This document shows, piece after piece, positions 1-64,000 of a stretch of DNA of 64,000 bases. Both the position numbers and the translations under genes were made by a program. Source of the DNA: Blepharisma stoltei ATCC 30299 (Eukaryota; Protista; Ciliophora); NCBI GenBank assembly GCA_965603825.1, contig CBFDEM010000017.1, forward strand, positions 372,001 to 436,000, read 5' to 3'. Every line of letters starts with the position of its first letter. Position 1 is the first letter of the stretch. Under the pieces are notes generated by a model, which did no database searches, had not been told where the DNA came from, and saw only the letters and a program-made list of their open reading frames with translations.

Positions 1-1683
1 TTTATATCGTTGTGCTGATTATAGAAATTTATTCCATTTTTTTTTCCGAGTTATTATGTTTGCTTCTTCATGGTCATTTTTAATACTTTCTAGAAAACCG
101 CCATATAGTTCATATCCTTCTAAATTTTTATATTTTTCGCAAAGGCTTTTGAAGTCTTCGCTAAGACTAATAATATAGTTTGCAGTCCTATTAGCTAAAT
201 TGACAATTTTATGAATCCTTGGAGCCTTCAGAGAAATTTCTATTTGAAGTTCTATAAGAGTATAACAAAGTTCTTCATCTTGATTTCTAATCCTACTGTA
301 TTCTTTTAAAAATTCTAAATAATTTGTTTCAGGAAAAGACTTGCATTTTCTTTTAATTAACCATGTAAAAAGTCTTCATTCCTGTATTTCTCCTTCAAAT
401 GAAGATTTTGCATTAGCGATTTTTGACAGCTTTACCCTTGCCAATCTCTCATTTTTAACTATTGTAATGCAATAGCTAAATTCCCATATCACAAAAAGCT
501 TATCCTTTTGAAATTGATTTGCTTTTCAATAAACTTTGAATAAATCAAGTACTCAAAGCTTATCCTCGTAGTCTTTATCAATTAATAAGTGTCTGAATTT
601 TCTTTCAAATTCATACTGATTACTTGGATAGTCTGTGCTGTCTTTCAGTCTTGTGTAATTTCTCCTAACTAACCGAGCCATCAATAGAAATACTATGGGC
701 TGAAGACACAGGGTAAATACTACAATAATTAAAGCATCATCTAGAATCTCTCCAAATATAAAAACCAAAATCATAGTAGAAATCGACCCCATTTTGCAAG
801 CCTCGATTATGTTTTCGAAAATATTAAAATATTGTAAAACTGTTACTGATTTATAGCTCAAAAAAAGTGCGTAAGACAGCAAAATTGCTTGATGAACAAT
901 AACATTTGAATCGCCAAAAGAAACAAATAGAACGCAAGTAAAAGTATAAAAAATTCGCTTTTGTAGGTCCAAAAGAGAAAAAGACCTTGATTTTAGATTT
1001 TTTTCTGAGTGGGAATGCTGAATATCGCAAGAAAAATATTCAGAGCATACATTAATTGGAACCAAAATTAATAAGCATAAAATCGAAAGAATAATTCCTA
1101 TTGTTCCAAAGTCAAGGATACTTGAAGACAAGCCATCATATTCTTCTATTTCTTGTGTATCAAGCATTGAATACTTCGTTATCATCAGTAAAATCATAGT
1201 GCTAGGAATTAAGCATACTGTCGTAAGCAGCATTGCAATTTTTTTAGGAAAAATTGATATATAAATAGGTGGATCCTTTTTGATGTAGATATAAAACCCA
1301 AAAACAGTAAATGATACCAAGCACATCCCAATCAGTGAAATCGTCCCAAAAAAACAGAAATTCATAATTCCTAAATTCGCACAAATACTGTCGTAGCTTG
1401 TTCATCCTATTATTTTTCAGAAAGTTTTATATGAGCTCCAGCCGTGCACTTTCATTTTTGGGTACCATGCTAGAGAAATTATCTGAAGAGTAAACGTAGC
1501 ATTGATTAATACTTCATATGTGAGCTGAATATTTGGCCTTGTTTTTCTATTGTATTTTACTTTAAAGAGTTGACAGAAAACACCATAAAAGTAATTCTTA
1601 AATTTGCTTGAAAATAAGGATTGAGAGAGAAAGACGTGCAGATCTTTGCATTCTTTCTGGAAGGACTTTAAATCATTTGCCAT
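1..1683 (-). CDS. TmcB/TmcC-like multi-pass membrane PAS-domain protein, array copy A (5' part; runs off the left edge)
   Basis: ATG at 1683 (MANDLKSF...). ORFs 1417-1695 and 553-1365 are in the same frame and join through TGA=Trp. Family motifs LSQSLFSSKFKNYFY, LAWYP, QYEFERKFRHLL and FVIWEF..ERLARVKL are present. Confidence 0.85.
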
Positions 1684-2432
1684 GGTGTTAATCAATATTA
1701 ATATTTTTTATATTTAAGGGTGTCAAAATTATGGCCTAGCCATATGATTCAAGTTAAATGCTGATAAAACAAATAATTTTATTAGCTTAAACTATCCTTT
1801 ATAATTAAATATTGCATCAATCATTTTACTTATGCATTTTTTGAAATACTGTTGTATTATAAGGTGTTGCAGTATGGAAAGCTATTAAATTAAAAGCAAT
1901 AATATGCCTTTTTGGTTTTGGGAAAAGGAGTTTTTTTAATGACACGAGAGTTTTTTTTGGAATATTTATAAATTATTTCTTCCAATATTTTTTAAAAGTT
2001 ATGAACTATAAAGCATAGCAAATGACCCTTCTAGAAGCAAACACAAAAGTTTTATGCATATGGAAATTAAAAATTTATTTTAGATTCAAATCCTTTTCTG
2101 TTACGATGAATTGTAATAAACCCTTTATTATTCATAAACTCTATCGAAAACTGTAAATTTATTTTATAGTTATTACTCTTGATTAGCTTTAATAGTCTGT
2201 TTAAGTTAAATTCTGTGGCATAGTTTAAATTGTCTATAGCTAATTAAGAATAGAATTTTAAACATATTATAACTTTTTAATTATTTGTCTTTTTCCTTAA
2301 ATATTTTGAAGAAATAGAGTAGCATTTAATAGCTCTTAAATCCAGTCTAGATGATTAAAATTAAAAAATAAATATTAATAATTATTATGAAAAATGTTAA
2401 AAAAGAGATATTAATTATAAAAAAATCCCAAT

Positions 2433-5400
2433 CTATTCTGCTTCTAATTTTAAAATATTATGAAGCATTAAAAATCTGTCAATTTGTCTCAATTGCGCTA
2501 TAAAAAATGGTGAATAATAAGAGAAAAATAAAACAATAATAGCTACTGAATACACAATTGTTGTATTGATAATGATGCTCAATTGCCCATTTATGATACT
2601 TTTAGAATCATGGTCAGCTAATAAAAACTCTTGCAAAATTTCATCCTGAACTGCTGTAATTTTTTCAGAATATCGATCGTGTTCTATAGCTGTTAATACA
2701 GGCTTATAAACAAGATTATAAATTTCATCAATAATATCATTAGCTAAAGGGTAGCTTCCTTGATTTAATGCGTTTGAATCTGATTCTGCGACTTCATAAA
2801 TTCTGTCTTTTAATTCTTTGGACATTAAATTGGAAAAATGATTTTTTCTTAATTCTTTTGATTCTGCTCTGAATTGCTCAAAAGTATTATCTACCATTTT
2901 TTGAGGATTTGGGAAAGCATATGACGTTTTAAATAGAGAAATCATATATGGCGACATTGTTTCCCTAGAAAAAATACTTAATCTTGAAATTAAGGCTCTC
3001 CGAAGGTTAAAATTGTTTAAAAGTAAAGGTCTATTAATCATCATTTCTTCACAGTCTTTATAGATGTAGAAATACGTTAAAAAATAATAGGAAGCTGCTA
3101 TAATAAAAAATATCAATATTCTTCAAGCATAGTATCAGTGCAAAGATGATTTAGCATCATGGGTGCTATGAATATTTTTTAAAACTTCTACATTGGATTC
3201 ATTATTGCAATCTTCTCCATAAAATAGCATTAATCGATCAATTGAAGAATTTTTGAGCTTTATCATAGCAAGCCGAGCATTATTGAGCATAAATCTCCAA
3301 AATTCATCATGTGATTTTGATACTGAAATAATAAACAAAAAAACAATAGCAGCTAAAAATCCAAGTATCAGCAATCCTACAACAATTAAAGTATAAATAA
3401 AAATCCCTGTTACTTTAACTCTATCTTGTTCGCAACTAACAATTTTATTGGTTGTCATATTTGTATATTCAAATGGATATGAAAGGCCATTTAAATATAA
3501 AAACTTTGTATGGGAAGTAAAATCCTGTTTTAAAGATAGGCAATTAAGCACTTGCTTGCCCTAAATAATAATTACAGTAATAATAAACATTGAAATTATG
3601 TCATATAGATTATCATAACCAATAACAGGACGACCACTGTCAAAATTTCATAGCGGGATTATTGGTTCTTGGATAATTTTAGAAGCTTCACAATATGACC
3701 ATAATTTGAAATCATCCAAAATATCATCTTTTATAATATCTAATTCATCAAGAATGCTGCTAAATCCTAAAGCAAAGCTATCCATTTGGGCTTCCGTATA
3801 TAAATTAGATTTTGCAGCCTTGTCAAGCGTTCGTATAGAATCTGTTGCAGCTTCAAAGTAATAAAGCAGATTTCCAAGATGCCCAAGAGAGCTCATTCTT
3901 GATGTTCGAGAAACATCTATTACTATGTAGGCTAATATGGCTATCATAGTAACGATGACTGAGATCATCTGAATAATATTTACCATAAAAAATAGAACCC
4001 ATTGAAGTATGCTTATTTTTTGTTTAGTCTTTAATAATAGTCATTTAGCATAGTTTGAGTCTTTACTATTGCTATTTCTTGAAGAAGAATGCTTGGAAGA
4101 ACTCTCTATTTGAAGGCCAATTCTTTTATTTTCAAATTGCATGCATTTTGCATTATTTTCACTATAGAAAGAAGCATTTTGGGCTAGATTCCTGGGAAAA
4201 TATTGTACAGGTTTAGAGCTATCTGGTAGTAGATTTCTGCATAAAAAATCATTGACCTCTTTATTTTGAGAAAATTCTGATTGGCTTTCATTTTCTGCTG
4301 ATTTTCATTTTAAAATTTCTTCTTGGTCAAATAGAGCAAACAAAATATTAAAACATGTAGATTTTATAATAGTTTTCATGTAAACAAGTGCTATTTCTCC
4401 ATCAAAAATATTGAAAAAGAATGGATTATCGCTTGGATTATTTCAAATGCTAAAACAAGAAATTATATTTGTGGCCGGCATGTTTTTAGCATCTTTTACA
4501 GTACTTTTAACTGAATAGCAAAATAATTCTGAGTGATTGAGGATAATATTTTCTTGAGAAAGTAAAGCAATTTGGCGATTTGAAGGTATTGGCTTAAAAG
4601 AAACTAAAAAATAAATATTATTGTGAAAAGCAGTCAGTCTAATCATAATGTTGCACTCTACCAAAAAATCATTGCTTGCTTTAAAAAATAATGATTTATG
4701 AGAAGGAATTTCTGCTATAGTGCATTCTTGTAAAAAAAATTTCATTGATTTTTCATGAATAATGTCAAAAGGAGAAGGAATAAAATTGTTTAATGGAGAC
4801 CCTTTAGCGTTTACTATAGAAGTTTTCAATATTTGCGCAGCAGTTTCATTAATATATGAGATTATACCAAAAGCGTATTCTGTACAAGAAATAAGCATAA
4901 CCCCAATATTTTTACCATAATTTTCTAAAGCTTCATATTCGTTTCTTTTTATATAGAAATTTAATCCATCTTTCTTTTTATTTATTAGGCCTGCTTCTTC
5001 AGTATTTCCTATTATATTCTCAAGAAAGCTTGAATAATATTCATAAGCTTCTATATTTTTGTGTATTTCAATCAATTTCTTATACCCCTCATTGATTTTA
5101 TTCATATTATTAGAAGTTTTGTTAACTAAATTTATCAAATTTGCTATACTTGGCTTTTTTGAAATAAACTCATTGTATAATTTTATAACGATATTGCATA
5201 AATTTTTATCTTTATATCTTATCTTTTTAAATTCTTGCAAAAATTCTAAAAAATTTATATCACTGAGTTTTCTGTGCTTTTTTCCTGATAGTTTATTGTA
5301 TATTTTTCATTCTTGAATATCCCCTTCTAATGAATATTTAGCTTTCGAAATTTTTGACAGCTTTATTCTTGCTAACCTTTCATTTTTTATTATTGAATAG

Positions 5401-6602
5401 CAAAAATTAAATTCTCATATAACAAAAATCTTATTTTTCTCGAACCTCTTCATTTTTCAGTAAATTTTGAATAAATCCAAAATTTCTATTTTATTTTCAT
5501 TAAATTTATCAATAAGTAAATGCCTGAATTTTCTTTCAAAGTCAAACTGGTTTTTAGGGATTTCACAGTTTACATTTAATTTTTTGTGTCTATAGATGAC
5601 AATCCATATTGTTGAATAAATAACAAATGGCTGCAAAAATATATTAAAAACCAAAATTATTTCTGAATTATCTAAAGTTTCTCCCAAAATAAAAATTAAT
5701 AAAGTTGTCGAAAACATCATCAATTTGCAAGACTGGATTCAATTTTCAATTGAATTGTAGTATTGGACCACTTTAATAGATTTTAAAGCCAAATATAAAG
5801 ACAGAATAAATACTAAACTTTGATATTGAATAATATTTTCATTTCCAAAAGAAATATATAAAATACATAAAATAATATAAAAAAGTTTAACCTGCAAATC
5901 TAATTTTGATGATGACCTTGATCTTATATTCTTTTTTAGATGAGAATGCTTCATATCGCATAAAAACAATTCTGAAAAAATCAAAATGATTATAAAAATA
6001 AAAATCAAAAATATTGAAATAATTACGGTTGGGGAGCTAAATTTATTATCTTGTATTCTAATTCCATATTCTTCTATATAGTTTGATTTATTTACGTAAT
6101 ATTTCAACCCTATCATTATAAGCTTAGAGCTTGGAATTATTCCAATTGTTACAAAAATAAATAGGAGAGCTTTAGGTAAAAATGTCAAAAAATATTGAGG
6201 CTTTTTATTTTTATGGTAGAGGCAACCAAGAATTAGTAAAATTGCAAATTCTGTTGCTATTAAAGTTAAAGTTCCATTCAAACAGTAATCAATTAACCCT
6301 AATTCAGCACAAATTGAGTCATAGCTAGCATACCCTAAAAATTTTCATATATTCTCATAGCCTTCTCATTCTGATATATTGGCATTTGGATATCAAGTCA
6401 ATTTAATTAATTGTAAGGTTAAAATCGTATTCGTCGCTATTTCATAAGCTACTTGGCTTTTCAGTAGATTTTTAGGCTTGTATTTTTGATTTATAAGATT
6501 TTCAAATAGGTTATAAAAAAAATTTCTAAATTGCTCAAGCCGTACTTGCTTTGATAAAATTTCATGTGCGTCTAAATTTGCTTTTCCTCACATAGCAGAC
6601 AT
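2433..6602 (-). CDS. TmcB/TmcC-like membrane PAS-domain protein, copy B (~1379 aa)
   Basis: ATG at 6602 (MSAMWGKAN...). All sub-ORFs are in one frame via TGA=Trp. 15-nt introns at 3969-3983 (GTAAATATTATTCAG, no stop) and 3561-3575 (GTAATTATTATTTAG). PAS core GIISYINETAAQILKTSIVNAKGSPLNNFIPSPFDIIHEKSM. Stop TAG at 2433. Confidence 0.85.
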
Positions 6603-6835
6603 AATATTAAGGGAAGATTTAATGGACTAAATATTTACCAAAACTCATATTATAATGTTTATTTAATCGCGCATTTGAAATATATAAAATAAATGGAATA
6701 ATAATAATAATTTTTTATGAATTAAAATAATAATAATTTATATCTGGGGTTTGAATGATATAATTCAATTATTTATCTTTAAATGTTGCATTAGTTATTA
6801 TATATAATGATTAAAATTATTTACATGAGCTCTCC

Positions 6836-9800
6836 CTACTCAGCTTCCGTCAACAAGATACTTTGAAGCATTGAAAGTTTGTTAAGTTTTGCTGCTTGGG
6901 CTATAAAAAAGGGTCAATAATAAAAGAAAAACAAAAATAAGACAGCCATTGTATAAAAAACTGTGGCATTGATGATAATATTCAATTTGTCTTTTATAAT
7001 ATTTTTAGAATCATGATCAGCAAGTAAAAACTCTTGTAAAATTTCATCTTGGGCTTCTGTAATTTTACTATTATATCGTGAATGCTCTTTAGTTGTAAAC
7101 TTTGTATTTTTAAGACTGTAAATTTCATCAACAACATCATTAGCTAAAGGATAACTTCCTTGATCTAAAGCATTTGTATCTGATTCTGTTGTTTCATAAA
7201 TCCTGTCTATTAACTCTTGGGACATCAAATTACAAAAATTTTTATTTCTTAATTCTTTCGTTTTTATCATAAATTCAGTATAAGTATTTTCTACCATTTT
7301 TTGAGGATTTGGAAAGGCATATGAAGTTTTAAATAAAGTATTCATATATGGTAAATAAGCTTCTCTTGAAAAAATACTTAATCTTGATATTAAAACTCTT
7401 CTAAGATTGAAGTTATTTAATAGCGAAGGCCGATTTATCATCATTTCTTCGCAGTCTTTGTAGATGTAGAAGTAGACTAAAAAATAATATGAAGCTGAGA
7501 TAATAAAAAAGGCTAAAATTCGTCAAGCATATGATAGGTGCAAAGAAGAGTGGGCTTTACGAATGCTATGAGGATGTTTTAAAATTTCAGCATTTGTCTC
7601 AGTATTGTAATCTGTCCCATGGATTAACATTAATCTATCAATTGAAGAATTTCTTAGTTTTACCATTCCCAGCTGACCATTATTTAGCATAAAATTTCAA
7701 AATCCATCATGAGATTTTGATACTGAAAGGACAAATGCAAAAATAATCAGAGCCAAAATTGCAAGTATAATAAGTCCAACTGCAATTAGTGCTTGTATAT
7801 TTTCTCCTGTAGTTTTCACCCTATTTATTTCACAGTCAACAATTTCATGAGTCGTCCTATTTGTATAGTCAAATGCAAATGAAAGACCATTTAAATATAA
7901 AAACTTTGTTTGATAAGCAGAATTCTATTTAATAATAATAATAATTTAACGGTTATCGCCCTCTAGAGGACCAATATTTTCCAAATTCTTCTTCTTTTTT
8001 CTTCCCCTTCAACTCCAATTATTTCCATCTAAAAAATTCTGTCCATACCTCACATTTTCGGCTTTTTTCTTCAAATTCAATTCTACTTCATTTAAGACTT
8101 GATATCTTCGTCCTAAACTCCTTTCATAATTTTCTACCCCAATATTATGTATATCCAAAATCTTGTTGCATTCATATCTCTTTTTTCTTCAATTTTTCTT
8201 TCCCCATGACTTGCATGCAAATTCCATTTTATTTCATCCCTTCCCTTTTCGCGGGCAAATTTTTTTGCTTGTAATCGACTCAACGCCTAAATTCCAACAC
8301 TTAGCATTTTCTAGGGATCACCTCCTTCAGAATCCTTACTCTCTGGTGTACCTTGGCCTTCAGCTTTATCTCCAGCATTCCCAACCTCAGTGTTGTCCTT
8401 GATTCCACTTTCATCACTTGAGGTTTGAACTATTTCCACAGGCCGAGTGCCTGTTGTTGCATAAAGCGGCGTAGTTGTCTCACTATCAAGCACTTCTTCA
8501 GTTTGGTTCCAAGCCCAGGATACAAATCTTCCTCATATTTCATCTTCATCTTCTTCATCATAATCATCATGGTCATCGTAGTTGCTTCAGTAATCCTCCT
8601 CAGATTCATAGTCAGAAAAGAACTCTTCTGGTGGCATCAAGTATTCTTCTGCATTGAGAGCAATATCTGTACCATTTAGCCATTCTTCCTCGTTCTCTGA
8701 CATGCCGCCAAACTCCATGACTTTCCAATGCTGCTTCATCATCCTTGATACCTGGCTAGAAGGCAGTAATTCCCTTCCCTTCATGTACAGCTTTAAGTAA
8801 AGTCTTGTTTTAAAGGTACTTTACCCAGTACTTTCTTACCCTAAATAGAGATTACTGTGTCAATAAATCTCGAAATAAAATTGTACAGATTATCATAATC
8901 AATAGCTGGTTTACCACTATCAAAATTTCATAAAGGAACTATTTGGTCGTCAATAATTTCAGAAGCTTTGCAATATGTTCATAATTCAAAATCAGCTAAA
9001 ATGCTGTCTCTTATAATGTCTATTTCATCAAGAATGTTACTAAAATCTAATGCAAAACCCTCCATCTGAGCTGTCGTATAAATGGAATTTTTTGATGCTT
9101 TGTCTAATGTTCGAATAGACTCTGTTGCCGCTTCAAGGTAATATAGCAGATTTCCAAGATGCCCAAGAGAGCTCATTCTTGAAGTTCGAGATACATCTGA
9201 AATTATATAAGCTAGCATAGCTATCATAGTAATGATAACTGAAATCATCTATTTAGTTTTTACCATAATAAACAGCACCCACTGAAGCACAGAAATTTTC
9301 CTTTTCGACTGCAATAATAATCTTTTGGCTTGATTTGAGCCTTTACTATTGCTGTTTCTTGAGGAGGACAGCTTTGAAGGGTTTTCTATTTGGCTTTCTA
9401 TCTTTTTATCACAATCTATATTCGGAAATTTATTAGTAGTAAGAACAGCTTCTTTTTCAAAGTTTTTAGGGGAAAATGGGGCATTTGTTGAGAAAACGTT
9501 TTTAGGTGACAAAAATCCATTTGATTGATCATTTTTTGCTTCATTTTGTGAGTGCTCATAAAACTCTAATTGATTTTCATCCTCTTTAAGTTTCCACTGC
9601 TTGATTTCTTTTTCATCATTTATTACAAGCAGATAACAAAATCTTGTATTTCTTATCGTTTTTTGGATATGAACAAATGCAATTTCTTTTGAAAAAAAAT
9701 TTAGAATCAAGGGCTCGTAGTTTAACATTCTATTTGTGTTTAGATAAGGAGCTATATCTGAAAGTGGCTTTCCTGAAGCGATTTTAATTGGATTGTTTAT

Positions 9801-11891
9801 GAAGTAACAGAATAATTCTGAATGATTAAGGATAATGTTTTCTGGGGATAGCAAAGCGATTTGTCGTTTTGAAGAAACTGGTTTAAATGAAACTAAAAAG
9901 TAAGAATTGTTGTGAAAAGTTGTCAATTTTATCATAATATTGCATTCTATCAAGAAGCCACTATTTGATTTAAAAAATAAAGATTTATGGGAACAAATTT
10001 CTGTTGTTATGCAATCTTGTAAAAAAATTTTCATTGATTTTCCATGTAAAACGTCAAAAGGGGAAGGAATGAAAGTTGTGAAAGGTGTCCCATTAGCATT
10101 TATTAGGGAAGTTTTTAAGATTTGTGCCCCAGTTTCATTTATATAAGAAATTATGCCAAAAGATTCTTCAGAGCAAGAAATAAGCATAACCCCAATTGTT
10201 TTCCCATAATTTTCTAGACTTTGATATTCATTTCGTTGACTATAAAAATTTAATCCATCTTTTTTTTTATTTATTAGGCTTGCTTCTTCAATGTTTCCTG
10301 CGATATTTTCAAGAAAGCTTGAATAATGTTCATAAGCCTCAATATTTTTGTGTATTTCAATCAATTTCTTATATCCTTCTGTAATTTTATTGATTTTATT
10401 CGCAGCTTTAATAGCTAAATGCATTAGCTTAGATATATTTGGCTTTCTTAAACTAAATTCATTATGCAAATCTACAATTGTATTGCACAATTTTTCGTCT
10501 TTAAATTTTATCATACGAAACTCTTGCAAAAATTCTAAAAAGTTAACATCAGAAAACTGTTGGCATTTTTTGCTCTCAAGTTTGTTAAATATTTTCCATT
10601 CTTGAATATCTCCTTCAAATGAATATTTTGCTTTAAAAATTTTTGATAATTTTACTCTTGCTAGTCTTTCATTTTTTACTATAGAATTGCAAAAATTAAA
10701 TTCCCACACAGCAAAAATTTTATTTTTCTTAAATTGACTCATTTTTCAATATTTTTTGAATAAATTCAAAGTTTCTATTTTATCTTCTCTAAATTTATCT
10801 ATTAGCAAATGTCTGTATTTTCTTTCAAATTCAAATTGATTTCTCGGTATTTCATGGCTTTCTTTTAATATTTTATGCCTATAAATCACAAATTTTATTG
10901 TAAAATATATAACTATTGGTTGCAAAATGATATTAAAAATCAAAATAATTTCCGAATTATCTAGAACTTCTCCAAAAAGAAAAATAAACAGAGCTGTGGC
11001 AATAATCATCATATTGCATGACTGAATTCAGTTTCCAACTACATTATAATATTGTAAAATAAAAATAGATTTTATAGCTAAGCACAAAGACAGCAAAAAC
11101 ATCAAAATTTGATGCAGAATAATATGTTCACTTCCAAAAGAAATATATGAAGTACATAAAATGATATAAAATAGCTTTATCTGCAAATCTAATTCTGACG
11201 AAGACCTTGATTTAATATTTTTTTTGTGATGAGAATGCTTCATATCGCATGAGAAAATTTCATAAGACATCAAAATAAAACAAAGCAATATAAGCGAAAA
11301 AATTGATAATGTTGTACTTATTTCATTAATTTCATTGGGTTCTATTCTAATTCCATATTCTCTTATATAAGTAGATCCAATTATGTAATATTTTAATGTA
11401 ACAATAAGAAGCATGAAACTTGGAATTATTCCAACTATAGTAAAAATAAATAGAATAATTTTGGGTAAAAATGTCACAAAATATGGAAGCTTTTTATTTG
11501 TGTAAGTGGAGAAGCCAAGAAGAAGTAAAAATACAAATTCTATAGCTAGTAAAATAAAAGTTGTAAGCCGGCAGTAGCTCATCAGCCCTGATTCTGCACA
11601 AATTGAGTCGTAACTAATATATCCTAACACTTTTCATATACTTCTGTAACTTTCCCATTCAGAAAGGCTGGAATCTGGATATCACATCAACCTAATTGCT
11701 TGCAAGGCCAAAACTATGTTTACTGAAATTTCATAGACTGCTTGGCTCTTAGACTTCGTGTTTAGGCTATATTTTTGCTTAAAATGTTTCGCAAAAAGCT
11801 TGAAAAAAAATTTTTTGTATTGGCCCGATTGTAGTGACTGGGATAAAATTTCATAGGTATTAAAGATTTCTTTTGTCCATGCAGCAGGCAT
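6836..11891 (-). CDS. TmcB/TmcC-like membrane PAS-domain protein, copy C (~1381 aa once the 880-bp insertion 7914-8793 is removed)
   Basis: Closest paralog of copy B. Introns at 9249-9263 and 8841-8855. No stop or frameshift was seen other than the insertion. Joining 8794 to 7913 gives ...KQDFTYQTKFLYLNG, collinear with copy B KQDFTSHTKFLYLNG. Stop TAG at 6836. Confidence 0.8.
7946..8335 (-). pseudogene. Insertion-borne basic/Trp-rich ORF fragment ending at TAA directly before the (ATT)5 tail
   Basis: Stop-free for 129 codons with UGA=Trp (LENAKCWNLG...MEFACKSWGKKNWRKKRYEC...GPLEGDNR*). It overlaps the upstream fragment by 25 nt in a shifted frame, so the two were probably one ORF broken by a single frameshift. 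Confidence 0.5.
8311..8793 (-). pseudogene. Insertion-borne acidic ORF fragment (open from the 5' junction, ~160 codons)
   Basis: ORF-track 8587-8784 and 8311-8493 are in the same frame and join through TGA=Trp (...EEDYWSNYDDHDDYDEEDEDEIWGRFVSWAWNQTEEVLDSE...). No family recognised. Confidence 0.55.
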
Positions 11892-13156
11892 AATATTTTA
11901 AAGGTAAAAATTATATGGACACCAATTATGATCAACATTCTTAAATGGAACTTTTTTGAGATTAGCTATTAAAGAAATTAACAATTTTTTATCTAGAGAG
12001 AATTCAAAATATAAATTTAACAATCTTAATCTCTTCTTAATATTAACTAAAAGATAGATGGTGTAACTGTATTGATAGCGCTGTCACCAAAGCATCAATG
12101 CTTTGTAACGTCCTTGATTCAGTCTGATAGAATAAGATAGTGATTCACCAGCGAGAATCCCCGGATATATTTCTTCTTCTCTAGCATTTTGTGTATCATA
12201 AATTTAACAATTATGACAATCAGAAGAATATCAAAGTTTCAATTAATATGGACAGATTATTAAAAATTAACTAGCAATAACTAATAGATTGCCTCTTAAA
12301 ATGTAAGAATATTGCAATTTTAAAAGATCCAATTTTGAATTAATTAGTTTCTAAATAAAATAGATCCAAATTATTTATCTTATTTAGAAAAAAAACTTAA
12401 GATTTGAATAACTTTTTTGGCTAAAATTTTCTCAGATTCATTTGTATTTCGTTCAAAAAAATGTTTCTTAAATCAATTATTTTTATGCTACTGATAATGA
12501 AGCAGGCTTTCACATGGAGATGAGCAAGGTTTTCTGAAGGCATAGGAAGGTACTCCTAAATTGCTTTATTTTTGCCAAAAAATTAATGTCAATTAAAGCC
12601 AATTTGTGATGTTAAAGGCACTCTCGAAAATAATAGTCCAATAAGTCCTAGCAAATTATAATTGTTTGGCCTACTTTTGGATATTGCTATTTCATTGAAA
12701 GATCTGTCTTCCAATAATAGTGTCGTGGTGGGCGGCCTTATAGTGGCTTAAATTTTAGCAGACCAATTTTATACCTATTTTATTGCCTCCCCTAAAGCAA
12801 GCTATAGTCTGCCAGAAGACCTCTTAAAATTTTTCATTACAGCTTGAATTCACGTTAGGGCTTCGACACTTACTTCGACCACTTTATCAGATGATTTGAT
12901 TTGGATCAGAATTTCTTAAAATTTATTTTCGGAAACAAAATAATTTCAAAACTAGTAAGCTATAAAAAGAAGAAGACTGAAAAATTAAGGTTTAAGCGTG
13001 TTAAAAGCAATGTTTTTAAAAAACTAGAAATAAATCAAATATATGAATTTTTATTGATTTAAATAATTAATTATTATTAAAATAATCCATACCCATAAGA
13101 TGCTTAATTTAACATCAAAATTGATATAAATTTTATAACAAAATTATTACTTAAAA

Positions 13157-16100
13157 CTATTCCATATCAATTGGCAAAATTTCTGCGAGAATTGAGATCC
13201 GATCAAGATGGTTAATTTGATAATTAAAGTATGGCAAGTAATAGCAAAAGTATAATAGAAGCAAAGCTGTTGAATATACTGCAGTTATAAATATAATAAA
13301 ATCTAAATTATCATTTATGAGATTTTTTGAGTCACGATCTGCCAATAAAAACTCTTGATTTACTTCGCTTTGAATTTTCATGACATTTGTAAGTAATGCA
13401 TAAATTGTTGCTATGGGTGATGCTGTGTAAAATGCCCGATTTTCGCAATCAAATATAACAGCATTGATAGCCGCCTCTGTCCCATAATCTAAAATTTTGG
13501 TGTCAGAGTCAACTTTTTCATATATTCTTTTTCTTAATTCGTGTGACATTACATTTTTCATATCACTATTTCTGAGTTCTTTATTTTTCTCCCTTAAAAT
13601 ATTTGAGGCTTTATTAAGGTTTGACCAGGGAGTGGGAAAATTAATATACTGTGGAACTTTTCTCATGAAATGATGAGAAGTATTTTCTCTAGAATAAATT
13701 GCTAATATTCTAAGATTGGATCGTCTTATACTAAAGTTGCTAAGAAGTCTTGGACGATTTATCATTAAATCTTCACATTTTGGATATAAATAAATGGTAA
13801 TCAAGAGATAATAAGAAGTAGCAGCCATAAAAAAAATCATAAGTCTTTTAATATATTGCATATACACAGAAGTTTTTACTTTTCTTTTTAAGCGATTTCC
13901 CGATATATCAATATTTGATTCTGAGCTATAATCAATTCCATGAATGAGAACGAGTCTATCAATAGCTGAACTCTTAAGCTTGGCTAACGAGGACTGCGCA
14001 TTATTCAAAATAAAATTCCAAAATTCATCATATTTTTTTGATGTCATAATAATGCATCCAACAACGACTAAAACCAGTACCCCAAGTATTAAAAATCCAA
14101 ATATCAAAAGAGTGTATATATAAAGGCTTGTAGTTCTTAATCTTTCTATTTCACAATCTACGAAATCATTCATCATTGAATTGGCTTGGTCATAAAGATA
14201 TCCAGGACTATTAGTTAATACAAATCTGAGATATTTGAGGTAAGATTCATTGGCTGATACAGCTTTAATCATACTTTTGGACTATATAGAAATTACATTT
14301 AATATTATTTCTGATATTGCATCATATAAATTCAAATATTTTGCTTTTGGCTCAGAGCTATCAAAGTAAACTAAAGGTATTGCGGGATTTGTGACAATTT
14401 CTGAACTCTTGCAATATTTCCACTGGTCAAACTTTTCAAAAATGACTTTTTGGACATCTTCTAACTCTACAATCACTTTTTCTAGGTTAGCTATAAAAAT
14501 ATCAATTGGTTGATTAAGTGGATTACTCATTATCAGTGAGTCGATATTTCTGGCTTGATCATAAGACATCCCAAGGTCATACATAAGCTGTCCTATGTTT
14601 TTGAATGAGCTTAGAGACGTTGTTAATGATACGTCAATAATCATATATCCTAAAATAGCTGCCATTGTTGCTACACTTGAAAATACCTAATTTTTTTTTA
14701 CCACAAGGAATAGTACAGCTTGCAAGACTTTGATTTTTCTTTTCGATTCTACTAGTAAACTTTTAGCTTTAGTTGAAAATTTGTGGCCTGCTGAAGATTT
14801 TGAATAATCATCAGAATATAATTTTTTATCCTCATTTTGTCGTGAAGTTATTTTTATTTTATTTGAATAAATTTCTGCTTCGTTTGAAGATTTTTGTAAA
14901 AGATACATGCTGGTAGGTGATAGAAGTTGAGTTTTGATTGAACTTCTTCGAATTGCATCTATTTTATATTTTTCATTGTCATAATCAACGTCTTGGCCAG
15001 CAAAATTAATAAAATGGTCCTCATCCAGTTCTTCTTTTCAGTTTTTTATTTCATATGCGCCGTGAATGATTATGAACTTATTTATTGTCGTTGACTTTAT
15101 TTGTTTTTTCATTTTAATGAAAAGAATTTCTTCGCTATTAAAAGGGACTAGCCAAGGTTCATAGGCTTTCATTTTATTAATGTCTAATGCAGGAATTGCG
15201 ACTGACAATATTTTTCCTATTAAGCTTTTTGACGTAGAGCCAGCATAATAGGGGAAATGCTCAGAATGTCCTATAATAAATCCGTCTTCTGAGGTTATTG
15301 CAATTTCGCGTGTTGCTTTTCTTTGTTCAAAAGTAATCAAGAAATATGCAGAGTTGTGAAATGCCACTAATTTTATTAAAAAATTACACTCAATTAAGTA
15401 TCTCTGAGAATTTTGAATAAATAAATGCTTATGAGATGCTAGTTCAATAGTGCTGCTGCTAAGAACATAATCGTTAATTTCTGATAAGTGGCAAGAGTCA
15501 AAAGGATGAGGAATGAAATTTAGCAGTGAAGTCCCAATTACATTTCCTATTGAACTTTTCAGTAATAGTGATGCTTTTTCATTTAGATACATAATATTAC
15601 AATCAAAGCAAGAAACCAATAATAATGGCACATCTTTTCCATAGTTTTCTAAACTTTTTATATCAGCAAATTGGCCATTAAGTTTCAATCCATTTTTTTT
15701 TCTGTTTATTATTCCTGCTTCTTCATGGTTATTTGAAATATTTTCTAGAAAACTCCCATATAGTTCAAGACCTTCAATATTTTTATACTTTTCAACAAGA
15801 GCTTTAAAATCTCTTGAAAGGGATTTTACATAATTTGTAGCCCTATTTGATAGATTCACAATTTTATGTATTCTTGGAGCTTTCAAAGAAATTTCGATCT
15901 GAAGCTCTATTAGCGCATAGCAAAGTTCTTCATCTTGAGTTTTAATTCTACTGTATTCTTTTAAAAATTCTAAATAGCTTGTTTCAGGAAAAGCTTTGCA
16001 GTTTCTATTTACGAGCCATGTAAAAATCCTTCATTCCTGAATTTCTCCTTCAAGCGAATTCTCTGCATTAGCAATTTTCGACAATTTTACCCTCGCTAAT

Positions 16101-17338
16101 CTTTCATCTTTTATTATGAAAAGACAGTAATTAAATTCTCATATCACAAAAATCTTATCCTTTCGAAATTGATTTGCATTCCAATAATTCTTGAATAAAT
16201 TAAGCACCATAAATTTATCCTCACAGTCTTTATCAGTTAATAAATATCTGAATTTTCTTTCAAATTCAAACTGGTTACTTGGCCTGTCTATATTATTTCC
16301 AAGCTTTTTATAATTTCGCTTAACTAACTTGATTGTAATTAAAAATATTGCTGGCTGTAGAAAAACTGCAAAGACAATAATAATTGTAGCGCTATTTAAA
16401 AGCTCTCCAAAAATAAAAAACGATAATGTCGAAGAAATCATGCTCAACTTACAAGCAACTATTATGTTTTCCAGAACATTATAATATTGCAAAACTTTTA
16501 ATGATTTATAACACACAAAAATAGAGTAGCAAAACAAAAATGATTGATGAATATAAACTATTTCATTGATAAAAAGCACAAATGAAACGCAAGAGAGGAA
16601 ATAAAACAGCCTTATTTGTAAGTCTAATAGAGAATGCGATCTCGATTTAATATTTTTTTCTGGGTTTAAGTGGTTGATATCACATGAAAAGTATTCTAAA
16701 TAAAAGTTAATTGAAATCAAAACTACTAAGCCAAATACTGCTGAAAAAACACCTGGAAGTCCAAAATTAAGTGTCGAGGCAGGTAAGCCACCATATTCAT
16801 CAACTTTTCGAGCATCAATTATTGAGTATTTTGCTACCACTAATAAAATCAAAGTACTCGGAATAAGAGAATATGTTGTAAGTAGCACAGCAATTTTGCG
16901 AGTTCAGAATGATATATAAGTTGGAGGATTTTTTTTTAAATAAATAAAAATTCCGAAGACTGTAAACGACATCACACAAATTGAAATCAGAGAAATTGTC
17001 CCATAAAAACAAAAATTCATGATATCGAAACTTGCACAGATGCTGTCATAGCTTGTCCACCCCATCAGATATCAGATTAAATTATATGAGCTCCAACCTT
17101 TAACCCACATATTTGGATGTCATGCTAGTGAAATTACCTGAAGAGTGTAAACAGCATTGATGAAAATTTCATAACTAAGTTGGAGACTTGGTCTTGTATT
17201 TCTGTTATAGTGTGCTTTAAAAAGTTGGCCAAAAAAAGAATAAAAATAATTCTTGAATTTACTTGAAAATAATGATTGAGAAAGGAATTTGTGAAGATCT
17301 TTGGCCTCATTCTCATTAGATTTCAAAATTTTCGACAT
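13157..17338 (-). CDS. TmcB/TmcC-like membrane PAS-domain protein, copy D (~1383 aa)
   Basis: Sub-ORFs are in one frame via TGA=Trp. Introns at 14687-14701 (GTAAAAAAAAATTAG) and 14282-14296 (GTAATTTCTATATAG). PAS core IMYLNEKASLLLKSSIGNVIGTSLLNFIPHPFDSCH. Confidence 0.85.
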
Positions 17339-18774
17339 TTAATAATTTTTAAAGTATTAAAATCACTGGAGTTATGGTTCTATATTGCGTATTAAATTCA
17401 AAGTTTAAATGATTTTCTATTATAATTAATAAAGTTTCATCAAAGTCTAATCAATAAGGTAATATTTTTATGCAGCTTCTCTAGATATTAAGTAAATAGC
17501 AATAATTTTTATTCCAATAGCAAGACTTTTTTTTTTACATATTCTTATAAGTAAATGCTATATCAATATTTGTTAAATTAAATATAAAGATTATTTTGCC
17601 AAGTTCCATAAATTTAAATAAGATTATTATATCAGTTATTACAGATCCTAAAATGACAAAGAGCCAACACAACTTTAAGATTATAATAAATCCATTATAT
17701 ATTTAAGCATGATTTTAAAATATTTAAATATGAATTGAAATTAAAATATAGCATTTAAAAGTTTTATTTAAACAACATTTTAGATATCTAAAGCTGCTTC
17801 AAAATGTTATTCAAATACGGAAAAAGGAAGTGGAGAGCTTTGGGCAATTTATCATTAAATTTTTAATTTTTTTGGTATAGCTCATGAATAGGGGAGTTAG
17901 GCATAGGAAGGCACTCCTAAATTGCTTTATTTTGGCTCAAATTTAATTTCAATTAAAGCTAATTTGCGATGTTAAAGGCACCCTCAAAAATAATTGCCCA
18001 ATAAGTCTCTAGCAAGTTATAATTGTTTACCTACTTTTGGATATTGTTATTTCATTGGAAGATCTTCATTCTAATAATAGTGCTGCGGTGGGCGGGACCT
18101 TTATACTGGCTTGAATTTTAGCAGACCCATTTATACCTATTTTATCGGCCTCCCCTACAGCAGTAAGCTATCCTCTGTCAGAAAACCTCTTAAAATTTTT
18201 CATTATAGTTGAATTCAAGTTAGGACCTCTAAATTACTTCGGCCATTTTATCAGATAATTTGATCTGGTCAGAATTTTTTAAAATTTATTTTCGGAAACA
18301 AAATAAGTTAAGATTCAGTGTGCTGAACCCATTTTGAGTTGTTTATCATAAGTGAAATTCTTCTCCACAAATCAAGTTACAAGTTATTGAACTCTAAGAG
18401 TCACATAAATCCTTAGATAGAAGAAAAAACCTGTAAGTCGTGAATTTGTTTTTACCATTAATATAGCCATCCTTCGACGGCTCACCAAGATCACCTAAAT
18501 TGATATTTCCTGCGGTTTAAAGTGTATATTATAATTTAATTGCGTTATTATCTAATTTAGTCCTCAATTATAAGTAAGCTATAAAAAAAAGAAGAAGACT
18601 AATTATTTGAAAAATTAAGGTTTAAGCATTTTAAAAGCAATTTTTTTAAAAAACTAATAATTTTTAATTTATTTAAATAATTAATTATTATTAAATAATT
18701 CAATATCCATAGCTGGATACTTAATTTTAACATCAAAATTGATATACATTTTAAAACAAAGCTATTACTTAAAA

Positions 18775-21700
18775 CTATTCCATATCAATTGGCAAAATTT
18801 CTGCGAGAATTGAGATCCGATCAAGATGATGAATTTGATAATTAAAGTATTGCAAATAATAGCAAAAGTATAATAGAAACAAAGCTGCTGAATATACTGC
18901 AGTTATAGATATTATAAAATCTAAATTATCATTTATGAGATTTTTTGAGTCGCGATCTGCCAATAAAAATTCTTGATTTATTTCGCTTTGAATTTTCATG
19001 ACATTTGTAAATACTGAGTAAATTGTTGCTAAGGGTAAGGCTGTAAAAAATGCCCGATTTTCGCAATCAAATATAACAGCATTGATAGCCGCTTCTGTCC
19101 CATAATCTAAAACCTTGGTGTCAGAGTCAACTTTTTCGAATATTCTTTTTCTTAATTCGTGTGACATTACATTTTTCATATCACTGTCTCTGAGTTCTTT
19201 ATTTTTCTCTCTTAAAATATTTGAGGCTTTATTAAGGCTTGCCCAGGGAGTGGGAAAATTAATATACTGTGGAACTTTTCTCATGAAATGATGAGAAGTA
19301 TTTTCTCTAGAATAAATTGCTAATATTCTAAGATTGGATCGCAATATACTAAAGTTGCTAAGAAGTTTTGGACGATTTATCATTAAATCTTCACATTTTG
19401 GATATAAATAGATGGTAATCAAAAGATAATAAGAACTAGCAGCCATAAAAAAAATCATAAGTCTTTTAATATATTGCATATAAACAGAAATTTTTACTTT
19501 TCTTTTTAAGCGATTTCCAGATATATCAATATTTGATTCTAAGCTATAATCAATTCCATGAATGAGAACGAGTCTATCAATAGCTGAACTTTTAAGCTTG
19601 GCTAACGAGGACTGCGCATTATTCAAAATAAAATTCCAAAATTCATCATATTTTTTTGATGTTATAATAATACATCCAACAACGACTAAAACCAATACCC
19701 CAAGTATTAAAAATCCAAATATCAAAAGAGTGTATATATAAATGCCTGTAGTTCTTATTCGTTCTATTTCACAATCGACAAAATCATTCATCATTGAATT
19801 GGCTTGATCATAAAGATATCCAGGACTATTAGTTAATACAAATCTGAGATATTTGAGGTAAGATTCATTTGCAAATATAGCTTTAATCATACTTTTTGAC
19901 TATATAGAAATTACATTTAATATTATTTCTGATATTGCATCATATAAATTCAAATATTTTGCTTTTGGCTCAGAGCTATCGAAATAAACTAAAGGTATTG
20001 TTGGATTTGTGACAATTTCTGCGCTCTTACAATATTTTCACTGGTCAAACTTTTCAAAAATGACTTTTTGGACATCTTCTAACTCTACATTCACTCTTTC
20101 TAGATTAGCTGCATAAGTATCAATTGGTTGATTAAGTGGATTACTCATTATGAGAGAGTCGATATTTCTTGCTTGATCATAAGACATCCCAAGGTCATAC
20201 AAAAGCTGTCCTATATTTTTGAATGAGCTTAGAGACGTTGCTAATGACACATCAATAATCATATATCCTAAAATAGCTGCCATTGTTACTACGCCTGAAA
20301 ATACCTAATTTTTTTTTACCACAAGGAATAGCACAATTTGTAAGACTTTGATTTTTCTTTTTGATTCTAAAAGTAAGCTTTTAGCTTCATTTGAAAGTTT
20401 GTGGCCTGCTGAAGATTTTGAATAATCATCAGAATACAATTTTTTATCCTCATTTTGTCGTGAAGTTATTTTTATTTCATTTGAATAAATTTCTGCTTCA
20501 TTTGAAGATTTTTGTAAAAGATACATGCTGGTAGGTGATAGAAATTGATTTTTGATTGAACTTCTTCGAATTTCATCTAATTTATATTTTTCAGTGTTAA
20601 AATCAGAGTCTTGTTCAGCAAAATTAATCAATTGGTCCTCATCTAGTTCTTCTTTTCAGTTTTTTATTTCATATGCATCGTGAATGATTATGAACTTATT
20701 TATTGTCGTTGACTTTATTTGTTTTTTCATTTTAATGAAGAGAATTTCTTCGCTATTAAAAAGGACTCGCCAAGGCTCATAGGCTTTCATTTTATTAATG
20801 TCTAATCCTGGAATTTCTGCTGACAATATTTTTCCTATTAAGCTTTTTGACGTAGAGCCAGCATAATAGGGGAAATGCTCAGAATGTCCTATAATAAATC
20901 CGTCTTCTGAGGTTATTGCGATTTCGCGTGTTAATTTTCTTTGTTCGAAAGTAATCAAGAAATATGCAGAGTTGTGGAATGCCACTAATTTTATTAAAAA
21001 ATTACACTCAATTAAGTATCTTTGAGCATTTTGAATAAATAAATGCCTATGAGATGCTAGTTCAATAGTGCTGCTACTAAGAACATAATCGTTAATTTCT
21101 GCTAAGTGGCAAGAGTCAAAAGGATGAGGAATGAAATTTAGCAGTGAAGTCCCAATTACATTTCCTATTGAACTTTTCAGTAATAGTGATGCTTTTTCAT
21201 TTAGATACATAATATTACAATCAAAGCAAGAAACCAATAATAATGGCACATCTTTTCCATAGTTTTCTATATTTTTTATATCGGTAAATTGGCTATTAAT
21301 TTTCAGTCCATTTTTTTTTCTGTTTATTATTCCTGCTTCTTCATGGTTATTTGAAATATTTTCTAGAAAACTCTCATATAGTTCAAAACCTTCAATATTT
21401 TTATACTTTTCAACAAGAGCTTTAAAATCTCTTGAAAGGGATTTTACATAATTTGTAGTCCTATTAGCGAGATTCACAATTTTATTTATTCTTGGAGCTT
21501 TCAAAGAAATTTCGATCTGAAGCTCTATTATCGCATAGCAAAGTTCTTCATCCTCATTTCTAATCCTACTGTATTCTTTTAAAAATTCTAAATAGCTTGT
21601 TTCAGGAAAAGCTTTGCAGTTTCTATTTACAGGTCATGTAAAAATCCTTCATTCCTGAATTTCTCCTTCAAGCGAGTTCTCTGCATTAGCAATTTTCGAC

Positions 21701-22956
21701 AATTTTACCCTCGCTAATCTTTCATCTTTTATTATGAAAAGACAGTAATTAAATTCTCATATCACAAAAATCTTATCCTTTCGAAATTGATTTGCATTCC
21801 AATAATTCTTGAATAAATTAAGCACCATAAATTTATCCTCACAGTCTTTATCAGTTAATAAATGTCTGAATTTTCTTTCAAATTCAAATTGGTTACTTGG
21901 CTTGCCTATATTATTTCCAAGCTTTTTATAATTTCGCTTAACTAACTTGATTGTAATTAAAAATATTGCTGGCTGTAGAAAAACTGCAAAGACAATAATA
22001 ATTGTAGCGCTATTTAAAAGCTCTCCAAAAATAAAAAACGATAATGTCGAAGAAATCATGCTCAACTTACAAGCAACTATTATGTTTTCCAGAACATTAA
22101 AATATTGCAAAACTGTTAATGATTTATAACACACAAAAATAGAGTAGCAAAACAAAAATGATTGATGAATATAAACTATTTCGTTGATAAAAAGCACAAA
22201 TGAAACGCAAGAGAGGAAATAAAACAGCCTTATTTGTAAGTCTAATAGAGAATGCGATCTCGATTTAATATTTTTTTCTGGGTTTGAATGGTTGATATCA
22301 CATGAAAAGTATTCTAAATAGAAGTTAATTGAAATCAAAACTACTAAGCCAAATACTGCTGAAAAAACACCTAAAAGTCCAAAATTAAGCGTAGAGGCAG
22401 TCAAGCCACCATATTCATCAACTGTTCGAGCATCAATTATTGAGTATTTTGCCACCACTAATAAAATCAAAGTACTCGGAATAAGGGAATATGTTGTAAG
22501 TAGCACAGCAATTTTGCGAGTTCAGAATGATATATAAGCTGGAGGATTTTTTTTTAAATATATGAAAATTCCAAAGACTGTAAATGACACCAAACACATT
22601 GAAATCAGAGAAATTGTCCCATAAAAGCAAAAATTCATTATATCGAAACCTACACAAATGCTGTCATAACTTGCTCACCCTATCAGATATCAGATTAAAT
22701 TATATGAGCTCCAACCTTTAACCCACATATTTGGATGTCATGCTAATGAAATTACCTGAAGAGTGTAAACAGCATTGATGAAAATTTCACAACTGAGTTG
22801 GAGACTTGGTCTTGTATTTCTGTTATAGTGTACTTTAAAAAGTTGGCCAAAAAAAGAATAAAAATAATTCTTGAATCTGCTCGAAAATAATGATTGAGAA
22901 AGGAATTTGTGAAGATCTTTGGCCTCATTCTCATTAGATTTCAAAATTTTTGACAT
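18775..22956 (-). CDS. TmcB/TmcC-like membrane PAS-domain protein, copy E (~1383 aa; recent duplicate of D)
   Basis: Same length as D, with a constant 5618-nt offset across the CDS. Introns at 20305-20319 and 19900-19914. Confidence 0.85.
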
Positions 22957-23424
22957 TTAATAATTTTTAAAGTATTAAAATCGCTGGAATTATGGCTCGA
23001 TGTTGCATATTAAATTCAAAGTTTTAATGATTTTCTAAGTATAATTAATAAAGCTTCATCAAGGTAAATTTTTATACAACTTCTCTAGACATTAAGCAAA
23101 TAATAATAATAATTATTACTATTCCAATAAAAAGACCTTTTTTTTTAAACCACATATGCTAATAATTAAATGCTATATCAATATTTGTTAAATTAAATTT
23201 GAAGATTTTTTTGCCAACTTCTTTGAAGTTTAAATTAATTATACTTATCATTTCAATAGAATCATCTTTCTTGCAATCTATTTATTATTATATCTTATTA
23301 TTATAAAAAACAAGCGCTCAGCTATTAAATTTCTCATTGAACCTTTGCCTCTTGGCATATCTTAGACCTCTAAACCTTAAAACTTAAACATCTTTTAAAG
23401 TTTGATTAATAATAATGAAAATTA

Positions 23425-23669
23425 TTGAAAATTCCACATAACTACTAAGCCCAAAACCGAAATAAAAAATCCTGGAAGGTTAGAATCAAGCATAGAAGAA
23501 GGTAAACCGCAATACTCATTATTTTTTTCAGCATTAATTACACTCACTTTAAAAAGCTGACCGAAAAACCCATAAAAGTAATTCTTAAAGCTGCTTGAAA
23601 ATAATAAGCGAGCAAAAAACTTTGAAAGTCCTTTCCCTCATTCATTGCAGATTGAAAATTATTTGGCAT
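23425..23669 (-). pseudogene. Array relic: N-terminal fragment with frameshift and internal deletion
   Basis: MPNNFQSAMNEGKDFQSF.. / LFSSSFKNYFYGFFGQLFKV is fused directly to the much later INAEKNNEYCGLPSSMLD..GFFISVLGLVV segment, then homology ends. Confidence 0.75.
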
Positions 23670-24048
23670 TTATTAGCAACAGAAATATGTTTTATAAGCT
23701 TTTAAATCAAACAGAAATTGTGGAAAATTCCAGAATTACAGACGAATAGCCTAACCTTCAGAATAATTTAATAAATTTCATTTTATTAAAATTTGAATTT
23801 TAAAATCAAGAAATATAATCTGAAAAATTAGATATAGAATTAGGATATAATAGAGATAAATTAAAAAACTTATAAGTTAGAATAATAAAAACATTGAGAT
23901 AAATAATCAATTTTTTTAAATTTTATGATATCAAATTTGAGAATAAACAAAATCTCGCTTCAGGTTTCTAGGTGATTCTCAATCAATTTATTGTTTTTTT
24001 TTTTTAATTTATTGATATTTTATAAAATGGTTTATTTATATTTACTAG

Positions 24049-27000
24049 CTACCACAGCATATTATTCGAATCCATTGGTAAGATCTCTGGCAAAATCAAG
24101 AACCTATTAAGCTGCTTGATTTGCCCATTAAAATATGGTAAATAATAGAAAGTATATAATATAATCAGCGAGATTGAGTATGCCACTGTTACATTTATAA
24201 TTGAATCTAGCTCATTATTTATAAGATTTTTTGAATCACGATCTGCTAATAGAAACTCTTGGCTTATTTCGTTTTGAATTGCTACTACTTCATCAAGTAC
24301 TGCAAGTATCTTTGATGGAGGAATAAATTCATAATATCCCTGATTTTCACAATCGCCAATTATGGCATTTATTGCAGCTTCTGTCCCATAATCAAGGATG
24401 CTTTTATCGGAATCTACCTTATTATAGATTCTTTCTCTTAATTCTTTTGACATTAATTTTTTTAAGTCACTTTCTCTGAGTTCTTTGTTTTTAAATCTCA
24501 AAATAATTGATGCCATATTAACACTTGTTCATCCATTTGCATATTGAAAATATTGGGGAACTTTTTTTTGAAAGTAATGGGAATAAGTTTCTCTGGAAAG
24601 CATTGATAGTTTTCTAAGAGTGGAACGCCTTATATTAAAGTTGCTAAGGAGCTTTGGACGGTTTATCATGAAATTTTCGCATTTTGGGTACAAGTATAAG
24701 GAAATTAAAAGGTAGTAAGAAGCAGCAATTATGAAAAAAACCATAAGTCTTCAGCTATATTGCACATAAACAGAAGTTTTCACTTTTCTTTTTATTCGGT
24801 TTCCTGATATTTCCATATTTAAATCTTTACTATAATCAATTCCATGAACGAGGATCAGCCTGTCTACGGCCGAACTCTTCAGTTTAACAAGTGCCCATTG
24901 CGCATTATTCAAAATAAAATTCCAAAATTCGTCCTGCTTTCGTGATACAAAAATTATATATCCTATAATAACCAGAACCAGAACCCCAAGCGCTAAAAAT
25001 CCAAATATTAAGAGAGCATTTATATATATGCCAGTCATTTTTACTCTTTCTGTTTCGCAATCCACAATCCCATTCATTGTGGAATTTACTCTTTCAAAAA
25101 GATATCCCGAGCCATTAACTAATACAAATCTGATATATTTTAGGTAGGAATCATTATCTGAGACGGCACTAACCATGCCTTTACACTGAATAAAAAATAC
25201 ATTTAAAATGAGTTCTGATATAGCGTCATATAAATTCGAATATTTTACAATTGGATCAAAAGTGTCAAAATAGATTAAAGGAATCAAAGGATTCTTAACA
25301 ATTTTTGAGACTGAACAATAGCTTCACTGGTCAAAATCTTTAAAAATTGTTCCTTGGATAGATTCTAAGTCTGATATTAAAATTTGAAAATCTGTGACTG
25401 CATTATTTAGTTGTTCATCAGTCATGTTTATCATCTTTAAATTATCAATAACCCTTACAGAATCTGCAGACAGCCCAAGATCATATAGCAGCTGTCCTAA
25501 ATTTTTGAAAGAGCTTAGAGACGTCGTATATGATATGTCAGTGATCATATATCCCAGAATGGCACCAACAACTACTATAAAAGACGACATCTAATTTATT
25601 CTTACCACTATAAAAAGCACAATTTGAAGGATTCTAATTTTTCTTTTAGATTCTGAAAGGAGATTTTGAGCTTGTTTTGAAAATTTTGAGCCAACTGAAG
25701 ATTTTGAAAAATCTTCAGTCCCCGATTTTTTATCTTCATTTCTTGGGGAAGGCTCGTTTTGCCTCCGGGTGCTGATATCTTTAATTTGGAGTTCTTCGTT
25801 AGTATAAACTTCTGTTTCAAATGAAGGCCTTGGCAAAAGTGATATATTGCTGACTGAGAGAAATTGGACTTGGATGTCTTTTCTACCTTCTTCTATTTGA
25901 GATTTGTCAAAGTCCAAAGTCATGTCTTGATCTGCAAAATGCGTAAATTGGTCATGATCAGTTCCTTCTTTTCAGTTTTTTATTTCTTGGTCGTCATGAA
26001 GAATTATAAAATTATGGATTGTGGTGGAGTTTATTTCTTTTTTTGTGTTAATAAAAGCAATTTCGCCACCATTAAAAGGCATTAGCCAGGGCTCATAGTC
26101 TCTCATTTTATCTGTGTCTAAAATAGGGACTAAAGATGATAGGGTTTGGCCTTTTAAGAATTTTGATTTAGAGCCAATATAGAAGGGGAAAAGCTCTGAA
26201 TGTCCCATAATAAATCCATCGTCTGAAATTAATGCAATTTCACGTGTTGCTTTCCTTTGCTCAAAAGAAATCAAAAAATATGCACAGTTGTGAAATGCTG
26301 TCAATTTAAATAAAAAATTGCACTCAAATAAGTAACCTTGAATATTTTTGAAAAATAAATTTTTATGCGACGGAAGCTCAATCGTGCTGCTATCTAAAAC
26401 AAAATCTTTAATATTTGTCATGTGACAAACATCAAAAGGTTGAGGGATAAAATTCAACAGTGAAGTGCCAAGTACATTTCCAATAGAAGTTTTAAACAAT
26501 CGAGAAGCCTTTTCGTTGAGGTACATAATATTATTATCATTACAAGATACCAATAAAATAGGCACATCTTTTCCGTAATTTTCTATTTTTCTGGTATTAT
26601 TTTGCTTATTATAATATTCAAGTCCGTTTTTTTTCCTGATCATTTTTTCTGCTTCTTCATGATTGCTTGAGATATTCTCTAGAAAGCTCCCATATAATTC
26701 ATATCCTTCGACATTCTTATATTTGTCACACAAGTTTTTTAAATCTTCGGAAATGTTTATTAAATAATTCGTCGTTCTTTTTGACAAGTTTATAATTTTA
26801 TCAATTCTTGGAGATTTTAGAGAAATCTCTGCCTGAAGTTCTATCAGCAAATAGCAAAGTTCTTCATCTTGGGTTCTAATTCTGCTGAACTCTTTTAAAA
26901 ATTCTAAATAGCTTGTTTCAGGAAAAGCTTTGCATTTCTTCTTAACAAGCCACGTAAAAAGCCTCCATTCTTGGATTTCTCCTTCAAAAGAAGTTTTTGC

Positions 27001-28272
27001 ATTCCCAATTTTCGACAATTTTACCCTTGCTAATCTTTCGTCTTTAACTATTGAAAGGCAATAGTTAAATTCCCATATCACAAAAAGCTTGTCTTTTTGA
27101 AATTTATTTGCTTTTCAAAAAGTCTTAAATAAATCTAATATCCAAAATTTATCTTCATGATCTTTATCGGTTAATAAATGTCTGAATTTTCTTTCGAACT
27201 CAAACTGGTTTTTTGGGCACTCTTTGCTATCTTTTAGCTTTGTATAATTACGTCTAGCTAGCCTCATTATCAGAAGAAAAATAATTGGCTGAAGGAAAAT
27301 TGTAAAAACTATTACAATTGAAGCACTGTCCAAGAGTTCTCCAAAAATAAAAAATAACATTGTAAAAGAAATTACACTTAGCTTGCAAGCTTCAATTATA
27401 TTTTCAAGCTCATTAAAATACTGTAAAATTGTGATCGATTTATAGCTCAAAAACAGTGAAAACGAAAATAAGATGGATTGATGATAGATTGCTTCTGAGT
27501 TCACAAAAGTCGAAAATGAAATACAAGCGAGGATGTAAAAAAGTCTTTTTTGCATGTCTATAAGAGAACATGATCTAGATTTTAAATTTTTTTCTGGGTG
27601 GGAATGCTGAATATCGCAAGAAAAATACTCACAATATAAATTAATTGATATCAAAACTGCAAGTCCAATAAGTGAGAGAAAAATTCCTTGAAAGCCAAAA
27701 TCAAGAATTGAGGAAGACAACCCATCGTATTCTTCGATCATGTTGGCACTTATTATTGAGTATTTTCCTATCATTAATAGAATCATTGCACTGGGAACCA
27801 AGCACACTGTTGTGAGCAGCATAGCAATTTTGCGAGGCCAAATAGATATATAAATTGGCGGATCTTTTTTGATGTAAATAAAAAAACCAAAAACTGTGAA
27901 TGATACTAAGCACATGGCTAATAGAGAAACTGTCCCATAAAAGCAAAAATCCATAACCCCTAAATTTGCACAAATGCTATCATAGCTGGCCCACCCGAAT
28001 AGCTTTCATAGGAATATGTATGAGCTTCAGCCACTCACATTCATGTTTGGATATCAAGCTAGTGATGTTATCTGAAGTGTGAAAACGACATTGATTAATA
28101 TTTCGTAGCTGAGCTGGGCACTTGGCTTTGTTTTTCTATTGTACTTTACTTTAAAAAGTTGACAGAAAAAGCCATAAAAGTAGTTCTTAAATTTGCTTGA
28201 AAAAAGAGACTGAGAAAGAAAGGTGTGAAGGTCCTTGATCTCATTGTCAATTGGTCTAAAAGTCTCTGACAT
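24049..28272 (-). CDS. TmcB/TmcC-like membrane PAS-domain protein, copy F (~1397 aa)
   Basis: Sub-ORFs are in one frame via TGA=Trp. Introns at 25591-25605 (GTAAGAATAAATTAG) and 25186-25200 (GTATTTTTTATTCAG, no stop). Confidence 0.85.
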
Positions 28273-28904
28273 GCTATTAACAACTTAAATGCTTAATAAC
28301 TGATTAAAATCATACAAAAACTATGGGAAGAAAATTGTTTTATATGCTTTAAAATTTTTTATAAGTTTTAATGAAATATAAAATTATGTTAGCTATATTG
28401 AACCTAAATATTTAGCAAAAGGAATTATGATTAATAGAAAAGCTCTTCCTTAAATTCTTCAGTTTAATCGACTAAAAATTTTAAAAAAAATTGAGATCAA
28501 TGGCATAACGAGAAAGCTTTTAATAATTGACGAAAATTATCTTTTATGAAACTACCAAAATCGAAAAGGATCTAAAAATAAATGCATTATTAATGTAAAA
28601 TACTCTGCTACTGAAAATTAAAACATATTAATTTCGGAAAGCATTTTAATAGCAAACTTAATGCTGCTTTAAATTATTTTGCTTATATATGACAATTTCA
28701 ACGTGAACAATGCTTATATTCTTCAATTCTCAGTCTCTTAAAATTATTAAAAGTAATCTTAAAAATCATATTTCGACAAAACTACATAGATATAGCATAC
28801 ATATTTTATTATATATTTGTTGTTTATTCTTTTATTAAACCCTATTACTTCAAAAATACAATTTTCTTATATTCTTTTAATTTGATTATTTTAATCTAGT
28901 CTTC

Positions 28905-29481
28905 CTATGGGCTATATATGTTCGTAGATTTTAATCTTTCAATTTCGCAGTCAGCAATATTACTCAATAATGAGCTGACTTGATCATAGAGATATCCAGT
29001 GTCATTAGTTAATATAAATCTAAGATATTTGAGATAAGATTCGTTTGCAAAATAAGCTTTAGTCATGCTCTTACAATGTATAAAAATTACATTTAATATA
29101 ATTTCTGATATTGAATTATATAAATTTGAATATTTTACTGTTGGCTCAAAAAAATCAAAATATACTAAAGGTATGATAGGACTTGTGATGATTTCTGAAC
29201 TTGAGTAGTAGCTTCACTTGCCAAAATCTTCAAGAATAGTGCCTTGGGAATCCTCTAAGCTTGCAATTAACTGTTCTAAATCAGTTATAGAGCTATTAAT
29301 TATATCATTCGTCGCGCTAGACACTCTCAAATTACCAATGATCCCCACTAAATCTGCGGACTGTCCAAGATCATATAAAAGCTATCCTAGATTTTTTAAT
29401 GAGCTGAAAGATGTTGCGTGTGATACATCGGTAACCATGTACCCCAAAATGGCAGCAACTGCAATCATAACTGATAAAATT
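28905..29481 (-). pseudogene. Array relic: isolated first extracellular-domain region
   Basis: Homologous to the AAILGYM..W.Y..CEIER segment. It has an in-frame TAG (GGA TAG CTT for GQL), its intron-2 acceptor is mutated (gtaatttttatacat), and it has no start or 3' part. Confidence 0.8.
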
Positions 29482-29791
29482 TAAAATTGCTCAAAGAATT
29501 CCCATAAGCACTTTCTGCTGAAATTGTTAAAATTTGTTCTGCCTTATGGTAATTTTTCGATTGATTTTTATAAGCTATTCGGGAAACAGTATTAAATAAA
29601 ATTAAATAAAAATAAGAGTTAAAGAGTTCAATGAGACTCTATTTATTAAAGCAATTTTCAAATAGCCATCAAACTTGCTATTTATTAGTTATTTGGCAGG
29701 CCAAATAATAGGAAACTATTGAATAAAACATTAAAAAAATATTTAGGTTAAAATAATATTTTTGAATTTTTAAGAATAAGTTCCCCATCCT

Positions 29792-32700
29792 CTAATATGA
29801 TCCCATTGATAAAATTGTCTGCAAAGTCTCAAAACTCTCCAATTGTTTAATTTGTTTATTCAAATATATAAAATAATAAAAAAGGAACAGAAAACCCACA
29901 GCTAGCGAGTAAATAACAGTTATGTAAATGATTTCGTTTAGCTGACTATTTATCACACTTTTTGAATTTCTATCAGCTAAGTCATATTCTAAGCCAATTT
30001 CATCTTCAATTTTTGTGACTTCGTCCAAGAATGGGATCATAACTGAAGGAGCATAGTTTTTTCAATGTAAACTATTATAAATATCATTTTTAATAGAAAA
30101 TACTGCAGAACTCATTCCAAAATGAAGTTGATCTGAGGTGCTATCTCCTTTTTCGAACATCCTTTCTTTAAGCTCTTTAGACATTAATCCTAAAAAGTTA
30201 TTTCCTCTTATCTCTTTTGTTTTTATACTTAGTTCATTTCAGGTTGCCAAGAATAAATTAAAAGAGTTTTCAAATGGATAAGATTGAGGTAAATGATATT
30301 TTCAATAAGGTAGCGCTGTTTCACGCGCAAAAACAGTCAGTCTTGATAAGAGGGACCTTCGAATATTAAAATTACTAAGTAATTTTGGCCGACTTATCAT
30401 ATTTCTTTCGCAATTCGGATATAAATACCCAAAAATTAATAAATAATAAGAACTAGCAAACACAAAAAATATCATTACTCTCCATATATAACGCTTATGC
30501 AAATTTGATTTTATTTTCTTTATTCTCCCTCTAATTTGCATTTCCCAATTTATTTCTGATTGATAATCTACCCCATGGACATTTAAAAGTCTATCTATAG
30601 AAGACCCTTTTAACTGCACTAAAGATGGCTGTGCTTTTTCAATTAAAAAATTCCAAAATTGATCATGTTTTTTTGATACTATAAATACAAAACAAAAAAT
30701 TATCAGCATGAAGACTGCAAGAGTGCAAAGCCCAAACGTTAATAAAGTCTCTATTTTTTCTCCTGTAGTTTTTACTCTGTTTATTTCACAATTTTCAATT
30801 TCCTTTATTGTAATATTTGAATAATCAAAAGAAAATCCAATCCCATTAGCCACAATAAATTGAAGATGTCTTGAAAAGTGTTGATGGCTTCTTATATCAT
30901 CTATGTAGTTCCTCGACTAAATAAATATTACAGCATATATGAAATCTGAGACTGTGTCATAATAATTTTTGTATATAATTTTTGGAAAAACACCATCAAA
31001 ATTTCATTGTGGCATAATTGGTTCATAGACTACGTTTGCATATGAGCAATACTCTCATTGGCTAAAATCATCTAATATATGAGTTTGAATATCTATTACT
31101 TCAACCGTAAGATTGCTCAATTTGTAAACATAGCTATCTATCATTTCTTTAGTTCCATTTAAAATAATGATATCTTCTATCGCTCTTGATATATCTGCAA
31201 ATAGCCCAAAATCATGGAAAAGATCGCTAAGACGATTAGAAGATCTCATTTTGGTGATATGAGTCACGTCGTTTATTATATAAACTAAAATCCCTATAAA
31301 AATTGCAATAGTCGAAGACATCTAAATAATTTTTACAATCGCAAAAAGTACCCATTGAAGAATTCTTATTTTTTGCTTGGACTCTAAAAGCAGCTTCTGT
31401 GAAAGACGTGAATGAGAAAATGACGAAAACGTAGAAGAAGGCTTTGAGTGTTCCTCACTTATCAATTTTTCATCTGCTCTCCTGCCTTCAAAGCCATGAG
31501 CGCTAGTATTATCCATTGTTTTGGGTAGTATATTTTTCAATTTTGCCGATCTCCTTGCCTTTGCAAAATCAGGAATTTTCAAAAAATTAATTTCACCACT
31601 ATCATGTGTCAAGTCTTGAGATACCGATGCATCATTTTGATCAATAGCTTGCTTATCATAAGTAATTTCTGTTTGATCTCTAATTTTTATTCCTTTTGAT
31701 TTTCATTTAGATAACTCTTTACTGCTATGAATAGCCAATAATAAATTTAATTCTCTATATTTTATTTTTTTTGTAATACTTACCAGTCCTAATTTTTTAC
31801 CATTATGATTAACAATCCACGGTATGCCATTTTTCAATTTTTGAAAATCTGGGACTATTTCGTAAATAAGACGGTTTCTTAAAGATTGTTCCGTGGAGAA
31901 ATATCGGGCAAAATAAATTGAATGGGATGCTATTAGTCCTTCGGAAGAAATTAAAGCTATATGTCTTGATGTATTCTTTGGCTGAAATGATAGTAAAAAG
32001 TAAGGGGAATTATGAAATGCGGATAGCTTAATTAAGGAGTCACATTCTAGTAAAAATCCATCAGAGCATTGGAAAATTAAATTTTGATGGGCTGGGATGT
32101 GGGTTGATACACACTCAGAAATAAATTTTTTCATCATTTTTGCGTGCATAAGATCATAAGGAGGAGGTATTATAGTCATATAGGAAGTCCCACAAATATT
32201 TGATACTGAAGATTTAAGTATAGACGCAGCTTTTTCATTGAGATAAATAATAGACCCAAATGTAGCTTTCGAGCAGGAAATTAAGATAACTCCTAATCCT
32301 TTTCCATAGTTTTCTAAATAACTGTCTTCATTATTTTGACCGTAAAAACAGTTTATTCCCGATTTCTTTCTATTTATTATTTTTGCTTCGCCGTGGTTAT
32401 TTGTGATGTTTTCTAAGAAACTTTCATACAGTTCGTAGCTCTCAAGATTTTTATGTTTTTCTGTTAATAATTTATAATTTTCTGTGATCTCATTAATTTC
32501 ACTAGATGCTTTATTTGTTAATTTAATAAGCTTTTCGATTTTCGGCGATTTTGATGAAAATTCAGTGCATAATTTTACCAACATAATACACAATTTCTCA
32601 TCCATTTTTTTGGCTTGACTAAAATCTTTTAAATAATATAAATAATCTATATCAGGTAATAGCTTATTTTTTCTATTTGCTAACCAATTAAAAATCTTTC

Positions 32701-33985
32701 AGACTTTTATGTCAACTTCAAATGACGATTTTACTTTTGAGATCTTCGATAACTTAATCCTTGCTAATCTCTCATCTTTTAGATATAGACAATAGTAAAA
32801 TTCTCATACCACAAATAACCTATCTTTTTGAACTAGGCTTGAATTTCAGTATTTTTTAAACAAATTTAAAACTTTTACCTTATTTTCTTGATTTTGATCA
32901 GTAAAAAAATGTCTGAATTTTCTTTCAAAATCAAATTGACTCTTTATGTGTTTAGTATTTTGCATCTGCCAATAGTTCTTTCTGATTAGTAAAGTAGTAA
33001 AGATGATTATTATAGGCTGAAGGAATATATTAAAGACAACAATTACAATTGCGTTATCCATTATCTGCCCAAATATAAAAAATAGAATTGTAATTGTAAC
33101 TGAAGCAAATTCACTAGCAAAAATCGAGTTTTCAATAGGATTAAAATATTGCAAAGCAATGATACTTTTAATAAACATATAAAAAGACCCTGCAGCCAAA
33201 ATAATTTGATGAAAAAATACATATGAGTCACCAAAGCTTATATATGTAATGCACATAAACATATAAAATCACCTCCTTTGCAAATCAAAGCCAGCTGAAG
33301 ATCTGGCTTTAAGATTTTTTTTACTATGAGAGTGCTTTAAATCACTAGAAAATAGCTCAGAATAGCTACTTATTAGTACCAGTAAAGAAATGTAAACAAT
33401 TGCACAAATTACTCCATGAATTCCGAAATTCATTGTATCTCCAGAAGTGTATTCCTCATTATTTGAAGGAGATAGAGAATATTTAAGAACTGCAAGGAGA
33501 ATCATAGTGCTTGGGATAAGGCAAACTGTACTTAGCAAAAATGCAATACACTGAAAAAAAAGAGCCAATAACCAAGGTGGATCATGTTTTAAAAAAATTC
33601 CTAAGCCCCAAAAAGAGCCTAAAAAAATTGATATTAAAGTTATGGTTCCATAAAAGCAAAAGCCCATAATATTCCAAGAAGCACAAATCTCATCATAGCT
33701 TACGATTCCTAGTCGAAGTCAAAATACTTTATAAGTATCCCATTCTTCAATATTCAAATTTGGATATCATGTTAGGCTTATTAGTTGCAAAGTTATAATT
33801 GTATTTATACATATTTCAGTAATCATCTGCATCTTTCAATTTGCTTTTTTATGATACTTGATCTTAAAAAGCTTAGCAAAACTTGTAAAAAAATGAGTCT
33901 TAATTTGGCTTGGAAATAATGACTGCGATAAAAAATTGCTATATTGGCTGCTTTCAATATCATCAATAGAAAAATCGAATGACAT
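29792..33985 (-). CDS. TmcB/TmcC-like membrane PAS-domain protein, copy H (~1387 aa; divergent subfamily)
   Basis: ATG at 33985 (MSFDFSIDDIESSQYSNFLSQSLF...). One frame via TGA=Trp. Introns at 31322-31336 and 30917-30931. PAS core IIYLNEKAASILKSSVSNICGTSYMTIIPPPYDLMHAKMM. Confidence 0.85.
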
Positions 33986-34294
33986 TATTATTATATATAC
34001 ATATATTAAAATGGGTTCATGACTCCAATCAGTAAAGGAGATAATAAAAAATCTAAAATTGTTGAAATTAAATTTATTACTAAAACCTAATAATAAACAT
34101 CAATGGAGATTCATTATACCTGAAGCTTTGCTCTTGTATCCAAACTTATAAAGCTTACTCGACAATCTTAAAAATTTCTTCAGCAATATATTTTTCATAG
34201 TCAATATTCGATGCGGGAGCTGCAGTCTCAGCTTTATTTATTTCTTAAGCGAAAAAGATTTATTTATATAAAATAAAAAATATTTAAGAACTAA

Positions 34295-34865
34295 CTATTC
34301 AGATTCCATACCCAAAGCGTGAACAAAGTCTCAAACTTTTTGAATATATAAATATGGCAACAAATAAAAAAAATAAAGTAAGACAACATCTAGCGAATAT
34401 ATAGCTGTTGTGTGAATAATTACTCTAAACAGACCGTTTATCTCATGTTTCGAATCCCTATCTGCTAGTTTAAATTCTAAACGAATTTCATTTTGAACTT
34501 CTGATTCTTTTACTAATAAAGGTATAGGGTGAAAGTGGTTACAAAATTTCAATATAAAATATTATAAATTTAATCTTTAACTACAAAAACTACAGATTGT
34601 GACCCAAAATGAAGGCAGCTAAATATTATTATTTCCTTTTTCAAATATTTTGTTTTTAATCTTTTGACATGAAATCTAAAAAATTTGTTTTTTAACTCGC
34701 TTGATTTTTTAGTCAATTCATATCATCTATTGAGTCTTTCGCATTTTTTATGGACTGTGAGAGCAGCAAAAGACTATTTCAGCAAGGCGAACTTATCTCT
34801 CTGGAAAATACAGGCAATCTTGATATTAGAGACCTTCTTATTCTTATGTTGAAATTACTAAGCAA
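34295..34865 (-). pseudogene. Array relic: degenerate C-terminal fragment
   Basis: Homology to LLSNFNI.RRSLISRL..FSRE and EF.LADRDSK..IN motifs, with frameshifts and no upstream part. Boundaries are approximate. Confidence 0.75.
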
Positions 34866-35379
34866 ATAATAATAATAATTATTCCAATAAAAAACTTTTT
34901 TTAATACATATGTTAATAAGTAAATGCTATATCATAATTTGTTAAATAAAGGATACAGATTTTTTGCCTACTGCTTAGAAATTTAATTTAGATTAAACTT
35001 ATAATTTTAATAAATTATCTTTTATATCTACTATTATAAAAAGCAAGTGCTCAGCTATTAAATTGCTCATAAATTGCGACCTCTTGGCATATCTTAGACC
35101 TCTAAACTTCAAAATTTACACATCTTTTAAAGATCTATTGAAATATATAAATTATTGTAAATTCCTTTAAAATTTTGCTTTATTATAGTTGAATAAATTA
35201 ATATATCTTAGATTAGACAATAATCCTAATCCTTCTGAGTTGCTCTTATTTATGCATAATGACTTAATTGCATGAGAAGTCTAAAAAACTCAATTTCTAT
35301 TATCAACAGAATTTTAGCACATAAAATGGAATTAAGATACCAGTTAGTGCATTAATACTTTTAATTTTAATTATTAATA

Positions 35380-38300
35380 TTAGTCCTGATCCATTTGTAA
35401 AATTTCTGTAAGAATTAAAAATCTGCTAAGATATTTAATTCGCCTATTCAAATAGGGTAAATAATAGCAAAAGTATAATATAAGCAATGCTATTGAATAT
35501 GCTATTGTTGTATTTATAATAGAATCTAGTTTTCCACTTATAAGATTTTTCGAGTCTCGATCTGCTAGTTGAAACTCTTGGCTTATCTCATTTTGAATCG
35601 CTACTACATCTAAAAACAAAGAGAGAATCTTGTCTCCAGTCAATAGCTCATATAATCCATGGCTTTGATTATCATCTATAGCTATATTAATTGCTGTTTC
35701 TGATCCATGATTTAAAATTGTATGATTAGAATCCACCTTTACGTAGATTCTTTCTTTTAATTCTTGCGACATTAAATTTTTTAAATCGCTTTCTCTGAGC
35801 TCTTTATTTTTAAGTTTTAAAATGTCTGATGCTTTATACACACTTGTCCAGGCGTTTGCAAATTTAAAATATTGAGGAATTTTTTTTTGCAAATAATGAT
35901 TATAAGTCTCTCTAGAAAACATTGATAACCATCTAAGATTTGATCGTCTCATATTAAAATTGCTAAGAAGCTTTGGACGATTGATCATGAGAACTTCGCA
36001 TTGTGGGTATAGGTAAATGGAAATCAATATATAGTAAAAAGCTCCAATTACGAAAAAAATCATAAGTCTATAGCTATATTGTAAATACACAGAAGTTCTT
36101 ACTTTTCTTTTTATGCGGCTTCCTGAAATTTCTGTGTTTGATTCTGAGTTATAATCAATTCCATGAATAAGTATAAGCCTATCTACAGCTGAACTCTTAA
36201 GTTTAGCTAATGCAGGTTGCGAATTATTTATAATAAAATTCCAAAATTTATCATATTTTTTAGAAACCAGAAAAATGAATCCAATAACTACTAAACTCAG
36301 CGCCGCAAGTACACAAAATCCAAAAATTAAAAGAATTGTTATATATGTGCCAGTATCCTTTACTCTTTCTATTTCACAGTCCACAATACCGTTCATTGTA
36401 GAATTTACACGATCATAAAGATGCCCTGAACCATTTACTATAATAAATTTGATATATTTGAGGTAGGATTCATTTTCTGAAATTGCTTTAATTATGCTTT
36501 TACACTATATAAAAATTACGGCTAATATAACTTCTGATACTGAGTCATATAAATTTGAATATCCTATTTTCGGATGAATATCATAAAAATATACTAAAGG
36601 AATGACAGGACTTGTAACAATTTCTGCGCTTGAACAATAGCTTCACTGATTAAAATCTTCAAAAATAATTCCTTGAATACTTTCTAAGTCTAGGATTAAA
36701 TTTTCTAAATCAACTATTGAATTCTTAATTTTTTCCTCAGGTGCTTTACTTGATTTCAAACTGTCTATAACTCTCACTGAGTCTGCAGATAGTCCAAGGT
36801 CATATAGAAGTTGTCCTACATTTTTAAAGGAGCTTAGGGATGTTGTATAAGACACGTCCGTGATCATAAACCCCAAAATAGCGGAAACTATCACTATAAT
36901 TGAAGAAATCTAAATTAAACTTACAACGAGGAACAATGCAACTTGAAGGACTCTAATTTTTCTTTTTGTATCTAAAAGTAAAGTTTTAGCTTGGCTTGAA
37001 TTTTTTGAGGTAGTAGAAGATTTTGAATAATCCTCAATAAATAATTTTTTGTCTTCACTTAGTCGGAGAGCTTTTTCTTTTATATGGAACTCTTCATGAG
37101 AATTAACTCCAGTTTCATCTGATGGCTTTGCTAAAAGTGAAATATTATTACTATTAGATAGAAATTGATCCTGAGTACCTTTTATTCGGTTTACTTCCAA
37201 TTGAGATTTTTCATAATCAAAGGTAAATTCTTGGTCCATTTGTTGATCTTGAGCGGTTCCTTCTTTTCATTTTTGTATTTCCTCCTCTTCATGGATAATC
37301 ATTAATCCATTTATTGTCATAGATTTTATTTGTTTTTTCACATTAATAAAAGCAATTTCTCCACCATTAAAAGGCGCTAGTCATAACTCATAATTTTTCA
37401 TGCTTTTTATATCTAAATTCGGAAGTAAATTTGATAAGTTTTGGCCTTTTAAGTTCTTTGACTCAGAGTTAATATAAAAAGGAAAGAGCTCAGAATGCCC
37501 CATAATAAATGCATCATCTGAGATTATTGCAATTTCGCGTGCTTCTTTTCGTTGTTCGAAAGTAACTAAAAAGTACGCAAAGTTGTGAAATGCAGTCAAT
37601 TTTATTAAAAAATTGCACTCTATTAAGTATCCATGGATATCTTGGAAAAATAAATGGCTATGTGATGGGAGCTCAATTGTGTCACTATCAAACACAAAAT
37701 CCTTTACTGCTGCTAAGTGGCAAGTATCAAAAGGGTGAGGAATAAAATTTAAAAATGAAGAACCAATTATATTTCCGACTGAAGATTTCAATAAGCGCGA
37801 TGCTTTTTCGTTTATATACATAATATTACAATCAGTGCAAGAAACTAACAATATCGGCACATCTTTTCCATAGTTCCCTAAATTTTTTACATTGTTGTGA
37901 CGATTATAATAATCAAGCCCCTTTTTCCTATACGCTATTCCTGCTTGTTCAGGATCATTTGAAATATTCTCAAGAAAGCTTGCATATAAATCATAAGCTT
38001 CAATATTTTTTATACTTTTCGCAAAGTTTTTTAAAATCTTCAGTAAGGTTTATAATATAATTTGCTGTTCTATTCGCTAAATTCACAATTTTATGAATTA
38101 TTGGAGCTTTTAAAGAAATTTCTGTTTGAAGATCTATTAGTATATAGCAAAGCTCTTCATCTTTATTTTTAATCCTACTAAATTCTTTTAAAAATCCTAA
38201 ATAGCTTGTTTCAGGGAAAGATTTACATTTTCTTTTAACAAGCCGTGCAAAGAGCCTTCATTCTTGGACTTCACCTTCAAATGAAGTTTCTGCATTCGCG

Positions 38301-39565
38301 ATTTTTGACAATTTTACCTTTGCTAATCTTTCATCTTTTAGTATTAAAAGGCAATAATGAAATTCCTATATTACAAAAAGCTTGTCTTTTTGAAAACGAT
38401 TGGCCTTTCAGTAAATCTTAAATAAATCCAATACTTGATATTTATCCTCGTTCTCTTCATCAATTAGTAAATTTCTGAATTTTTTTTCAAATTCGAATTG
38501 ATTATTTGGGATGTCTATGTTATCTCCAAGGTTCTTATAATTTCTCCTAACCAGCTTAATTGTCAATAAAAATATTACTGGTTGCAGAAAAATTGTAAAA
38601 ACAATAATAATTGTAGCACTATTTAAGATCTCTCCAAGAATAAAGAACAATAATGTTGTACAAATCATGCTCAGTTTACAAATTATGATTATGTTTTCAA
38701 TAGCATTAAAATATTGTAAAGTTGTTAGCGATTTGTAGACTACAAAAAGAGAGTATAAAAATAAAACTGATTGATGAAGAAATATGGTTTCCTCTACAAA
38801 AACAGTAAATGAAACACAAGTGACGATATAAAACATTCTAATTTGTAGATCTAAAAGAGAGCTTGACCTTGATTTTATATTTTTTTCTGGGTGTGAATGC
38901 TGGATATCACATGTAAAATATTCTGAATATATATTAATTGATAGCAAAATTATTAAACCCAAAGCAGCAGCCAAAAATCCTTGAAAACCGTAATCAAGCA
39001 TCGATGAAGATAAGCTACCATATTCATCGATTGTTTGAGCATTAATTATGGAGTATTTGGCTACCAATAATAAAATCAAAGTGCTTGGGATTAAACAAAA
39101 TTTGGTGAGCAATGTGGCAATTTTACGAGGTAAAATTGCTATATAAGCTGGAGGATCTTTTTCAATGTATATAAAAAATCCAAAAATTGTGAATGATACA
39201 GCACACATTCCAATTAGAGAAATTGTCCCATGAAAACAGAAATTCATGATCCCGAAATTTGCACAAATTCTGTCATAGCTTGCTCATCCCATTAATTGCC
39301 AGAGGAGCTTATATAAATTTCAATCATTCACTTTCATGTTTGGATATCATGCAAGTGATATAACTTGGAGAGTAAAAATGACGTTGACGAAAATTTCATA
39401 AGTAAGCTGAACATTAGGCTTTGTTTTTCTGTTATAATTCACTTTAAAAAGCTGACCAAAAAATCCATAAAAGTAGTTCTTGAACCTGCTTGAAAATAAT
39501 GATTGAGAAAGAAAGCTGTGAAGACCCTTTGCCTCACTTTCGGCAGATTGAACATTTTTTGACAT
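35380..39565 (-). pseudogene. Full-length array copy J with two lesions (probable young pseudogene)
   Basis: In-frame TAG at 38366-38368 where paralogs have Trp (FVIWEF). One extra T in the T-run at 38006-38011 shifts the frame (spliced length 4156 = 3n+1). Introns at 36910-36924 and 36505-36519 are intact. Confidence 0.7.
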
Positions 39566-39944
39566 TGTATTACCAAATATAGTAAAAAAATATTATAGCA
39601 GTTGGCTAATTTTATACAAGCCAGGTACTGAAAGTCATTTATAATCGTAATAATAAAAATAAGAATAATTTTAATCTTTGAATAATGCCAATATTATGAT
39701 AAAAATTGCAGAGAATTCAATTATAAAGCAATATTAATATAATCCTAATTTATCCTTGGCATACAAATTCCAGAAATTCTCCATCACTCCCTGCATGAAT
39801 TCATTCCTTTAGAGTTACTTTAAATAAATTTTATTAATTAATTGTTAAAATGAAAATTGTTTAATTTAATTAAAATCAAACCTATCTCAAAGCTTAATGT
39901 GCATGAGTTGATTTATATTTAAAGAGTCTAATCATTAAAATTTC

Positions 39945-40697
39945 TTAATTACTTTTTCTAAACCTTTGAACTGCTTCTTCTATTCTTGAAGCCAGATTAG
40001 AGTCTGCGGAAACTAATTTCCTTAGATTATTCACATTTTCTCGCTGCTCTCTAAGAATATTCAGAATGCTGCCTACTTCTTCTTGAGGTACGTTCACTTT
40101 TCCTATCATACTAACATTTTGTGTGTTAATTCTCTCAAGCTTCGATTTCATTTCCATCTTTTTATTCAAATGATCTATTTTTGCCCTTATTTTCAACTCT
40201 TCCCCTAAATCCTTTTTGATTGAATTTCTTGACTCAAGAAATTGCTCAAGTTTCCACCTAATAGTGCAGAGTCTTTCTGAAAGTTTGCTTTGGCCTTCAT
40301 TTATTTGTCTGATTCGATCTGTGCTCTTCAGATTTAGCTCATTTTCTATGGTTTTTAAATGATTATCCATATTGTCAAGCCCATAGCTAAGCAAATTTGA
40401 AGTATCGTTATCAGCTGAAACTCTGTCAGCAAGCTGTTTGCAAGAATTTATTTGCCAAGGATACAGCTTATCTGGATCTGGGTTTTTTACCATCGCTTCT
40501 TCGGATAAAGCAGTATCGATGTAATAAAATTCATTTGCGTCTATTCTGGGTTGGTATTTACTTGACTGAAGCTGTTGAACAGATGTTGATTTTGGGGCAA
40601 CATTGTAAATCATTGCTTTAAATTTGTTGCTGGGGTGGTAGGCTTTAACGCTTCCGGAGATTGATTCCAGTTCTTGAGCGGCTTGAGATTCTTGCAT
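39945..40697 (-). CDS. NUP54: Nucleoporin Nup54/Nup57-like alpha-helical domain protein
   Basis: EEAMVKNPDPDKLYPWQINSCKQLADRV resembles the Nup54 NPdP..P...L..R motif and is followed by coiled coils. No FG repeats. Confidence 0.6.
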   Translation of the reverse strand: MQESQAAQELESISGSVKAYHPSNKFKAMIYNVAPKSTSVQQLQSSKYQPRIDANEFYYIDTALSEEAMVKNPDPDKLYPWQINSCKQLADRVSADNDTSNLLSYGLDNMDNHLKTIENELNLKSTDRIRQINEGQSKLSERLCTIRWKLEQFLESRNSIKKDLGEELKIRAKIDHLNKKMEMKSKLERINTQNVSMIGKVNVPQEEVGSILNILREQRENVNNLRKLVSADSNLASRIEEAVQRFRKSN

Positions 40698-41145
40698 TTT
40701 TATGTTTATTAAAGTCCCATAATTTAATATTTAGTGTAATTTTAAAATCTGCTATACAGCGCTTTCACACTAGCGCATCCACACTATTGGTTTCATTTCA
40801 ATTTCTCGAGAAGATGATGGATAATTTCTAAAATTTCAATAACGAATCAATCAACCCTAAAGTGAAAAAATTCATCTGACTGACTGTAAGATTGCCTTTG
40901 TGAGACTAATCAAATCATCTCTAATCTACCATGGGAGAAACAGAACTAAGGAAATCCAATATTTTTACTTTTTCACAAATATATTTAAGCAATTAAAAAA
41001 ACTCGTTTAACTGCTATTCCTAAATATTATTTTTAAGTAATAATTAATACTCTCTTAATTAAGACAAGCTTTCTTTAATCAAAAATAATTTTTTCAAGAC
41101 ATTTATTAAAGCTAAACCTTAATTTATCAGAATAAGAATTAAACA

Positions 41146-41451
41146 TTAAATTGACCGAGCCAAAAGAGAAGTAAAAGTCCAGAATCCATCGTTGACAGTT
41201 TCAAAAAGCGAGTCATAAGGAGTACTTGTGAAATTATATAGCTGCTCTTGCTGCTGCTTTAAAAGTTCGATGACATGAGATTGCCTTGAATCAATTCTAA
41301 CTAATAGGTATAAGATAAATAGAATAAGGATACTTTGTACTAAGATTGCCCATTTCATTCAGCTTTCAGAGATATTATTATCAGAGCCTACAATTGGAGG
41401 GATTTCCAAGTCTTCTGTTGAACATATAGATAATTCTTCTTTGATTTCCAT
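41146..41451 (-). CDS. Small single-pass membrane protein (101 aa)
   Basis: ATG at 41451 is in frame with ORF 41146-41358 via TGA=Trp. Hydrophobic segment WAILVQSILILFILYLLV. Confidence 0.6.
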
Positions 41452-41787
41452 ATTTTATAAGACCCCTTGATGAATAATAAATATTAAATTCATGTCTGAC
41501 CTCGGAATAATATCTAACAAATTTAATCGGCGAACTATCTCAATTTATATATTTTAATTTTTTACTATTAATTTTATCAATAAAAGCCATATAAACCAAA
41601 TTTTTCAAATTTCATATTTCGAAAATAAGCAAAAAACCTTATTACTCAAAAATTAACTTTGCATTAAAATATAACTCACTTCCTGCAATGCTACCTTTCT
41701 TGATCCCTCCAAATCAGTCTTCACCTTGCTTTTTTACTGAAGATTTTAAATGATGATTTTTCAACTTATAAATGGTTATAAAATTTT

Positions 41788-42465
41788 ATGAACCGCAAAC
41801 GAACTCCTAAGAAGCACTCCTCTTTCCTCGTTAAAAAGAAGCAAGAAAGAGAGCTGCTGAATAAGAGTTTAAACGCCTCTACTGAAATGAGTTCTGATCA
41901 ACTGTCAAGCATACTTAATAGCTCAGTCGACATGTCAACTCAAGACACGGCACTTAACCAAACCATGCCAGATATAAGGAGCGAGGACATTTTCTCAAGC
42001 AATATCTTGGACATTCCTGTAGAAAATGTAATCCCAGAAGAAAATGAACAAAAGAAAGAGGACGAAAGTTTCGATAAAACCAATCCCAACCCTCAGAAGA
42101 ATGAAGTAAAAAATGAGAAAGAGGTGAATAATCAAAGAGAAAATAATAGCTCAAAGGCAGAAGAAATTGTCGTTATAGAAGTAGATGATGACGGTTTTGG
42201 ACAACAAAGTGGTCCAAAAGGAAAAAGTATTAAAAAAGCATCGAAAACTAAGGTGAGGTCCAAGCCAAGACAAAGCCATGAGGAGGAAGAGAATAAAGCA
42301 AAAACTGGACAAAACCAATTAGATGTCTCAATTGAACAGCCAAAGTCAAGGTAATTTTTAGTTAGCTATACCAAAGTGATTATTGTGGGATCAATTTTTG
42401 CAATTGCTGCAGCAGCAGGAGTTTATTTCTATATGAAATCATCAAAGAAACCCTCAATTAAATAA
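41788..42465 (+). CDS. Low-complexity tail-anchored membrane protein
   Basis: Splicing the 15-nt intron 42351-42365 (GTAATTTTTAGTTAG) extends the ORF into a C-terminal TM helix VIIVGSIFAIAAAAGVYFYM plus a basic tail. TAA at 42463-42465. Confidence 0.75.
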
Positions 42466-42835
42466 ATAGATTTTCAATACTTTAGTAACTTATATAAAAA
42501 GAATATATTAGTCATTGAGAAAGTTAGATTTATTGATGATTAGGTTTTTTCTAGATAGAAAATTTTTAGGAGTTCCTTAAACGATAAGATTTTAGATTTC
42601 GTAGGCCAAAGGGATTTGGTAATGAAAGCAGACCACAAAACTTACAATATTAAATTTTAAAAAAATCAATTTATAGGCTAAGAATTATATATATTTTCAG
42701 TTTAAATTAAGTATATTATTGCGTATTTATATAATGCATTTACTCATAAAAAGCTTGATATCGTGAAACATAATAATTATCTATTGTTTGTAAAATTGTA
42801 CTTAATTATTTTGGCAGTAATACAACAGCATTTTT

Positions 42836-43819
42836 ATGATGGCAGAAAAAGTTGTGGAAACCAATCCTTTAAAGACTTCCCCTAAACGAAATCTAGCTAA
42901 GCGAGCCAATACCTCAAAAGAAATAGTTAAACAACCTCCATCTCCCAGCACCAATCGTGTATTTATGAGTCGCAATAACTCCAAAGATAACCATCTCAAC
43001 AGCTCACTCAATTATATTTCCGATTTAGAAAAGAGAGTTAAAGAAGATAAACTGCTTAAAGAAGTTTATGGGATAGAGCAAAGGGCTTACTCAAAAATTC
43101 CTGCAGGAAATCCATTGCCAAGCTCAAGCTACGGAGCTTTCAAAAGAAGACTTAATCGCCCTAGAAGCCAGGTCATTAGAGATACCAATTGAAGTCCTTA
43201 TAAATCAGACAGCAGAAAGGACATTTCGAATAGCTCCCAAGCCCAAAGCATTGATAAACTTCCTCAACTGCCTCAAATACATCAAACTGAAGAAAAACCT
43301 TTTAGGAAAATATTGGATGAAATAGGAAAAGATGGACAATTTCAGCCGCATGACGAATATCTAAATAAAAACCAAGAATTAGATGGCTTAAATCTGTCAA
43401 ATAATTCTTTTGGAAGCAGCTTGAGTCCACCTATTTACGCAAAAACTACTATAAGAGATACAGTTTTCGACCCAATTACAGGGGAAATAAGAAAATACTC
43501 AGTAGACAGATCCCCTTCAAGATCTCTGGGGAATAAAAACCCAGAACTAACTCCAGACATTTCATATGGAGATAAGCCAAATTCTGAGAAGTTTCCATCT
43601 CACAATAGATCGTTTTCTTATGGAGATGAAAAACTGCTGCAGCCTCAAAATAACGATTATTTAAGTTCATGAGCGAGCCGCGCAGGGAGTTCTGAAAAAT
43701 CTTTATACCGTTTTCAGACGAACTCAAAAATTCCGTTTTCTCATGACCTCTTAAAAATGCTAAACCCGAAGAAAATAGTCAAAGGTATGGGATACCAAAG
43801 ATCGAAAATTTTTTATTAA
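42836..43819 (+). CDS. Hypothetical Ser/Pro/Lys-rich protein
   Basis: ORFs 42836-43192 and 43313-43672 are in one frame and join via TGA=Trp, ending at TAA 43817-43819. Confidence 0.7.
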
Positions 43820-43839
43820 TTATGTTAACTTATTGATAA

Positions 43840-46077
43840 ATGGCTTGAAGGCTCTCAAGAGGCAAATTGATTGCCTTGTTTCTTTTGCTGATACTGATTA
43901 CTTCGTCCTTGTCAGGTTTTATTTTTTACTATTCAGTTGACTATTCAAGTATTTCTTTTAGGATTGAATCGGGGAATTTAAATAATAATGCTACATTGAA
44001 AAGAGATATAGCGGAAAAAGAGATAGGGATAGGACTTCTGAAAACGTTAGAAGCCTGAAGATATAAAAATTTCAATGATATCAGCTCATGACCTTTAACA
44101 CAATACCCAAGGCTTCCATATGAGCAAAATATATCATGTCTCCCAAAGAAATTTGGCTATACAAGAGAGCAGGCAAATCAACTATTTGATCCAATAAGAA
44201 TCTTTAAAACCTGCAGCTTTATGCAAAAGCCGATCATAAAACTCGAAAAAGGTCAATTAAGCATAAAATGCAAGTCTCCTGAATCTCCTGAGTATATTCT
44301 TGGAGAATCTCCCTCAAAAGAGCTATTTGGAGAAGTTGAAGCAAATATAAAATGAAAACGATATTGGATCCCAATAGACACAGAAGACTCTGAGTACGTC
44401 TTTGCCAAATGCTCCAGATGAAAAACTCATGCAGTCCTCACAAATAGATTTAATTTAACATCCTCTCAGAGAGCATTAAATATAACTGCAAAACTTCAAA
44501 AAAATCTAAAAATGAAAGAAAAGCCTCGGCCCTTATCTGTGCTTTTAGTCCTTTTTGACTCTCTTTCAAGGCAGCATTTCTACAGAAATTTTCCATTTAC
44601 AATTAATTATTTGAATGAATCAGTCCATGAAGGGGTCTACTCAAAAAGATTTGCTATGTACGATTTTATAATAAACAATGCGCATGGAGAAAATACTACT
44701 CCAAACATGGTGCCTTTACTATATGGGCACAATATCTTAAAAATCAGCCAAAAACTTGAAGGTTTTTCTATCAAGAATCAAAATGACTGATGAAAATTCA
44801 GAGAAATCCAAGAAGAAGCATTGTGAAAATACTATGAAAAACTAGGATATGTCACCATGTTTGGCTACGACACAATTTGAGATTTTCTATCTTATTATGC
44901 AGGTCGACAAATCCTCACAGACCATGTGGCTACCAATTTTTGACACGCAGCAAAAAAAGTTTACGGATACACAGATTTTTTAGAAAAGCAAAAATGCTTT
45001 GGGATGCATAATTCTCACTGATACTTGCTTAACTACGCAAATGAGTTTTTAGAGAATTATATTCACCATAATAGATTTGGTTACATCCACATATCAACTG
45101 CTCACGAGTCATCAGGCACTGTAATAAGGACTGCTGATATAGACTTAAAAGAGTTTCTCGAAAGAGCTTTGTATTTTTATGACAAAATCCTGGATGAAGA
45201 TGTAGTTATTCATTTAATGGCTGACCATGGCAAGCATTCTAGGGAATGGGACTTAAGATATGAAGGATACTTGGAAAACCAGCTCCCATTACATATAATT
45301 TTGGCGAATAAAGAACTGATTCAAAGGCTAAATGCTGACGAGGTACTTAAACATAACACACAGAGGCTGGTCAGTAGGCTTGATTGAAGCCTAACTTTTA
45401 GGCATTTGGCATTAGTCCCATATGGAAAATTGGGAATTGATTCATCATTATATCAGGATATGAAAAAAAATAGTGACACACCTTATGCTGTTTCTTTAAT
45501 ATTAGAAAAAATAGACGATTCTCGACAATGTGACCAAGTAGACATCCCTCCACACTATTGCACTTGTATTGAGTATATTGAAGTTGATTTAAACAGCACT
45601 TCTAATCAAAATGTGACTAATTTGCTAGCAAATTTGGGTATTAAGTCGCTAAACCAAAGAACAAAAATAAACGAATTGGGAGAATTCTGCAATGTTAGTG
45701 TATTAAACAAAATTATATCAGCTAATGTGCAGATATTGAAAGATTTTAATGGAGGGGGCAATAGAATTTATAAAGTACTGATATCAGCTAATGAAGACCC
45801 TGAAGCAATTTTTGAGCTGTATGGATTGGCAGCAGTAAGTGTAGTTATCCCGAAGTATCTAAAGACAGATCCTGATGGTATTTATCCAAATGAGACTTAT
45901 TACACCCGAACTGAAGTGGCTGATTATGAGATGGTCTTACAGCTTCAAGAAATAGTCAGGGTTGATACACCCAATGAGGGCTGCACCAATTTTTTGAAAT
46001 CAATCAATAAGACTGATTCCCTATGCATTTGTAAAAAAGAATACAGTTATATAGATATTTCTGGAGATAGCGATTAG
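43840..46077 (+). CDS. DUF229 family (alkaline phosphatase/sulfatase-fold) type II membrane protein, ~745 aa
   Basis: ATG at 43840 (MAWRLSRGKLIALFLLL..). SVLLVLFDSLSRQHFYRNFPFT, MADHG, LENQLP and IPPHYCTC motifs are typical of DUF229. Multiple TGA=Trp joins are all in frame. Confidence 0.8.
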
Positions 46078-46105
46078 AATTACTAAGAGAATTAATAAGA
46101 ATTTT

Positions 46106-46834
46106 TTAAAGCAATTTTTGAATGACCGCGCTTCCTGCAACTCCTGATTCTTGGATCGTCAGACTCGGGTTTTGAAGAGGCCTTGGAGGAAATCCTGACA
46201 CTAGCTCGAAAGACCCATCCACAGGCGCTGCCATCATGACATAGTCAAAAATCACATTCAGCCTCGCATTTAAGTTCAGTGTCAGTGTTTTCCTTTGGCC
46301 ATTGTGAAATCGAATCTGGACAGTCGTAGTCGGCTGGTTAGGGTCAAACGACGGCACTGAAAACTCTGCGTTGACTGCATCTAAAGCTTGAGATCTTGTA
46401 TTTGAAACTGAACTGCCTTGGCCAGAAAAGGCAATATAAGGAGGTGGGGGTGGAGGCACATATTGCTCTTGGCGCTTATCTGAAAGTTCGACGCTCACAG
46501 GTTTCCCTCTGGTTTTTGACATTAATTCGCTTGGAACTCTTCCTTCATTCATTTGAGCCATGAAGCGTTGATTTTCAGGTGCATTGTAATCCCTAAATGG
46601 TCCGTCGTCAACAGAGAACCCGTTTGCCCAGAGGGTTACTCTGATTTTCATTTCATTAGGGTCAGCTGGAGCGCTTTGGTCTTGGCCGCCTTGTCGGGCC
46701 TTTTCTACAATGTTTGCGACATCTGGTGAAGATACTGCGAGTCCGCTTGCTTGTCCTCCAGTGTAGAAATCACTATTTTTCTTGCTTTTTGACTCTTCTT
46801 TGCCTTTATTAATATCCCCGAAGCCACGAATCAT
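46106..46834 (-). CDS. p47/Shp1 (NSFL1C/UBXN2)-like SEP-UBX cofactor of p97/Cdc48
   Basis: FYTGGQASGLAV; SEP domain LWANGFSVDDGPFRDY; SHP box FSGQG; UBX domain TTVQIRFHNG..GFPPRPL. Confidence 0.9.
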   Translation of the reverse strand: MIRGFGDINKGKEESKSKKNSDFYTGGQASGLAVSSPDVANIVEKARQGGQDQSAPADPNEMKIRVTLWANGFSVDDGPFRDYNAPENQRFMAQMNEGRVPSELMSKTRGKPVSVELSDKRQEQYVPPPPPPYIAFSGQGSSVSNTRSQALDAVNAEFSVPSFDPNQPTTTVQIRFHNGQRKTLTLNLNARLNVIFDYVMMAAPVDGSFELVSGFPPRPLQNPSLTIQESGVAGSAVIQKLL

Positions 46835-47275
46835 CTTTATATATTTTTGCTTAAATGGAAATAAAGCTCAAAATTTGCTTATATGATGACTAAATTATTT
46901 AGTTATTTTAGGTCGATATTTATGATAGTCAAAATTAAATGCATTTTGCTGGACTGGATATTCAGTATGCGATTTCTGGATAAAAATGCACGAGTTTATC
47001 AATGATATCCCACAATCAATCCAGCTTGAGTTTAGGCCGACTTATCTATCTAACAAATTCTGTAGTTTTTCTTATCATTTTCTCTTTATAGACTCTAAAA
47101 TAAATTCAAATCTCTGACAGCGCTTCTCTGGCTGTCTTTCTAATATTTTTGCCTCAGAACTTAATTTCTTTTATAAGCTCACAACGATTTCTTTAATAAG
47201 ATATTGGCAATTTTTTTGAAATTTGTTAAATTATCCGATCTAATTTACTTGAGCCTAATTGGTTCTAAAAATGTG

Positions 47276-47569
47276 TTATACATTAATCACCTCTTGAGCG
47301 AAATTCTCAGAGATTGATTCCAGGCCTGATCCTTCAATAATTGTTGATCTTCGAATGGAGCAGGAAGTAGACCGCCATTCATCACTACTGATATGAAGAG
47401 ATGCATTAGATCTCTTCCTTGTGGCTCTTCTTTTGTTTGTGCGTGGAAACTCGTCCACAAATTCAATATCCCCTTCTGGCGGCAGATGATGTGAATTACA
47501 GCAGATGAGGAACTTGAGAAATTCGAGTCTGAATATTTCTTACATTCTGTCACTTATGTTAACTCCCAT
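47276..47569 (-). CDS. Small (92 aa) putatively myristoylated/palmitoylated protein
   Basis: Splicing intron 47529-47543 (GTAAGAAATATTCAG) links ATG 47569 to ORF 47276-47458, giving MGVNISDRILEFLKFLICCNS... (MGxxxS plus a CC pair). Confidence 0.65.
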
Positions 47570-47768
47570 AATTTTATTATTCACTTTCAAGTTATTAAAT
47601 GGTTATTGCGATATTTCCTTTAAAGCAGTGAATTATTGATCGTATTACTTTATAGTTACCTATGCTTTACGATAGCTCAAAATAATTTTTTTATGCAAAA
47701 TTATATCATTTTCTAGAACCGAGTTTTGGCTTAAAATTATATTTTATAATAGCTCATAATTATAACTG

Positions 47769-49235
47769 ATGTCCCTCGATGCTTTTGAGCTACTTAATAA
47801 ACTTGGAGATGGAGCGTTTTCAAGTGTCTTCAAGGTGAGAAGGAAATCAGACGGTGAAATATATGCAATCAAAAAAGTAAAACTTGGGACTTTGAAACCT
47901 AGAGAAAAAGAAAATGCGCTGAACGAAGTCCGCATCATGGCTTCTTATAACCATCCCAATATAACTGCTTTTAAAGAAGCCTTCATCGATCAAGCTTCCA
48001 ATACACTTTGTATCGTTATGGAATTATGCGAGGGAGGGGACATCCTCAAGAAAATAAACACCCATAAGCAGAATGGTACTCACTTCAGGGAATCTGAAAT
48101 CTGGGACGTCCTAGTCCAAGTCATCAGAGGCTTAAAAGCCCTTCATGATGCCAACATATTGCATAGAGATTTGAAATGTGCCAATATTTTCCTTACCAAT
48201 ACTGGGGTAGTTAAATTAGGTGATCTTAATATTTCAAAAGTACTGAAAAGGGGCATGGCCCAAACTCAAACAGGGACTCCTTATTATGCAAGCCCAGAAA
48301 TCTGAAAAGACCAGCCTTATAACTCCAGCTCTGATATTTGGTCGGTAGGCTGTGTTATTTATGAAATGGCTGCTTTGAATCCTCCATTCATGGCTAACGA
48401 TATGCAAGGACTTTATAACAAAGTCATCAAAGGACTATACCCGAACATACCTTCAACTTATTCACAAGACCTGGCTAATATAATCAGGTCAATGCTTCAG
48501 GTAAACCCATCTGTCAGACCATCCTGTGCAACGATTTTAGAAATGCCTCCTGTGCTGAGACATATAAATCCAGGCAGGATCTCTCAAGAGGAAGAAAAAA
48601 ATCAGCTGCTAAATACCATAAAATTTGACCCAAATGCACAAATTTTGAATAAGAAATTACCTGAGGCAAATTATGAGAAAAAAGAAAGGGTGGGGAGTGC
48701 TGGACCTTCAAAAAAGATGCTGGATCAGAGAGGAAGGGTTTCGAGTGCAAAAGGAGAGAGACCGGCTATTAATGAACTGCAGATGATGCAAGAAATGCTG
48801 ATAAACCCGCGGCCAAATATAAACAACAGAGATGCACTTGATAATCGGCAGATAAGGCCAATGCCAAGACAAGAACCTGACTATCGAGGCCCTAAAATTG
48901 CTCCAAGACCTGAAGTGAAAGAAATTTACGATCCAAGGTATCAGCGGCCTAATCAGCACCCGTTAGCCCCTCCAGAGCCACATCCAATGTATCGAATCCC
49001 TTCAAAACAGTCTCCAAGCCAATACAACCAAAGACGGCCCGTTGACCCATTTTTGCAGCCCCAGCCTGACCTCCAGCCCCAAAGAGTAGGTGCCTTTGTA
49101 CTCGACAGTCCGTCACACAGACAAGAACAAATTCCAGATTACAGAAACCAAATAAGACAGTACGATAAAGTGCCTTCTAACGACAGAAGATATAATCCAA
49201 TGCCAAGATATGACGCTGGAAGGCCTGGATATTAA
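47769..49235 (+). CDS. NIMA-related (NEK) serine/threonine protein kinase
   Basis: LGDGAFSSV, YAIKKV, HRDLKCANIF, LGDLNISK and GTPYYASPEI-W(TGA 48303)-KDQPY motifs, then a Pro/Gln/Arg-rich tail. Confidence 0.93.
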
Positions 49236-49324
49236 AGTGTAAGTAATTTATTCTGTTAATTCAAAAAATTCATAAATTAATTAATATTTAGCCTAATAAT
49301 GTCCATACAATAAAAATTCCCAAG

Positions 49325-50389
<1,065 letters not shown>

Positions 50390-50463
50390 TTTTTTTCCTA
50401 ATTAATGGCTATATGATAATGCTAAATATATTTGCTAAAATAATAATTATTAATATAAAGCAT

Positions 50464-51270
50464 CTAATCTTCTTTTATTGGAGTTCTACATACTGGGCAT
50501 GATCCTTTGATAAGAACCCAATATTTTAAACAGTGGCGATGAAATCCATGCTTACATCTAAGCACTATCCATGGTGAGCTTGAGTTGGTTTCTTCATAAC
50601 AAATAGAGCATATCTCTCCTTGAGGCATTGGGCCAATGTACTCATCTAATTCATGCTCTGATACATGAGTACCATCTACCGTTTGTAATCTTGAATTATT
50701 GCTTTCATCAAAGATTCTCCTATAAAAAAACAAATAGGGAATCCCAATAAGCACAATGATTACATACTTTAAAAATCCAGTCATTATAAGAATCAAAGAA
50801 AATATCCCTGACGCATAGCGGATAACAGATGGTTCTTTGTAAACTTCGGCTGCAAGTGCAGCTGTAATTAGGAGTCGGAAACTAAATATTTCATACCATT
50901 CATAACTTATTTGCCCAGTGCGTATAAAGAAGGACGAGATATTTACATGCATGCAGTAACGGTGTAGGGAAAGTAGTAAAAAAAATACCAGCTCGTATAC
51001 TTCAGTGGCAGCAAGAATAAGCAAGTATACATACAATAAGCCAGGGCATTTGGAGCCGTCAGCTGATAAGACCCCAATTATGCAGCCTATTTTTGCGATT
51101 GTGTAAGCGCTGTATAATATGTTAAAGAAACGGATTGATGACCGTGACTGAGGCTGGGGATGTTGTAGTTGAGTTGGAAAATATATTTCGCTCATTAAAG
51201 ATTTAATTATTTGCCAGAATCTAATAAAAAATCGTATTAAGACGAAAAGGTTGCTGACGCCATTAGACAT
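50464..51270 (-). CDS. Multi-pass membrane RING-H2 E3 ubiquitin ligase
   Basis: C-terminal CSIC..C.HGFH..C...W..CPVCR and several TM helices. Probable stopless 15-nt intron at 50882-50896 (GTATGAAATATTTAG). The start may instead be ATG 51195. Confidence 0.85.
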   Translation of the reverse strand: MSNGVSNLFVLIRFFIRFWQIIKSLMSEIYFPTQLQHPQPQSRSSIRFFNILYSAYTIAKIGCIIGVLSADGSKCPGLLYVYLLILAATEVYELVFFLLLSLHRYCMHVNISSFFIRTGQISYEWYEIFSFRLLITAALAAEVYKEPSVIRYASGIFSLILIMTGFLKYVIIVLIGIPYLFFYRRIFDESNNSRLQTVDGTHVSEHELDEYIGPMPQGEICSICYEETNSSSPWIVLRCKHGFHRHCLKYWVLIKGSCPVCRTPIKED

Positions 51271-51373
51271 TGCTTGGAGAAAATTCCAATCAGCCAATCA
51301 GATAATGGAATTTTATTTATAAATTTTATATAAGCTAAGAAGTTATAAAAAATACACTTATTCCCAAATTGAT

Positions 51374-53086
51374 ATGATTATTAAAAAATTTGAACCCGAA
51401 GAGCCCATAGCAAATGACACCACATCGTCAAAACGAATTTTTAGCTTCACTGAAATAATAGTCAACGAAATCGAAATTGCGAAGCTCCCCACAATTTCAA
51501 ATAAGTCATCCGGCAAACTCAGCAGGAAAAATTCAAAATCCCTCGGGAACTCCATGGTTATAGAAAAGCCTTCAGTTTCTTGAAATGACTTTGTTAGAAG
51601 TACCTATTATACAGGAAACCTCACTCCAAAGCCTAAAATAATGTCTACCTTCCTAAAGCAGAAGCTGGAGCAGTTGAACCAAAGTGTTGAAGCGTAATTA
51701 TTATTAAGAGAGTTCACAAGGTCACAATCCTCAAAAGACGTCCTCAAGATGGCGCAGAATCTTGAAAATTCCTCTTTTGTGAAGCAAAAACTGAACGAGT
51801 TCGAGAATGTCGTGCTTGTCAAGAAAAACATATTCAATAAGATCCATCATGACGTGAATTTAAAGAAAAGGTACTTAAAAGAGCTAGAAAAAGAGCTTGA
51901 ATACCTAGAACAAAGCAACCCTGACACCATCGACAACGAAAACCTATTAGAGTACCGCGCCAACGAGCACAAAGAAATGATGCAAGGTCTGAATAATGAA
52001 TTGTATTACCAAGAAATCTTAAACTTCATGATAAACACACGCGTCGCCGACTTGAAAACTAAAGTAGCCCCTATAAATGCCTTAAAAAAAGAAATGAATC
52101 TGCTAAGTGGGAAAATTGACGAGTTTAAAAGCCATCACCAGAAGCTCTGTGAAGAAATTGTGGAAATTGAAGAAGAAGCCAAAGCGATCTTTTCTCAAAT
52201 GAAAGAAGAAAAGACTGAAAGAGAACAAAAAATAAACGCAGAGCTTTCTACTTTAAAAGACTCCTATAGGCTTGAGTTCTGTTTATCTCGAGAAAGAAAA
52301 TGAAATAAACTCCAAGAAAAATATAAACACGACCAAAAGCAGCTGGTCGTGTTTGAAAGGCTGCTGAACAATCTGCAAGGCGACCAAAGCATCAAAGAAG
52401 AAATCAACAGAATTGAAAAAAAGCTGCAAAAACAAGAAGAAAAATTTGGGACTGTCCAGCGGGCAACTAATATAATTTCTGTAGCTGACATGCACCCTTA
52501 TTTCTTATATCTGGACGAAATCAAGACCAAACTTAATGAAAATGCACAAAACGCCCAAGAACGCATTGAAATGCTGAATCAAGAAAGACTTTTCCTAAGC
52601 CAGCAGCTGAATGAGCTGCTATACCAAAATGAAGGCTTTGGGGCTTCCTGCACTGATGTCGAAATGATGGACAATAAATGCAAAGACTTGGTTATTTTTA
52701 TAAATGATTATGAAAAAATGATAGAAAAACAAGAAGAAGTCATCGTAGCCTTCATAAATAGCATAAGCAGGCTGACAAAGCAGCTTGGGATTACAAAGGA
52801 AAACAATGAAATCAACAGAGACAACTTAAATGACTGAATTAAATTGTGCGAAAACAAGCTGGACAGCTTTATTCAGATAATAAAAAAGGAGTCGTTTCTG
52901 TTGAATGTAGAAAGTGTAAATACCAGCAAGTCCTTTGTAAGGTCGCCTACCTTTTTAAATTTAAATAACCGAAGGCCAGAGAGCTCAGAGCCTAATAACT
53001 CGGGGAAAAGTGATAAAAAGCTGAAGTTCTTCAAGAGAAGTTCAGTGAAGCTGCTAACCAGGTTTAAAAAGGACTCACAAAGCTAA
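51374..53086 (+). CDS. Long coiled-coil protein (possibly ciliary/cytoskeletal)
   Basis: Four ORF pieces in one frame are joined by TGA=Trp and intron 51694-51708 (GTAATTATTATTAAG). The sequence is heptad-rich in E/K/L. Confidence 0.75.
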
Positions 53087-53092
53087 TTATAC

Positions 53093-56000
53093 TTAAGTAT
53101 TATAGTTTATATAGCGGTCCATTAAAAAGTCTATGTCTTCTCCGAGGTTTCCAGACCAAAATGAAGGCTTTGGCAAATCTTTAAATTCTTCCTCTGACAG
53201 GCTGAAATATTGGCAGGCGCCTGGGGTTCAGTTTTCTTTAACAATTATCCCTCTTTCCCTATAGAGGATAATTAAAAATGCAGCTTTATGGTATTCTTTG
53301 ATGCTCACAAGAATTTGTAAAGCTTTGTGGTATTGGCAGCCATATAGCAAAGCTTCTATACACTTAAATTTTGACGTCTCGTATAGCTTTGTGGCCCATT
53401 TGACTTGAAAACTTATTTCTTCATCCTTTGATAGGTTTACTGAAACAGCTGCAGCTTCTTGTCATAGTCCTGCTTCTTGTAAACACAAACAAGCAGATGA
53501 TAAGTTCTCATTTAAAATATGGATTTCTGCAGCTTCCTTAAACTTATGCGCCAGTTCTAAGCTACTAGCTGCCTGAGACATCGCATTTTTCATTACATTA
53601 TGTCCTTGTGTAGCAGAAATCAAGCAAGCTTTCAGCAGATTCACATACAAATCAGCGCCAGAAAGTGCTGAATCTAATAACGTCTGAGCTAAATTCGACT
53701 TTAATGACGAAGAAAGGGCATTAAAATAATCAACCCCATAAAGCTTGATTTTTTCTTTTAATGGAGAAACATCAGTCTTTCGTGAGCTGACTTCACTTTT
53801 GCATGCTGGAAGTAAATTCGCAGTGTTTACTGCAAGCTGAAGGATAGACTCAGTCTGCTTGCTTTTCGACCTCAGGTTGCCGCTTGATTTAAGCTGTGGA
53901 GACACATCTCGTTTAAAGCCAGGAATTTTTTTTACTTCAGTTTTAGGTCCAGAGTCAATAAAAGAGGAGTTATTTAGACTGTGAGTGCGGCCTCTAGAGG
54001 ATCTTGTAGGAGATGGCTGCTTTCATTTAGGAGGGGTTTTGTGGGGAAGCTGAGACTTTGGAATGCTTTGGGTACTCATATTTAGGGTTTTTTTAGTAAT
54101 AGGGGAGTATTCTACTGAAATATCGCATGGAGCTGGGGTTGGGGTTGTAGAAAGGCCTCGTGCTGAGAGAGGGAGCTCAACTATTTGTCGCGCTGAGTTT
54201 AAAAAGAGATATTCAAGGACATCTCCAAAAAGGCGGCTAACCAAAAGCTGCTGGTCAATCCAGGGGAGTTTTTTGAATTCTTTTTTCCACTCGTCTGGAG
54301 TGAATTTTATGGATTTCTCGAAATTTGTAGATTTCTTTAAATAATCGTTATGAGCTTTATAAAAAATTTTGTTGGCTTCTGTATTGAAGTCATATTTGGT
54401 TGAATTTGATAGCAAAATTTGGACTTTAGGTGGATTTATTTTAGAGAAATTATTTGTAGCCTCTCCATTATATATTGCAATAAAGCCATCCCCAAAGAGA
54501 ACGCCATTTGTTAAAAATCTCATCTGGCTCGGCAAGTTTTCATAAATAATTCCTCCTTCTACTTCTTCAATAATTCTGTCCTTCAAAATTGCAGGAGCTT
54601 TATTAATAAAGCCAATATCTATAGCACTTCCTAAGTCTTTGTAAGTGCCTTGCTCAAATTTATAAACTGAGTGCTGATAATCTTGGACTATGATTTCTTC
54701 TGAGGTTGCTATTATTTTTGAGATAATAAGATCACACTTGCAAACTCTACATGTATATTACAATGCAAAATAAAATTCTATTTCCTCAGCACCTTCATCT
54801 TTATTCACTTCAATCATATGCACCCCTGTCTCGCTAGTATAAACTATTTTGTTCGAATCCTGCATCCATTCAATGCAGCTGAATTCCTCAGTCAACACTA
54901 AATCATAGCTATAAATTTCTGTATTTTCATAATTTGAGTGGACCAATGACAGAAACTCAAGCGATTTTCTGTTTGATAATACAGCAAGATAGGTCCCTGA
55001 GCTATCAAGCTTAAGCCCTTCAACTGGAGCATCAAAATCCTTGATTTTTGTGATTTCAGATTTCCCCAAATTTATTTCAATCAATATATACTCTGATTTC
55101 ACCTGGCATTGTGCATATAGCTTGCTATTTGCTCCAACGATATGAGAAAGCTGACCTTTTACATGGATTTGCTTGACTCGCTTATGAGTTTTTAAAGAGA
55201 ATAATATTATATAAGGGCCTAGTGTGCAAACAAGCATGGACTCAGAGTTATAAGTTATGAGAATTGATTCCCCTCTTGGTAATGAAAGATAGTCAATAGC
55301 TGTCAAAGAAAGTTCTGTCTGGGAGTACGAGAAATCAATTGAGTAATATCTGAGAGATAAATCTGAGAGAAGAATAAGAAAAGACCTATGATGAGAAGTA
55401 ATTGGCATTGTGGACGATAAAACTAGAAGAGGATTAAGGCCAATAAAGCTGCTTTCTCACCTTTTGTTATATTTATAGTTGTCTTTTGATAATTCTCCTG
55501 CAAGCTCCCATAATTTTATACATCCATTGCTGTACTCAAACAGAGTATTATTCTGTAGAGCATCACAATAAATATCATAGATCCCTTCATCAGCAATACA
55601 AATCCCAATTTCTTTTTCGTCCGCCTACATAATAATTACCACATCAAACAGAACAGCTTTATCATCATAAAGCAAATATACGTAGCTCTGAGCATTTGAG
55701 ACTCAGTAAGCCTTTTTGCAGCCTTTCTTTTCGAATTTTTTAACATCATCTTTCTCAATTACCCAAAATTCATTTTCGTTTCCAATAAGAAATTTCTCAT
55801 GATAGCCTTTAATGAATTCTGCATATTCCAAGTTTTCACTGACAGTAAAATTTACAGTTTTACCGTTATCATAAATATCAGCCTTATCAGAATAAGCTAC
55901 TAAAAGCTTAGGTTTTTCAAATGACCATGCTAAAACATTGATTTTGCTTTCAAATTTGAGCTTTTCTTTCTTTTGAAGCTTGAAATCCCAAATCCACACC

Positions 56001-56254
56001 TCTCCATATTCATCTCCTGAAGCTAAAATTGGTTCTTTAGGGTGTCAAGCCAATGAAGAAATTGTGGAAGAATGCCCAGAAAGTTCATAGAGCAATTGAA
56101 AAGAAAAGGTATCGTAAATCAAAATTATTGAATCAGCTGAAATTGCAGCCATATGATAAGTAGCAATACTTCCTAGAGATTTGTTAAAGCTTGAAGAGTA
56201 AGGATAAAAGCCTGGAGTTGCAGGTTCTTCTTTATATACTAGCTGCGAATTCAT
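53093..56254 (-). CDS. WDR11: WD40-repeat protein, WDR11-like
   Basis: GHSSTISSLA-W(TGA)-HP..ILASGDEYGEVWIWD. The C-terminal LLKACLIS...SACLCLQEAGLWQEAA...KWA resembles the WDR11 C-terminus as I recall it. Introns at 55625-55639 and 54747-54761. TAA at 53093. Confidence 0.65.
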
Positions 56255-56400
56255 AAATTTAAATTCACAATTTTAAAAATTACTGAAAATGGATAAGCTT
56301 GAAAAGACCTCTTGAAAAATCCTTATTTTTATTTATAGCTTATTTTTTTATTCAGCAATACAAAGAAAATTCATATAATTTACTAGATTTATATTAAAAA

Positions 56401-57162
56401 ATGAATACATCAAATGAGATGAAATTAATATCAGTTCTAGATTCAGAAAGTCAAAATATTGCTGAATTTAATGCTATCAAGCCAAAAATAGACGCTTTAT
56501 CTCCTCTAAATGAATCGAGTATTTCTCCTTGGAAAAATCTTGACCTTGAAAACAAAGTCTTTTCAACTTACCATCCAAAACTATTAAAAAAGTCACCAAA
56601 ACCTTCAAAAATTCCTTTAAGTCAGGTCTCTGAATCAAAACCAATTTTAATTCAAGATTTCTCATCACCACAAATTGCAAGTCCAATAATTCACCGAAAA
56701 ACCCAATTAAGGAGAAAACATACAACTAGGTCTTTGAGCATTGACGAAGAAATAGCAAATTATCTGGCAAAACCTGCCAAACATCTGCAGACACCGTCCC
56801 GTAACTCGCCAGAGATCTTAAAATGGAATAATACTGACAATCTAAAAATAGGTGAAAGGACTCCACAGAATTTCAATAAAATAGGAGAGAGAAGTCCTCA
56901 GAGCTTCAATAAACTTCCTCCGTTAGAAGTAAATAAAATCAATACACAGCAAAACTATCAAAAATTTTTCACGAATAGCCAGGCTTTTAATAAGCCTCAG
57001 ACAAATTATAGAGTCCATTCATTGGCACAGCTGATTAATCTTTCAAAAAGAGAATGGGAATTTATGATGACTAAAAGGGAGAATGGAGGGATACCAGAAA
57101 GCTATATGTTTCAGGTGCCTTGGAAATATCAGAGAGGAGGGAAAAAAAACTTTTTAGAGTAA
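56401..57162 (+). CDS. Hypothetical basic, Ser/Pro-rich protein
   Basis: Intact 253-aa ORF. Shares SSISPWK and NKLPPL motifs with the next gene. Confidence 0.75.
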   Translation: MNTSNEMKLISVLDSESQNIAEFNAIKPKIDALSPLNESSISPWKNLDLENKVFSTYHPKLLKKSPKPSKIPLSQVSESKPILIQDFSSPQIASPIIHRKTQLRRKHTTRSLSIDEEIANYLAKPAKHLQTPSRNSPEILKWNNTDNLKIGERTPQNFNKIGERSPQSFNKLPPLEVNKINTQQNYQKFFTNSQAFNKPQTNYRVHSLAQLINLSKREWEFMMTKRENGGIPESYMFQVPWKYQRGGKKNFLE

Positions 57163-57423
57163 ATGGCATGTGTAAATAGATATTTATAACCGCAAGTGGA
57201 TAATAAAACTGAAAAATAAAACGAATAAAGATTCATCATATAAATTCCTGTTAATTATTTTGATGTTTTAATATTAAGTTTAATAACATTTAGAAGTTAC
57301 AAGCTTTGAGCTTAGGCATTATAATTAAAACTTAAAGTGCTATAATACTGCGAAATACTTCATAAATATCTAATCCCTAATAAAATTTATCAACAGATCT
57401 AAATATCCTACTTAAAGCAAATA

Positions 57424-58431
57424 ATGTTTCAGAGAAAAATGAACGAAAAAATATTAATTGCTTCACTTGCCACTGAAAGTGAAACACAAAGATCCCCTGA
57501 AGATTTAAAATGAAAAAACTGTATATCTCTTGATGACTCAAGCATTTCTCCTTGAAAATCAAATATAAATAGTGTTGATATTCTTTATCACAATAAACAA
57601 AAAAGTGAGGATTTCCCCTTAAAACCTATAGACAAGCCTTTAATTAGCTTGGCTGCTGCGAACTTTAAAAAAGAAGAATCTAATAGAAAATCTCCAGGGC
57701 CACAGATAGCTCCTGCTGGTTTCAACGTCTCCAGACATGGGTCTACTACAAGAAGATCACTAGAACCTCAAATAATAATACAGCCACATTTAACCCTTCA
57801 AGATCACAGTAAAAAATTACTAGAAAACCGGCCATCTGCGATTTCTCCTGAAAAAGAAGATGAGCAAACAGTGAAAATAAGGAGGATATTGGAAAACGCC
57901 CAAATAGTCCATGAAAATGCAAAAAGTAAAGAATCCGAGCCAAATTCCCCTAAAAATTTTCCAACTGTAAGAGAACTGCCTACTTTTGCTGTAAAAAACT
58001 CAAAAGCTGAGTCAATAAATCAGGTTAATCGCTCCTCAAGCACAAATAGAGCAGCAAACATGCTACAGTCAGCGAAAAACAAAAATATTGAATCAAAAAG
58101 TGCAAAGCCTGCTGAATTTGTAAAGAACAGAGTCCAGCCCCATCATGAATCTCATGAGTCAGATACATTTGTAAGTTTATTTTCGTGACTTTCTAATAAC
58201 ACAAATAAACTGCCGCCCCTGCAAAAATCTCAAACAATTCAAAGCTGCATTAAGTATTTTGACACCAATTATAATAGACCTAGCGTGATCATGAAAAATC
58301 ATATGGATTTCCAAAAGACGATGCGAAGCAACTCAAATAAGCGGTCAATTGTGAGCACAAAAGATGTGGCTAGACATTTTACGCAGCAGAGAAAAAAAGA
58401 AAAATCAAGACTGATTAAAATCATAGAGTAG
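57424..58431 (+). CDS. Hypothetical basic protein (335 aa), distant paralog of the upstream gene
   Basis: ATG at 57424 is in frame with ORF 57649-58188 via TGA=Trp (DDSSISP-W-KS) and continues to TAG 58429-58431. Confidence 0.7.
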
Positions 58432-58585
58432 AATTGAGAAGCTTGAAAATTCAGTCAAAAAGGAATGATTAGGATTTATGTAATATAATTATAAATTTCA
58501 ATTTTTAATCATTTAGCCTTAAAATTGCTTATTTACATGCTAAAATTTATACTTTGCTAAGGGCTAGGCATACTTTTCTAATAAA

Positions 58586-59257
58586 ATGGACGATATTCCA
58601 TTAAGAAAGATTATTGAGCAGCAAAAAGTAGGAAAAGAGAAGCCAAGATCACACTCCCCACCGAAAAAATTCGAAAAGCACAGCAAACACGCTCCAAAAG
58701 AAATCTCATCAAAACACCCCGTTTCTCGCTTCAAAAAAATCAAATTCCCAAAGCCAGATGAAGATCCAGAGCACGGGATTTTCACCAAAAAGATAAAGAA
58801 AAGAGACCCTCGGTTCGATAATCTTTCAGGCAAATTCAACCAGGGCTTTTTTGAGAAATCTTATTCATTTATTGATGATTATCTCTCCCAAGAACTCAAA
58901 GAGCTTCAAGAGTCTCTTGATGATCCAGCCTATGCTGCTGACAGAGGCAGAATAAAAGAGCTAATTATCAAGAAAAAACAAGAAATTCAGCGAGCCAAAG
59001 ACGAACAAAGATACACAAATGTAAAGCGAAAAATGATGAAAGAAGAAAGAGAAAAGGTAAAAGCAGGAAAAAAGCCGTATTTCTTTAAGAAAAAGATAAT
59101 CAAAATGCAAGCTATGAAAGAAAAATTGGAAGAACTTAAAGAAACAGGAGAGATAAGCAAGTATCTTAAGAGGAAAAGGAAGAGAGAAACAGCCAAAGAA
59201 ACAGCTGAAGTCAATAAAGCACACAAAAAGAGAAAAACTGAGCAATTTGATAGCTAA
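58586..59257 (+). CDS. RRP36: rRNA biogenesis protein RRP36
   Basis: KHAPKEISSKHPVSRF, RDPRFDNLSG, F.KSYSFIDDY and GKKPYFFKK motifs. Confidence 0.9.
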   Translation: MDDIPLRKIIEQQKVGKEKPRSHSPPKKFEKHSKHAPKEISSKHPVSRFKKIKFPKPDEDPEHGIFTKKIKKRDPRFDNLSGKFNQGFFEKSYSFIDDYLSQELKELQESLDDPAYAADRGRIKELIIKKKQEIQRAKDEQRYTNVKRKMMKEEREKVKAGKKPYFFKKKIIKMQAMKEKLEELKETGEISKYLKRKRKRETAKETAEVNKAHKKRKTEQFDS

Positions 59258-59326
59258 ATAGAAATTTTCTGAAAATAAAAAATAAAAAAGGATAATGTTA
59301 AAGCAAGCTTAATGTTTAATTAAGAT

Positions 59327-60286
59327 TTAGCTTATAGAATGAAGAAATAAAGCCATGATTTTTTCTAAATCTAGCTTTTCAACTATCTTTAAATTAGCAT
59401 CACCTCCTTCATTGATTTCTTTCATATCTGAGCATCCCCAATTGACTACTGTCATTCCTCTTGTATAGCCTCCATTCAGCTCTACAAATCCCTTCCTTAA
59501 TGAATACTCTTTGGCTATTGACTCATCAATAGCAATACATATCGTGATCGGGTCACAGAAAAACACATGGCTTTCTCCTCCTACAATAGTGGTAATTTCT
59601 CTCACAAAATTTCCTTGAGGTGTTGCCCCATGAGTATAGCTATTTAAAAATTCTGAAGTAAACTTATGCTCTCTGTCAATGCAGGTTTCCCAAGGCACGA
59701 TCTCTAGGAGAGGAAATCTTTCAAAAACTATATGAGAAGCTTCAGGATCGCACCAAATGTTAAATTCAGCAGAAACAGTTATATTGCCTTTTCCATGAAC
59801 TGCAGCACCCATAACAAGAACTCTTTTGAACTTAGTTGGCAAAGCAGGATCAAGACAGACAGCTAAGGCTAGGTTCGTTAAAGGTCCAATTGTAGCTATG
59901 CTGACTTGGCCTGGATGCTCGTTTGCAATGTCGATTATTGCTTGTACAGCATGCTTGGATTGGGGTTCAGGGATGTCCTCTGCCCCTCTGCTCGGGTTTG
60001 ACCAATAGTTATTGAGGCCATCTACTCCATGAATTGATGCACAGTCCGTTAGGTCGTTGATTAGAGGCTTTGCGGAGCCTGAGTAATAAGGAATATGAGT
60101 TTTGTTACAGACACGTAATATTTCCCCAATATTTTTATTCACCTGGGGAAGTGGAACGTTTCCTGCTACACTTGTGATAGCAACGACTTCGAAATTGTGA
60201 TATTCTTGGCATTTCAGTGCGAGTACTAAAGCTTGGGCATCGTCAACCCCAGCGTCTGTGTCAATGATCCACATATTTTTTGACAT
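59327..60286 (-). CDS. Inosine-uridine preferring nucleoside hydrolase family protein
   Basis: IIDTDAGVDDAQAL, AGNV, HGVDGL, IGPLTNLALA, AEFNIWCDPEA and TRGMTVV motifs. Confidence 0.93.
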   Translation of the reverse strand: MSKNMWIIDTDAGVDDAQALVLALKCQEYHNFEVVAITSVAGNVPLPQVNKNIGEILRVCNKTHIPYYSGSAKPLINDLTDCASIHGVDGLNNYWSNPSRGAEDIPEPQSKHAVQAIIDIANEHPGQVSIATIGPLTNLALAVCLDPALPTKFKRVLVMGAAVHGKGNITVSAEFNIWCDPEASHIVFERFPLLEIVPWETCIDREHKFTSEFLNSYTHGATPQGNFVREITTIVGGESHVFFCDPITICIAIDESIAKEYSLRKGFVELNGGYTRGMTVVNWGCSDMKEINEGGDANLKIVEKLDLEKIMALFLHSIS

Positions 60287-60815
60287 TTTATTTGAAACAA
60301 ATTGGTGCCATCTTTTACTAGAAATAAGAAAAGGCGAACATTAAATGGCAATTAATTTCTCTATTTTTCGGGTTCTAATTACAAACTGGTTCTTAATGCA
60401 TAATATAAGGAAAGTTAACTTTTTTTATTGGAAAGAGTTGGTTTGGAGAATTAGATAATGCAAATAGCAGGTACTCAGGAGTTAAATAATGTTTAAAGAC
60501 ATAAGAAAGGAACTTATGATTAAAGCTCATATTAATGATAAGCTTTTATTAAGTATTAATTTAGATTTCAATGCTATTATTTGATTTTTGAATTATAAAT
60601 TTTTATGATGTTAAAGTTAAGAAGACTAGGAAAAGATTATTTAGAAAAGAATAGAATAAATTTTATATTATTAGAAATAAAAAAATATTAAAGAGTTTTT
60701 ATAATAAATTTGATCGTAAGCATATGCTAAAATTAGCCTTATGTTATAATTTAGTCTATAAAAGTGCTTCTGAAATCTTTCTCAGTTGGCTAAAAATATA
60801 CAATTACAAATAGTT

Positions 60816-61751
60816 TTAAGCTGGCTCAATTTCATTGAGTTCAAGTTCTTGATCATTCCTAAAAGCAGTGAATAGTGTTCCTAGATGGTACTCTTCAAAG
60901 CATTCCTTTACCATTCTCCTCCTTAAAAATTGATAAAGTTCCTCTGAGTTTAATTCTAAGATTTTTTCTCTTTTAAGTTCCAGCATTTTTGATAAAAGCC
61001 TATGCATTAATTTTTCCCCTTCAAGCAAAAACAAATCCATAATCCTCACAGAAATATCAAGCGGAGTATCATATAAAAATATTGTGACCATATATTGTGC
61101 AAAACACGATACCAAGGTCAGCTCATTTTCTTCGATATGCTCCAAAATTTCTGGGAATCTATATTTTATACTTTTTTCTGTGTTTTTGATCATATTAATA
61201 AGCTTCGGTGTCCCATTTCTGCATATCTCTTACGTAAACATAAGTCTTCAATTATACTCGAACATGACTTGCACAAAAGCCCAAAAAGCCAATTCTTCAT
61301 TTGAAATTTGCATAATTAAGCAGGCCACAATAAATCCCATTCCTTGGCAATACCCGACCTCTGGGTCATAATTGGCGTAGGCATATAAAATATTGCACAA
61401 AGCTCTCTGGCCTTCTCCGCCTCTTTCACAAAATAAAAAATGATCAGGAAATGTCCGATGTAGATCTCGTTCTATTGCATTTGCTATATTTGGATCAATA
61501 CTTTCAAAGAGTCTATTATACACCCCTGATGAAAATTGAAGGGATAATTGAGAAGCTCTGGTTAAATATGCCCAGATCTCGCCACGAAGATCGTCTGGGA
61601 CTCCATGAATTAGACTATCTCGGAGTCGAAGCTTGGAAACATTGTCAAAATCATTTCTTTTGATTATTAAGTCTCATTCTTCTCGGGAAAATGTTTTGTG
61701 TAGGCGAGATTTCATTGTGGGATGATGACGGTGGTTAGGTGATTCTCTCAT
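60816..61751 (-). CDS. TBC-domain Rab GTPase-activating protein
   Basis: GVPDDLRGEIW, IERDLHRTFP and GYCQGMGFI motifs. ATG at 61751, TGA=Trp joins and intron 61219-61233 (GTAAGAGATATGCAG). Confidence 0.9.
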
Positions 61752-62330
61752 TTTTTGTTCTGACAGTTTTTAAGATTTTAACTAAAAATGATAATAAGTA
61801 AAGTATGAGCCCTGCTAAGTTCTAAAATTTGGTGAGAATTTTAATGAGCTTTGAAAGAAATATTTTGATGTCTAATTACTTTAAAATATTAGAAAAAGGT
61901 AAAATCCATAAGTAATCGAAATTTAGAATTGAACTAATTATTAAAGATTTATTGAATTTTTTGCTCAGATTAGTTCTCTCAGTGAACTTTTCCTTAATTC
62001 GCATATTTATTATGCGGGTTCGTTTACCACTTGCATCATCTAAGTTAAGCAAGACTCTATACTGTAATTATTAAGCATTTAAATTTGCTCTTAAATAATA
62101 GAAGTAAATAGTTATTTTAATAATTATTGGATATTAATTCAAGATTTTCATAGCTCTAAGTTGAGATAAACAAAAATATATAACCGTAAATCGGAAAATG
62201 TCTGAGCCACACAATTGACAATAATTTTTGTTAAAATGAGTTAAAATTCTTTATCGAATTTAGTTCTTATCAATATTTCTTATCAAAAAATATTTATTAT
62301 GAATTTTATATTGAATTCTAATAAAATTTC

Positions 62331-64000
62331 ATGAAAAAAAATCTAAAAAATTTAGACGAATTTGAGGATGAAGATTTCTTAGAAAAATCCCTCTTCGCAA
62401 GCAAAATCAAAGAAAATATATTCAGAATATTAGGCGATCTTTTTAAGACCGAGTACAGCACAAAAGTAAGGCTTAAAGAGCAAGTCACTTATGAAATTCT
62501 GACAAACCTAATTTTAGCTATGCAGCTCACATCTTTAACCTGGTACCCAAGCATAAATATTGAAGGGTGGGAATCATGTGTAAGCTTTTGGCAAAGTGTC
62601 GGAGTTGCAAGTTATGATCAAGTTTGTGCTAGCTTTGGGGTTATGAATTTCTGCTTCTACGGCACAATATCTCTTGTTGGTGTGTGCCTTCTTTCGTTCT
62701 TTATATTTTGGCTTTTCATATATTTTGAAAAACAAATTCCCAAGATTGTAACAATTTTTCCGAGGAAAATCGCCATTTTCCTCTCAACACTAGGATTAAT
62801 TCCTAGCTGGAATTTGTCGCTCATGATAATGAAATATTCACTTATCAATGCAAACTCTGTAGATGAATATGATGGAAATACATCAGCTAGTAGCTTGAAT
62901 TATGGAATCCTAGGATTTATCTTGTCTTTATTTACTCTGATTGCTTTACTTCCTTTCCTTTTGTTTTCAGAAGCATTTAGATGCGACATAAAGCACACCA
63001 ACGGTAAGAAAAACATAAAAGCACGGTCTTCTGTCCAATTAGACCTTGAGATTCGTAGCTTTTATATATTCATGAGTATTTCATATGTAACGTTTGGGTC
63101 GAATAACATATTGATTCATCAGGTAATTTTGCTTATTTTTTCAGCACTCTTATTTATCAAGTGCCTTTTTTATCTTCAATATTATAACATCATACAAAAC
63201 TTTATTCAGGCCAGCGTTTTGGCTTCTATTACGAGCACTTTGGTTATTTTCATTTTTGGTCAAATAATGAACAACGCGTTAATTATTGTAGTGTTCAATT
63301 TATTTATGCAACCAATGATGATTTTATTTGCTATTTATATTGTCAAAAGAAATTACAGCAAATTAAAAGAAAACCAAAACGTGCCTAAAAACCAATTTGA
63401 GTTTGAAAGAAAAATGAGGCATTTACTAATGGACAAAACTATTGAAGACAAAATTTCAGTGCTTAATTTATTCAATAACTGTGCAAAAGATATCAATTTT
63501 AATAAAGATAAGCTTTTTATTATTTGGGAGTTCAATTTTTGTATTGCTGTCATTAAAGATGAAAGGCTTGCGAGGATGAAATTATCGCAAGTTCGTCATT
63601 TTGAAAGCTCTTTTGAAGGAGATATACAAGAGTGAAGGATTTTTTACTGGCTGGTTTCGAAAAAGTTTACAGCTTTTCCTGACACTCTTTACCTGGAGTA
63701 TTTAAGCGATTTTACCTTGGTGCGAAAACAAGATGAAAAATTATGCGATTTATTGGTTGATTTGCAGTCAGAATTTTCGCTGAGAGTGCCTAGGATGAAA
63801 AAACTTGAAATGCTAGTAAGCAGGGCTTGCTGCTTAATAAAAAGGACTGATGAAGGCTATAAACAACTAGTGAGAAAGTTTAAGCAAATAGATGCCATGG
63901 AGAACTACACAAGTTTTCTATACAATATTATGAATAATCAGGAAGAAGGAGACAAACTGAACAGAAAGAAAAATGGACTAGAAATGAATATCAGGAAAAA
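62331..64000 (+). CDS. TmcB/TmcC-like membrane protein, dispersed copy K (5' part; runs off the right edge)
   Basis: Same family motifs (LTWYP, QFEFERK.RHLL, FIIWEFNFC..DERLAR). Continues through TGA 63633 (QE-W-RIF) to the window end. Confidence 0.85.

Follow-up and report, generated by a model that had tools for sequence, protein, structure and literature searches.

LINE/SINE pairs of the stringent type (e.g., UnaL2/UnaSINE1) share a 3′ end together with a simple-repeat tail, and the Drosophila I factor is a (TAA)n-tailed element. Insertions of 5′-truncated L1 can show microhomology at the junction as well as 3′ transduction. Among ciliates, TA-bound IESs are derived from transposons with a TA-containing TSD, as is the case for the Tc1/mariner-derived IESs of Paramecium (model in Seah et al. 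2023, PMC9942856). For Blepharisma stoltei ATCC 30299, the somatic (MAC) assembly has been described by Singh et al. 2023 (PMC9942806), and retroelements have been reported from the somatic genome, some of them partly excised or missing from a fraction of the population (Seah et al. 2023, PMC9942856). The published families include the RT/APE-bearing LINEs rnd-1_family-273, -276 and rnd-4_family-193, and the expression of RT genes in this organism has been reported as negligible (PMC9942856, PMC9942806).

The insert described here interrupts a gene of this somatic genome and is a copy of a ~950-bp repeat; it is the product of an ordinary mechanism, of a kind already published for B. stoltei. 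It was likely a very recent retrotransposition that put a 5′-truncated copy of this non-autonomous non-LTR element into an exon of the gene, termed copy C. Like the LINE repeats of B. stoltei (PMC9942856, PMC9942806), the ~950-bp element has young copies of high identity in the MAC and also in IESs; unlike the RT/APE-bearing LINEs, it is devoid of RT and chimeric with a fragment of a host gene. The available parts of the two B. stoltei papers (PMC9942856, PMC9942806) do not describe tails, TSDs or an intragenic copy of such an element, and the supplement of Seah et al. 2023 (PMC9942856) does not mention contig 17, TSDs or truncation.

Host gene and layout of the insert

The genome searched is the somatic (MAC) assembly GCA_965603825.1 of B. 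stoltei ATCC 30299 (41.46 Mb, 64 contigs, of which C4, C17, C47, C60, etc. are named below), the telomeres of which are CCCTAACA repeats. The window, i.e., the whole stretch of DNA analysed, is 64,000 nt long (C17:372001-436000), and positions without a contig name refer to it. UGA is read as Trp in B. stoltei, and translation with TGA=Trp makes the open frames of the window several-fold longer. At least seven paralogs, which are large membrane-protein genes, follow one another in tandem on the minus strand at a spacing of ~5.6 kb; copy C is one of them and has a Pfam match to TPR_TmcB (E 5.9e-10). The gene and its insert comprise the following features:

6839-7913, minus strand: C-terminal (downstream) part of copy C, ~360 codons, now behind a stop codon
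7914-7917, minus strand: second 4-nt junction repeat, TAAG on the plus strand and CTTA in the sense of the gene
7918-7930, minus strand: 13 nt, AAATAGAATTCTG, between the (ATT)5 tail and the CTTA repeat
7931-7945, minus strand: (ATT)5 tail, directly after the TAA stop (7946-7948) of the family's ORF
7946-8796, minus strand: body of a 5′-truncated retroelement copy, without the first ~72 nt of full-length copies
8793-8795, minus strand: in-frame TAA made at the 5′ junction; the host frame ends after ...KQDFT
8794-8810, minus strand: exon 17-mer AAACAAGACTTTACTTA (K Q D F T plus TA), the last 4 nt of which (CTTA) are the exact junction repeat, TAAG on the plus strand at 8794-8797
8794-11897, minus strand: N-terminal (upstream) part of copy C, ~1,030 codons, with open frames under TGA=Trp and the TPR_TmcB match
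8841-8855, minus strand: predicted 15-nt intron of copy C, GTAA...TAG, closed by an in-frame TAG
9249-9263, minus strand: 15-nt intron of copy C, spliced in RNA (the RNA contig of run X8 omits 15 letters at 9249)

The insert amounts to 880 bp (7914-8793) within an exon of copy C and has a GC content of 38%, as compared to 25-28% in the flanks. Read in the sense of the gene, it ends in (ATT)5 followed by AAATAGAATTCTGCTTA (7914-7930), while at its 5′ junction the three nucleotides at 8794-8796 (TTA in sense) are common to element body and target and constitute a microhomology. An earlier note on this DNA, made from its letters alone, had described several of these traits, and all its statements on the sequence were borne out: the in-frame TAA after KQDFT that results from the insert (8793-8795, in the frame of the gene), the ORF of the insert, open from the 5′ junction (in our translation with TGA=Trp, over 169 codons), the (ATT)5 tail at 7931-7945, and the TA-containing direct repeats that bound the element (TAAG at 7914-7917 and 8794-8797). 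Deletion of 880 bp from 7914 was said to restore frame and paralog spacing, which holds in comparison to paralog A and has its counterpart in the exact empty junction of a related strain (see below). A 1-nt deletion near 8316 truncates the ORF remnant of the window copy; all other copies have an extra A behind 8316.

Apart from the insert, copy C is intact, as had likewise been stated. With TGA=Trp, it is open over 6839-7924 and 9252-11897, and between 8794 and 9248 it is open except for two TGA codons and one TAG (8841-8843); this lone TAG closes the 15-nt mini-intron at 8841-8855, at a position where paralog A likewise contains a stop. The predicted mini-intron is located 31 nt from the exon 17-mer (8810 to 8841) and 48 nt from the base with which the insert ends at its 5′ junction (8793 to 8841). 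It is kept in the sole RNA contig covering it, from which the intron at 9249-9263 is spliced out.

The element family and a candidate partner LINE

Copies of the ~950-bp repeat in the MAC assembly other than that of the window are found on C47 (99.8% identical), C60 (99.4%), C33 (96%) and C4 (93%); a relative on C35 (71-75%) is an old internal fragment only. A further copy (98.6%) is present in CAJZBQ010000002.1 of GCA_914767885.1. This record matches contig C2 at 99-100% but with extra blocks, and the left flank of its element copy is absent from the MAC assembly, which identifies GCA_914767885.1 as a MAC+IES assembly and places the copy in germline-only DNA (inside an IES). Two blocks of the same record, of ~148 and ~205 bp (L073:5201-5349 and 5476-5682, where L073 is an excerpt of CAJZBQ010000002.1), are missing from C2:386869-387936 and represent ordinary IESs beside a THAP4 haem-binding gene.

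Full-length copies measure ~950 bp, with an ATG 10 nt from the start, 301 codons including five TGA, and a TAA directly before the tail. Pfam searches with the three longest ORF pieces of the element gave no match and no RT, and homologs of the ORF were unnamed B. stoltei proteins, with none outside B. stoltei; an RT and/or endonuclease of its own, as expected of an autonomous LINE, is not encoded by the ~950-bp element. Of its first ~100 nt, 93 nt match a gene on C22 (~196550-196655) with 94.6% identity, albeit in another frame, and this gene has a weak Bac_globin match (E 0.017, below Pfam's cut-off). Hence, the element is chimeric and has captured a fragment of a globin-like host gene. A derivation of its N-terminus from an RT, as a weak BLASTP match to a LINE ORF (E 0.015) might have implied, was rejected because the stretch in question is the DNA with 94.6% identity to the globin-like gene.

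In an alignment of five copies, those on C47 and C60 are full length at the 5′ end, as is the germline-only copy; the window copy lacks 72 nt, that on C4 ~95 nt and that on C33 ~180 nt. The 3′ end is common to all copies, with tails ranging from (ATT)3 to (ATT)8 and an (AAT)7 tail in the IES copy. Directly behind the tail, perfect TSDs of 15 bp (TTATATAAATGTCTC) and of 13-15 bp (AATTTGAGAAATATA) flank the C47 copy and the germline-only (IES) copy, respectively; the C60 copy has a TSD of ~16 bp with one indel. Common 3′ end, varied 5′ truncation, tails and TSDs are the marks of target-primed reverse transcription in a non-LTR family, in line with the kind of retro-insertion that the earlier note had proposed.

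Several copies have neighbourhoods of their own. The (AAT)7 tail of the germline-only copy lies at L073:3905-3930, and this variant recurs in a DNA contig of run X5. The 93% copy (C4:163482-164311) resides inside a transcribed gene, where an RNA contig and the annotated protein P0002 both span the transition from host flank to element. The C60 copy (C60:~649811-650770) is located ~26 nt from a telomere, and a copy of LINE family B (C11:212-3976) abuts a telomere directly; the two copies are unrelated, and telomeres may be added at sites where retroelements have their 3′ ends.

A LINE with an RVT_1 domain (C46:408002-409792; E 5e-33) ends in ...GGGCGTGATAAAACGTAAA(ATT)6, its last ~25 nt being similar to the end of the ~950-bp element. 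Its 5′-truncated copies are 90-99% identical, and one of them (C58) has a perfect 14-bp TSD. Judged from these sequence features, the C46 LINE or a germline relative probably supplies the enzyme to the ~950-bp element, the similarity between the two 3′ ends being short. Small hairpins upstream of both tails, that of the element and that of the LINE, were no better than those of shuffled sequence. LINE families A and B were dismissed as partners, given that their tails are (TAATCC)n or lacking and that they have no similarity to the element. Family A, with six copies of 99.3-99.97% identity and (TAATCC)n-like tails of differing length, is another recently active LINE.

As with UnaL2/UnaSINE1, a short non-autonomous element and an RT-bearing LINE here have their final ~25 nt and an (ATT)n tail in common, along with 5′ truncation and TSDs. 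Unlike SINEs of the UnaSINE1 type, the ~950-bp element has a 301-codon ORF and is not pol III-derived, and its putative partnership with a LINE is deduced from a short similarity only.

Age of the insertion and its state in two strains

Compared to the C47 copy with its perfect TSD, the window copy has 2 private changes in ~868 bp, namely one substitution and one 1-nt deletion, the latter of which truncates the ORF. An empty site is provided by run X12, which bears the same species label and comes from the same study as the reference runs, is 2.3-4.3% diverged in the window and probably represents strain HT-IV. A 983-nt contig of X12 skips exactly 7914-8793, joining 7913 to 8794 with the 4 letters TAAG ambiguous in placement, and thereby confirms that an exact empty form exists, as had been predicted. 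No differences are listed for it in 7854-7913 or 8794-8828; the empty site of X12 already has CAA and GAC, and, therefore, the synonymous exon states that were taken as derived predate the insertion.

From 2 changes in the ~868-bp body and an empty site in a strain ~3% diverged, it follows that the insertion is young; it is very recent. The earlier note had regarded it as old and had read the intact gene as a sign of purifying selection after the insertion and, consequently, of removal of the insert. Neither view can be upheld, considering the 99.8% body identity to C47 and the empty site with CAA and GAC in X12: in a young insertion the argument from intactness is without force, because the rest of copy C has had no time to decay, which says nothing on selection.

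The claim that the insert is removed from the gene is also at odds with the RNA. A contig of RNA run X8 (735 nt) extends from 8767, inside the insert, to 9516, crosses the filled 5′ junction and has the intron at 9249 removed; being spliced and crossing the junction, it demonstrates that spliced copy C transcripts carry the insert and its stop codon, without efficient removal at the DNA or RNA level. RNA depth is alike on both sides of the insert (4.7 vs 5.4), and the RNA contigs at 7466-7829 are comparable in depth to those upstream. Since the RNA contig equals the filled 5′ junction exactly, an assembly artefact is unlikely. A spliceosomal intron was rejected as well, given that none of the 5 possible cut registers yields GT..AG on the minus strand and that the RNA contig keeps the junction.

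In DNA runs X1 and X5 of the reference strain, no contig crosses either filled junction, which leaves the assembly itself and the RNA as the evidence for a filled form in DNA; contigs with the empty junction are likewise absent from both runs. The flank contigs end exactly at 7917 (X5) and begin exactly at 8794 (X1, X5). Were the filled form alone present in the sample, the contigs of one flank should extend to ~7959 and those of the other should begin at 8767, which is indeed where the RNA contig starts. Each of the two 30-mers flanking the insert occurs only once in the assembly, and these exact ends are, therefore, most simply explained by branching towards an empty form whose flanks are identical; the reference strain may thus contain a minor empty form. 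The listed contigs account for the whole of the bin depths. Neither junction piece is, therefore, contained in the contig sets, and the depths yield no proportion of filled to empty. Elsewhere in copy C, the contig depth of run X5 falls to 23-27 at 10342-11391, as compared to 72-88 on either side, and run X1 is even there.

Cultured for >50 years, ATCC 30299 shows virtually no heterozygosity (PMC9942806); a minor empty form would, thus, reflect partial excision, somatic insertion or culture polymorphism. The same alternatives were left ambiguous for other retroelement loci by Seah et al. 2023 (PMC9942856).

The locus resembles TA-bound ciliate IESs in its TA-containing direct repeats at both ends (TAAG, with the exact junction of X12 as the frame-restoring empty form). 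It differs from them in that the insert is found in the somatic assembly and in spliced RNA, where an IES would be absent or rare, in that it is a retroelement and not a DNA transposon, and in that excision is only a candidate process.

The 17-mers, rival explanations and biological meaning

The two 17-mers (7914-7930 and 8794-8810; AAATAGAATTCTGCTTA and AAACAAGACTTTACTTA on the minus strand) agree at 11/17 positions. By direct comparison, all 6 differences are transitions and the terminal TAAG is identical, just as reported before. The purine/pyrimidine pattern of the 13 nt is expected 1.9 times in the window, counted as 128,000 positions, or at ~1.5e-5 for one given place, and the in-register likeness of the 17-mers exceeds chance. 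Only TAAG is exactly repeated at the window copy, the 17-nt repeat carrying 6 transitions, in comparison to family TSDs of 13-16 bp. The former interpretation of this repeat as a TSD that decayed with time does not stand, with 6 changes in 17 nt as opposed to 2 in ~868 bp of body. The 13 nt at 7918-7930 match the DNA after the TSD of the C60 copy, 3 nt before the C60 telomere, in 12/13 letters with one gap, a match that comes at the price of a 1-nt insertion and a deletion of 11 nt. Elsewhere in the MAC assembly, the junction of tail and 13 nt has only near matches at chance level. The reading favoured here is that the 13 nt stem from the 3′ end of a read-through template RNA and not from an old target duplication; an RNA origin fits the transitions-only 17-nt repeat, in register and of about the usual TSD length, loosely. 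Alternatively, a TSD may have been changed at the moment of integration.

Like truncated L1, the window copy is dead on arrival, shows a TTA microhomology and has extra non-element nucleotides behind its tail that resemble the flank of another copy. What L1 3′ transduction would not lead one to expect is that the 13 nt resemble the target as well, differing from it by transitions alone; and, unlike L1, the window copy is without an exact TSD of normal length.

In the account by recent retrotransposition, the chimeric element, which begins with ~100 nt of globin-like sequence, has a 301-codon ORF with UGA=Trp and ends in a short hairpin-like 3′ end and (ATT)n, was probably reverse-transcribed by the enzyme of a resident LINE whose tail is identical and whose 3′ end is similar. 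A read-through template RNA ending in the 13 nt may have paired loosely with the similar target, with the 5′ junction being formed via the 3-nt microhomology TTA. TAAG alone (CTTA in sense) would then be truly duplicated, the 13 nt behind the tail having been created at insertion. Finally, the insert is transcribed with the gene from the somatic genome, and owing to the TAA after ...KQDFT copy C now encodes a protein minus its last ~360 residues.

Two other accounts of how the junction came about have to be weighed. It is very unlikely that the insertion is old, with a 17-bp TSD that decayed and an insert that has been tolerated via IES excision at the TA of this TSD and is here partly retained. 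Such a history would explain why the 17-mers are related beyond chance, in register and at the TSD length usual for the family, why the 3′ copy of the 17-mer still agrees with paralog A at two sites (G at position 6 and T at position 9), and why the empty junction is exact at TAAG. However, the contrast between 17-mers and body would require gene conversion of the entire body up to both ends, and the diverged strain, which has CAA/GAC in the exon plus an empty site, and the spliced transcript holding the insert speak against it. Endonuclease-independent end-joining, by which a double-strand break would have captured element cDNA or RNA, in place of classical target-primed reverse transcription at staggered nicks, appears rather improbable; the exact duplication of only 0-4 bp, the 3-nt microhomology at the 5′ junction and the 13 extra nt at the 3′ junction would suit it, but the tail is complete and the transitions-only 17-nt repeat sits at the normal place of a TSD.

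The two remaining accounts concern what became of a young insertion, and both draw on the contig breaks at 7917 and 8794. That the insertion is unfixed, having arisen somatically (in the MAC) or within a fraction of the old culture, with two forms sorting out, is a serious possibility without being the probable one. Over 50 years of culture (PMC9942806) would have offered the occasion, and the only 2 private changes are within reach of reverse-transcriptase error alone; the negligible retroelement gene expression (PMC9942856, PMC9942806) argues to the contrary. It is unlikely that the young insertion is already partly excised in somatic development, by a PiggyBac-type excisase acting at the TA in TAAG. 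Here, the contig ends in X1 and X5, set against an RNA contig start at 8767 that fits the filled form alone, the unique 30-mers that make an empty-form branch the simplest cause, the virtual homozygosity of the strain, and the partial excision reported for further retroelement loci (Seah et al. 2023, PMC9942856) would be in favour; yet, no empty-junction contig was seen in X1 or X5, contigs give no proportions, and a somatic or culture polymorphism would look identical.

Very recent retrotransposition remains the likely origin of the insert, and the seemingly "selected" intact gene around it is explained by youth, not by obligatory excision. The copy C locus is suited to the published question of partial excision versus lack of fixation, offering unique flanks, an exact empty junction, an empty related strain and a transcript read-out. 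If the insert were indeed a nascent IES, a retroelement only a few mutations old would be cut exactly in a fraction of the somatic chromosomes, with filled and empty forms in a near-homozygous clone, and retroelements, not only DNA transposons, could enter the excision pathway at once. For B. stoltei as a whole, the undescribed small, chimeric, LINE-dependent element, together with (ATT)n-tailed LINE copies that have perfect TSDs, suggests that retrotransposition is ongoing.
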